A stretch of DNA of 64,000 nt from Phaeosaccion multiseriatum (GCA_965112735.1 OZ218957.1:806001-870000), one strand, 5' to 3'; positions 1-64,000 are shown, numbered from the stretch's first letter. Translations and numbers: made by a program. Notes: generated from the letters alone by a model not told the origin.

Positions 1-96
1 GAATGCCTCTCTCTTCTCTTGCTTGTACCCTCTAACCAAGGAATGTACCCTCTAACCAAGGAATGCCTCTCTCTTCTCTTTCCCTTTCCTCTGCAG

Positions 97-1161
97 TATC
101 CGGAGCGACGGGACGAGCTCATCGAGATGCTGGGAGTGGACCCGGAGTGGCGCATGCATCAGGGTCAGTCAGGGAAAGGCATATATAGAGGCGTATGGGG
201 AGGTGGGAGAGTGACAGCCGGTCCAGCTCAGATAAATCTACAGCGCTCTCCTTCTCTTCTAATTCACAAATGGCCTTCGCTGTCTGTGTCTCTGCTCTGC
301 TCCTCTCACCTCCACCCCCCCCCCCGGGAACTCTCCTCCATCCCGTTGACTTACGCACCAGTGTCCGACGGTCAACGCCGCCGCGTGCAGCTGCTGCTCG
401 GCCTGGTGCGTCCCTTCGAGATCCTCCTATTGGACGAGATCACCACAAGCCTCGACGTGGTGGTGAGGCAGGACCTGCTGAGGTGGCTGCAGAGGGAGAG
501 CGACGAGAGGGGATCGACCATCGTGTATGTGAGTGGTAGGGGCAGATGGCAGTAGATGCAGAGAGAGGAAAAAAAAACAACAACAAAAAACCATGTACCC
601 CATACACACACAAGTGGTTTGGAAAGGAATGCTATTGCAGTACTGACGCTGCTTCTCTTCTCTACACCCCCCCCCCCCACCCCCCACACACACACGCACA
701 CACGGACCCACGCTCGCGCCACCGAACTATATAGGCTACACACATCTTCGACGGTATGCAAATTGAACATTGGGTTCGCGGACAGGCTTAGACCACAAGT
801 GTATATGCCATCATGGCCCGGCCTCTTGACATAGTCTTACACCCTCTCCCCTCTCCTCCCTGTAGGCCTGGATGACTGGCCGACACACATCACCTACCTC
901 ACCAGCGACGGACAGACGGGCTGGCAGGGAAAACTCGAAGACCTCGAGATTTACCACGACTTCAAGGCCAAGAACCAGCCTGCCCTCCTCAACACAGCCT
1001 GCCATTGGCTGCGGATCGAGACGGAGGCGGCCAAGGCCCTCAAGAAGAAGGAGAAGGCAGAGGGCTTACACAAGGAGGAGGACACGAACCAAGTGCCGTA
1101 CAATAGCGGAGGAGGCTTTGCGCCAGGCAGACTGGCACGACAGATGATCGGCGACGCTTAG
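97..1161 (+). CDS. CAF16: CAF16/ABCI20-like soluble ABC ATPase, 3' part (5' exons lie outside the window)
   Basis: Exons 97-163, 362-528, 735-753 (19-nt microexon), 866-1161 with GT-AG junctions. They give [62 protein letters not shown]...[18 protein letters not shown]...*. The SDGQ signature, Walker B LLLDE and YATHIFDGL H-loop are typical of CAF16. Confidence 0.88.
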
Positions 1162-1770
1162 AGCTCTTACCATTCTCTCGGTAGATGGGATGGATGGTTT
1201 TGTTTTGTTCAGCGATTGAATTTTTTGATTAGAGGATACATCTGTGTTCGACGTGTTGTTAGGCCCCACCTGGGCGATTTCAGTTTCAGTTTATTAGACT
1301 CTCACATACACACACGACTAGCCGCGCCTTGCTTTCTTAAACTCTCTAATCGGTTGTTAGACCTTTACCAATTATCGAACCCCTCGATCCCCTATATCGA
1401 TACATCGGTCCACAGTCTCGACTCCGTGGTCCAAAAACAGAGACAAGTCGAGGCCCTCTTGTGAGGAGCCGAAGCCGCGTGCCTGAAGTCTTACGAAGGA
1501 GCGCCCACCCTCCTTTCCTCCCTCTCTGCCTCCCTCACTCCGTCAAACACAGATTGCCCACCACATTGGCGCCTGTTGGACGCGCGCGTGCGTGAGTGCG
1601 TGGGTGCGTGGGTGCGTGCGTTAGAGGGTGCGTCCGTGACAGCGTGTTTGCATGTTCGTATGAGTGAGTGGGGGAAACAATAGGCCTGCCAGTGGGGCTG
1701 AGGGGGGGAGGGGGGGAAGGAGGGAGGGAGAGAGTGAGGGAGGGAGGGAGGGACGGAGGGGGGGAAGGAA

Positions 1771-2283
1771 GGAGGGAGGGAGGGAGGGAGGGAGGGAGGG
1801 AGGGAGGGAGGGAGGGAGGGAGGGAGGGAGGGAGGGAGGGAGGGAGGGAGGGAGGGAGGGAGGGAGGGAGGGAGGGAGGGAGGGAGGGAGGGAGGGAGGG
1901 AGGGAGGGAGGGAGGGAGGGAGGGAGGGAGGGAGGGAGGGAGGGAGGGAGGGAGGGAGGGAGGGAGGGAGGGAGGGAGGGAGGGAGGGAGGGAGGGAGGG
2001 AGGGAGGGAGGGAGGGAGGGAGGGAGGGAGGGAGGGAGGGAGGGAGGGAGGGAGGGAGGGAGGGAGGGAGGGAGGGAGGGAGGGAGGGAGGGAGGGAGGG
2101 AGGGAGGGAGGGAGGGAGGGAGGGAGGGAGGGAGGGAGGGAGGGAGGGAGGGAGGGAGGGAGGGAGGGAGGGAGGGAGGGAGGGAGGGAGGGAGGGAGGG
2201 AGGGAGGGAGGGAGGGAGGGAGGGAGGGAGGGAGGGAGGGAGGGAGGGAGGGAGGGAGGGAGGGAGGGAGGGAGGGAGGGAGG
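1771..2283. repeat. (GGGA)n microsatellite, ~510 bp
   Basis: Pure tetranucleotide run seen directly. Confidence 0.97.
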
Positions 2284-2340
2284 TGTCGCACCAGCCCCAA
2301 GGGGAAGCACGAGTGGGGAAACTTAGCCAGCGTGAGTAAA

Positions 2341-2565
2341 AGTGAGTGAGTGAGTGAGTGAGTGAGTGAGTGAGTGAGTGAGTGAGTGAGTGAGTGAGTG
2401 AGTGAGTGAGTGAGTGAGTGAGTGAGTGAGTGAGTGAGTGAGTGAGTGAGTGAGTGAGTGAGTGAGTGAGTGAGTGAGTGAGTGAGTGAGTGAGTGAGTG
2501 AGTGAGTGAGTGAGTGAGTGAGTGAGTGAGTGAGTGAGTGAGTGAGTGAGTGAGTGAGTGAGTGA
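2341..2565. repeat. (GAGT)n microsatellite
   Basis: Pure tetranucleotide run seen directly. Confidence 0.97.
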
Positions 2566-2627
2566 GGGAGGGAGGGAGGGAGGGAGGGAGTGAGGGAGTG
2601 AGTGAGTGAGTGAGGGAGTGACCTCTT

Positions 2628-2672
2628 ACTTATTGAGGTCCACTTATTGAGGTCCACTTATTGAGGTCCACT
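2628..2672. repeat. 3 x 14-bp tandem repeat ACTTATTGAGGTCC
   Basis: Units start at 2628, 2642 and 2656. Confidence 0.9.
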
Positions 2673-3296
2673 CCCTTCTTTTCCTCTCTGTCTCACTCAC
2701 TCACACTCCCACGCACTGGCGTCCAAAAGCACCTCAGCAGCATGTTGTTCATGTCTTTAACGTATTCGGCCCTGGACAGGATGACAGCGGTCGCCCGCCA
2801 TACGCTGATAGCTGACATCGAAATGTGTGTGTGTTGCTGTGTGTGTGTGTGTGCAGCACGGGGCACCCAGCACACCACTAATGATAATAATAATGTAGGC
2901 CGCTTGTCTCTCTCCATATGACTCCACTCTGTTAGACTGCCATGCCACGCACCCACATGCTCTCGAATACGAACCAAACAGTTTTATCCCATTCCAACGC
3001 ATCCTGCAGCCCACATCATCCCTCCCCCTCTCCCACACTCCCACACTCCCACACCTCTCATCCACTGCCATCCATCCATCTGTCCATCCATTCTCCCTCT
3101 CTCCCCCCTTTCGGACCGATGGCACCAGATGGATTGGATTACGAAAGAAAAAGATGGAAGAAAAAGGGAGAGAAGGCATAGCCAACGCGGTCCTTCTCGA
3201 AGCTCGTTGCCGTTTAGACTGACTGATTGATTGATTGATTGATTGACTGACTGACTGATTGATTGATTGATTGATTGATTGATTTAATTTACCTAA

Positions 3297-4163
3297 TTAA
3301 ACATTGAGGTTCACCGACAAACCGAGGTTTCCCGGTCCAACACCGTGCGTGAAACCGTTGGCCCCGAGGAGCGGTGCGTAGTCATCCGGTACACACGTCA
3401 TCTGCACGTTCGCCCTCCCCTGCTGGTAGGAGCCCGACAAGTTAATGTTGGTGTCCGGAATACGGTACGCCGCCCCAAAGTTCCAGGGGGTGCTGCCCCC
3501 GTAGAGCTGCTGCTGCATTGCCTGGAGTTGCTGCTGTTGGATCTGGAGGAACTGCATGGCTGTGCTTTGCTGCTGAGAAGCCTTGAGCTGGACGTCTGTT
3601 GCCTTCTTGTTCCTCTGCGCAAGCTCGTTCATCATATCCTGCGGTTTCGGCGGTTTCGGCAGGTGGTGGTAATCGTATGGTGTGGCAACGGTTTAAGATG
3701 ACAATGGCGTTAACGTGACGTCACGTTGGCATAAGACCGTAATGGAACGCCACATCAGCACCACAACATATACTTGCGCTCCTTCTCCTCTCCTTCGTGC
3801 ACCGCGGGCCAGTAAAGCGGAAAGCCCATATGCCTGCTACGCCAATGCACCCCTCCCTGTACCCCCAACACGCGTACCTGCAGACTGGCCCGCTCTTGCG
3901 CGAACTCCCAGGGGGAACCTGCCCTTGTGGCTGCCTCCGCCTCCTTCACTAAATACTGATCGGAAGCAACCATTGCCTGTGTCAGGGGCAGGGAGGGAGG
4001 AGGGAAGGAGGGAGGGAGGGAGGGACGGAGGGAGGGAGAGAGGGAGGGTGAGTGGGAGGAAGGGAGGGAGGGTGGGTGGGTGGGAGGAAGGGAGGGTGGG
4101 TGGGTCGGTGGGTGAGGGCTTAGCGAAAGCTCCAATGGGAGGACTAGAACGAAAGGTTACTCT

Positions 4164-4195
<32 letters not shown>

Positions 4196-5625
4196 CTTTG
4201 GGTTCGCATCGTCTTGTTATCATCAACTGAAACTTCAGTTGTCTATTTCTTCCTTGACATAGCTTTGCTTCCTTCCTTGCCTGCCCCTCCCTCACCTGAT
4301 AGTCGGACTGCTCGGATCCTTTGGAGGCCCTCTTGTATCGCTGCAGGGCCTTCTCCTTGATGACCGCAAGCTGTTTCACGTACAGCAGCTGCAGGGGGGC
4401 GTCTAAACTCTTCTCCAGCTCCTCCACCTGGAGAGGGAGAGAGAGAAGAGAGGGCCGAGAGAGAGAGAGAGAGAGAGAAGGGGGGCGGGGGAAGAGGGAG
4501 GGAGAGAGAGAAGAGAAAGAGAAGAGAGGAAGAGTGTGGTTAGGTGCCGATTCTGAACACGTCCGCCTCGATGGGCAGAGCGCGGGATACGACACGGGGT
4601 GTGTGGAGCGGGGCGCGCCCAGCAACGGGTCTCATGCACGCTCATCCATCCATCCATCCATCCATCCATCCATCCATCCAAAGACGCTCTTCTTCCAAAT
4701 TATTTCCCTCTCGTCTCGCCTCGCGCTGGGGTCGAGCAGGGCTATCCCACTCTCTTCTGTTCGCCCTTGCGCCCTTCTGCCCCTCAGCCCCTCAGACAAC
4801 CCTAGCGGGGATGGCTTAAGGTGCTAAGTATGCACACAAACGCCCATCCCCGCTAGGGTTGTCTAACTGGCCCTGCTCGACAAAGGGCTTTGCCGTTGCC
4901 TCTCTTGCCGAGGCTGCAGCTCGTAGCCTGGTTGACCGGCCGGGGAGCATTCCCAGCAGCGACACAGCTGCAACCCAACATGCCTCAGAGAAGGGTGCAG
5001 CGTGCCACGCACCTTCTCATCGAAGATAGCCTCCTGGCTCTCCTTATCCTCCTCGTCCACGTCGGGAGCCCCCTCGCTAAAGGCCTCCAATGCACCTGTA
5101 CAGATCTCGTCCGCTCTGGCCCCGAAGCCGGGGATGATCTCTCCCTTCACGACCGTCTGGCCCAACTCGTCAATCTCGGCCATTGCTCTCTTGATTGCTT
5201 TGCAGTAGACCTGTGCGGGCGGCGAGAGCCAGGGGGGAGAAGGCAGAGAAACGGCGGGAGAACAATAGGGGGGGGGGGAGGGATTAGCGTAGTTTGATCC
5301 TGACGAGTGCCAAGTGCTGACAAGATAAGTAGGGGCAAGTGGGGTGAGCCACATTTTGTTCAATCTGCTGGTAGCGGTTGGGAAAGGGGGGCTGCTACTG
5401 GATTGAAAGCCCCGAGAGAATTAAGGGGGCTAGCTTATGAAAGGCATGGTATGCGCGTATGAATGACAAAACAGTGGAGGCAGGGCCCAAGCAAGGAAGC
5501 CAAGCAAAACAGGTGTTGCATCCGCCGCTTACCCCATGGCATTTAAGTGCATATGCATCGTTTGCAACCACGCTCCATGCTGCCAAGCTGAGCTGCAGCA
5601 ACAGCAGGAGCGTCCGTGGCACCAT
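3297..5625 (-). CDS. PPP1: Peripheral/periplastid protein PPP1-like (signal peptide, helical body, conserved C-terminal domain), ~287 aa
   Basis: Exons 5625-5533, 5210-5013, 4427-4296, 3976-3878, 3638-3297, all phase-0 GT-AG. The N-terminus MVPRTLLLLLQLSLAAWSVVA is a signal peptide. The C-terminus QQQQLQAMQQQLYGGSTPWNFGAAYRIPDTNINLSGSYQQGRANVQMTCVPDD...GFTHGVGPGNLGLSVNLNV matches my recollection of apicomplexan/diatom PPP1. The gene structure is firm; the family name is from memory. Confidence 0.7.
4794..4864. repeat. Perfect 21-bp inverted repeat with 29-nt spacer, in a PPP1 intron
   Basis: AGACAACCCTAGCGGGGATGG (4794-4814) is the reverse complement of CCATCCCCGCTAGGGTTGTCT (4844-4864). Confidence 0.9.
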
Positions 5626-5803
5626 CGCGGGTTTTATCAGTGCTTGAGCAAGGAAGGGAGGACCCAAGCGAGAACTGGCGGCTCTGTGAAGGAATGAGGG
5701 CCCCCGGGGGAAATTTCAGGTGCACGTGTTGGTTCTCCGGTCCTCCTTTCTTTTTTGTTGTTCACATGTTCACATAGCTGGCTTGGGCTTGAGCGGAGGA
5801 GGG

Positions 5804-6099
5804 AGCGAGATGAAGTTAGGTTGCGGCGCCTACTTACTGGGGAGGTGTTCGGGGCTCATCAGCATTTCGCTCAAGGGTCAAGCAATGTGATGGTGCGTGC
5901 TGCAGAAATCCTCCCTCTCCTCCCCTGTCGCAGCCAGTGCCTCATCCCGATCGAAGCAGTCATTTAAGGTGCCAACCGGAGGACCCCTCTGCAGCACGCA
6001 CCATCACATTGTTTGGCCCTTCAGCGAAATGGCGAAATGCTGATGAACCCCGAACACCTCCCCAGTTAAGTAGGCGCCGCAACCTAACTTCATCTCGCT
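5804..6099. repeat. Long imperfect inverted repeat (foldback), ~103-112 bp arms, ~80-nt loop
   Basis: 5804-5906 (AGCGAGATGAAGTTAGGTTGCGGCGCCTACTT...GTGCGTGCTGCAGA) pairs with 5988-6099 (TCTGCAGCACGCAC...AAGTAGGCGCCGCAACCTAACTTCATCTCGCT). Confidence 0.9.
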
Positions 6100-6449
6100 G
6101 TCTCCGGCTTCGCTCCGCCGGCGGCTCAATTCTCTCCTCTACCCCTTTGTTGCTTGCTTGCTCACACCACAAGCGACGAATCAACAGTAGCTGGGGCTGA
6201 CCTGAGGTCGGCCGGGGGAGCAGCCGACAGTGTATTGTACGACAACTGACCAAGGCTGAAGACAGCTCTCGGAGATGAATGTGAGTAGCACCTGTATGTT
6301 ATCCACCTCACCATATTCCGTCCTAACCTACTGCTGTCCCTCTCCTACCCGCCCGCCCGCCCCTCCCCCCGCCCCCTCTCTCCTTGTTCCCGCCATCGCC
6401 AACAAATTCCATTTGTCTTTTTCTTCTCCCTTTCCGGGCCGGCGGTCGA

Positions 6450-6693
6450 TCAGCCCCAGGCGAGGGTTTCTCTGGCTTCTGGCTCCTGGGCCGTAGCCCC
6501 CTCCTGGCTTCGGGCTTCTGGCCGCAGGCCAGACGGTCTGGCTTCTGGGCGGCAAAAACAAACAAACTGGGAGGGGTCGGGGGCCTCGCTACTTTCCTGC
6601 TTCATCTTGCTGGCTTCTGAAGCCGCAGGCCCAGCCTCAGGCTTCTGCTTATCGGGGGCCAGAGAATCGAAGAGAAACCTCGCCTGGGGCCGA
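6450..6693. mobile_element. ~245-bp MITE, copy 1
   Basis: TIRs TCAGCCCCAGGCGAGGGTTTCTC / GAGAAACCTCGCCTGGGGCCGA. A 7-bp direct repeat CGGTCGA lies at 6443-6449 and 6694-6700 (TSD). Internal CTGGCTTCT subrepeats. A second copy is at 15832. Confidence 0.8.
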
Positions 6694-7501
6694 CGGTCGA
6701 CGGTAGAAAAATGCGCCTACCTCCTTTCCAGAGGAGGACCTCGGAGATCATACGGATACATGCCTAATACGAATGGCGGCTCCTTGCGGCTGCGGACTAT
6801 TAATTAATTAATGTAATTAACAATTAACTCTCGAAAGATACAATATATGGGAAGAGTGAGTTGCTGTCCTTCACAACACGGCGACCACATAGAGCGTCAG
6901 AGCGCGGAGAGAGAGCGGATGGATGTATGGGGCAGAGCAGATTGGTCCATGTACAGCGTAGGGTCGGTCGAAGGACGGGATGTTACTGTACCCTACAATC
7001 CATCCACTGCCATCCACCCATTCTATCTACCCATCCATCCAGCCATCCATCCATCCACTCTCCTCCTCTTCGCCACCTTTGCCCTTTTCGGGGCGCTAGA
7101 TGCGTGGGGATGGCAGTGGAAGCGCAGACACACACAGAGGCTGCGTTCCATCGCTCTGCATTCCTGTCTGCCGGTGGTGGTGGACAGCGCTTGTGTGGTA
7201 CCCGCTGCATGACTACTGAGTAAGCAGAATGCCGAGGTTTCACCCCTCAACTCTCCCTGTCCAGTAGCCCCCTCACCCCACCGCACACTTTGCACAATCT
7301 GACCCACACTCCCACACTGATCCTTTGCGTCCGTCCGTCCGTGCGCTCGTTATCAAGTAAGATAAGGAGGTGTACCGTGTACCGCCGCTGCTTCCACCGC
7401 TCGCCTCCTGCTCATTCACAACTGGCCGAGTCTCTCTCTCTCTCTCTTTTATCTGTCTGTCCCCCAATGAACAAAGCAAGAAGCAATGCAAATCTCCACA
7501 C

Positions 7502-7650
7502 TCATGAGAACGTCTTCTTGGTCATGATAGCGTAAAACTCATCAGCGTTGATTTCCCCGTCCTGGTCGTTGTCAGCTCGCTCGATCATCTCTAGTAACTC
7601 GGCGTCTGGAAGCGGAAACAGACGGGACGGAACACGGGAACACAGACGAG

Positions 7651-7704
<54 letters not shown>

Positions 7705-8282
7705 GGGTGTGGGGGCTTTTTGAGGTGACGACATGACGACATGTAACGTCCGGGAGAGTCCACCAGGGATGCGAGAGGGCAGAGAAACGACATGTCCCTC
7801 ACCCAGTCCATCGCACACCATGTGAGTAGCAGGACCCAACAGCCCTGCCCCTTTCCCCACATCCATCCACCCACCCCCCCTCCATCCCTCCCTCTCTCCC
7901 TTCCCTCCCTCCCTCCCCCCTTCCCCCCCTCCCTTCCTTCCTTCCTTCCCTTCCTTCCCTCCCTCCCTCCCTCCCTCCCTCCCTCCCTCCCTCCCTCCCC
8001 TACCTACTGCACGCACCTGACATGGTCTCTCCCAGCTCCTTGGCCACCCGCTTGAGATTCCTCAGAGTGATATGGCCTGTCTGGTCGTCGTCAAAGAGGT
8101 TAAACACCTTGCAAATGTCCTCCCTGGTGTCCTTGTCGCTCATCTTGGCCGTCATCATGTCCAGGAACTCTTCGAAGTCGATGCTGCCTGACCCGTCCTT
8201 GTCGATGTCGGAGATCATCTGCGTGGGTGTATGTGTGTGTGTGAGAGAGAGAGAAGGAGTGTTGTGATTATTTTTGTGGGGT

Positions 8283-8313
<31 letters not shown>

Positions 8314-9227
8314 GGGGGGGGGTTTACGTGTGAGCGTCAGTGGGTGGGTGGATGTTTGCGTGTGTGTGCGTGTACGTGCATTTCAGCCCAGCAGGCAGGC
8401 AGATAGGCAGGCAGGCAAGGAAGGAAGGAAGGAAGATACAAACAGGAAAGGTTGGAGCTGTAAAAGACCGGGACAACTGCAAAGACAGGAACGCCAAGAC
8501 CGATTACAGTACATGCTTGCCGTACGTGTGGTACCAGAGGATTGTGCATGAATAAGCAGGGCGGGAGGTCACAGTCCATCACACCCTCTCGTTCAGATCT
8601 CTCTCTCTCGATCTCTCTCTCTCTCTCTCTCTTTCTCTCCGTTGGGAGTTCCCTCGCGCCCCAAGACAGGCCTCTCGGTACCTGATAGATAGTTTGGTTC
8701 TTCGCCTCGAATCCCAGAGATTGCATGGCCGCTTTCAGCTCCTTTGGGTCGATAGTCCCACTCCCATCGGTGTCGAAGAGGTTGAACGCTTCTCTAATCT
8801 CCTCAATCTCTTCCTCGGACAGCCCCGGGCGCTCGTACGTCTTCGCCGCCCGCTTCGTGGGTCCTCTCCGGCTCTGCTGGGTTCGCAAGAACAAGAGAGT
8901 GTATAGTTGGAGCAGTTGTTGTAGGTATAGCAGCATCACAGCATGTAGCGCAGCGAGTCAATGTATTGCACGTCGAGCACACGAAGGGAGAGGGTGGTGC
9001 ATGGAGGAGGGGCGAAGTAGCAGACGTTTCAGACGAAGAAGTAAGCAAAGGGAGCAACGAAGGAGAGGAGGGATGAGGGAGACCTATGCAGCGGGGGTAG
9101 TGGGGGGGGCAAGGTGGAGGTTGCCATCTTCTCCCGTTGCTTCGTTGAGCACCCTGGCTCCTGCTGCTACTTTGGAGCAAGCCTCTGCTTCGGAGCAAGC
9201 TGAGGGGCCTTCCACGTGACGTACCAT
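7502..9227 (-). CDS. CETN: Centrin (caltractin), CEN2/ICL-type, 166 aa
   Basis: Exons ATG 9227-9225, 8873-8682, 8218-8017, 7605-7502. MSRRGPTK...[43 protein letters not shown]...[12 protein letters not shown], with four EF-hand positions. Confidence 0.95.
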
Positions 9228-9556
9228 TGTGTTAAGGACGGATGTATTGGCCTTAATGTCCTCCGTCCCTCTCGCTCTTGCTGCTCTCGGTGTGAAAATC
9301 AAGCACCAGTTACAAGCCGGCGTCCCCAGGGGGGTTTGCCTCTTGTTTTTGAAATCCCTCGCTCTTCCCCTCTTCACCTCCTCTTCTCTCTCCTCTCTTA
9401 CAGGGGTTGCTGCTTATCAGGCCAGTGATTCTCAGTGAAGGGGTTAGGAGGGTGCACTCGTTCAGATGAGTGCCTTCCCGGCAGTGACGATGAAGGAAAA
9501 ATGATTTGATCACTCGGATAAAAGAGAGAGAGGGGGTTGATCATCCTGAGAGAGGG

Positions 9557-12500
9557 ATGCCGCTGCCAGCTCGAGCTTCGGTTGGAGCTGAGGCCACTCC
9601 TGTCGCTGGCGAGGATCAGGAGGCGTTGCTCATTGGTCCCAACGCCAGAGCCTCTGACGCTCTCACGCTGGAGCTTACCCTCTCCCTGCAAGGGCTGCAG
9701 TTGGAGTCCGCCATTGTCGAGCAGCAGCAGAAGGCCCCATTATGGCTCAGTTATTCGTTCTTGGGCGTCATTGTGCAGACAGACCAGTTCACACAAGTAG
9801 CGGCGCCACCACCAGCAGCAGGAGCAGCAGCAGCGGGGGACGGTAGTGCTTCTGCTGACCAGGACCAGGACCAGGACCAGAAGGAGTCCTCCTTCACCCC
9901 GATCCGCGACACATACCGCCTTAAAGCCACAGTGGAGGATGTGACGCGCTTTCTCTCCGAGGCCTCCGTGCTGCACGTTCTCCTCTGCACCGACAAGAAG
10001 GTGCTGGCCAGCGCCGCCATTGACTTGCGCCAGCTGCTGCCCCAGCCACCTTCTCTGGCCACTGTAGCGGCTGCAGCAGGGGCTTCGGCGTCGGCAACGG
10101 CCCAGCTGGTGGCAGGGACGAGCTTCGATGGTCAGTTTCCCCTAGAAGAGATATCCTCCGAGGAGGGAGGAGGGGCGGCGGTGGGAGGCGGGGGGATACT
10201 GCCGGCTGGTAGGGTTTGGGTAGGGGCAGAGCTTCGGGCGACCGAGACAGCGTCGACTTCTCCTAGTCCGCCCCGTTCTGATACTGGCGCGCAACAACAG
10301 CAACAGCAACAGCAGCAGCAGCAGCAGCAGCGGCGTGCGTTTACGCTCGCGCCCGGATCACCACCTCCGCCACCGCCACAGCAGTTGGTGATACAGCAGC
10401 AGCAGTCCCCTACGGAAAGGAGGGCCTACCGCCTCTCGGTGGAGCTCTCCGCCATCAAGGACTTGGACAAGGCGGACTACGTCGTCGCCAAGTACAGCTA
10501 CACACACTTGGGTACCTCTGCCCCTGTCCGAACCGCCGTGGCGTGGGTGCCTCCACACGCACGGGTTGGCTTGGGCAACTCGGTGTGCACCTTTGAGTTC
10601 GGGGCGTCGCCAGAGCAGCTGCAGGATATTGTACACGCGCACCCCCTCGTAGTCTCTCTGTGTGCCAAGTCGCAGCACGCCGAGACTGAGATCGGGGTGG
10701 TGCAGCTCCCTCTTCAGGAACTGGTGGACTCTGCCATCTCCGGCTCCAGCGAGGGTATGGGGGGAGGGGGGGGGAGGTACTACCGCTGCCCGGAGACGTC
10801 GCACAACTTCAAGACCCGTGAGAAGTGCGATGCCTTTCAACGAGGGAGGAGGCGCAGGAGCGGTGGTGGTGGTGGTGGTGGTGGTGGTGGTGGGGACAGC
10901 GACGGCGAGGGGGGAGGGGGGGGGGCAGCAACACGAGCGCCGGTGTGTCCAGTCGAGGTGACCATTATGGATGACGACTTGGCTGTCATTCGCGCCGGAC
11001 CCGAGGAAGGGGAAGAACTCTTTGCAACGGCGGAGGAGAAGCAGAGGGATAGGCGGAGGCGAAGAGGGGAAGAGGAGGGACGGCAGGGCAGGGGCGGTGA
11101 AGGGGAGGGCGTGGTGAGCGGCAAGGCTAAGGCTCCTCCTCCTCGGCAGCTTTGTTCTCTCCATGTGATTATGATTTTGGAGGACCTCGGCCCTACTGAA
11201 AGAGGAGGGGAGGACACAGCAGCAGCAGCAGCAGCAGCAGGTGCTGAAAACCGCGCCACCCTTGCGCCAAATGGAGCAGCTGTGGGTCACGGCCACGGGG
11301 GAAACGTTGCCTCTGCTGCTACTGCTGCTGTTGCTGCTGGTGGTGCTGCTGCTGCGGGGCTGTCTCCCGTGTCTCCGAGCGTTTGGGAGGAATGGCGCCG
11401 CCGAGAGGAGGCGTCATGGGGAGACAAGTTGAGGGAGAAGGATGCTGCCCTGGAGGCCAAGTGGATAGCTAACGAGGCCGTCCGAAGCAGAGCGGTGGCG
11501 GCTCTACAGGCCGACTACGGTAAGCTTGAGGCAAAGCTTCGCAAGGCGCTGAGTGAGGTGGAAACGCGTGAACGGGCTTTGGCGGGCCGAGAGGCGGAGT
11601 TGCGCACCGATCACGCCACCAAGCTGGGGGAGTTGCAGCTGTTGCAGAGGCGTCTCAAGGAGGAGAGTAAGCACAGCGTGCAAATTGAGAAGCTCCAGCG
11701 CGAGGCTGCGGAGAGGCAGCTGCACGCCACACGCCTGCTCTTGACCAAGGCCGAGGGGAGGGCGCGGGCCGCTGAGGACGAGTTTGACAAATATAGAGCC
11801 ACGCAGAGGAAGACGTCGGAAGGGGCGCTGCGGCAGGTGCGTGCGTGTGGGTGCGTGCGTGTGGGTGCGTGCGTGTGGGTGCGTGCGTGTGGGTGCGTGC
11901 GTGTGGGTGCGTGCGTGTGGGTGCGTGCGTGTGGGTGCGTGCGTGTGGGTGCGTGCGTGTGGGTGCGTGCGTGTTGGGGGGTGGGGGCATGGGGGTGGGA
12001 GCCGGGGGGGCATGCGGCAGAAGTCAGCGGGGGGGAGAGAATACGACTGCCACGCACATCTGTCTCTGCCTGTCTTCCTCTGGTGAGCTCCGCGGGTGCC
12101 CTCCCCTGCATTGTGTGTAGTGTATGTGTGTATGCGTGTGTGTCTGTGTGTCTGTCTGGCTTTGTGTGTGTTTGTGTATGCGTGTGTGCGTCTATATTTA
12201 CGGTGCATGCCTCATCTATCCATCCATCCATCTATCCATCCATCCATCTATCCATCCATCCATCTATCCATCCATCCACCTATCTATCCGTCCATCTATC
12301 CATCCATCCACCCATCTATCCACCCATCTATCCACCCATCTATCCATCCATCCACCCATCTATCCATCCATCCGTCCATCCATCCATCCATCCATCCATC
12401 CATTTATCCATCCATCCATCCATCCGTCCATCCATCCGTCCATCCATCCATCCATCCATCCATCCATCCATCCATCGTCTATCCATCCATCCATCCATCT

Positions 12501-12678
12501 ATCCATCTATCCATCCATCTATCCGTCCATCCATCCATCCATCTATCCATCCCTCCATCCATCCATCCATCCATCCATCCATCTATCTATCTATCCATCC
12601 ACCCATCCATCCATCCATCCATCCATCCATCTATCCATCCACCCATCCATCCATCCATCCACCCATCCATCTATCCAC

Positions 12679-12714
<36 letters not shown>

Positions 12715-13918
12715 CCATCCATCTATCCGTCCACCCATCCATCCATCTGTCCATCCATCCATCCATCCATCTATCCATCCATCTATCCATCCATCCATCT
12801 ATCCATCCATCCATCTATCCATCCATCCATGTATCTATCCATCCACCCATCTATCCATCCTTCCATCCATCCATCCCCACGGCTCCTGTCTGTCTCTATG
12901 CGGCATACAGGAAGTGTCGAGGGCGCAGGCACGGGCTACCGAGCTGGAGGCGAGCATGGAGCGAGAAAGGAGCGAAAAGCACAAAGCCCTGCTCGAGAAG
13001 GAGGAGTTCCGAGCCCATATACACAAGTTGGCCAGGCAGCTCAAGAGGCATCAAGAGAGAGAGGCCACGGCAGCACGGAGGGAGCTCGAACATCTCCGGG
13101 TAGAGTACTTGGCGAGGGAGGAGAGGTGAGGGAGCGAGGGAAGGAAGGAGGAGAGAGGAAAGAAGGGAGGGAGGGAGGGAGGGAGGGAGGGAGGGAGGGA
13201 GGGAGGGAGGGAGGGAGGGAGGGAGGGAGGGAAAGAGGGAGGGAGGGCATGAGTGAGTGAGTGTGTCCCGTCCTGTCGTGTCGTGTCCTGCCCATCCTTC
13301 CTCGAGTGGAGGAGGAGCTTTGCTTACCTACTCGGTGGACAACCTCTCCACTGCAGCGCATATTGCCTTTCTTTACCTCACTGTTACTATTACTATTGAT
13401 GGCCCCACCCTTTCTGATTCATGTCCGCCCAATGTCCTCCCGCACCTCCCCCTCCTGACCCATCAACTGCCATCCCTGTCGCGAAAGGTTCATGCTCGAC
13501 GGCGACAGGAACGCGTTGCGAAGCATCAAGCAAGAAATGGACGAGATGCGAAGAGCGGCGGCAGGGGCAGCGGCGGCGGCGACGGCGGCGAACAGTAGTG
13601 ACAGAACAGTGCTTGGGGAAGGCAGGGATGACCACGGCCATGATGAGAGCAGGGGCAGCAGCGGCAGCAGCGGCGGCAGCGGCCAGCGCTCTAGACCGAG
13701 GAGGAGGCGGCAGGTAACAACGACGGTCTCCTCCGACAGCAGTCGAAGGGAGCGAGAGGAGCACGAGCAAGGATTCGAAGGCTGCCATAGCGAAGATCCC
13801 TCTCCCAGAGCCTTCCCTTCCCCCACCCGCCACCCCGGTCCTCCTGGTGTTGGTGTATCACCAACTGCTGCGGGCTCGCGTAAGACCACTGTCACTCGCA
13901 GCTCGAGTCGACGACCGC

Positions 13919-13956
<38 letters not shown>

Positions 13957-14277
13957 TTGGTGATACAGCAGCAGTCGTATGGGCAGCAGCAGTACTCGCG
14001 AGGAGAGTCTCATCCGCGAAAGGGGCAGGAGAATGCGTCTTCTCACCAGCAGGAGCTCAGGCTCGGTGGTATGGACGGAGGAGGGTCGAAGGAGGGCGGC
14101 CGCGAGGAGAGTGAAGAGGTGCGCAGCGCAAGCGCTCTGCAGTGGCGGGCGGAGCTCTTGGCCACGGGGCTGTACACAGATGGCGACCGCGCCATTCAGT
14201 GCCTCGACAGGGACGCGAGGGGTGACAGGGGCGGGCAACAGCAGCGGAGGCCGCCGCCGGATCGTGCGAAGGGGTAA
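9557..14277 (+). CDS. CEP120: CEP120-like centriolar protein (C2 domains + coiled coil), ~1094 aa
   Basis: Exons 9557-11836, 12911-13125, 13488-14277, frame-consistent. The C2 segment [10 protein letters not shown]...[15 protein letters not shown]...[25 protein letters not shown], the ILEDLG motif and the WEEWRRREE...[20 protein letters not shown] coiled coil resemble CEP120. Confidence 0.82.
11837..11973. repeat. 14-bp minisatellite (GTGCGTGCGTGTGG)n beginning at the 5' splice site
   Basis: Seen directly at the start of CEP120 intron 1. Confidence 0.9.
12213..12875. repeat. Degenerate (CCAT)n microsatellite in CEP120 intron 1
   Basis: Seen directly. Confidence 0.95.
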
Positions 14278-14770
14278 GGCGGTAAAGGTAGCGGTAGCTG
14301 TGCGTGGTAGTACTATGAAGGTGGAGGTGTATGTACAGAGCTGTGGCCTTGGCGGGTGGGGTTTGCGAGAGTAGGATGGATGGCCTCCCAAAGCTTTCGT
14401 ACTTACACAACTGTATTCATTCGTACATTTTTAACCCCCCTCCCCTTAAGCATTGCAAAATCGTGATTCTTTACGGGCTTCCCCTCCATGTACATGCATT
14501 CCCCGTCGTCTCTTTCTATTTTGCCCATCGTACTGTATCGCACACCCACAAAGGCCCGAGCTACTTTCTTTAGCTACCATGTAAATTCTATACACTGACT
14601 GATTCGATCTCCACGTAGAACAAATTGAAAGAGGGAAGAGAAGTTTAACGTTTTCCCTCTTGAGAGAGTGACAAATTCATCCTTCTGCCGAGAGGCCCAC
14701 TGCATATTCTACTCCTATTGAGTAATGAGCGAGTCAACTACCCGTAGTCAGCCGAGCAGCCAACAAGAGC

Positions 14771-15571
14771 CTACCCGCATGAAAAGGCCCGGGCGGATCG
14801 TTCTTCATTCCTTTCGTCCTCTCCTTGTACCCCCTCCTCCGAAACCGACCGGTGGCACCGCTCCCCCCCCTCCTCCTCCTCCTCGCTCTCCTCCTCGCCC
14901 TCCTCGACCACACAATGGACCTGACCATTGGGGCCATTGTCCCTTCTCCGCCGCACGGCGACCATAGAAACGTAGCAGTGATTTCGCACATTGCCGAGGC
15001 GGGAATCGCTCCTCACCAAGGGGGATGGACGCGCGGCAATGGCGATTGGGGTGGGGCAAGAAGAGGCCCTAATAGGCCTTGTCGTCGACCGCTCCATGCT
15101 GCTCGGGGGGGAGGGGGAGGCCGTCGTGGGGCAGTCGTCGCTGCTCCTCTTGCTGCCATCGGCGGTTTTGGTGGTGCCGAGGAAAAGGGTTGAGCGAACG
15201 AGCCGCTTCACTGACAAAGCTGCTCCTAGTGGGCTACGGGACAATGGCGCTTCTCCTCGCGCTGGGCTACTGCGGCGCCGGTAGCCGCGCCCTCGTTGCT
15301 GCCTCTCGTCGTCATGGCACTCTTGCCCGGCCAGCGTATCCTGAGCTCTCCGGAACCGAGAAGTCATTATTTTTGCTGCTCTAGGAAGCTCCACTGCCCA
15401 ACGCGTAGGACTCGTAGCGGGCGTCTGCGGCGACGGGCTTCGGCGCGGGCTTCGTCCACGATACGGCTCCTGCTTCTCCTCCTCCTGCTCCTGCTGCGCT
15501 CCGGTTGGTGCCGCCCCTCCTGCTGGACCGCGGTGGGCAGGACCTTGCTCGCTCAACGAGACACTCGTCAT
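14771..15571 (-). CDS. Hypothetical disordered protein, 266 aa, intronless
   Basis: ATG-initiated ORF, S/R/P-rich with an acidic tail. No recognisable domain. Confidence 0.35.
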   Translation of the reverse strand: MTSVSLSEQGPAHRGPAGGAAPTGAQQEQEEEKQEPYRGRSPRRSPSPQTPATSPTRWAVELPRAAKIMTSRFRRAQDTLAGQECHDDERQQRGRGYRRRSSPARGEAPLSRSPLGAALSVKRLVRSTLFLGTTKTADGSKRSSDDCPTTASPSPPSSMERSTTRPIRASSCPTPIAIAARPSPLVRSDSRLGNVRNHCYVSMVAVRRRRDNGPNGQVHCVVEEGEEESEEEEEGGERCHRSVSEEGVQGEDERNEERSARAFSCG

Positions 15572-15831
15572 GGTCTGCTCTTTTGCTTTTGCTTTTGCTC
15601 TGTATGCGTCTCTCTCTCTCTCTTCGCCCTCAGAGCGGCAGATGGTTTGGCCACCAAAAACTCAAGTGGTGAAACCGTCAGGGATTACCCGTCAGCGCTG
15701 GCGTCCACACGTATTTTTCCCGGAGCGTTAGCATCCCGTGCATCAGGCCACTGGCTTCTTGTGGGGCACTCTTCGTAGGGACCTGGTTTCTCCTTCCTTT
15801 TCACGCACTCCGTCGCTCCCTCCCTCCTTTT

Positions 15832-16077
15832 TCGGCCCATGGGACGTTTCTGTGGCTCCTGGCTTCTCCTGGCTTCGGGCTTTTTTGGCCGCAGCAGGCC
15901 AGCGCTGGCTTCTCGGCTTTCGGTCGTAGGCCGCCTCTGGCTTCTGGCTTGTCACTCTTTCCCGCTGGTGATTGGCTTCTGCTGGTCACAGCCCAGCCCC
16001 TGGCTTCTCGGCCTTCGGCCGCAGGCCGCCTCTGGCTTCTGCTTACCGGGGGCCAGAGAAACCTCGCCTGGGGCCGA
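15832..16077. mobile_element. ~245-bp MITE, copy 2 (diverged left TIR)
   Basis: Right end GGCTTCTGCTTACCGGGGGCCAGAGAAACCTCGCCTGGGGCCGA closely matches copy 1. Left end TCGGCCCATGGGACGTTTCTGTGGC is a degenerate TIR. Length is nearly the same as copy 1. Confidence 0.72.
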
Positions 16078-16451
16078 CCTCCTCCCTCACTCACTAGATC
16101 GCAAACTCGCTCACTCACGCACTCACGCACGCCCGCCCGCCCGCCCGCCCGCACGCACCCCCCCTCCCACTCCCTCCCTCGCTCCGCTTCTCCCTCTCTG
16201 ATCACTCACTCACGCACGCCCCCACGCACGCCCCCACGCACGCACAAACACATTCCCTTCCTCACCATTCACTCACTCACTCACTCTCGACTCACGCACT
16301 AACCCACTCAGTCACGCACTTCCTCACTCACTCACTCACTCACTCACTCACTCACTCACTCACCTACTCACGCACTAACCCACTCACTCACGCACTTCCT
16401 CACTCACGCTCGGGCGTCTTAGTAACTTCCTCGCCACTCACGTCCTCACTC

Positions 16452-16535
16452 ACCTTCATCAGGCAGACGTTCGAGAGAAGGGGGCTCTACGTGTGGCACT
16501 GTCACATCCTCTCCCACGAGGACAACGAGATGACG
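16452..16535 (+). pseudogene. Orphan fragment of a multicopper oxidase (CotA/bilirubin-oxidase-type C-terminal Cu motif)
   Basis: Translates as TFIRQTFERRGLYVWHCHILSHEDNEM, the HCHxxxHxxxxM type-1/type-3 copper signature. No other MCO exons are visible in the window. Confidence 0.75.
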
Positions 16536-17286
16536 CAAGTCTCGGTTGGTTCGACATTTCCTCACACTTTCGGGGCCGATTCCAGGCATGTTCAACAAGA
16601 ACAACGAGACAAAAAGTACTCTCCACACTTCAGAGCCTTGAAGCAAATAAAGGAGGCTTGTCATTAGTGTCTGTGGTACTAGGAGCCCTGGACAAACTTT
16701 AAGCTATGCAATGCCTTGTGCACCCCCCCCCCCTCCCCCCTTCCTGCTCCCCATCAACAGTACCTGGGGTGGTCCATGTCCCCACATGCCTCCTTCGCTT
16801 GTCTACCTGAGCGCCAAACAAGATGCCCCGGCGTTGGCCCTTCACGAAGCCCCTTGGTGCTCCACCTCCCCTAACCAGATGGCAGCGGACGGACTGATAC
16901 CCCGTGCATGGTGTCGGGCCCTGTGCTCTCTCTTCTCGCGCTTCAAGCTGGCATCGTACTGCTTAGCTTAGCTTCGCTTAACGAGCAAGAGCAAGCCCGG
17001 ACAGGAGTAAGTCCAAGTTGGCCAGACAAACGTCGCTGACACAGAGACACCTGCTGCCGTACATACATCCCTCTCTCTCTCGCGCGCTCTCTGCTCGGTG
17101 TCATCATCAACGTGGAAAATGGCCCCAACCCCAGCGCAACTGGTGCTTGCACAACGCCACACCGACACAACACGCAGAGAGAGCACTTGTGCCCTCCGCA
17201 CCGACGCGTGTGCGCATCGCTACGCATCTCTCCCTCCCTCTCTCACTGAGGACAGGCTCGTAAGGAAAGCAACCGCTACGAAACAA

Positions 17287-17319
<33 letters not shown>

Positions 17320-17330
17320 GCCGCCGCCGC

Positions 17331-18761
17331 TCAGAACGCAAAGTACTGCTCCTCCTTGAAGCCGAGCTTGGCAAAGGCCGGCTTGCACGCGTACTCAATC
17401 ATCGGCGGGGGACCACACATAAGCAGCAACACGTCGTCGGCAGGGGCTGGGAGATGCTTTCTACACATCTCTTCGCTGACAAAGCCCGAGGAGCCGGTCC
17501 AACCCTCCGGCGGACGGTCGAGGGTGTATTCGAAGCTAAAGTCGGCCCCGGGGTACCGGGTCGAAATGCCTTCAATCATATCACGCAGCAAAATGTCGTC
17601 CTCTGTTTGGTTGGCAAAGAGCAGGTTCATACTGATACCACTCCCCTCCCTCAGAATGGCGTTGATGATCTGCAGCATGGGGGTAATGCCTGTGCCTCCT
17701 GCCACCATGCCCACCTTTCTCACCACCATTGTCCCCTTCCTCACCATCTCGAACTTGCCCTTGCCGTGGTAGGTCAGGGTGCCCTTGGGGCCCCGCATAA
17801 GCATATAGTCGCCAATCCTGAGCTTCTCCAGGTGCTGGGACATTTTGCCCCCGTCTGGAAACTTTGGGTGCACGTTGGCAAAGTACACCTTTGGAAGGAT
17901 AACAAACGGGGGAGGAGAGAGAGGAGGGAGGAGGGGAAACCAGGGCAAGGAGAGTCAGGCTAGGGGAAGACGAGGAGGGAGGAGGGAAACAAGGCAAGGA
18001 TCATACATTCATGTAACAAGTATCACACTCCTCCAACACGCAGGGCACAATTTTGGCCCAATAAACACAAGGTAGCGGGTCGACAAGGACAACTACACGC
18101 GCCCACCCATTCATTCTCTTACCTTGATGACAAAATCCACGAATCCCCTCTCCTCGTCCGATGTGGTTGGCGTGTAGGACCGCAGAACCATCTTCCCGTT
18201 GTCGTCGGTGAACTTTAGGCTCACGTGCTGACCGATGGGAAGCCCCAGCCTGTGTGCTTTGCTCTGTAAGCCAAAGCGGAAGCGGCGTGTGTCGTGCGAT
18301 AGCTCCTCCTTCTCGATGAGGGGAAAGGGTGTGTACTCGTCCTTGTTCAGAGCCACCGGCGCACTGCCTTTGCCCTTGGTCAAAATGACCAGTAGCCCCA
18401 CGGTGGTCGCAATGGCGACGGCGAAAGCCGCTACCACGGGATCCTGTGGGTAGGAAAGAGGAGAATGAGAAGGAGGAGAAATGAGGGAGGAGAGGGAGGA
18501 GGACAAAACAGAGAGTAGGGGGTCAGAGGGCGACGGATCCGGCGGGGTGACCAGAAGACTAGGCCCCCGATCCCTTGAAGTCTGTCGTGAGGGTGCATCA
18601 CCTACTGCTCTTGCAGAGGCAACACACTGTTTTTTTTTGTTCGAGTAAGGAAGGCGCATCTTGAGAAAAAAGAGGGCGAGGATGTTTCTACTGCTGCTGC
18701 TGCTGCTTTGCGATGCGCTTTCCATCAAGCGACGACGACTCACGTTCACCAAAGCGTCCAT
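17331..18761 (-). CDS. CBR1: NADH-cytochrome b5 reductase with N-terminal membrane anchor, ~298 aa
   Basis: Exons 18761-18744, 18443-18123, 17888-17331. Motifs LGLPIGQHV, RSYTPT, GGKMSQHL, GMVAGGTGITPM, CGPPPM. Confidence 0.95.
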
Positions 18762-19138
18762 GTATGGTTTTGGCAGAGAAGAAGAGAAGAGAGGAGAAGG
18801 AGAGAGGGAAGGGAATGGGGGGGCGGCGGCGGGACAGTGAGTTGTTGACTTAGTAGGAATCAGGAAAGGACGCCCCCTGGGAAATCCCCTCCTCCTTTAA
18901 ACCAATATCAATATTGCTTTGCTTTCAGCTTTGCATTGAAAGCTTTCAATCGAGAGAGAGACCGGTCAGTAAAGCATGTCTGGATAATTTCACCTTTCCT
19001 CTGCTTCTCACGCTCAGCGTACCCAGGAAGTTTGGCTCAGAGACTGGGGGAAGGGTTTTGTTTTGTAAACCGTACATTTGTAGTGGTGCGCGAACGAGGG
19101 TGCCCGGTGTAGCTGCGTGGTGCAGGGGCTGAGAAAAG

Positions 19139-19774
19139 ATGAGGTCCGCGTCGAGAGGAGAGGACAGAGAACGGAGGGCGAGGAGCCCGAGCAGCGGTGG
19201 CTACCGAGAAAAGAAGCGGTACAAGAGAGAGCGGAAAAGGGGGGAGAGGGGGGGCAGCAGAAAGCGTAGACGGACCACCGCCACCGACGATCGAGGGAGG
19301 GCACCCAACTCTGCAAGGCGGAGGAGCTGGGAAAGGAGTCCACCCAGGGGAGGGGGGCAGAGACGGAGGAGCAGCAGCGGGAGCTACGACGATGAGAGGC
19401 ACTACGGCAACGGGAAGGACCCTGGAGATGGAAGAGGGGGGGCGGGAGGGCGAGGAGAGGGTGGTCGTGGGTTAGACTTTGAGGATCATAGGCGTTCGGC
19501 GGCAGGAGGAGGGGGGGGGGGTTCATCAAGAGGAGGAGGCGGTAGAGACGATGGAGGAGGGGGGGGGGGAGGAGGAGTGGGGGGAGATGTGAGTAGTAGG
19601 AGAAGTGGGCATCGGAAGCGGTCCGACAGGGACAGGACCAATCGATCAAGTAATGGGCAAGGAAGCCGGAGCACGGCGGCCACAAGCGATAGAACGGGCA
19701 GCGGAGGGGGCGAGGGGGGAGGGGGGAGGGGAGGAAACAATGCCAATAACCGCGCCTCCACCACCAACAACAGC

Positions 19775-19805
<31 letters not shown>

Positions 19806-22727
19806 GCAACAACCGCCCCGGAGGAGGAGGAGGGGGAGGAGGGGGGGGGGGGGGGTAGCAATAGCAATAGAGACAGCGAGGGCCACTTCCGAGGGAAGCC
19901 CGGGCGGGTCATTGGTAACCGCTATGAGTTGGTCAAAGACGTGGGCACGGGCACCTTCGGGCGAGTGGTGCAGTGTAGAGACCTCAAGAACGGTGGTCAT
20001 GTGGCCGTCAAGATTGTGCGTAAAGTCAAGAAGTATCACGAGAGTGCCCTCATCGAAGCCGAGATTCTCCGTGACGTGAATAAGCGGACCGGCCCCGGGC
20101 ACGATCTCTGCGTATCCATGTTCGATCAGTTTGATCACCAGGGGCACTACTGCCTTGTGTTTGAGGAGCTGGGCATGTCTCTGTATGACTTACTCAAGAA
20201 GAACCGTTACTACGGCCTGCCCATACAGGTTAGTGAGTGTGGTGTGGTCCGTAGGTGGCTCTGGTTAGGTGGGTGGGTGCGTGGGTGCGTCAGCAAAGGT
20301 CGTGAGGCACCAAACAATCATGCAGCCACCAAACAATGACATGATGATATTGGCCCTTCGACCCTCTTTCTCTCCCTCTCTCACTCGCTCTCTCTCCCTC
20401 CCCTCTACCCCCTCTATCTCTCTCTCCCTCTCTCTCCTCTCTCTCTCTCTCTCTCCATCACTATCTAACCCTCCCATCCTCCTTCCTCTCTCCTCCACAG
20501 GCGGTGCAAGCTGTGTCTCGGCAGTTGCTGCAGGCGATCCAGTTCATGCATGCAGCGGGCCTATGCCACACAGACCTCAAGCCGGAGAATATCCTCCTCG
20601 TGCACAACAGGTTAGGGAGTGAGTGAGTGGGGGAGGGAGGGAGGGAGGGAGTGGGTGAGGGAAGGAGAAAGGGAGGGAGTGAGGCAGGGGGTGAGTGGTG
20701 AGTGAGTGGGCGAGGGAAGGAGGGAGGGAGGGAGTAAGACAGTGGGTGAGTGAGTGGTTGAGGGAAGGAGGAAGGGAGGGAGTGAGACGGGGGGTGAATG
20801 GGTGAGTGAGTGGGTGAGGGAAGGAGGAAGGGAGGGAGTTAGACAGTGGGTGAGTGAGTGGGTGAGGGAAGGAGGGAGGGAGGGAGTGAGACGGGGGGTG
20901 AGTGGGTGAGTGAGTGGGTGAGGGAAGGAGGGAGGGAGTGGGTGGGTGGATGATATTCGTGAGTGAGCGATTGAGTGAGTGTATCATGAGGGAGGAGTTT
21001 ACTTGAGAGAGAGAAGAGAGTTGATGATTAACCTCACTCACGCTCTAACCCCTGCTCGCCACTTCCTTCCTTCCTTCTTTCCTTCCCGCTCCTGCTGCTA
21101 CTCTGTACATTTGCGTGCGTGGCTCACTACAGCTTCTACGATTACAAGCTGCCACACGGTGAGAGGATCGCCGTGCCGCACTCCAACGACATCAAAGGTG
21201 AGGGAGGTTATCAGTTGCATAGTTGCTGTGAGGGAGGCGGGAGGGAGGTTGTCGGTTACTTTGTTTGTACTACTACTTGCTCTTTTCATGTCTTTGTTTG
21301 TTTCAAGTATCGTCTTCCCAACTCAAGTCATGAGCTCAACCCACACATACTTTGTCTCTCTCTCACACACACACACACACATACTCACACACACGCACAC
21401 ACACACACACACACACACCATCCGCGCTCTTTGCCCCCCGAGCGGGTCGAACAAGGTTCTGCTCGGGGCTTCCTTATCTACATTTGCGGTATATTTAACC
21501 TCGCAAAAGGAGTGTCTACCCCTACTTGCTCGGCTCCACCCCGACAGTAAACGGCACTCCTTCCGCACATTGTCCCTAGCCTGGTGGTCACTCTCACTCT
21601 CTCACTCTCAGTCTGTATCATTCATCATCGACGAGAGGGTACTTAGTATGTGTTGGAATGAAGCTGTGGTCTTTGACGCTTTCCCCTCCGTCCCTCTCTC
21701 CCTCCTCCCCCTCTCTTCATTCCTTCCCTCCCTCCCTACCCCTCTCCCCGCTCTTGCCCACTCAAGTGATTGACTTTGGTGGGGCGACATATAAGGACGA
21801 CCACAAGAGCTCCATCATCAACACTAGGCAGTACCGAGCCCCGGAAGTCATCCTCGATCTAGGCTGGTGCAGACCGGCCGACTTGTGGTCAGCGGGGTGC
21901 ATCATTGCGGAGATTTACCAGGGAGACCTTCTCTTTGCTACGGTACGGTGATGTGGGGGGGAGGAAGGGCAAGGAGAGAGAAGGGGAGGGAGGGGAAGAG
22001 AGGGAGGGTAGCGACCGATCGATCGGGATGGGAGAGGAGGGAGAAGCCCGATGCGGAGGGTTTGGTTCCCTCATGGCCCGCCTTTCCTCTCAATGCTAAA
22101 TGAACTCCTCCTCCATCCTCTCTTCTTCCTCCTCCTCCTCCTCCCCCTCCTCCTCCTCATCCTCCCCCTCCTCCCTCCTCGCCGTCCCCCCCCCTTTCTC
22201 TCCTCCTCCTCCCCCCCCCCCTACCCCCACCCCACCCGCAGCACGATAACATGGAGCACCTCGCCTTGATGGAACGTTGTGTCGGGGCCTTCCCTCAACG
22301 TATGCTTGACGACTCCCGCGTGGCCTCCAAGTACTTCAACAGCCGAGGCCTGTCTCGCTGGGCCAAGAGCTGCAACCGAGACAGTCAGCGCCACATTCGA
22401 CGCATGAACACCTTGGAACAGTTGACATCACACGACAGTCACACTGGCCTGGGCGGACTGTTGTCAAGCCTCTTGCAGCTCGACCCCAGTCGGAGGGCCT
22501 CTGCCAGTTGTGCATTGCGGCATGAGCATTACTCTTGGCGACCGCCTCGTGAGCCTGCCTCACCACAAGCCGTGTCGGACAGTTACAGCGCAGGGGAGGG
22601 AGCAGGGGAGGGGGCGGCGGCGGGGGCGAGGGCCGCAGGGGGCAGTGTTGAGGAAGGCGTGCGACGGGACGAGGAGGAGAGGGAGCTCTCCCTTGGTGGA
22701 GGTCGTGAGGGAGGGGCGGGGCAATGA
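19139..22727 (+). CDS. CLK: LAMMER/CLK dual-specificity kinase with RS/G-rich N-terminus, ~641 aa (one extra G in a G15 run at 19841-19855)
   Basis: Exons 19139-20228, 20501-20610, 21133-21197, 21767-21942, 22242-22727. Motifs GTGTFG, VAVKIVR, HTDLKPENILL, VIDFGGAT, TRQYRAPE, EHLALMER. Confidence 0.92.
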
Positions 22728-23990
22728 GGTTCCGACATGTCTGGCGCCGAACATGTCATGGACCTGACCGACCTTGCCAAGCAAAGCGGAACAGACGCAT
22801 TTTACATGCTGTGAGCAGAGGAGGAGGAGGGGGCGGAGGCGGGCCTTTGAATGGGACCGAGGAGGAGGGCCTTCACAACTGGCAGCAGTGGGTCGCGTCA
22901 TGTTCACGCACAGCATGTCTCCCATGAGAGGGAGGGGAGGTGTGGAGGTGTGGACGGCCGCTCCCTCCTTGGCGTTCGCTTTCGCTGTGGCCTCGCCTCG
23001 CGTCACCTTCTTGCAATAGTCAATAGTCTCGCTGCCTCTGAAGGGAGGGAGGGAAGGAGGGAGGGAGGGAAGGAGGGAGGGAGGGAAGGAGGAAGCGTGC
23101 AGAGATGTATGCATCCAACCTATCCATCCTATCCCCCCCCGCCCGTGTCTGGCCTAGGTACAGGTTTGTACTTTTATCCCCACGTGATGTGTGGGGCATT
23201 GTACACACCGGCACAGACAGACCAATTACCAATTCACAGTCGCAGCTTCGACATAGCACGATAACAGTCGCAGCTTCAGAGTAGAGCAAAAAATGGTACT
23301 CCTGTAGCATCTTTTCAGTCTCCGGTGTGACACTCGTATTCAAATTCCTTCGTCTCAGGCAGACCCTCACTCAGTCAACACAAAAGCTTTGCTTTATTCA
23401 GCGTGGGGGGTGTTTATCGAGACTATCGACTCGCAAACTCGCCCTGCTCTACAGTAAAACGGTGGTTTATGTGGCGGCTTCTTTGTAACAATACGTAAAG
23501 TTACATACAATCGATGAACGGGTCTTCCTCCTCCGCCCCTCTCCAGTACGCCCGCCCCAGTGCCTCTCACTACGCTTTTATTTCGCCTCGTCCACATCCC
23601 CTCCACCAGCAAACACCGCTTCCTATCTCCCTCCCCCACCTACCCGCCTTCCTCCCTTCATACATAGCTACCTGCCTACCTACCTGCCTACCTACCTACC
23701 TACCTACCGACCTACCCTACCTACCTACCGACCGACCGACCTCCCTTCCTACCTGCCTACCTGCCTACCTACCTACCTACCAGCTAAACGAAGGTCAGAC
23801 AACAAGCCTTACCCCCCCCCCCCCAAGCAAGCCAAGGACCAGCTAAGGACCAGAGCTGTTCTTCAGTGACAAGCCGCTGCCGCATTGGCTGGTGATGGTG
23901 AGCCTTTCAATGGGCTCGGCCTCCCGTCTAACAGGCAAGCCCTGAGCCTTGAGGGCCGCCTTGGATCCTTTGCTTTCTGTAACCGTCTCG

Positions 23991-25230
23991 CTACAAGACT
24001 TCATTGGGTTGAAGCCCTTCCCTCCGCATCTCCTTCAGCAAGTCCAGCGCCTTCTCGTTGCTCTCCAGCCTTGCCGCAAGCAGAAATCGCAGAGTTGTAC
24101 GAGATTTGATCCGGTTGAAGCCCTTCCCTCCGCATCTCCTTTAGCAAGTCCAGCGCCTTCTCGTGCTCTCCAGCCTTGCCACAAGCAGAAATCGCAGAGT
24201 TGTACGAGAATTCATTGGGTTGAAGCCATTCCCTCCGCATCTCCTTCAGTAAGTCTAGCGCCTTCTCGTACTCTCCAGCCTTGCCGCAAGCAGAAATCGC
24301 AGAGCTGTACGAGAATTCATTGGGTTGAAGCCCTTCCCTCCGCATCTCCTTCAGCAAGCCAAGCGCCTTCTCGTACTCTCCAGCCTTGCCGCAAGCAGAA
24401 ATCGCAGAGCTGTACGAGATTTGATCCGGTTGAAGCCCTTCCCTCCGCATCTCCTTCAGCAAGTCCAGCGCCTTCTCGTGCTCTCCAGCCTTGCGGCAAG
24501 CAGAAATCGCACAGCTGTACGAGATTTGATTGGGTTGAAGCCCCTCCCTCCGCATCTCCTTCAGCAAGTCCAGCGCCTTCTCGTGCTCTCCAGCCTTGCC
24601 GCAAGCAGAAATCGCAGAGCTGTACGAGAATTCATTGGGTTGAAGCCATTCCCTCCGCATCTCCTTCAGTAAGTCAAGCGCCTTCTCGTACTCTCCAGCC
24701 TTGCCGCAAGCAGAAATCGCAGAGCTGTACGAGATTTGATCCGGTTGAAGTCCTTCTGCCCTCATCTCGTTGAGCAGGGCCACCGCGCCCTTCCATCGCC
24801 GAACTTTCCCCTTTTTTTTTTTTTTCTTTTTCTTCCCCTCTGCTTTTGCCTGCTCAATTGCCCTCGCCACCCCCTTCCAGTCGCGTGTATTTCCAAGCCT
24901 CTGGATCTCTTTGACCAACGCTATTTCTCTTCCCTTGGCCTCCCCCGCCTTTCTATCCCCGGATGCATTGAGCCTGGTTTCAAGGAGGCGGAGCGATTGA
25001 GTCGACGATCGTCGCTCAACAGGCACGGCGGCTGTGAGAATGGAGTTTTTCTCACGCATCTAGTCCTCCTGCTCCGACGGAAAGGACGCAAGGAGAAGCT
25101 CAAGTTCGTGTGTTGTGCTCCAGGAGTCACAGGGTGGCGAGTGCCTACTACCCACACGCTGGCGCGGTCCCATGTCATAGCACCATTAAAACCAGCATCA
25201 GCAGAGGTAGCACCAGCATCAGCAGAGGTA
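23991..25230 (-). pseudogene. P-class pentatricopeptide-repeat (PPR) gene with ~7 near-identical 35-aa repeats; frameshifted or degraded
   Basis: ORF 25059-24001 has repeats of SYSSAISACGKAGEYEKALDLLKEMRREGLQPN. There is a 1-nt insertion near 24057 in the last repeat, and a poly-A (poly-Lys) tract replaces part of the first repeat. The signal-peptide-like MLVLPLLMLVLMVL and transit-like ASVWVV segments lie in other frames upstream. Confidence 0.8.
24001..24752. repeat. 105-bp tandem repeat array (PPR-coding), ~7 units
   Basis: The unit ...GTTGAAGCCCTTCCCTCCGCATCTCCTTCAGCAAGTCCAGCGCCTTCTCGTGCTCTCCAGCCTTGCCGCAAGCAGAAATCGCAGAG... repeats at 105-nt spacing. Confidence 0.95.
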
Positions 25231-25395
25231 TTCGAGAGTGTAGTCGCAAGTGCCCGCGAGCGCGACGAGGCTCTGAGTTGAAAGGATAAGAGGAAAGAGG
25301 AAGAAAATTGCCGAAGTGCCCTTCCCCTCCCCTTCGCCTGATAGTGCTTCTTGGAGGGAGGGGCCTATCGCTGCACACTGCGGCCGATCAGCACG

Positions 25396-26408
25396 ATGGA
25401 CGAATCTGGAAAACTCATAGGAATCATTGGCGACGAGGTGGGTGATAGGGGGAGAGAGATGGGTGAGGGGGGTGGCGGACAGAAGGTCCAGACCAACCCC
25501 CCCCCCGTAGAGGGGCTGACTCCACATGTTAAATGAGCATCAGCAGTAGCAGCGCCAGGGTAAGGGTTACCCGAAAAAACGACTGCTCAGCTGAAGCTGG
25601 AGGCTAACGCCACTCATGGCGCCCAAACGTATCTCTCTGCTGATCTAATCTCATCTGGCTGTTCTCTCCCTTTTTGTCTCCACCAGGACACTGTCACGGG
25701 CTTCTTGCTGGCCGGCGTGGGGCACCGCTCCGCGAGTAGCACCAACTTCCTCGTCGTCACGCCAGGTGGGTGCGGGAAGGGGGCAGCGTTGGCCATGGAC
25801 GGACGGACGGCCCCTGGCCCACAAGTAGAGGCCTCTGCTGGGCCCTCCTCTACCTCTGCGCGAGGTTGGGAGGAGCAAAGCTGTCCGTCTGTGTGCGTGA
25901 TCTGGGTGGCATGGACCTGTCCCTTCCCCCCCCCTTTCTCCCTCTCTCTCTCTGCTGCTGCCAAAGTATCTCTTCCCTCTCACGACTGCAACTGCTACTG
26001 GTGATGGATCTCTGGGTCTCCTTCCTCCCTGTAATGATCGTGCCCTCTCCGCATGGAAGCAGATACTTCCGTGGCTCAAATAGAGGAGACCTTCAACAGC
26101 CTAACGCAGCGAGATGATATCGCCATCGTCCTCATCAACCAACACATCGCCGACGAAGTCCGACACATACTCAACGACTACAAGTGAGTGTGCCTGGTGA
26201 TACAGCGACCTGTTTACTGCCTTACTGTCACCGATGCACCGTTCTTCCTCCCGGCAATAGCCGCCCGTGCTGCTCCCATACACACTTTGCTGCTGCTCGC
26301 CCTGTCTCCCTCTATTTTTCTTTTTTGGTCTCTCACTCACTCTTTCCATCTCCCTCCTTCTCTTATTCTCCCTCTCTTTTATCCCTCGCTCTCCCCTCCC
26401 CCCCCCCC

Positions 26409-26443
<35 letters not shown>

Positions 26444-26561
26444 GCCCCGCAGCAAGACCATCCCAACAGTTCTGGAGATCCCCAGCAAGGACACCCCCTA
26501 CGACCCGGAGAAGGACTACATCATGCAAAGAGTCAACACCATGCTGGGAGGCGCCCAGTAG
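25396..26561 (+). CDS. ATP6V1F: V-type H+-ATPase subunit F, ~116 aa
   Basis: Exons 25396-25437, 25687-25765, 26063-26183, 26453-26561. KLIGIIGDEDTVTGFLLAGVG...RDDIAIVLINQHIA...IPTVLEIPSKDTPYDPEKD. Confidence 0.95.
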
Positions 26562-26843
26562 AGAAGTGGCCTGTGGACACAAAATCGCACACACACGCAC
26601 ACTCCCGCGCACACTCACGCACACTCACGCACGCACGCACGCACGCGCTCACACCTCGCCCGCCTTTCTTGAGCGACTTCAAGTAGCAGGCAGCGGAGAA
26701 GAGCGCAGAGGAGGCCGAGAGTGAGTCAGAGGGTCTGGCGGTCGAGTGAGTGGGCTGGTGCCGCTTTGCCGCTTGTGCTTTTGCGCTCAGGTGTACGATG
26801 CAGGTCGTTTTGGCCCTCCTCCACCTACCTCTCTAGCTCCTCG

Positions 26844-26886
<43 letters not shown>

Positions 26887-27362
26887 AGCTTCTGTAGTGT
26901 GATCTCCCAGAGAGTACGGAGTTTGGTGAACTCGGGGGAAGTTCCCGGTTGATGAAGAAGGTTGGGGCGGGCGTGCGTTGTTCTCACGCCCAAGTGCCGC
27001 TGTCTGTCTGTCTGTCTGTGTGGGTGGAGGCGTTTTTGTCCAGTTTTCCTTCCTCGAGGCTTGTTTGGAATATACGCGGCTATTTTATCGGAGTAATAAT
27101 GCATACAGAGTGTTCATCACTTCCTCTCAACTGCTCAATGCTCGCTCCACCACCTTCTTTAGCACACGACTTGCAGCTGTTTTCCTCGAACAATTACGTA
27201 AGGACCCCGGGGCGCTTTTTTGTCTTGCTGATTGATTGAGAGAGGGAGGGAGAGAGCGAGAAGACTGAGAGAGTGAGGCAAGGCACGCGCGGGACAGCAG
27301 ACCTCCTCCAGCAGTGGGGGGAGTGTCACCTCCCCGTGGACGGCGTCAAGTGAGCGCGCGCC

Positions 27363-30300
27363 ATGGGTGAGTCGCCTGTCCAAGAAAAAAAAACTCCATT
27401 CCTTCCACCTACTCGCTTGTTCCGCCCTTCCCTCGCTCCCACTCCCGTGCCTTACTGATTTTCCGGTGCCTGCCTCTCGCTCTTTGCTTGCAGCAGCAGG
27501 GGATGGGGCTGCGGACGATGATCTGGGGGGCACAACCCCGTTGCAGCTCCTGCAGGATGAGTTTGCCAGCACGGACCAGGAAATCCGGCTGCAAGCGGTC
27601 AAGAGGGTCTCCGTGGTGGGAGAGGTCATGGGAACGGCCGCAACACGATCAGAGTTGATACCTGAGTTCATAGACAGTTGAGTATTGGACCCTGCGGAGG
27701 AATAGCGCGGCAGCATTGATGGCCCCCGGTCGGTCGTTGCCAGTGTTGTCCCACACGCGTTGCCTTCCTAAAGAAGAGCGTGGGTCTTCCATAACAAAGC
27801 GTGGGGCATCCAAGGCCTACGTCGGATGCTCTCGTCCCTCTCCTCGGCCGCTACCTTTCGCTTGTTAACGCTCTTCAGCCTTAAACTTCCCGCCCCCCTC
27901 TTTGAGCAGGGCCTCTCTCATCCTTCCGTCCTTTCATCATCTCACCACCCCGCCCCACCCCCCGCCTCCCTCTTCTTCCCTTCTTTATTGTTCCACAAGA
28001 GTTACATCCATCCTCCTCTCTCTTTTCCCCAGCGCTGCCTTACCGCTCTCCCCACTCCACCCTCCCCTTTTCCCGTTCTCCTACCATTAGAAATCGACAC
28101 TGCAGCCGACGACGACGAGATACTCCTAGCCTTGGCGCAGGAGCTTGGAGGCTTTGTACCAATCGTGGGCGGGGGGACCCACGCACATCTACTGTTGCCG
28201 GCGCTGGAGGGTTTAGCGGCAGTGGAGGAGACAGTAGTGAGGGAGAAAGCGGTGTGTAGTATAGCAAAGGTGGTAGAGGGGATGGAAGGCCACGACGACA
28301 AGGTAGGAGACATGGTGAAAGCGCTAAGCATCGGCGACTGGTTCACCGCTCGCGTGAGTGCGTGTGGGGCATATCCCTCGGCCTATGCGCACGTCAAGTC
28401 AGCAGAAGCCAGAGCACAGCTGCGGGCACAGTTTGAGGTGCTGTCCAAGGACGAGACACCAATGGTGCGGCGGTCTGCTGCCACCAGCGTAGGGGACCTG
28501 TTGCTGGTAGTGGAGGGGGAGTACGTGGCCGGAGAGCTAATGGTTGTGTTTAAGGGGCTCTGTTCGGACGATCAGGACAATGTTCGCATGCTTGCGGTGG
28601 AGCAGTGCTCCAAAGTGGCAGAATGCCTCATATCCAAGGGCTTGACCGCCGAGTGCGACGCACATGTCCTGCCCATTGTCAAGCACGCACTCGAGGACCG
28701 TTCGTGGAGGGTTCGGCGCCACATGGCCCGGGATTACGCCCGTCTCGGTCAGCAGGTACGTGTGTGTGGAAGGGGGAAGGGGTGAGAAGTTTCAGTTCAT
28801 GACCCCCCGAGTCTCGGGTAGGCGATGTTTATCGAGCTTCCATCCCCGACCATATGATTGTGTATCAAATCAGTGTAAGAGCTCAACGACGGTTACACAC
28901 AGTCTCCACAAGTCTCACACGAGGGCTGCCCTCTCTCCCTCTCCCTCCCTCTCTCTCTCTTGCCATCCCCGCTCTACCTCCCTTTCTGTCCGTTCTGTAG
29001 GTGGGGAGGGAGACCACCCAGGCGGAACTCGTGCAAGGATACGCGGGATTGCTGCAGGACCCAGAGACGGAGGTGCGGGCCGTGGCTATCAAGCACCTCT
29101 CCGCCTTCGTTGACTTACTGGGGAAGGACGTGTTTGCCACTCAGGTAAGCTTCACAAATGGCTGATTTTATCTTGTCTCTGTGTGCCTGTCTGCTGTTCT
29201 GTACTGCCGACCACGCTGCCCGTCTCCTCTCCTGTCGAGCCCTGTCCAGCGCTCCGGGTGAAGTGAAGCCCCACCCGTTCGCCGGCGTGAGACGAGACGC
29301 ACTTGTGTATGTCCTTGGTCTTCTTCTTCTTCCTCCTCCTCCTCCTCCACAACCAACCAGCCAACCAACCAACGAACCAACCAATCAAAGCACCCATTCA
29401 CGAAGCAACCAACTCCAACTCGCCCTGCCCACCCACCCACCACTCAACTGCCCTGCTCTGGTCTGCTCTCTGCTGTCAACCCCATTAGATCATGCCCTAC
29501 GTACAAGGCCTGGTGCAGGATATCAACCTGCCCGTCCGTGTGGCCCTGAGCCGCAGCTGCATGGACATGGCCCCTATGCTTGGGCAGACCGCCACCCAGG
29601 AACTCGTATTACCCATGCTGCAGACCTTCCTCAGGTGAGTGGGTGGGTACTAAGTCAAATGGGTGTGGGTGTGGGTGGTGTGTGTGTGTGTGGGTGGGTG
29701 GGTGGGTAGAAAGACAATGGGTGGGTTGTAAGTCAGTGCGTGGGTTGTAAGTCAGTGCGTGGGTGGGTGGGTAGGTGGGTAGTAAGACAATGGCTTGGTT
29801 GTAAGGCAATGGGTGGGTTGGGGGTTGGTTGGTTGGTTGGTTGGTTGGTTGGTTGGTTGGTTGGGGCGGAGTTGGAGCTTAGCGTCGAGTGTTGAGCATG
29901 TAGAGTGGAATGGGAGCTTAGCGTCGGACCGTTTCGGGTTGTTGCTTTCGGTGCAAAGTGAGATCCATCATCGCGATATGGGCTTGAGAGTGGTTTTGGC
30001 CTGACGTCACTATCAGTGCTGCAACTCTTCCTTCTAAGCTCACTTCCTGATTGACTTAAAGTGCTCTTTTTATCTCAATTCCTTATTGACTTACGTGCTC
30101 TCTTCCATCTCACTTCAGGGACGAGGCGCCGGAAGTTCGGCTGCATATCCTCGACAGGCTTGATGCGGTGGGGCCGTGGCTCAAGGGCATGGCGGAAGAG
30201 CTGATGCCCTATGTGCTGGACCTGGGCAAGAATAACATCTGGAGAGTGAGGAAAGCCGTCATGCTGGCTGTGCCGTTGCTGGCAGAAACGCTTGGGGCGG

Positions 30301-31133
30301 CGTATTTTGAGGAGCACCTCTTGGATATGTATCTCCAAGCATACCAAGACAGTGTCAATGAGGTGTGTGTGTAGAGAGAGAGAGGAGTATGTCAATGGGT
30401 GGGTGGGTGGGGTGTGGGTAGTGGGGGGGGGGTTGGGGGAGTGTGGTGTATTGTATTGTGTATTGGGCGGAGGAGCGAGCAAAACGGCGGCAATTGCTTT
30501 TGAGGGGTGCATGAATGAGAGCGAACGGGACGGGAAGGATGGACGGACGGACGGACGGACGGACGGACACGTTTGCTTGTTTCTCACACACGCACAGTGA
30601 TTATTATTAACACGTGTGCCAACTTCATTCAATTTAATTCTCCTATCCCTCCGTCGTCTCTCCCCCCCACACGCGCGCACACACACACGCACGCACACAT
30701 GCATCAGGTGCGCCTTGGAGCCAGTCAAGGGCTGCAAAAACTCTGCTCCGTGTGCGGCAGCGACTGGTTATTAGAGAAGGTGATGCCCCGCATCCGGACC
30801 TTCTACGATGAATCCTCCTTCTACCTCATCCGCATCACCGTCTTAAATGCTCTCAAGACGCTCCTATCCCCCAACGAGGATGGAGGGGGGGTGCCCATGG
30901 GCTCCACGAAACTGCTTGCCAACGACGTTGTTCAGCTCATGCTCAAGGGCACCCAAGACAATATCCCCAACGTGCGATTCTCGGCGGTGCAAGCCCTGCA
31001 CAATGCGTGCCCTCACTTGGAGGAGGAGGTCGTGGAGAGTCAAGTGAGGCCGTGTCTGACACTGCTTGTCGACTCGGATACCGACAAGGACGTTGTCTAT
31101 TACGCCTCCATGGCGCTTGAATCGATGGTGTGA
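27363..31133 (+). CDS. PPP2R1A: Protein phosphatase 2A scaffold (A, 65 kDa) subunit, HEAT repeats, ~603 aa
   Basis: Exons 27363-27366, 27494-27676, 28091-28755, 29001-29144, 29489-29634, 30119-30362, 30708-31133. Motifs DDDEILLALAQELG, VEETVVREKA, DWFTARVSAC, DETPMVRR, DRSWRVR, WRVR, PNVRF, DKDVVYYA. Confidence 0.95.
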
Positions 31134-31959
31134 TGACGATGACTGCTGATGGTGATGGCGTTCGAATCAGTCTATCCCATGGTGTGTCTGTGAGTGAGGG
31201 AGTCACGGCGGAGTGGCAGTGGCGGGTGGGCGCCCCCCCCCGGGCGGGCCGGGGGTGGTTGGCGACCTCGCAAACTCACCCAAAATCGATTTTCAAGACA
31301 CGACTTTCAAACTCGACCTCCTCGACTTTTGCAGCGGGTGGCGGGCGCAGACACAGAGAGAGCTTATGAGAGAGAGTGAGAAAGAGAGAGGTCGGGAAGC
31401 GAGCAGGAGAGAGAGGCAAGCGAGCAAAAGAGAGAGAGAGAGAGGTCGGGAAGCGAGCGAGCGTTTCGAGGGACGCAAAGTCGTCGAATCTGGTCTTGTC
31501 ACTCTTAAGCGTGCGTGTGCGTGCAAGCGTACATGCGTGCAATGGGATGTCACGGTCGATATCTGATGTCGTGTCGACATTCCTCTTGCTCAGTTCTGTA
31601 CAGCGGCGGTTAGCAGGAGCAGAGCAGCAGTGATAGAGAGAGAGAGAGAGAGAGAGAGTCGCAGAGCTGCGGGAGCTCTGGCTGCCGAGCGTGATCTCTC
31701 TGTCCTACTGCCACCCTGCCCCCGAGTCACAATTGTCGAGTCTTGGAGGATGAGTGATTGTGGCAACTCCATACACACATAATCTAATTCTTAACTCGAT
31801 TCCTTTCGATTATGTCAGTGGATTGGATGGCAGTACATGTTTAGCGAACTCTCCCCCCGCCCTCTGCGCGCGCTCCCCCGACGCTTCAAGCTTCCCCAAG
31901 GGTGATTTATTGACATATTCTTCTCTTGTGTATCTGCCTGGCTGAGACTTGCAAGGAAG

Positions 31960-32090
31960 TTCCATGGTAGGGGGCTTACCTCATCTCTTTTACCCTCCCC
32001 CTCTCTCTGTCTTGTTTCTCTCTCTTCCATGGTAGGGGGCTTACCTCATCTCTTTTACCCTCCCCCTCTCTCTGTCTGGTTTCTCTCTCT
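31960..32090. repeat. ~66-bp tandem duplication
   Basis: TTCCATGGTAGGGGGCTTACCTCATCTCTTTTACCCTCCCCCTCTCTCTGTCT... occurs twice, just 3' of the carbamoyltransferase stop. Confidence 0.85.
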
Positions 32091-32130
32091 TGTCGAACGG
32101 CTTGCCTGCTCTGAGCCTGAAGGGGGTTTG

Positions 32131-32758
32131 CTAGCAAAAGGCAATCAAACGGCGGTCGAAAAGTCTCTCTATGCACTGTAGAATGGCCGCGTTGCTCCTG
32201 TCCTCCTCCTCCTCATCCTCGTTGTCCTCCTCCCACTCTTCGCCTTCGCCCTCCTCGTCGTCCTCCTTCCACTCCTCCTCCTCCTCCTCCTCCTCCTCCT
32301 CCTCCTCCTCCTCCTCCTCCTCCTTCTCATCCTTATCCCACTCCTCCTCCTCCTCCTCTTCCTCCTCCTCATCATCCTCATCATCCTCCTCCTCCTCCTC
32401 CTCCTTCCCCCCTTCCGCCTGCAGCTGACTCGCAATGTCTCCGAGCGTCGTCCTCCCATCCACCGACTCTAACACCTCAAGCTCTAGCAAAGTGTCCAGC
32501 TCCACCCAGTCGCCGCCCCCTCGGGACGAAAACTGGCCCCCCTGGGGCTGCTGCAGGAACCGAACCCTCGCCACACCTCCATCCATCGTGGTTGACACCT
32601 CAGCCATACCTGCACCTAAGGCAGCAAGCACGGGCACCATCTGTTCCCAGCCCTCCACCCCTCCCTCCTTCTCATCTTCCTCCTCCAAGTCGACCTCGTC
32701 GCTGCCACCTGTGAACTTGCTGCTACCGTTAATACTACTACTCCTGCTACTACTACTG

Positions 32759-32820
<62 letters not shown>

Positions 32821-34110
32821 GCTACTACTGCTACTACCACCACCACCACCACCACCACCACCACTCCTACTACCACTGATTGGGTCCAGACTGGGAACCG
32901 TCAGGCTCCTCCTTCTTGCCGTGGCGGGACAAGGGCGCCTCTCCAGCACTCTCCCATGCATGACGAGCCGCTCGATGGCCCCCTTGGCCCCCAGGAAGGC
33001 TCTCAGCGCGTCTACCGGGCTGTCCACGATGGGTTCTCCCTTGACGTTGAAGGACGTGTTTAGCACCATGGGCACCCCACTCGCCTTGTGGAACGCCGAT
33101 ATCAGCCTGTCATCACAAAGTGTGTGCGTGTGTGTGTGCGTGTGTGTGCGTGTGTGTGTGTTTTTGTAAGTTATGATTGAGTGTGCAGATTGACAACCCT
33201 CCACTCCCCCTTCCAAAGCTATCCCATCTATACGACAGTGATAAAAAAAAAAATTGATATGCGGCAAGGTCACAATAAACCGAGAAAGAAAGACTCTCCC
33301 TCCCTCCCCCCCCCCTCCCTCCCCCCCTCCCTCCCTCCCTCCCTCCCTCCCTCCCTCCCTCCCTCCCTCCCTCCCTCCCTCCCTCCCCCTCTCCCTCCCT
33401 CCCTCCCTCGCACCTGTGATAGAGGGGGTTGTCTTCCCTCCTGACGGTCTGCAGCCGCGCCGATCCGTCCACATGACACACCGCAGGAATACGCTCCGCC
33501 CTCCCTTCCTTAGCGAAGGCGGTCATGGACATAAAGGGAGAGGAGAGGTGGTCTCGGTCTCCCCCTCCTCCTCCTCCTCCTCCTCCTCCTTCTCCTCCCT
33601 CCTCCCCCTCCCCCCCCTGCCCCCCCTGTTGGCCCTGCTCAAACCACTCCGCCGCCTCCTCTTGCAGCACGGAGGGAGCGAAGGGCCGAAAGTCCTCCCT
33701 CCGCTTGACATTGTCATTGATGTGCTTGACCATGCCCTCTCGCCTCGGGTCGGCAAGCAACGACCGAGAGCCCAATGCCCGTGGTCCGAACTCCGACCGT
33801 CCTTGGAACCAAGCCACCACACCGCCCTCCGCTAGCACCCGAGCGGTGTCTATAACCAAGGCGTCCTCTTCGTCTTTATCAGTACTGCCCCTGTTGCCAG
33901 CTGCACTCTCCTGGGAGGAGGAGGAGGAGGAGGAGGAGGAGGAAAGCTTGTACTGCTGCTTCTCCTCCAGCCATGGAGAAAACTCCTCAATGGCTGCCTC
34001 CACGTCAGCCTCGGTCCACCCCCTTCCAGCGTAAGGTGCCATCGGGGACACCCACTGAGGGGTGGAAGAACGACCTCCTGCCGGCTCTTCGGTCGGTTGC
34101 TGTGCCACCA

Positions 34111-34144
<34 letters not shown>

Positions 34145-34200
34145 GTGGTGGTGCCAGTGGAGTCCAAATGCCGCACATCCGACCTGCACACAGAGAGAGC

Positions 34201-34240
<40 letters not shown>

Positions 34241-34302
34241 GTCAGACAGATAGACAGACAGATAGACAAACATACAGACAGACAGACAGACAGACAGACG
34301 GG

Positions 34303-34334
<32 letters not shown>

Positions 34335-34402
34335 TAGACAAACAGACAGACAGACAGATAGATAGACAGACAGATAGACAGACAGACAGACAGACAGACA
34401 GG

Positions 34403-34456
<54 letters not shown>

Positions 34457-34497
34457 GTCAAACAGACAGACAGACAGAGACGTAAGCACACAGACAA

Positions 34498-34550
<53 letters not shown>

Positions 34551-34755
34551 GACGTAAGCACACAGACAAACAAACAGACACAGACAAACAGACACAGACA
34601 CAGACAAACAAACAGACACGGACACAAACAAACAGACACAGACACAGAGGGAGGGAGATGAGCACGCAAGGCGTGTCAGCGACCACCACCACCACCACGA
34701 CCACCACCACCACGACCACCACTATCACTACCACCACCACCATCACCATCACCAC

Positions 34756-34796
<41 letters not shown>

Positions 34797-35639
34797 CCAC
34801 CACCATGCCACCCACCACAACCACCACCTCTCTCGTCACCCACCGCGATGCCCTCGTCCCCCGGGCAGGCCGGAATGAACACCTGTTCAAAGCCGAGCTC
34901 TCTGGTGAGCCTCCCATTGAGCACTGAATTGAGCGCCACCCCGCCGCAGAACACAAGGTTCTTTGCTCCCGTCTTCTCCTTCAGTCTACGCACAAAGTCC
35001 ATGGCAACGTGCTCAAGGTCTTGCTGCACTGTCGCGGCCACCTGTGCGTAGAAGGGCCGGAGGAAGAGCTCCCCTCCATCCTCCCCCTCCTCCTCATCAT
35101 CCTCCTCCTCCTCCTCCTCCCCCCCCGTCGCCGTGGTGGTGGTGGTGGTGGTGGTGGGTTTCAAAGTGCCCACCTTGTTGTTCGGACACGGCAGAGCATG
35201 CAGAGCCTCCCTCCGCACGGCGAAGCTCTCCTCCTCGGCCTCTTCTCTCCTCCCCGCTGCGAAGCTCTCCTCCTCGGCCTCTTCTCTCCTCCCCGCTCTC
35301 GTTGTCCTCCCTCGCTTTTCTGCTGCTGCCCCCTTGTCACCCGCCTCCTGCTCCTCCTCCTTCTCCTGCTCCTCCTCCTGCTGCTGCTCTTCCTCCCCAC
35401 CTTCCCCAACCCTCGGCAGCAGAGACCCCAACATAAAGCTGGGAGGACAGTAAGGTGATAATGGTGATGAGGATGATGTCTGCCGCTGCGGCGATCGCCA
35501 GACGCTTGCCCAAGGCCCAAGGCCCATCACCTTTCCGCAGCTGTTCCAGTCTCCGAAGATGTGCGAGCTGACAGAGGGGTAGGGGGGGGAGGAAAGGGAG
35601 GGAGGGAAGGGGGGGAGGAGAGAGCTAAGGGCCCGGGGG

Positions 35640-35694
<55 letters not shown>

Positions 35695-35715
35695 TAGACA
35701 GATAGACAGACACAC

Positions 35716-35782
<67 letters not shown>

Positions 35783-35795
35783 TAGACAGACACAC

Positions 35796-35834
<39 letters not shown>

Positions 35835-36108
35835 TAGACAGACACACACACAGAGAGAGAGACAGAAAAGGAGTACATGCATATGTGGGAGCTCACCCAG
35901 GGGGGGAGACGAGACGCGTCGAGAGAAGACACAAGCCTACCCATGGCCCAGGGCAGAGACACGCCCACGCACCTGATTCGGCTGTACACGGCCCCCACAC
36001 TCTCCATGTTCTCGAAGCCGTGGTTGAAGAGCTCGGACGGGGAACGCTCCTCAATCCAGCGCTTGTACACCGGGAGGAGCACCTCCATGGGACCGGCGCC
36101 GTTGCGGC

Positions 36109-36139
<31 letters not shown>

Positions 36140-36994
36140 AATTCTAGCGTCATCCGTCTCAGGACGCCGACTGAAAGTGAAGGCACTCTCCCCTTCTCGA
36201 TAGTCCTTGTACGAAAGCAGCTGAGGCGGGACCTGTGTCATTGCTCGGGCAGCCCCCTCTCCTTGGGCCTGCAGCAGACCCAAGTCCGTGTAGTAGTCCT
36301 TCTCCTGCTCTGCCTCTGCCGCCGCCATGGCCGAGTGGAGCTCCCCCATCCCGTCCATCACCACCACGAGGCCCTCGTCGAAGGGAGCCTGTGATACGCC
36401 GCACCAGGCATGTGCCATGTGATGGCTCAGCTCCAAGTGGGCCGATGCGTCGGGCAGCAGGTTGGCGTCGTCCAGGTAGGACTCCTCATACTGCCCCATG
36501 GCCACGCTCCAGGGCAGGCGCTGCTCGAAGGGAGCCACACGGAAGTGGTGGTTGTTGGAGACGACCACGTCAATGTCGCCAATCTCTGCCCCGATGTGCT
36601 CGAGTCCAGCTTCCACCACTTCACCGATGTCGCCTCCGTCGTTCTTGGCCCGCGTGAGCCGCTCTTTGGATGCTGCGAAGAGCACCTGCCCCGTAACGGA
36701 GGAGATGATGGCCACCGAGGCATCGTGGCTGTACTTGTTGCAACCCACAATGAGGCCACCGTTGCTGCCTTCGTTGTTATGAAGGGGGCCACTGCTGCTG
36801 CTGCTGCTGCCGCTGCTTGCAGTTGTACTCCATCTATTGCTGCTGGTACTGCTGGAGAGAGAGGTGGAGACTCTCGCGGAGGCGCGGAGTGGAAGGGACG
36901 CAGCAGAAGGTGGCCCTGTCAAGAAGCTGCTTGCCTGCCTTGCGACGTGCAGCAGCACCAGCAGCACCGCGACCCGTGGTTGCGATCGCATCAT
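32131..36994 (-). CDS. NodU/CmcH/TobZ-family O-carbamoyltransferase with bipartite plastid presequence and C-terminal PqqD-like helix module, ~1163 aa
   Basis: Exons 36994-35973, 35567-34844, 34183-33414, 33106-32131 (3492 nt, in frame). Motifs [107 protein letters not shown]-terminus [25 protein letters not shown] followed by a Ser-rich transit peptide. Confidence 0.92.
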
Positions 36995-37408
36995 GACTCT
37001 TGTTCTCGTCTCACCAGCACATTCGGCCAAGAGACCCGCTGCAACTCGTTGCTGTTACTAAGGAGACCTAAGAAGGGCTCTCAACAGCACATCCGGCCGG
37101 CTTGGACCTAGGTGGGAGAGGTAAAAGCAAGGGTGCAAGGAATCCTGTTGTTGGCTTACTCGCCGCCGTCGGCTCGCTCGCACCTGCCGTTTCGATTTCA
37201 TTCACCAAATCACGCGAAAGAGAGCACCGCGAAAAAAAAAGGAGTGAGAAGGAGCAGCCCTAGCTTGCTGGATGCGTTCAGCAGACAAGAAGCGCTCGCA
37301 GTAGAGGGCTGGCACTTGAAGCGAGAGGTGCCGAGGGAACGCGCCCAGAGCACCGGTGTTGGCGGTCGTGAGGGCGAAGAGGAGGAGGAGACAGAGAGGG
37401 CGGTAAAG

Positions 37409-43120
<5,712 letters not shown>

Positions 43121-43132
<12 letters not shown>

Positions 43133-43283
43133 CCTGTGCTTTAGCTGTGCTTATAGGCTTACCTGTGCCATCCTAGCTGTGACTAGCTGTGACTAGCTGT
43201 GCTTAGCCTGTGCTTTAGCTGTGCTTATAGGCTGTGCTTCGGCTGTGTGCTTACCTGTGCCATCCTAGCTGTGACTAGCTGTG
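43121..43283. repeat. Complex AGCTGTG-based tandem repeat overlapping the CFAP210 stop
   Basis: AGCTGTGCTTAGCCTGTGCTTTAGCTGTGCTTATAGGCT and CCTGTGCCATCCTAGCTGTGACTAGCTGTGA blocks are each duplicated. Confidence 0.8.
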
Positions 43284-44003
43284 AAAATGTGGAATGTTAT
43301 AAGTCGTCCGTTGTCCTTTCCGGAAGTGTGGATTCCAGTTCATGTTCAGTTCTGTATCGTATAGGCAACACGAGGGCGCTGTGCCTAGGATGCCTAGCTC
43401 TGCGTTGCTGCTGGCGAAGTGGGAGTGGGGAGGGGGGGTGGGAGTGTAGCAGCGATGTGTTGCCGTGTATGGGACAGCCTAGCCGTACTTGCTTCTTTGA
43501 CTGGCTCAATGGCTCAATGCCTCAATATATTATAGAGGGCCTAGTATAACAAGAGGAAATATAAAGTACGTGTGTGTGTGTGCTGCTGCTGCTAACTTCA
43601 CGTTTGTACATGTGTGAAACATTTGTGGTACGACGGCATCGGCGTGCGTGCGTGCGTGCGTGCGCTTCGTAGAGAGCTTCTTTCCTCCATATGGACATCT
43701 CTGGGACGATGGATGGCCTGGGGTTGTGAAGGGAAGGGGACTCCCTCAAGCGGCATGGGACTCAGCAGGACCCATCGGGGACGCTGCTGCCAGCCTGTGA
43801 GTGGTGCCTACCCCGCCTCCACCGTGGCTGTGGTAATCCTACTTGGAGGTAGGGCTAGGGGTAGGGGTAGGCCCTTGAGGGTAACCGCGTATTGTAGGCC
43901 AAAAACACCAGTGTCCATCCACTGCCATCCACCACCCTCCTCCTCTCTCCTCGCTTCCACAGCAAGCGACGAACAAGGGGGGGCACCTCCGCTCTGTGCC
44001 CTC

Positions 44004-44040
<37 letters not shown>

Positions 44041-44691
44041 CTCCGTTCACTACTGCCTAGCGCCTGCCCTGCCGCGTCATTGCCATCCATTGCCATCCAT
44101 TGCCATCCCAGTAGCCTCGCCTCGCCCCTCCTCTCGGCACTGAGGCCCCTCTCCTGCTGCAGCCCCCCTCTCCTTCTCCCTCTTCCCCTCCCTTTGATGG
44201 TAAGCGAGTTCCATCCTTGCGATCATGATTGAACACCATCTCATGGCTTGACCATCCACTACCATCCACTTCCATCCACTGCCATACTGTCAAGCCAAAA
44301 TGGATCCGTACTGTGCTGTGGTGCTCGACAAAAAACGAACAGAAACCCCGAAGCGAGAGCCGACACACACACTTTGACGCCCCGGTCAAACCCTCCAGTC
44401 CTCAGTCCTTTTCAAGCCCCCCCCCCCCCCCCTGCCTGCGGCGTGCCCGTATGCTTTTGCCTGGGTCTGCCTTGAGCAGCAGCGGGAGGGGGTGGGGGGG
44501 GGGGGCTCGGTCGGTTTCAAAGCTGAAAGCTGAGCCGCAAAAAAGGGAGGGAGGGTGTTGCTTAACTGTTCTCCACCACACCTCCTCCATAGAAAGCCTC
44601 CCCCCTGGGGTAAAACATGGACGACACACAATTTGGGTGACGCCGCGGTGCATCTGTCCATGTGCTCCTCCCCTCGCGTGGTCGACTCGTT

Positions 44692-44770
44692 CCCAGTGTC
44701 AGTGTCAGTTGTCGTACTATGGGTACCACACCCAGTGTCAGTGTCAGTTGTCGTACTATGGGTACCACAC
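44692..44770. repeat. 39-bp tandem duplication
   Basis: CCCAGTGTCAGTGTCAGTTGTCGTACTATGGGTACCACA x2. Confidence 0.9.
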
Positions 44771-45102
44771 GACACCTGCAACGCCCTGTTCGTCTCATGA
44801 CGATGAGACATCATTTCCTGTCATTTTTCTTTGTTTGTCGTCATCCTCAGCCAGTCATCGTTCCCAATCCTAGACCCATTACATCATTCCATTCGCCCCC
44901 CCCCCCCCCTCCTTCTCCTCCTCCTCCTCCTCCTCCTCCTCCTCCTCCTCCTCCTCTTCGTCTTCTTCTTGCTGCTGCTGCTGCTGCTGCTGCTTCTTGA
45001 GATACACAGAGAGAGAGAGAGAGAGAGAGACCATGGCGAAATCGCCCCCCCCCCCCCCCTCTCCCTCATTCACACACCGCAGCGCGTATGTCTCCAGGCC
45101 CC

Positions 45103-45142
<40 letters not shown>

Positions 45143-45243
45143 CATCCGCACCCTCCGTGTTTTGTCAATCAGCGTTGTCAAGCCAGCTCCAGGTCCCCTC
45201 CTCTCCTCTGCGTCTCTGTAGCGCCATCATCCCCTCCCTCCCT

Positions 45244-45879
45244 TCACCGCCGGGGACTTCCCAAAACATTCCCCGCGCTAAGCGCCCGCCGCCGCTGTTT
45301 GATCACCCCCCCCGTCGCCTTCCCCCTTCCCGCTCCCCCTTGCCCTGCCCCCGATGCCCCCCCCCCAACACCTCTCTCCTCGCCCCCCTCCTCCACCCCT
45401 TCCAGTCTCCCAATGGAGCCATGCTCGCCACCCCCTGCACCTCCGATGGCCTCTGGAGCTGTGTGGCTCAGAGATGCTGACGCGGCGCTCTTCTTCTTGC
45501 CCGAGAACATCTTCATCATGCTCCCCAGCAAGCCCTTCTTCTTGCCCCCCGCCCCTGCCCCCCCTACACTACCACCGCCTATGCCGCCCCCATCCACTGC
45601 CATCCCACCAATGCCAGCCTCCCTGGCCACCCCCACACTCATACTCCTACCCGTCGCTCTCCCCCCCGCCTTCCCTCCTCCTGCTCCTCCCTCTCCCCCT
45701 GCTCCTCCTCGTCGCCCATACGTCTGAGCGGCAGACGTCTGCCCCTGTGGCCCTCGGATGACGTTCTTAGCACTGCTGGACCTCCCTCCAAGGCCCATAC
45801 CGATGTTTGTCCCGCCGTCCTCGCGCGTCACATTAATGGCACTCATTGACACCTTCGAGCCGGCGCGCTCCTGCAAATA

Positions 45880-45937
<58 letters not shown>

Positions 45938-48900
45938 AGGCAGGTATACGGGCAGGCAGCAGCAGCGTATGGGCAGGACGCGAGCAAGAGGGAGAGAGAG
46001 AGAGAGGGGGGGGGGGGGGGGGGGAAGGATGTGGCGGGGCAAAGAGAGAAAAGTCAGCGGCACGACGGGAGGGTCAACCAAACCATCGGGAGGAGCATTA
46101 TATCGCTATATCTGCCCGCCCATATGCCTCTTCCCCTCCCGTATGCCTCTGCCCTGCCTACATACCCTCCCTTACCTCTTGAAAGAGCGCACTCAGTCTG
46201 GAGTTGATGACGCGGAAGTTGGGTCTCCGGTCCACATCGGGATGCCAACACTGAGTGATGAGCTTGCGGAGGTCCGCCGGCCAAGAGGGGTCCAGGGAGG
46301 GCCTTGCGCCTGTAGGTGGGGATGGCAGTGGATGGGGGGGGGGAAGGGGGCAATGGATGAGGATGAGGAGGGGGAGGAAGAGGAGGAGGAGGAGGAGGAG
46401 GAGGAGGAGGAGGAGGAGGAGGAGGAGGAGGAGGAGAGAGGGAAGAAACAAATGCCGCCTCAATTGCCATCCTCCCTATCCACTGCCATCCTCCCCCACG
46501 TCCGTACCCGAGTTGACGACCCTGTTGTAAAACTCCGACACAGACATGCCATCAAACACTCTGCGACTGTTGACCATCTCCCACAGAAGGAGGCCAAAGG
46601 CGTACACGTCCACCTATGGAGAGAGGGACAGGCCAGGAGCAAAGGGTAGGGTAACAGGGTGGAATGAGGGAGGGAGGGAGGGAGGGAGGGAGGGAGAGAG
46701 GGAGGGAGGGAGGGAGGGAGGGAGGGAGGGAGGGAGGGAGGGAGGGAGGGAGGGAGGGAGGGAAGGAGGGAGGGAGGGGGTCAGTGAGTCAGTACCTGGG
46801 GCCAGCAAGTCAGTCAGTCAGTCAGCCAGCCAATCAAGTCTATCAGCCAGTCAGTTACCCTACCCAGTGTATAATCTATTATATAGTATCTACCTTCTCG
46901 TTGTATGGCAGGCTCTCCACCACCTCTGGTGCCATATATCGCATGCTGCCGGTCTCTCCGGTCATGTCATATCGAGCGTTGACCCTGTTGCGCCGCTTCA
47001 CAGCTCGGGCAAGGCCGAAGTCGAACAGTTTCAGTGTGCCTGACAGAGGGGTGGGGGGGGTGGGTTGGTTGAGGGGTGGGTGGGTGGGGAGCGGACGATG
47101 GAGAGTTGAGGGGTGGGTGGGGTGTAGGCAGAGGGCAGAGAGTTGGGTGAGTGACTGGGTGGGAGGAATGCTTTGCGATTCAGTGTACCGTGCCCTCTGT
47201 ATCACCAACACACTACTCACCGTCCGCCTTGAAACCGATATTGTCCGGCTTTAGGTCCCTATGGACGACAAAGGTGTGCTCCGCTACATCGTGGTGCATG
47301 TATTCAAGGGCCGAGGCAAGCTCCACGGCCCGCTCCAGCATGCGCATCATATGAAAGCGCTTGTACTTGGCTCCTCGCTTCTCTCGCTCGTTGGCGCTGC
47401 CCCCACCTAGCCCGGCTGCGAGGTAGAGAGGAAGGGGAGGGAGGGGACGTGAGTACTTGGGTGGGTGGGTTGGCAGGCAGGTGTGGCAGGTGGGTTGACT
47501 GACTACTGTGGACGCTCTCACTACACTCAACTAGAAAACTACGATACACATCCTCCCCTCCCTCCCTCTCTCCCCCTCCCTCCCTCCCCCCCCCCCTCCC
47601 TCCCTCCCTCCCTCCCCTCCCTACCTCCCTCCCCTTCCCTCCCTCCCTCCCTCCCTCCCTGCCCCCCTCACCGTTGTCGAGCTTGTCAGCCAGAGTGCCC
47701 AGCTCTAAGTGCTCCAGCACCAAGAATCTGTGCGGCTCGCAGTCCTTCCTCCACCCCGCCCCCACGAGCTTGATAATGTGCTTGTGACTGAGCAGCCGCA
47801 ACACATCGAGTTCTACCTCCAGATCGTGCTCCGCCACCTGTGAGTGAGTCAGGGAGATGGTGAGTGAGTTGAGTGAGTGAGTGAGAGAGGGAGTGAGAGA
47901 GTGAGTGGGGAGTGAGTGATAGGGTGAGTGAGTGAGTGAGTGAGTGAGTGAGTGAGTGAGTGAGTGAGTGATAGGGTGAGTGATTGAGTCAGTGAGTGAG
48001 TGAGTGAGTGACTCCGAGCAGGGGGAGGAGGGGGCGAAGCGAAGAGGCTCACTTGGACATGGACCCTTCTTTGTATGTTTCTCTTCTCTCTTTCTCATTC
48101 CTTTTCTCTCTCTCGCCCTCTTTCCCTCCCCCTCTCTCTCCCCCCTTCTCTTTCCCTCCCTCCCTTCCTCCCTCCCTCCCTCTCCCCCTTTCCTCTCTCC
48201 CTCTCCCCCACCCCCACCCACACCCCCCCCGACAACCCCACACCGACCTTTGGGTCTTCACAGTCCCTCCTGGGCACCTTGACAACGACCTTGGTGCCGT
48301 GTAGATCGGCTGTGTATATCTCACACATGGCTCCTTTGGTCATGTAGTGAAGGTTCTCGAGGTCTTCAAAGGCCACAAGTACGTTCCCCGGTGTGGACGA
48401 GTTCTGCCGTAACAGTCCCCCCCCACCCGCGCCTCCCCCTCCCCCTGCCGCCGCCGAAGAATCGCCAACTGCGGCTCCTGCTCCTCCTCCTGCTGGTCGT
48501 GCTGCTGGTGGTGCTGCTGCTGGTGCTGTTGGTGGTGCTGCTGGTGGTGCTGTTGGTGGTGCTGCCTGTGCCTGGCGGGCACTCTCATCCACACCACCAC
48601 CGCCACTTCCATCCCCAGGGGCGCCACTTTGACTGCCCTCTCCTCCTCCTCCTCCTCCTCCTCCTCCTCCTCCTCCTCCTCCTCCTCCTCCTCCTCCTCC
48701 TCCTCCTCCTCCTCCTCCCCACCCAGCTCTACCACCCCCACCACCATTCTCCCCGCCGCTCGTGCCCCCGTCCGCAGCGGCAGCGTGTGCTTGGCGCGGG
48801 GGGCTCGGCGGGGAGGGAGCCCCCGCGGCCCGGAGCAAGGCGGTGGCTCGCCTGCCGCTCACGTCGAGCAAATGCTCCGAGGGAGCCCGGGCGGGGGCGG

Positions 48901-49282
48901 TACGTGGTATACTCTTCTCTGCAAAGTCGGCGGCAGCAGCAGACGCAGCAGCAGTAGCAGAGAAGGCGGTGGCTGCTTGGGGTTGGCCTTGGGCTTGCTG
49001 GGGGGGGGGCTGGTTGTGTGTCTGTGTGAAGGTCTGGACCTGTGGGGCCTCCCGCTGCTCGCTGTATCCCCCGTTGTTCTCTGCTGCTCCGTCCGCTCCC
49101 CGCACAGACCCTGACGAGTTGCTGATGCTTGTTGAGCCCGTGGAGCCGAAGCTCGACGAGTCCCGAGTTGACGGCGCAAAGGTGCTCGCCGTAAGGGAGG
49201 AGGAGTACGGTGTCTGTGTCTGCTGCATCGCCGCCCCATTTCCCTTGACGGGCATCACCCCCACCCCATCCCCGTCCTGCCC

Positions 49283-49318
<36 letters not shown>

Positions 49319-49447
49319 AGCTTCCAGCTCTTGCATCTGCTGCTGCTTCTCCTGCATGCTCTGCAGTGTACGAATATCCTGCTGGTCCTGCCGCAAGAGC
49401 TCGTGCTCGTCCACGCGGGGCAGCGCGGGCTCGACGTCATTCTGCAT
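45244..49447 (-). CDS. Tyrosine-kinase-like (TKL) Ser/Thr protein kinase, ~857 aa
   Basis: Exons 49447-48248, 47837-47672, 47415-47221, 47039-46894, 46613-46508, 46309-46176, 45870-45244. Motifs VVVK, HRDLKPDNIGF, KLFDFGLAR, TGSMRYMAPE, DVYAFG, CWHPDVDRRPNF. Confidence 0.92.
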
Positions 49448-49847
49448 AGGACGGACGGGATCCTGGGCGCTGAGCCTTCCTCCGCAGGGGAAGCGGTAAT
49501 GCACGTGTTGTGACCGCTGCTTTGGCACAGAGCCGCTGTGACTAGATCAAGACCCAGGAAGCTCTGCTCCCCCCTTCCCGCTACGCAGTGGCTTTGAGAG
49601 CGCCTGCTCCTGAACTCTCCGCGTCTTTTGCTCTCCTGACGCCGGTAACCAGTTTGCTTCCTTGTCCGGGCCGCAGACCTTCAAGCAAGGCCTTACCGCA
49701 ACCAAAAAGGCCGACAGTTCCTCATGTCGTGGATGTGTTGGTTGCTTATGCTTTTAAGTTCTCTTAAGTTCTGTAATAAGAAGAGAGAGTTGTAGTGAGT
49801 AAGCCATTTTGGCTTGCTTAGGACTGGGCCATGGAGAGCGGGCTTAT

Positions 49848-50241
49848 CCCTAACCCTGAATTTATGGTCATAAAAATGAGACATTATTTTTTCGAAGGGC
49901 CAAAATCGAGGTTTCCGACCGTCATTTTTTTGCGTCCTTGGAGTGAGCATTAGAGCTCATTCTTGACTACACCTCCACGTGCGGATGATGCAATCACTGG
50001 TCGCGTCGTCATTTGAGGGCGATGCCAAAAACAGGTTAATGTCATATTCTCGTCGGCGCCTCACACGACGAAGGCATCAGTGGATTGCATCATCCACACG
50101 TGGAGACGTAGTTGAGAGTGAGCTCAAACTCCAATTCTAAGGACGAAAAAAAATGACCGTCGGAAACCTCGATTCCGGCCCTTCGAAAAAAATAATGTCC
50201 TATTTGTATGACCTTAATTATGACATTAATCAGGGTTAGGG
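49848..50241. mobile_element. 394-bp piggyBac-like non-autonomous foldback element (MITE)
   Basis: Begins CCCTAACCCTGA and ends TCAGGGTTAGGG, flanked by TTAT at 49844-49847 and 50242-50245. The ~150-bp arms (to 49999; from 50078) are reverse complements, e.g. TTTTTTCGAAGGGCC / GGCCCTTCGAAAAAA and GGATGATGCAATC / GATTGCATCATCC. Confidence 0.82.
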
Positions 50242-50439
50242 TTATGAAAAAGGAAAAGAGAAAAGCAAAGCAAAAGCGGGGTGAGACAACAAAGAGAAAA
50301 GGCTGAGGTATCTGCAGGCAAGGAGCAGGAAGAGAACCACATGTAGCAGGAAGGGCAGCACTAGGCAACATGCAGTAGGCTGCGGCTGGCCCCCCTGCTG
50401 GAGACCCAGATCAACCCCTCTGGCACAAGATAGATACAT

Positions 50440-52843
50440 ATGGGGGCTTTGTCGGACTGCATCGCGGTAGGATGCTCTGCCCTGCTTCTTCCGCTGTCGG
50501 CGCGGGCATCGGCTCGCCACGCAGTATCATCTGTGGCGTTTGTGGCGCCCTCCCAAAGAGTTGCTACAACTTGCGGCCGTAGAGCCCCCCACTCTGCTGC
50601 TGCTGCTGCTGCTCCTGCAGCCGCTGCACTGGCTCGTCGCTCTACCACAGTAGCAAGAGCACGGGGTGTCTCTTGCGCTCGTCGTCCAAGCGTGGTAGTG
50701 CCAAGAGCCTCAATATCATCGTCATCGGCCTCTGCCTCTGCCTCTGCCTCTGCCCCACCACCAATAGACTCGCAGCACGCACCATCGTCAGCGACACAAC
50801 CGCAAGAGGGGGAGAAGGGAGGGCGCCAGAAGGTCCAGAAGCGCAAGAACAGGAAGGACGGCGTGGGCAAGGCCAAATGGGTCAAGGGAGGAGGCGGAGC
50901 GACAAGCGTCGTCAGCACACGGATCCAGGAAGGTGTCTCCATCGTCTTCCCCGAGACAGCCAAAGCCCTGTCGGGCCTCCCCGATCGGTCCAAGCCCTTC
51001 ACCGTGCTCGGCATCGAGACAAGCTGCGACGACACGGGCGCCGCAGTCGTTCGCAGCGACGGCGCCATATTGGGAGAAGCCCTTGCCTCACAGCATGACA
51101 TTCACCGCAGGTGGGGTGGTGTAGTGCCCATGCTTGCCAGAGACGCGCATGTGAGCGAGATCGAGGGGGTGATTGAAGCTGCTTTGCACAGAGCGGGCAT
51201 GGCGTCGGCAGCAGAGGTGGATGCGGTGGCGGTGACGGTAGGGCCTGGCTTGGAGATTTGCCTGCGTGTGGGCTGCGAGAAGGCCAAGGAGCTTGCCCTG
51301 GGGCACGGCAAGCCCTTTGTAGCGGTGCACCACTTGGAGGCGCACACGATGCTCGCCAGGAAGGTGCTCACAGTTGGTGACACGGCAGAAGTTGGTGATA
51401 TGGCGGCGGCGGCGGCGGCGGCGGCGGGGACAGCAGCGGATTTCCCGTTTCTGACCCTGCTGGTCTCTGGAGGGCACTGCCAGCTGCTGCTGTGTGAGGG
51501 CATTGGCGGTTACAGCGTCATCGGAGGCACCTTGGACGATGCCCTGGGGGAGGCTTACGATAAGGTAGGGAGGTTGCTCGGGGTGCAGGGGGGGGCGGCG
51601 GTCGAAGAGCTGGCGAGGGAGGGTAATGTAAAGGCGGTGGCACTTCCTGTACCCATGCAGCAGCGGAAGGACTGCGACTTTAGCTACGCAGGGCTCAAGA
51701 ACGCCTTCCGGCTGAGGGTGGAGGAGGCTATCAATGAACAGGAGGAGGGAAGAGGGGGGGAGGCGGGCGAGGGGGAGGGGAGTGGGGAGGAGGAGCGGAG
51801 GAGACAGAGACAGCAACAGGAGGAAGAGGAGGGCAACCAGCAGAAGGAGAGGGGCGCTTTCCTGCCCAGACATGTCAAGGCCGATCTCGCGGCGTCATTC
51901 CAACACGTGGCCATTCGTCACTTGGAGGACAGGGTCAGAAGGGCCATGCTGCTCTGTGAGGAGAGGTGAGTCGAGTTGAGGGAGGGAGTTGGTGATAGAG
52001 GGAGGGAGGGAGGGAGGGAGGGAGGAAGGACAGGGACGGACGGAGGGAGGGAGGGAGGGAGGGAGGGAGGGAGGGAGAGATGAAGGGGAGGGAGAGGGGA
52101 GTGAAGGGAGGAAGGACAGGGACGGAGGGAGGGAGGGAGGGAGGGAGTTGGTGATACAGAGGGAGGGAGGGAGGGAGGGAGAGATGAAGGGGAGGGAGAG
52201 GGGAGTGAAGGGAGGAAGGACAGGGACGGAGGGAGGGAGGGAGGGAGGGGGGGGGTTGCGCTGTCGCTGGTCAACAGGTGTGTGATGTGTCTGCATCTTT
52301 TGGTTTTCGTCGGAGTGGTATTGATGGATCGAATGAGGTCATCAAACAGAGTGATCAGGGTAAGACTGAAATTGAAATTGAAGCTGTGCCGTCCACTCAC
52401 ACGCACCCTGTGACTGTTGGACATTCCCCCCCCCCCCCTCCCACTTGACTGACCCTCAAGCTGACGGCAAACTGATTCTGATTCTGATTCTGATTCTGCA
52501 AACTCCCTACACAACAACGTCGCTCTACACTTCACACGACACCTTCACTGCAGGCACATGGGCGTGCGGCAACTGGCTGTGGTGGGTGGCGTGGCCGCCA
52601 ACTTAGAGCTCCGAAGGCGGCTGGAGGAGCTGTGTGCTACTCGGCCCGTGGGGAGGGAAGGATGGCAGCTCGTGGTGCCCCCCGTGCGCCTGTGCACGGA
52701 CAACGGAGTCATGGTGGCGTGGAACGGGGTGGAGAGGCTCTTGCTGGGCATGAGTAATGTGGCGGAGGGGCAGGAGGTGTACCCCCGCCTGCCCATGGGG
52801 GGAGGGCTCAGTGTCAGTGCCGGTGGCAGTGTGCCTGCCGGTA

Positions 52844-52892
<49 letters not shown>

Positions 52893-52977
52893 CAGTAGCA
52901 GTAGCGCGGCTCCTACTGTAGTTGTATCACCAACTGCGACTCCTGCTGCTGCTGCTGCTGCGAGCGCCGTAGTATGA
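50440..52977 (+). CDS. tsaD: tRNA N6-adenosine threonylcarbamoyltransferase TsaD/Qri7/OSGEPL1, organellar, ~649 aa
   Basis: Exons 50440-51965 and 52554-52977. Motifs VLGIETSCDDTG, HHLEAH, LLVSGGH, TLDDALGEAYDK, FSYAGLK, GGVAAN, CTDNGVMVAW. Long N-terminal presequence containing VA-FVAPS. Confidence 0.94.
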
Positions 52978-53212
52978 ATGGCATAGCTCCTTGTTTGTGT
53001 CCAAATAGAGAGCAAGGGAGATGTAGGGGTAGCAGGGTCGACTGATCGTGTTGGGGATGCTTCGAAAGACCCAAGGTTGCTGCTCTTCGATGCTCTCCGT
53101 AGGCTGCCAAGAAGGCACCCCACCCTGTTCATGTACCCTCCGCCCCCACGGTGCTTACCGCTTCGCATCACGCTACACACACACACATGTGTGTGTGTGT
53201 GTATGTGTGTGT

Positions 53213-53254
<42 letters not shown>

Positions 53255-53754
53255 GTCTGTAAGAGAGAAAGTGTGTGTGTGTGCGTGTGTATGTGTGCAC
53301 ATGGCTCGTTGAAGTATGAATTGCTTCGTCGCAAGCACATGAGGCGTAAAGCGCAAGAGGCAGCACTGACTTTAACGCTGGAGGGAGGGAGAGCCACGCA
53401 CATCACACACGCACAATAACAATCAGCTTGGCTGAGCTTGGCTGGGTTTTGAAGTACGCGGGTGTGGGGACGGTGAATTAAATAAATTGATTTAATTAAA
53501 AAAAAAAATGTGTGTGTATATATATATATACAATCTGCAAGGGAGGCCCGCCTTGATTCTCACGCTCACCGTCGCTTCCTCATCGAAGCCCCCTGCCCCC
53601 CCCGTCCTGCGTCAGCAAGCTCCTACCCCTACGTACGTACCTATCTATCATATCCATATATTCACAAGGCACGTCAGGCCAGCAGGCCCCACAGCAAGGC
53701 GGGACCTGACCACGAGCTCGAAGGCCCCAATTTGTCGTCGCGTCTCTCTCTCCC

Positions 53755-53786
<32 letters not shown>

Positions 53787-53814
53787 TGTCTCTGTCTCTT
53801 TCTCTCTCTCTCCC

Positions 53815-53855
<41 letters not shown>

Positions 53856-54545
53856 CTCTGTCTCTTCCTCATGGCCCTGTACAAAAGCTCGCAAATGTGC
53901 AAAATTGCTTTCGTTGGGCCCCGCCCCGCCCGCCACTCCTGCAGAGTCTCTCTACAGAAACAGTATGTGGAGGTGGGGAAGGGACACAGTCTGTCGGTGC
54001 TGGTGCTGGTGCCGTTGATCCTAACGCTGACTACTTGCGCTGACTGCCATCCTCATGCTCCGTTCGGGGCCAAACTGAAACAACGCTGCGAGCGCGAGTC
54101 CCTCCCATGGCTGGAGCGCTCGCTACCCCCGGAGGGCAGATCGCTCATGAGAGGAGCCAAAAGAGCTCGCTGTGCACGCACGCACGCACGCACGCACACC
54201 CATTGCCCCACCTCCTTGAGAGGGTACGAGAGAGAGAGCGAGTGTGTGTGTACACGACGACTCAGACCCCACGCCCTCCCTGCGTTCGAAACCCATTTCA
54301 TTCCATTCCCCATCGGGCTCCGTGGCTGCTGACCTCCGTACATGTCCGTCCCGGTAGGTAAAGGGTGCGAAATCGAACTCCTCTACATTCTATACAAGGG
54401 CAGATTCGAGGTAAAGGTCCCTCTGTGTGTGTAGAAGAGGCCCAAACACAGGACACCCCAACACCTCAAGGACGCCAAGGAGAAGGCTTGCCTGCACACA
54501 TGTCGAATGGGGGCGGTACCCCCGGCGTGCAGCCCTTACGCAAGC

Positions 54546-55057
54546 TTACGTCAGCGTCATGCGCACGGCCAGAGGCCGGTGGTCCGAAATGTCAAACTCC
54601 GCATTCCACGTCTCGTACTGCATTGACTTGGGCAGCAGCACCGCCTCGTTCACATCCACGCCGGCGACCTTGAGCTCCAGCTCATCTGCAGCCATCACGC
54701 CCTCTCCCCCCCGCTGCTGCTGCTGCTGCTGCTGCTGGTGGTGGTGTCGGTGGTCCTTGTCACCAAACGATGTTGGTTGTGATGGCATCTGTGGCGTTTG
54801 TGGCAGTCGTTGTGGCACAGTTCTTTGTGGTTTTTGCGGTGGTGTTCGCGGTGGTGCTCGCGGTGGCGATCGCGAAGTGCGCCCCTCAAGCTCCTCGTCC
54901 AACATCTCCCCACTGAGCGCCCTCGTTGTCCTCCTGAAGGCTGAAGGCGCGCACGGCGGCTCAGGTAGGGACAAGGTTCGTCTAGATAACCGGCCTTCTG
55001 GCGCCCCTCCTTCTCCTTCCCCGTCCAACACTGTGCCACGTACTCCTCCTCCTCCTC

Positions 55058-55092
<35 letters not shown>

Positions 55093-55243
55093 TCTGCTTC
55101 TGCTGCTCCTTCCTCTCCGCCTTCTTCGGCACCGCCTCCTGCCACCGTGGAGCCTGCCGCTGCCTGCACTGTGGGAGCTCGCACAAAGCAATGGTCGACC
55201 ATCTCTTCATCCCCGCGGTGGTTCAGGTGCGATACCGACTGAC

Positions 55244-55275
<32 letters not shown>

Positions 55276-56059
55276 GAGGAAGAGAGAGAGAAAAAGGGGG
55301 GGGGGGCGAAGAGTGGAGTAGAGTAGAGGGCACAGAGCAGGTTAGAGATGAGATGGGGGAAGGACACTGAGAATGGAAAGTCGTAGTAGGGCGTAGGGCG
55401 CTACGGGGCAGAAGACACAAGAACAAGTTCGTGAACGTTGGATAAAAGGTTGCGAGGAGAAGGGGGGGGGGGGGAATAGGCCACGGAATCACACAGTCGT
55501 TTCTTCCGGACAAAGAGCGTAGTGCATACGCGATGGAGCCCACCAACCATTAACGAACCCCTACCATTAACGAACCCCTCGCCTCCCCCATTGTTCTTCC
55601 CTCCCTCCCTTGTCCCCATCTCCCCCCCCACCTTGCTGTCGGCGGCGTTGACGGTACAGTAGGTGCTTTGAAAGCCCTTGCTCCGCAGGTGCATACAGAC
55701 CGGGTCGCTGTCATTGACGTTCATGTCTCCGAGCACCACGACGGGGGTGCTGTGCGGCAGGGTCCTTGTCTTCAAGTACACCTCGACGGTTTCGGTGAGG
55801 ATTTCAATCTGCCGCATTTGGTTGTATCGCTCAAACTTGTTGTGGGGGAAGGTGAGGTGAGTGTTGACCAGCAACACCTCCTTTCCCTCGCCCTTGTCCC
55901 TGCCGTTGCTTTGCGGTGTCATCGCATCATCATCCTCCTCTTCCGCCCCAGCAACTGGTGGCCAATCGCCTCCTACTGAGAGCGCTGAGAACACCCCTTC
56001 TAATGCGACTGCGCCTTCTTCCTTCTCCCCCCCATCACCCCCCCCTCCTCCCTGCTGCG

Positions 56060-56093
<34 letters not shown>

Positions 56094-57502
56094 ATGCCCC
56101 GTGTCTGCTACCTCCTCCTTGCGCTCCGGGTCCGGATAGATGCGTACGTGCAAGAGCATGGCTACCCGGTTGCCAACGCTCCCCAAACGAAACCTTTTGC
56201 AGCCCACCGGTTCGACCTTCCCCTTTCGGAGGAGCACGGCAAGCCCGTCACCCTTGCCTCCCGTGCGCTGTCGTAGGGAAGGGGGAGAGAGGGAGAGAGG
56301 GAGAGAGAAGAGAGAGCAACGAAGAGAGTTAGTTGTTAGATCTGTTTCTCTACCTATGGACTCAAATCAGAGAGGGAGAGGGAGAGAGAGATCAATGAAG
56401 AGAGGGTTGATGGTTGCCCTTCTCTATCCATCAACTCAAGTCGGAAAGAGAGGGGGAGAGAGAGAGTAACCTAAGAGAGCGGGTTGTCAGGCGTGTGAGT
56501 CCATCATCATCACCATGACGCCATCGTGGAGCCTTCGATGGTTACCTGAGTAGTCTGGAAGGTGTGAGTGTCTCCCATTCGCTCCACAAAGAGCTGTTGG
56601 TAATCCTTTTGGAACCAGTACTCTTGCAGGCATATAATGTCGCACTCCCTGAGCTCCGTCGCCACAAACTGTGCGGTAGAGGAGAGGGCACAGACAGACA
56701 GCAAATTGGGCGGGATGAGGCTGCAAAATCCCGTCGGGAGAGTGACAAAGCGATACAGAAAAGGGGTGGGGTGGTGCAGCGAAAATACGAGACCATACTC
56801 GAGACTGATAGGGAGACTGATTCGTTCACCGCGACTCACCGACGCTGCTTTTGTACCTCTCTTCTTCCACATGCCCTCAAAGTCGCTCTCCCGCTTCTTC
56901 TGAGGCACGCCCAGGGCCTCCTCCTGCTGCTGCACCAGCGCCTCGTCCACAGCGGGGGGAAGCCCGCGATCATCACACGGCTGCTCGATGCGCTTGTAGC
57001 ACGGCGCTAGCAGATTGAAGCTCGCCACCCACAGACCCAGTGCGAGTGGTCTTGGCTTCTCCTCCTCTGCCTCCCCATTAGGTGCTGCTGCTACTGCTGC
57101 CGTGGTCCCTCCTCCTCCTCCTCCTGCTTCACTGCTGTCCCCATTCATCTTCGAGGCAGCTTCGGCCATAGCCGCTCCAGCGGCGTGCACCGCCGTGTGT
57201 GGTCTGCTCTTCCTCAGGAGGGGGGAATTGCGCCAACCTTGGATGCGAGTTGGATGGCAGAGGAAGGGCCCAGTCTTTCTGCCGTACACACCGCCGCCGC
57301 CCCCCGCGTTGTCACCACGGCTGCTTCTATTTCTCCGAAAGGATGGGCCACTCTCCCCTCCAGGAGGAGTGTAGCCTCTGCGGCTTGTGCTGTTCCCGGC
57401 TGTGCTGCGCGTCCTGATGCTCTCGGAGAAAAGCGGCGGAACACTGCTCCGGAGAGCGCTTGCACCTGTTATGCACACCAACAGAAGTATGACCAAGGCC
57501 AT
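54546..57502 (-). CDS. Endonuclease/exonuclease/phosphatase (EEP) family protein with signal + transit-like presequence, ~704 aa
   Basis: Exons 57502-56840, 56668-56546, 56267-55632, 55238-54546. Motifs SFNLLAPCYKR, DIICLQE, RTGGKGDGL, NTHLTFPH, LGDMN, VSHLNHRG, VDH, SDHRP. Resembles the At1g02270-type EEP family. Confidence 0.88.
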
Positions 57503-58369
57503 TGGCCATTCACATCCATACAGGGCCCTCTCTTTCTATCGAACAACCGTGCTCTGTATACTCTGGTATACGAGCAACAAGGGGGTCGAAGATTGAAAAA
57601 TGTGTCCCCCCGGGGCCTTGCTCCCCTCCCATCCATCGCCCCCCCTCCCTCCCTTGGGCCTCGGTCATCTCTCCCCCCCCCCCTTTTCTCTCTCTCTCAG
57701 AGTCCCACCCTAATCTAAGCAGTTCTTACTCCCCACACCACACCAGGCAGATGTAGATTCCTCAGTCACTCAATCATTTTATGGAACAACAGGAAAGGAA
57801 GGAAGGAAGGAAGGAAGGAAGGACGCAAGCACGCACCCACGCACACTCTCACTCAGACACTCACTCGTTCGCTTACTCTCTCCCGCTTCGCTCGGTCTCC
57901 CCTCCCCTTCCCGTACCCTATCCTTACCTCCCACTCCCTCAGACATTCCCCCCTCCCTTGCTCACTCACTCACCCACTCACTCACCCACGTGACTCGCCT
58001 ACTCCTTCACTCACTAACGCACGCGACTCACCTACTCACTCACTCCCTCCCTCCCTCCCTCCTTCACTCTCTTACTTCGTCACTCACTCACGCACAGAGC
58101 ATCAACAAAGGGTTTCGTCATTTCATTACTAAGTATTATATTTCACTATGGTACTATGCACAGTGCACGATACGTCCCCTGGCTTGGGGAGAACCGCGCT
58201 TGTACCAATAGAAGGGGAGAGAAGAGAGGAGAGAGCTCTATGCTGCTGCTGCTGGTGCTGCTCCTATGGTGAGAGAGAGTTTCGTCGTTGGTTTAGTCAT
58301 GTGCAGGCAGGGCTCTGCCCATGGGGGGAGACCCCTCTGCGACCCCACTTTCCTCTGAGGAACACCACC

Positions 58370-60538
58370 TCATTCGTCTCCTCTCGTTCTCTTTGCCCCT
58401 GCCCCGGACGACGACGATGATGCACTTGCACCCCCCGCCGCCGCTGTTGCAGTACCATCGGGTGGATCGCCAGGCTCGCTGCCCCGCCTTCGCTCGTGCA
58501 GCTCGCCGTCACTGACGCTCCCCCTGCGAGAAGCTGCCAAGGCCCTCCTTCCGGCTGCCCCTGTCTCTCCCTCCCGACTGAGAGTTGCCCCTTCCCCGCT
58601 TCTTGTTCGTCGCTCCCTCGATCCGTCGCCGCCCCCCTCCTTCCTCTTCGCTTCTTTCTCTTGTCCTTTCTCCCCGAGCGAGTCTCTACTACTCACGGCA
58701 CCCATCACTTGGGAGCTCCAATCGCCGACAAGGCCTTGTGATTTTGGGTTCGGGGGGGGGCTGACCCTTGGCGATTGAATCCGCGCCGAAGACGAAGCTG
58801 CTGCTAATGTTCCCGCCTCAGTGTGAGATTGCGGCCCATCAAACTTCCTCCGTGGTCGCCGCCGTCCGCTCCGCTGCTGCTGCTGCTGCTGCTCCTGCTG
58901 CTGCTGCTGCTGCTGCGCTTCCTCCCCTTTCTGGCACTGATCTGAGCCGCTGCCCCTGCTCCTGCCTTTTGAATGTCTCACTGACACTTCGGCATGTACA
59001 CGTCCTGCTCCTCCTCTTTCACCCTCTGCTTTTCCGGCTGGTTCTGCTGGTGGTGGTGGTGGTGGTGCTGCCGCCGCTGCTGCTCGTGGTGATGGTACCG
59101 CTGGGGGTGCTTGGCACTGCCGCTGTTCCTCAGCCCCCCCCCCCGCCGCCGCTCCCACGTGAAAGTCCTCACCACTCGGAGGATAGTAAGCGTGGCGTGT
59201 GCTGCTATACCCAAACTCAGGGACCCGAAAGTTGGGACCCGATGGATAATGAGAAGTGTTGACTGTGGGGTACACAAAATCTTCCTCCAACACGCACGCC
59301 CCGCCCCCCCCCCCGTCGCTACCAGCCTCGGGGGGATAGGCCATCGCATACGTCTGCTGTGGCTCTCCCGCATGAGGATACACGACCTTACCCACGTGCG
59401 AAGAGTCGGGCTCCAGGACCCGGTCGGCGGTGAAGCACTCTTCTTCTTTCTCTCCTCGACCCGCTGCTGCGTACATTGGCACTCTCATACCCATGGCGAA
59501 GTCCGCCACATCACGAAAATCCCCTCTCCCCTCTTTTTCTTGTTCTCCATCTTTTCCTCCTGCTGCTCGTGCTGTTGCTGCTGCGGCTGCTGCTTTCACG
59601 GCTGCTGCCGCTGCTGCCGCCGCTGCCGTCGCTGCTGCTGACCCCTTCCGCAGCTGCGCCTCCTCCCCCACGCTGCCTACACCGTCACCTTTCCAGTCTA
59701 ACCCAGGGAGTCGTGGTCCTGACGCAGCCGCTGCGCCAGCCGAAACGCCCTTCTCTCGTAGCATTATTTGAATGTCGCTGTTGAGGCCGTCCCCGGCCCA
59801 GATATCGCTGTACTGGTAGACTGGAGTGGCCAAGCTGCTGTATGCCGCTACCCCATGCCAGTACTCTGACACCCTGGCGCCTCCGTATGGGTCATCCGGC
59901 AGACTGACCATGTCTGGGTGCTGCTGTTGCTTGTGCCCCCCTTTTCCTATCCGCTTCGCCTTTTCACCTCCTCCCGCGGAGGCCGCCATTGCTGCCGCTC
60001 TCGCAGCCGCAGTCGCCGACTCCCGCTGCTCCTGCTCTTCCGTCTGGCGCTCCTCCGCAGTCATTCCAAACGGATTTCCGCCCCCCTCTGCGTCGCCTTG
60101 CCACGCCGCTGGAACTGCTGCAGACTCCGCCGTTGCCACCACTGCCGCTGCCGCAGCGTCATTTGGGAATGCGTGTGGGCCACTGTCGCTACCTGCGCTG
60201 CTGCAACTCTTGCTGCCCTCACCACCACCGCTACTGAGCGGGTCCTGCCCGGGCCCGTCCCCATCGTTAGCCAGAGGAGACTCAAGTGGACACACACGCA
60301 CCCCCCGCCTCTTTCCCTCCTTTGCAGCACCCAAACCACTGGTGGGAGCCTCCTCTCCTCCGCCCTCTGAAGACGAGCTACAATGCTGCTGCTCCCCCCC
60401 GCTAAGCTGCTCTCCTCGGAGGAGGGCCCGGGCAGAGGCGGAAGCCGAAGCAGAGCTATCTTCCAGCGTTCCGTCCGCCAGAGAAAGATTAAAGTCGGCC
60501 AACAGCCCCACCTCAGGAGTGGGGCACGCGAACGGCAT
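58370..60538 (-). CDS. Hypothetical intronless protein, ~720-755 aa, mostly low-complexity
   Basis: Open frame 58370-60637 with the first ATG at 60538. Aromatic-rich islands (DDPYGGARVSEYWHG...YQYSDIW; EEDFVYPT...HYPSGPNFRVPEFGY). The start codon is uncertain. Confidence 0.6.
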   Translation of the reverse strand: MPFACPTPEVGLLADFNLSLADGTLEDSSASASASARALLRGEQLSGGEQQHCSSSSEGGGEEAPTSGLGAAKEGKRRGVRVCPLESPLANDGDGPGQDPLSSGGGEGSKSCSSAGSDSGPHAFPNDAAAAAVVATAESAAVPAAWQGDAEGGGNPFGMTAEERQTEEQEQRESATAAARAAAMAASAGGGEKAKRIGKGGHKQQQHPDMVSLPDDPYGGARVSEYWHGVAAYSSLATPVYQYSDIWAGDGLNSDIQIMLREKGVSAGAAAASGPRLPGLDWKGDGVGSVGEEAQLRKGSAAATAAAAAAAAAVKAAAAAATARAAGGKDGEQEKEGRGDFRDVADFAMGMRVPMYAAAGRGEKEEECFTADRVLEPDSSHVGKVVYPHAGEPQQTYAMAYPPEAGSDGGGGGACVLEEDFVYPTVNTSHYPSGPNFRVPEFGYSSTRHAYYPPSGEDFHVGAAAGGGAEEQRQCQAPPAVPSPRAAAAAAPPPPPPAEPAGKAEGERGGAGRVHAEVSVRHSKGRSRGSGSDQCQKGEEAQQQQQQQEQQQQQQRSGRRRPRRKFDGPQSHTEAGTLAAASSSARIQSPRVSPPPNPKSQGLVGDWSSQVMGAVSSRDSLGEKGQEKEAKRKEGGGDGSRERRTRSGEGATLSREGETGAAGRRALAASRRGSVSDGELHERRRGSEPGDPPDGTATAAAGGASASSSSSGAGAKRTRGDE

Positions 60539-60968
60539 CCCTGTTGTCCCTGCCGGCGCCGCTGTTGCTGCTGTTGCCCCTCCTGCTACCTCCTCCGACC
60601 AGCTATAAAGAGAGCGGGACGAAAACTCACATCCCACGCCTTTTCATTCCTCATTCCTCATTCTCTCTCGCTGTGGACAAGCGGCCCCTGCTCACACAGC
60701 CCATCTCAGAGCACATCACCTCACGTTTCTCTCTCGGATGCCCTCTTCCCTCTCTCCCTCCCCCTGCCTGTCGTGCGGCCAAACGTACTCTACTCTTGGC
60801 AAAAAGAGCGGCACAACAGGAGCAGGACCCCCGGGGAAGGCGGGTTTTTTGTTTTTTATGGCAACCCAACGAAGAGAGGAGCGGAATAAAAAGGAGAGAC
60901 AAAATAGAGATCTAATCTAGGAGTTGTTGAAGGCCAAGAGACTGGGGCATATCCTGTGCCTTGAGGGC

Positions 60969-61850
60969 ATGATGGCTTCCCCGTCCGGGGAGGAAGACGC
61001 TGGAGGGCAACCTCTCCTCCTCACACACACACACACAGCACCAGTTGACCCTGCCGCCAGCGGTCCAGCCGCCCTACCCAGCCCCCCCCAACAGGCTGGC
61101 CAGCAGCAAGGGGACGATGAGGACGATGAGGAAGATGAGGACGAGGAGGTGCCCAGGGCCGTGGACCCCCGTAAGAAAGCAGGCGCTGGGGGAAACGCTG
61201 TCGGGAAAGAGGGTGGTGTTGGCAACGGCGATGGCGGCAGCAGCAGCAAGGTCAGCACCTGTAGCGCGCACGGTGCAGGGAGGAAGAGCAGCGTGGAGAC
61301 TGGAAGCCAGCAGCAGATGAAAAAAAAGGGCAGCGCAAAGGCTAAGCACAAGGCCAGCAGCAAGAGCAGCAGCTGCAACACTCACAGCAGTAGCAAGAGC
61401 CAACCTAATGGCAGCAAAGCAGGCAGCCAGCTTCCAGCCTTTCCCCAGCTGACACGGGACTTTAAGCACTGGCCCCTTTGGGACGTGGTCAAGCACGTGC
61501 GCGTGCGCACGGACCTGGATGCGGTGGTGCTTGAGGTGACCACTCAGCAGTTTGAGGATGCGCAACAGAGGGGCTGCCTCAAGTGCCAAAAGCAGCACAA
61601 GCGGGCCCTCAAGGCGTGTCCAACGTCCTTTCCCCTCAATCCTGTCTTTCTTCTGAACACGGATAAGAAAGAGCTGCTGGGCGTGTTTCGGATCAAATCA
61701 GTGATCAAGTATGGCACAGGAGAGGCGATTCACCTGCATCGGGTGCTCTTGCTGGCTGAGCTTGGCGCCGACGTATACGGGCCGCTGATCGGCACCGGTA
61801 TGCCGCCACCTCATGGCGTCAGCCGAAGCAGCAGCAGCGGTGGTAGTATT

Positions 61851-61881
<31 letters not shown>

Positions 61882-63953
61882 TAGAGAGGCTGATGGCCAA
61901 GGCCTCGGAAAAGACGCTGATCGACGCTCGGGAGGCGTCGCTCACGCACCTCCGCAGCGTCCTCGGGCCGAACCCGTTGGCAGCCAAGTACGAGTCCAAA
62001 AGGCTAGATGCTGACTCTGCAGCCCTGTCGTCTCGATACGTCATTCCGAAGAGAAAGCCTGACCTACGCTACGCTCCGGAAGCACCGGATCAGTTCGCCA
62101 TCCGATGCGCGTCGGACAATGAGTGGCGGGAGCGGATGTGGGGTCGACAGGTGGTGCTCGTGGGGGACTCCAGCATGCTCGCCTTGTACAGGCATACGGT
62201 GAAGGTCCTCATGGGTCTGTCCCCCGAGGACTCTGCCCAGGGCGAGGAGCTCGAGGGGGATCGAGAAGTGCAATCAGCGGCCGCCAGCGCAAGCGCAACA
62301 GCAGCAGACCCGTCTTTTGCGTCGCCTCTTGCCAATCGCGAGTGGAGGGGAAGGGGAAGCGGGGGCACGGTGCTCAAGTACGTGTTCATCAGCAAAGCCT
62401 GGGGTGCCAGCACCAAGAAAGTCCTCAAGGAGGCGCTCGTGGGGAACAGCGTTGTGGTGATGAACTCGTGCTTCCTGGACTTGATCCACAGCGAGTCGAC
62501 GGAGCACGAAACGGTGAACCAGTACATCAAGGACCTCGTCGCCCTCGTGGCCTTTGTTCACAGAAAGAAGACCTTCAAGGGGCTATTTATGTGGCTTGGC
62601 AGCATGCCTGCCGCTCCAGCAGCTTGGAGCAGCGGCCTCTACACACTGCCCAGCAACAGCAGCAGCAGCACCACCACCACCACCACCACCACTACCAGCA
62701 GCAAGAGTGCTCTGGCACGCAAGACAGCACAGCTGCTGTCTCGCCGAATCCCTCTCCTGGACAGCATTGCCTACGGGGTACTGGCGGAGAGAGGCAACCT
62801 TCCATGTCTCTCTGTGTGGCGGTTTGGGGCTCAGAAAATTGGGGACTTGTCCAAGGATGGCATAACGTACGGCTCAAAGACGCTCGGCTGGGTGGGCAAC
62901 AGACTGGCGTACTTTTGGAAGCAGCACGGAGTGGATCCTCTACCCTCTGCCTCTACCGAGCGGCAGCGACCGATCAAGCCGGGAGAACAAGTACAGCAGC
63001 CGCCCGAGAAAAAACCCAGCAAGAGTAGTGAGAAGAAAGGGAGGGACAGCAAAAGCAGTGGTCCGCCCCCCGCCGCTGCAAAGGCGAAGCCGACGCACGA
63101 GGAGAAGAAGACAAAGAAGGGCGGCGGCGGCAGCAGCAGCAAAAACAACGACAGCAACGACAACGAAGTAGAAGAAGGCGGAGGAGGAGAAAGCTGGAGA
63201 GGCAAGAGAGTTGCCAAGAACTTCATGGGTGTTGTGTTCCCCGGCACAGTGAATGCGTTCGTGCCTGCGAGCGAGACTGAAGAAGGGATGGACTTGTACG
63301 GCGTGCTCTACGACGATCAAGACTCGGAGGACCTCAACACTGCAGAAGTCCTCAAGGGCTTCGAGCTATTTCAGAGCCACTACAAAAAGCGACAGAGGCT
63401 GCCCTCCGCCGAGGGGGAAGCGGATCTGCCCTTGGCGCAGGCAAGGACGACGAAGAAACTCAAGGCGACGAGCGCGAAGCAACCAGCGGAAGAAACGAAG
63501 GATTCTGGGGAGGAGAGAGGCTCCACACCACGACCACCACCACCAGCAGCAGCAGCAGCAGCGGGAGGAGGAGGAGGAGGAGGAGGAGGAGCATCTGCAG
63601 GTGGACAGCTTCGAAAGTGGACAGCCAAAGACAGCCCTTGGGATGAGAACGGACTACTGATCAACCCCGCAGGTCTGTCGAGGGGCATGCATGTGGAGGT
63701 GCTGGACACGGGGGGCAAGACGTACGACTATGCCAGGATTTCGAGGATCAAGGAGATGAGGACCGTGGCGCCATTCAGGCGCGTCACTGTGGTCTTCTTG
63801 GTCGCCAAGGGATATGAGGAGTACATTGACGTCCTTCTGACAAACGAGAAGCCCATCCATGATCTGACCATGCCCGGCACGCTGCTCAGGTGGAAAACGC
63901 TCACGAGCGTGAAGGGGGTCATCACACGCCAACCGTGGCCTACCACACTCTGA
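60969..63953 (+). CDS. Intronless multidomain protein: DCD-like + PC-esterase/SGNH-like + two Tudor-like domains, 994 aa
   Basis: Single 2985-nt ORF. PVFLLNTDKKELLGVF (DCD-like); VVLVGDS...VVVMNSCFLDL...DGITY (FAM113/PCED1-like SGNH); GKRVAKNF..VFPGTV...LYGVLYDDQDSEDL (PTM/DIR17-like Tudor); GMHVEVLD...YARI...VVFL..GYEEYI (Tudor-knot-like). Confidence 0.8.
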
Positions 63954-64000
63954 GTGCGCGTTTCACTTGTCTGGCGTAGACTGAGCCACCCTTTTGGACC

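Follow-up and report, generated by a model that had tools for sequence, protein, structure and literature searches.

What would a carbamoyltransferase of the NodU/TobZ type do in an algal plastid? Enzymes of this type are known from bacteria, where they tailor antibiotics, toxins and Nod factors. The question is raised by a gene of Phaeosaccion multiseriatum (GCA_965112735.1, OZ218957.1:806001-870000; the whole stretch of 64,000 nucleotides that was analysed is referred to as the window), which a sequence-only reading had taken for a bacterially derived, plastid-targeted enzyme that carries a PqqD/RRE-like C-terminal module and carbamoylates a peptide, protein or metabolite. The answer favoured here, to which about an even chance is given on the basis of sequence, models and analogy with solved enzymes, is that the product of the gene is a functional class III carbamoyltransferase that would be imported into the complex plastid, use its C-terminal domain as a GdmN-like dimeriser and act on a small-molecule acceptor.

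Gene structure and reliability of the model

The gene model re-derived from the sequence lies on the minus strand (36994..32131) and comprises four exons with 1163 codons (3492 nt), from an ATG at 36994 to a TAG at 32133-32131 (Table 1). Genes for a PPR protein and for a HEAT-repeat protein neighbour it in the window, but they point to no pathway. The sequence at each of the three splice junctions agrees with a consensus drawn from 79 relatives ([15 protein letters not shown], PGDxGIAVGCA and PLYHxLIxAF), which together with the Pfam matches described below bears out the intact four-exon gene of about 1163 aa that had been proposed from the sequence alone.

Table 1. Features of the carbamoyltransferase gene, with positions counted from the first nucleotide of the window
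Feature	Position	Strand	Basis
Exon 1: start codon, presequence, Kae1-like part 1 (KYSHDAS, HHMAH, VMDGMGE)	35973..36994	-	Pfam Carbam_trans_N
Signal peptide (aa 1-23) with basic n-region, VAVLLVLL as hydrophobic core, A-x-S ahead of the cleavage site and F at +1	36926..36994	-	Sequence
Stretch resembling a transit peptide (aa 24-80), Ser+Thr 44%, basic residues 3, acidic residues 1	36755..36925	-	Composition
Intron 1, 405 nt, GT-AG, largely (AGAC)n array	35568..35972	-	Junction fits clade consensus
Exon 2: remaining Kae1-like domain (GGVALN, PGDEG)	34844..35567	-	Carbam_trans_N 275-341/346; NovN alignment
Intron 2, 660 nt, GT-AG, largely (ACAG)n array	34184..34843	-	GIA/VGCAA junction fits clade consensus
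Exon 3: linker and YrdC-like domain ([23 protein letters not shown])	33414..34183	-	Pfam Carbam_trans_C
Intron 3, 307 nt, GT-AG, contains (CTCC)n array	33107..33413	-	Pfam match resumes past it
Exon 4: YrdC-like end (NTSFN), Ser run, C-terminal domain, stop	32131..33106	-	Sequence, Pfam
Ser-run linker, period-3 repeat, from catalytic core to C-terminal domain	32733..32877	-	Repeat analysis
C-terminal domain with PqqD/RRE fold: strands followed by three helices, broken by acidic loop	32134..32658	-	Profiles, AlphaFold model
Acidic insert, ~70 aa, period-3 repeat, between helix 2 and helix 3	32197..32406	-	Repeat analysis, model

Orthologues are 750-930 aa long compared with 1163 aa in Phaeosaccion multiseriatum, so that about 250 aa of the Phaeosaccion protein are species-specific low complexity. 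Exon 2 carries a low-complexity insert specific to the species, and the Ser run of the linker is absent from the tails of the relatives that were compared. Such triplet-repeat inserts could in principle conceal additional introns, in which case the gene model would be partly wrong; alternatively, the locus could be silent or unused. In addition to the excess length, this view draws on the low model confidence of the acidic loop in the C-terminal domain and on the RNA data, which placed no reads on the locus: the runs that contain it (X19, X20 and X22) gave DNA-like contigs that cross the exon/intron borders and no splice joints, and the sole match in metatranscriptome run X1 was a 33-base repeat. 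Nevertheless, a faulty or unused model is highly improbable. The reading frame stays open across all inserts, and the introns are filled with repeats of period 4 whereas the low-complexity stretches of the exons have period 3, which fits the exon/intron assignment. Furthermore, the agreement of the three junctions with the consensus and the retention of every clade-invariant residue (see below) argue for the model, and the gene is the single copy of this carbamoyltransferase in the genome.

Catalytic core and class membership

Judged by its domains and residues, the gene encodes a class III carbamoyltransferase of the NodU/TobZ type. The Pfam profile Carbam_trans_N (PF02543; 346 positions) is matched in exon 1 and exon 2 at 2-66 and 275-341, and Carbam_trans_C (PF16861; 170 positions) in exon 3 and exon 4 at 1-115 (E 1.2e-43) and 117-169 (E 9e-12). 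As Carbam_trans_C resumes at position 117 after ending at 115, the Pfam match spans intron 3 without a break. In an exon-by-exon alignment, 63 of the 64 clade-invariant columns are kept, and the remaining one, G410, was recognised on visual inspection where exons 2 and 3 join. The eukaryotic, intron-containing enzyme anticipated by the sequence-only reading is upheld by Pfam and the gene model, and each NodU domain motif quoted in that reading was found in the re-derived protein.

The residues expected of both halves of the core are in place. In the Kae1-like domain, the putative iron site H191, H195 and D214 aligns with the iron ligands H133, H137 and D156 of GdmN, and the putative catalytic base H90, within KYSHDAS, aligns with GdmN H27, which has been assigned that role (PMC9633730). 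The counterpart of this base in TobZ is H14, which is changed in the H14N variant 3VEX. In the NovN and clade alignments, the Asp of PGDEG aligns with the clade-invariant D404. The YrdC-like motifs GPRALG, RPFAP, HVDGSAR and NTSFN were all found, and the invariant R497, D575 and N609-N613 are retained.

Among PDB sequences, the exon 3 part matches NovN, VtdB, GdmN and TobZ, and the NCBIfam NodU model gave partial matches (E 9.5e-24 on exon 3). Identity as NodU, SxtI or HypF was rejected, with NCBIfam scores far under the equivalog cut-offs (84 bits against a cut-off of 1000 bits for NodU).

Presequence and predicted location

An ochrophyte plastid-type bipartite presequence is supported by the N-terminal sequence, which was read directly and compared with two control proteins encoded in the Phaeosaccion genome, PsbO and LHC. 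The signal peptide ends ASS↓F, and 57 Ser/Thr-rich, nearly acid-free residues come next, up to the mature domain; this begins near aa 81, the point from which bacterial enzymes align. Small residues at -3 and -1, Phe at +1 and a hydroxylated, acid-poor transit peptide agree with the ASAFAP-type pattern of ochrophytes, and both plastid controls carry a like presequence (MATA↓FQP in PsbO and CASA↓FVAP in LHC). Furthermore, A↓F or A↓W sites occur in ~40 orthologues, and the red-algal orthologues begin with MIAF or MITF and have an extension of 35-50 aa. The plastid-type signal and Ser-rich transit peptide noticed in the sequence-only reading thus recur in proteins of known plastid type and in many orthologues.

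A presequence of this kind might instead lead only to the ER and secretory path or to the periplastidial space, and not to the stroma, with the enzyme tailoring a secreted or cell-surface compound such as a glycan. Some orthologues (P0177, P0098, P0007 and P0002) have a very short extension between signal peptide and mature domain, short for a transit peptide, which favours such a route. A parallel for this kind of tailoring is NodU, which acts on Nod factors. However, the long acid-poor stretch past ASS↓F resembles those of PsbO and LHC, and Phe or Trp at +1 recurs among the orthologues; red-algal members need no signal peptide and yet have N-terminal extensions, and no named member of the family falls outside the red algae and the algae whose plastids are of red origin. 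A purely secretory or periplastidial destination is accordingly regarded as quite improbable, and import into the plastid is the predicted fate of the protein.

The C-terminal domain

The domain that follows the core was less accessible. Single-sequence searches of the C-terminus gave no Pfam domain match and, among PDB sequences, only acidic low-complexity matches, so that the domain is visible only via its homologues; among the 150 best relatives, 48 show it conserved. Profiles of the algal tails, built from two alignments, had PqqD structures as their top matches (E 7e-5 to 3e-4), with PqqD and a lasso-peptide PqqD chaperone as the best. PF05402 was weakly matched by 5 of 30 homologous tails (best E 0.0019), and in a protein-language-model search the leading families were those of MftB and PqqD, with a low score (0.78).

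In the AlphaFold model of the C-terminal domain, strands at 10-13, 18-23, 29-36 and 50-54 are followed by helices at 57-65, 72-88 and 156-168, and 70 residues have a pLDDT of at least 90. This order, strands first and three helices after, is that of the strict RRE winged-helix definition (PMC12710340). The acidic insert has a pLDDT of ~50-60, and the inserts of relatives at this position are short or missing. RRE domains, residues 577-666 of GdmN and residues 579-667 of NovN were the fold matches. As such, profiles and fold comparison support a PqqD/RRE-like C-terminal module, in line with what the sequence-only reading had seen.

The position of this module within the protein is that of the auxiliary domain of about 100 aa that follows the YrdC-like domain in the GdmN-type subclade of homodimeric enzymes (GdmN, Asm21, NovN and Orf7*). 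The full-length model of the Chrysoparadoxa orthologue, which is confident (pLDDT 91.8, pTM 0.91), aligns to GdmN over 601 and to NovN over 585 residues, through the C-terminal domain, but to TobZ over 509 residues only, stopping before it. In GdmN this domain forms a homodimer and is required for activity, whereas TobZ is monomeric (PMC9633730). Neither GdmN nor NovN was among the matches of two HMMER profile searches with the algal tail, which extended to E 10, and the 'keystone' Tyr82 of GdmN is unmatched, with GdmN 80-82 facing a gap, a weak negative from a phmmer alignment of modest accuracy. Core identity is 28-30% to GdmN and NovN versus 31% to TobZ; the core is equally near to both, and the layout common to the algal enzyme and GdmN/NovN might be convergent.

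Distribution and phylogeny

The family has members among red algae, ochrophytes, haptophytes and chromerids, and a related clade exists in marine Planctomycetota. The named members (Gracilaria, Porphyridium, Hildenbrandia, Ectocarpus, Chrysoparadoxa, Heterosigma, the diatom Attheya, Pinguiococcus, Prymnesium, Chromera and Vitrella) are all red algae or carriers of red-derived plastids. By sequence comparison they form a distinct and well conserved plastid-type carbamoyltransferase clade, and no paper on this algal family was found in the literature searched. With a plastid-type presequence, a PqqD-like C-terminus and an algal clade of which the literature searched gave no characterisation, the sequence-only reading stands on these three points.

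The planctomycete versions are about 700 aa long and lack the repeat inserts. In a FastTree analysis they are nested inside the eukaryotes, adjoining haptophytes; an IQ-TREE analysis with a site-heterogeneous model and an outgroup places them as sister to all eukaryotes (support 83). As the two trees disagree, the direction of transfer is not claimed, and a bacterial origin of the algal enzyme is possible on these sequences. An Nfu-type gene comes after the planctomycete homologues. Co-transfer of Nfu with the enzyme was considered and dropped, as nothing better than a weak NifU-domain match (E 3e-4) turned up in the Phaeosaccion genome.

Proposed function and the nature of the acceptor

By analogy with solved relatives, the YrdC-like domain would produce carbamoyl-AMP from ATP and carbamoyl phosphate, and the Kae1-like domain, with its iron site and His90 as base, would move the carbamoyl group to an acceptor hydroxyl (or amine). 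The C-terminal domain would most likely pair two chains face to face and help to shut the substrate pocket, as suggested by GdmN and NovN. If the domain has a GdmN/NovN-like job, the acceptor would be a small molecule rather than a peptide, and probably one that red algae share with the algae whose plastids are red-derived; the analysis turned up no candidate for it.

The sequence-only reading had inferred a peptide or protein substrate from the RRE fold, and this part has weakened, since the match at the same protein position is the dimerisation domain of GdmN and NovN, which share the layout and carbamoylate small molecules. The C-terminal sequence is nevertheless nearer to true PqqD than to GdmN, and the domain could still be a peptide binder. 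It would then be a working RRE that binds a leader-like segment in a peptide or protein of the plastid, on which Ser, Thr, Tyr or Lys is carbamoylated. The ranking of PqqD, a lasso-peptide PqqD chaperone and MftB above other families is what recommends this proposal, along with the RRE-carbamoyltransferase fusions listed by RRE-Finder (PMC12710340) and the peptide-lysine carbamoylation by the NodU-like StdF (PMC13174530). P0071, a bacterial homologue at greater distance that carries the same tail, adjoins radical SAM/SPASM genes. None of six Planctomycetota homologues of the same clade adjoins a precursor-like gene or RiPP enzyme, and the contigs of P0065, P0100 and P0060 were too short to be informative. 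Given also that the algae have no known candidate peptide, that fold likeness does not demonstrate peptide binding and that the GdmN domain has been demonstrated to form a dimer (PMC9633730), a working RRE is considered unlikely. The fuller proposal of an RRE-guided peptide or protein carbamoyltransferase in plastids, retained across red algae, ochrophytes, haptophytes and chromerids, is slightly less likely still. If a working RRE were true, it would mean RRE-guided post-translational modification in a eukaryote, a system of the bacterial RiPP type in algal plastids.

The well conserved clade in red-plastid lineages and the plastid-type presequences point to a carbamoylation step in algal plastids, of which no description was found in the literature searched. 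The orthologues of Ectocarpus, Attheya and Prymnesium and the insert-free one of Chrysoparadoxa (CAM9789608.1), together with the planctomycete versions of about 700 aa, provide material for knockout, metabolomics and in-vitro assays.

Comparison with known systems

The nearest parallels in layout are GdmN, the geldanamycin/ansamitocin 7-O-carbamoyltransferase (PDB 7VX0 and others), and NovN of novobiocin (PDB 9S2T), which have in common with the algal protein a three-domain arrangement and a C-terminal domain at the equivalent position. These are actinobacterial secondary-metabolite tailoring enzymes that act on small molecules and, in contrast to the algal protein, have no targeting signal. 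TobZ (tobramycin O-carbamoyltransferase, 3VEN) and VtdB (7XB6) differ in that they end about 40 residues past NTSFN, without the C-terminal domain. NodU/NolO (Nod factor) and SxtI (saxitoxin) belong to the same Pfam families as the algal gene; they are not known to carry the C-terminal domain, nor are their substrates known to occur in these algae.

Among peptide-modifying systems, StdF, from a Streptomyces RiPP pathway, uses ATP and carbamoyl phosphate, and a carbamoyltransferase also works in crocagin biosynthesis (PMC13174530). StdF is set apart, by its description, from the algal enzyme: its fusion partner is an S8/S53 peptidase instead of a PqqD-like domain, and its gene is clustered with that of its precursor in a bacterium. 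PqqD and other RREs (3G2B, 5SXY; LynD 4V1V; TruD 4BS9; TbiB1 5V1V) bind leader peptides and are stand-alone or fused to RiPP enzymes, and no link between GdmN and PqqD was found in the literature searched. The algal domain differs from these RREs in lying C-terminal to a eukaryotic carbamoyltransferase and in carrying a 70-aa acidic loop.

Gene structure and catalytic core

From an ATG at 36994, the minus strand reads through four exons (see table), delimited by homology and canonical GT-AG sites and separated by introns of 405, 660 and 307 nt. The predicted coding sequence of 3492 nt (1163 aa) reproduces the exon count and length proposed in the sequence-only reading, and the gene carries the sole Carbam_trans_C match in the assembly (67 Mb, 22 contigs). 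Searches used the individual exons and not the joined protein: in Pfam, exons 1 and 2 match Carbam_trans_N and exons 3 and 4 match Carbam_trans_C, the latter match spanning intron 3, with exon 3 ending at profile position 115 and exon 4 resuming at 117. All three splice junctions agree with the consensus of 79 relatives, and 63 of the 64 columns invariant in the clade are retained when the exons are aligned individually with these relatives, the last (G410) being seen at the exon 2/3 junction. No splice joints were found at the locus: the only sequencing runs that cover it are DNA-like, with contigs that cross exon/intron borders.

Tetranucleotide arrays make up most of all three introns, with a period-3 array at the beginning of intron 2 (34682-34828), where the frame stays open past the donor site. 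The introns are largely period-4 microsatellites and the exonic low-complexity runs (Ser, Thr, Gln, Glu/Asp) are period-3, as would be expected of non-coding and coding sequence. Orthologues measure 750-930 aa, so that about 250 residues of the Phaeosaccion multiseriatum protein are species-specific inserts, and these triplet-repeat inserts may conceal further introns.

Positions of the carbamoyltransferase exons, intron arrays, window neighbours and planctomycetotal Nfu genes
Feature	Location	Strand	Evidence
Exon 1	36994-35973	-	homology + GT-AG
Exon 2	35567-34844	-	homology + GT-AG
Exon 3	34183-33414	-	homology + GT-AG
Exon 4	33106-32131, TAG at 32133-32131	-	homology + GT-AG
(AGAC)57 array, intron 1	35640-35866		
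(ACAG)108 array, intron 2	34190-34618		
(CTCC)29 array, intron 3	33296-33409		
PPR-repeat protein	24001-25059	-	PPR_2, E 2.8e-70
HEAT-repeat protein	27826-28785	+	open frame
Nfu genes	about 10100-10850 on contigs L020-L024; the contig with homologue P0178	that of homologue	

Among PDB sequences the exons matched NovN, VtdB, GdmN and TobZ. In the alignment His90 (KYSHDAS) lies opposite GdmN H27, the catalytic base, and H191, H195 and D214 lie opposite the iron ligands H133, H137 and D156 (PMC9633730); the protein also has the YrdC-like motifs and the aspartate of PGDEG. From family membership the enzyme is expected to work as its solved relatives do, with the YrdC-like domain forming carbamoyl-AMP from ATP and carbamoyl phosphate and the Kae1-like domain passing the carbamoyl group to an acceptor.

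A PqqD-like C-terminal domain

As a single query, the C-terminus returned nothing from Pfam or the PDB sequences except acidic low-complexity matches. A full-library search with exon 3 gave 11,332 relatives, and 48 of the best 150 continue for at least 100 residues past NTSFN; canonical enzymes have about 40. These tails align with that of Phaeosaccion multiseriatum in a common pattern, SEV…G…RVR…W.eL.d.LeLevLe..DG.t.v.eL…[variable acidic loop]…L..Ly..rLIsf. A profile of 30 tails placed PqqD structures first (5SXY 7e-5, 5VRD 2.4e-4, 3G2B 2.6e-4), above generic winged-helix regulators, and a profile of 69 tails that left out the Phaeosaccion multiseriatum sequence found 3G2B (2.9e-4), a lasso-peptide PqqD chaperone (1.3e-3), 5SXY and LynD. 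PqqD was also the commonest Pfam family of individual tails (5/30, weak matches), and MftB and PqqD clusters led a language-model search at low score. The AlphaFold2 model built with the tail alignment has four strands followed by three helices, with 70 residues at pLDDT >=90 and the acidic insert as a loose loop. Together these results support the earlier suggestion that the tail has a PqqD/RRE-type fold.

Probable plastid targeting

The presequence is also of the plastid type that had been proposed. Residues 1-23 run from a basic start through a hydrophobic core to A-x-S, with Phe next; of residues 24-80, 44% are Ser or Thr, three are basic and one is acidic. PsbO (…GMATA|FQPS) and several LHC genes (…GCASA|FVAP) of the same genome share this pattern, and in about 40 relatives a signal peptide precedes A|F or A|W. 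Red-algal members (Gracilaria, Hildenbrandia, Porphyridium) carry 35-50-aa N-terminal extensions in its place, starting with MIAF/MITF in the first two genera, and all named eukaryotic members are red algae or algae with a red-derived plastid. Import into the plastid is therefore quite probable on these sequence features. A periplastidial or secretory location is retained as a rival, since the extension after the signal peptide is very short in some relatives.

Relatives and origin

Starting from the Chrysoparadoxa protein, the closest named orthologue, a word search recovered orthologues in Vitrella, Ectocarpus, an ochromonad, Heterosigma, Attheya, Pinguiococcus and Prymnesium, together with many 700-aa proteins of marine Planctomycetota MAGs (41-45% identity over 90-96% of length). 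In a FastTree tree of 180 sequences the algal and Planctomycetota proteins form one clade (support 100), nearly all of whose members have the tail; exon 3 adjoins a diatom-containing group (86), and Planctomycetota are nested beside haptophytes. In IQ-TREE (LG+C20, with outgroup) the sister of Planctomycetota (95) is a eukaryotic clade of weak support (83), made up of red algae, haptophytes, and a group of ochrophytes with chromerids. Gene transfer between algae and Planctomycetota, in either direction, is likely from these trees, and the distribution fits a gene travelling with red plastids.

Some carbamoyltransferases scattered outside this clade, such as one from an Asgard MAG and P0071, a more distant bacterial enzyme, have PqqD-like tails as well. 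A second eukaryotic subfamily (P0016, P0029, P0045, P0051, P0087, P0182, P0263) has a longer tail (200-340 aa) marked by the motif LPS.LHL.ILQLLQ and by an additional ending, …LF.G..V.DLR; the single Phaeosaccion multiseriatum copy does not belong to it.

Gene neighbourhoods

In all six marine Planctomycetota contigs examined, a gene for an Nfu-type iron-sulfur carrier (Nfu_N+NifU, about 200 aa) lies downstream of the homologue, separated by 8-100 bp or one gene. The two may be a functional pair, or this may be mere lineage synteny; the Nfu protein has only a weak match in the Phaeosaccion multiseriatum genome. The PPR and HEAT-repeat neighbours in the window have no evident tie to the enzyme. 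Neither the six neighbourhoods, which hold no precursor-like gene or RiPP enzyme around the homologue, nor the Nfu match nor the window neighbours indicate an acceptor.

The locus of P0071 (L014, 1-16000) contains three radical SAM genes (one with SPASM), glycosyltransferases, methyltransferases and a polysaccharide deacetylase, and could be a RiPP or a glycan cluster.

Comparison with known carbamoyltransferases

RRE-carbamoyltransferase fusions have been listed, without study, by RRE-Finder (2025), which accepted eukaryotic RRE-like folds solely where these are fused to JmjC, in fish and algae (PMC12710340). In a 2026 preprint the NodU-like StdF produces homocitrulline in a RiPP, with crocagin named as the sole other such case (PMC13174530). 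Literature searches turned up no work on the algal family and none connecting GdmN with PqqD. 'SxtI NodU/CmcH-related' hits reported for the non-toxic dinoflagellate Scrippsiella (PMC4860509) may belong to the plastid-type family and not to saxitoxin synthesis.

The Chrysoparadoxa orthologue (767 aa) was modelled with an alignment of 79 sequences (pLDDT 91.8, pTM 0.91). In a single rigid superposition 601 residues align with GdmN and 585 with NovN, reaching model residue 761, whereas the match to TobZ covers just 509 and stops at residue 650. The algal enzymes thus share the three-domain architecture of GdmN and NovN, whose substrates are small molecules, so the fold alone does not imply a peptide substrate. 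Of the sequence-only interpretation, the enzyme family, presequence and PqqD fold stand, and the peptide substrate is not supported; RRE-guided carbamoylation of a peptide seems unlikely. The likeliest reading, to which we give roughly even chances, is a plastid-imported, GdmN-like dimeric carbamoyltransferase with a small molecule as predicted acceptor. Simple assignment to a GdmN subclade is argued against by sequence comparison: GdmN and NovN are absent among the matches of both tail profiles, GdmN Tyr82 is left unmatched in the alignment with the Phaeosaccion multiseriatum protein, and the catalytic core is equally far from TobZ and GdmN. The kind of enzyme is already known; the algal form is eukaryotic, plastid-type, widely conserved and without prior study.
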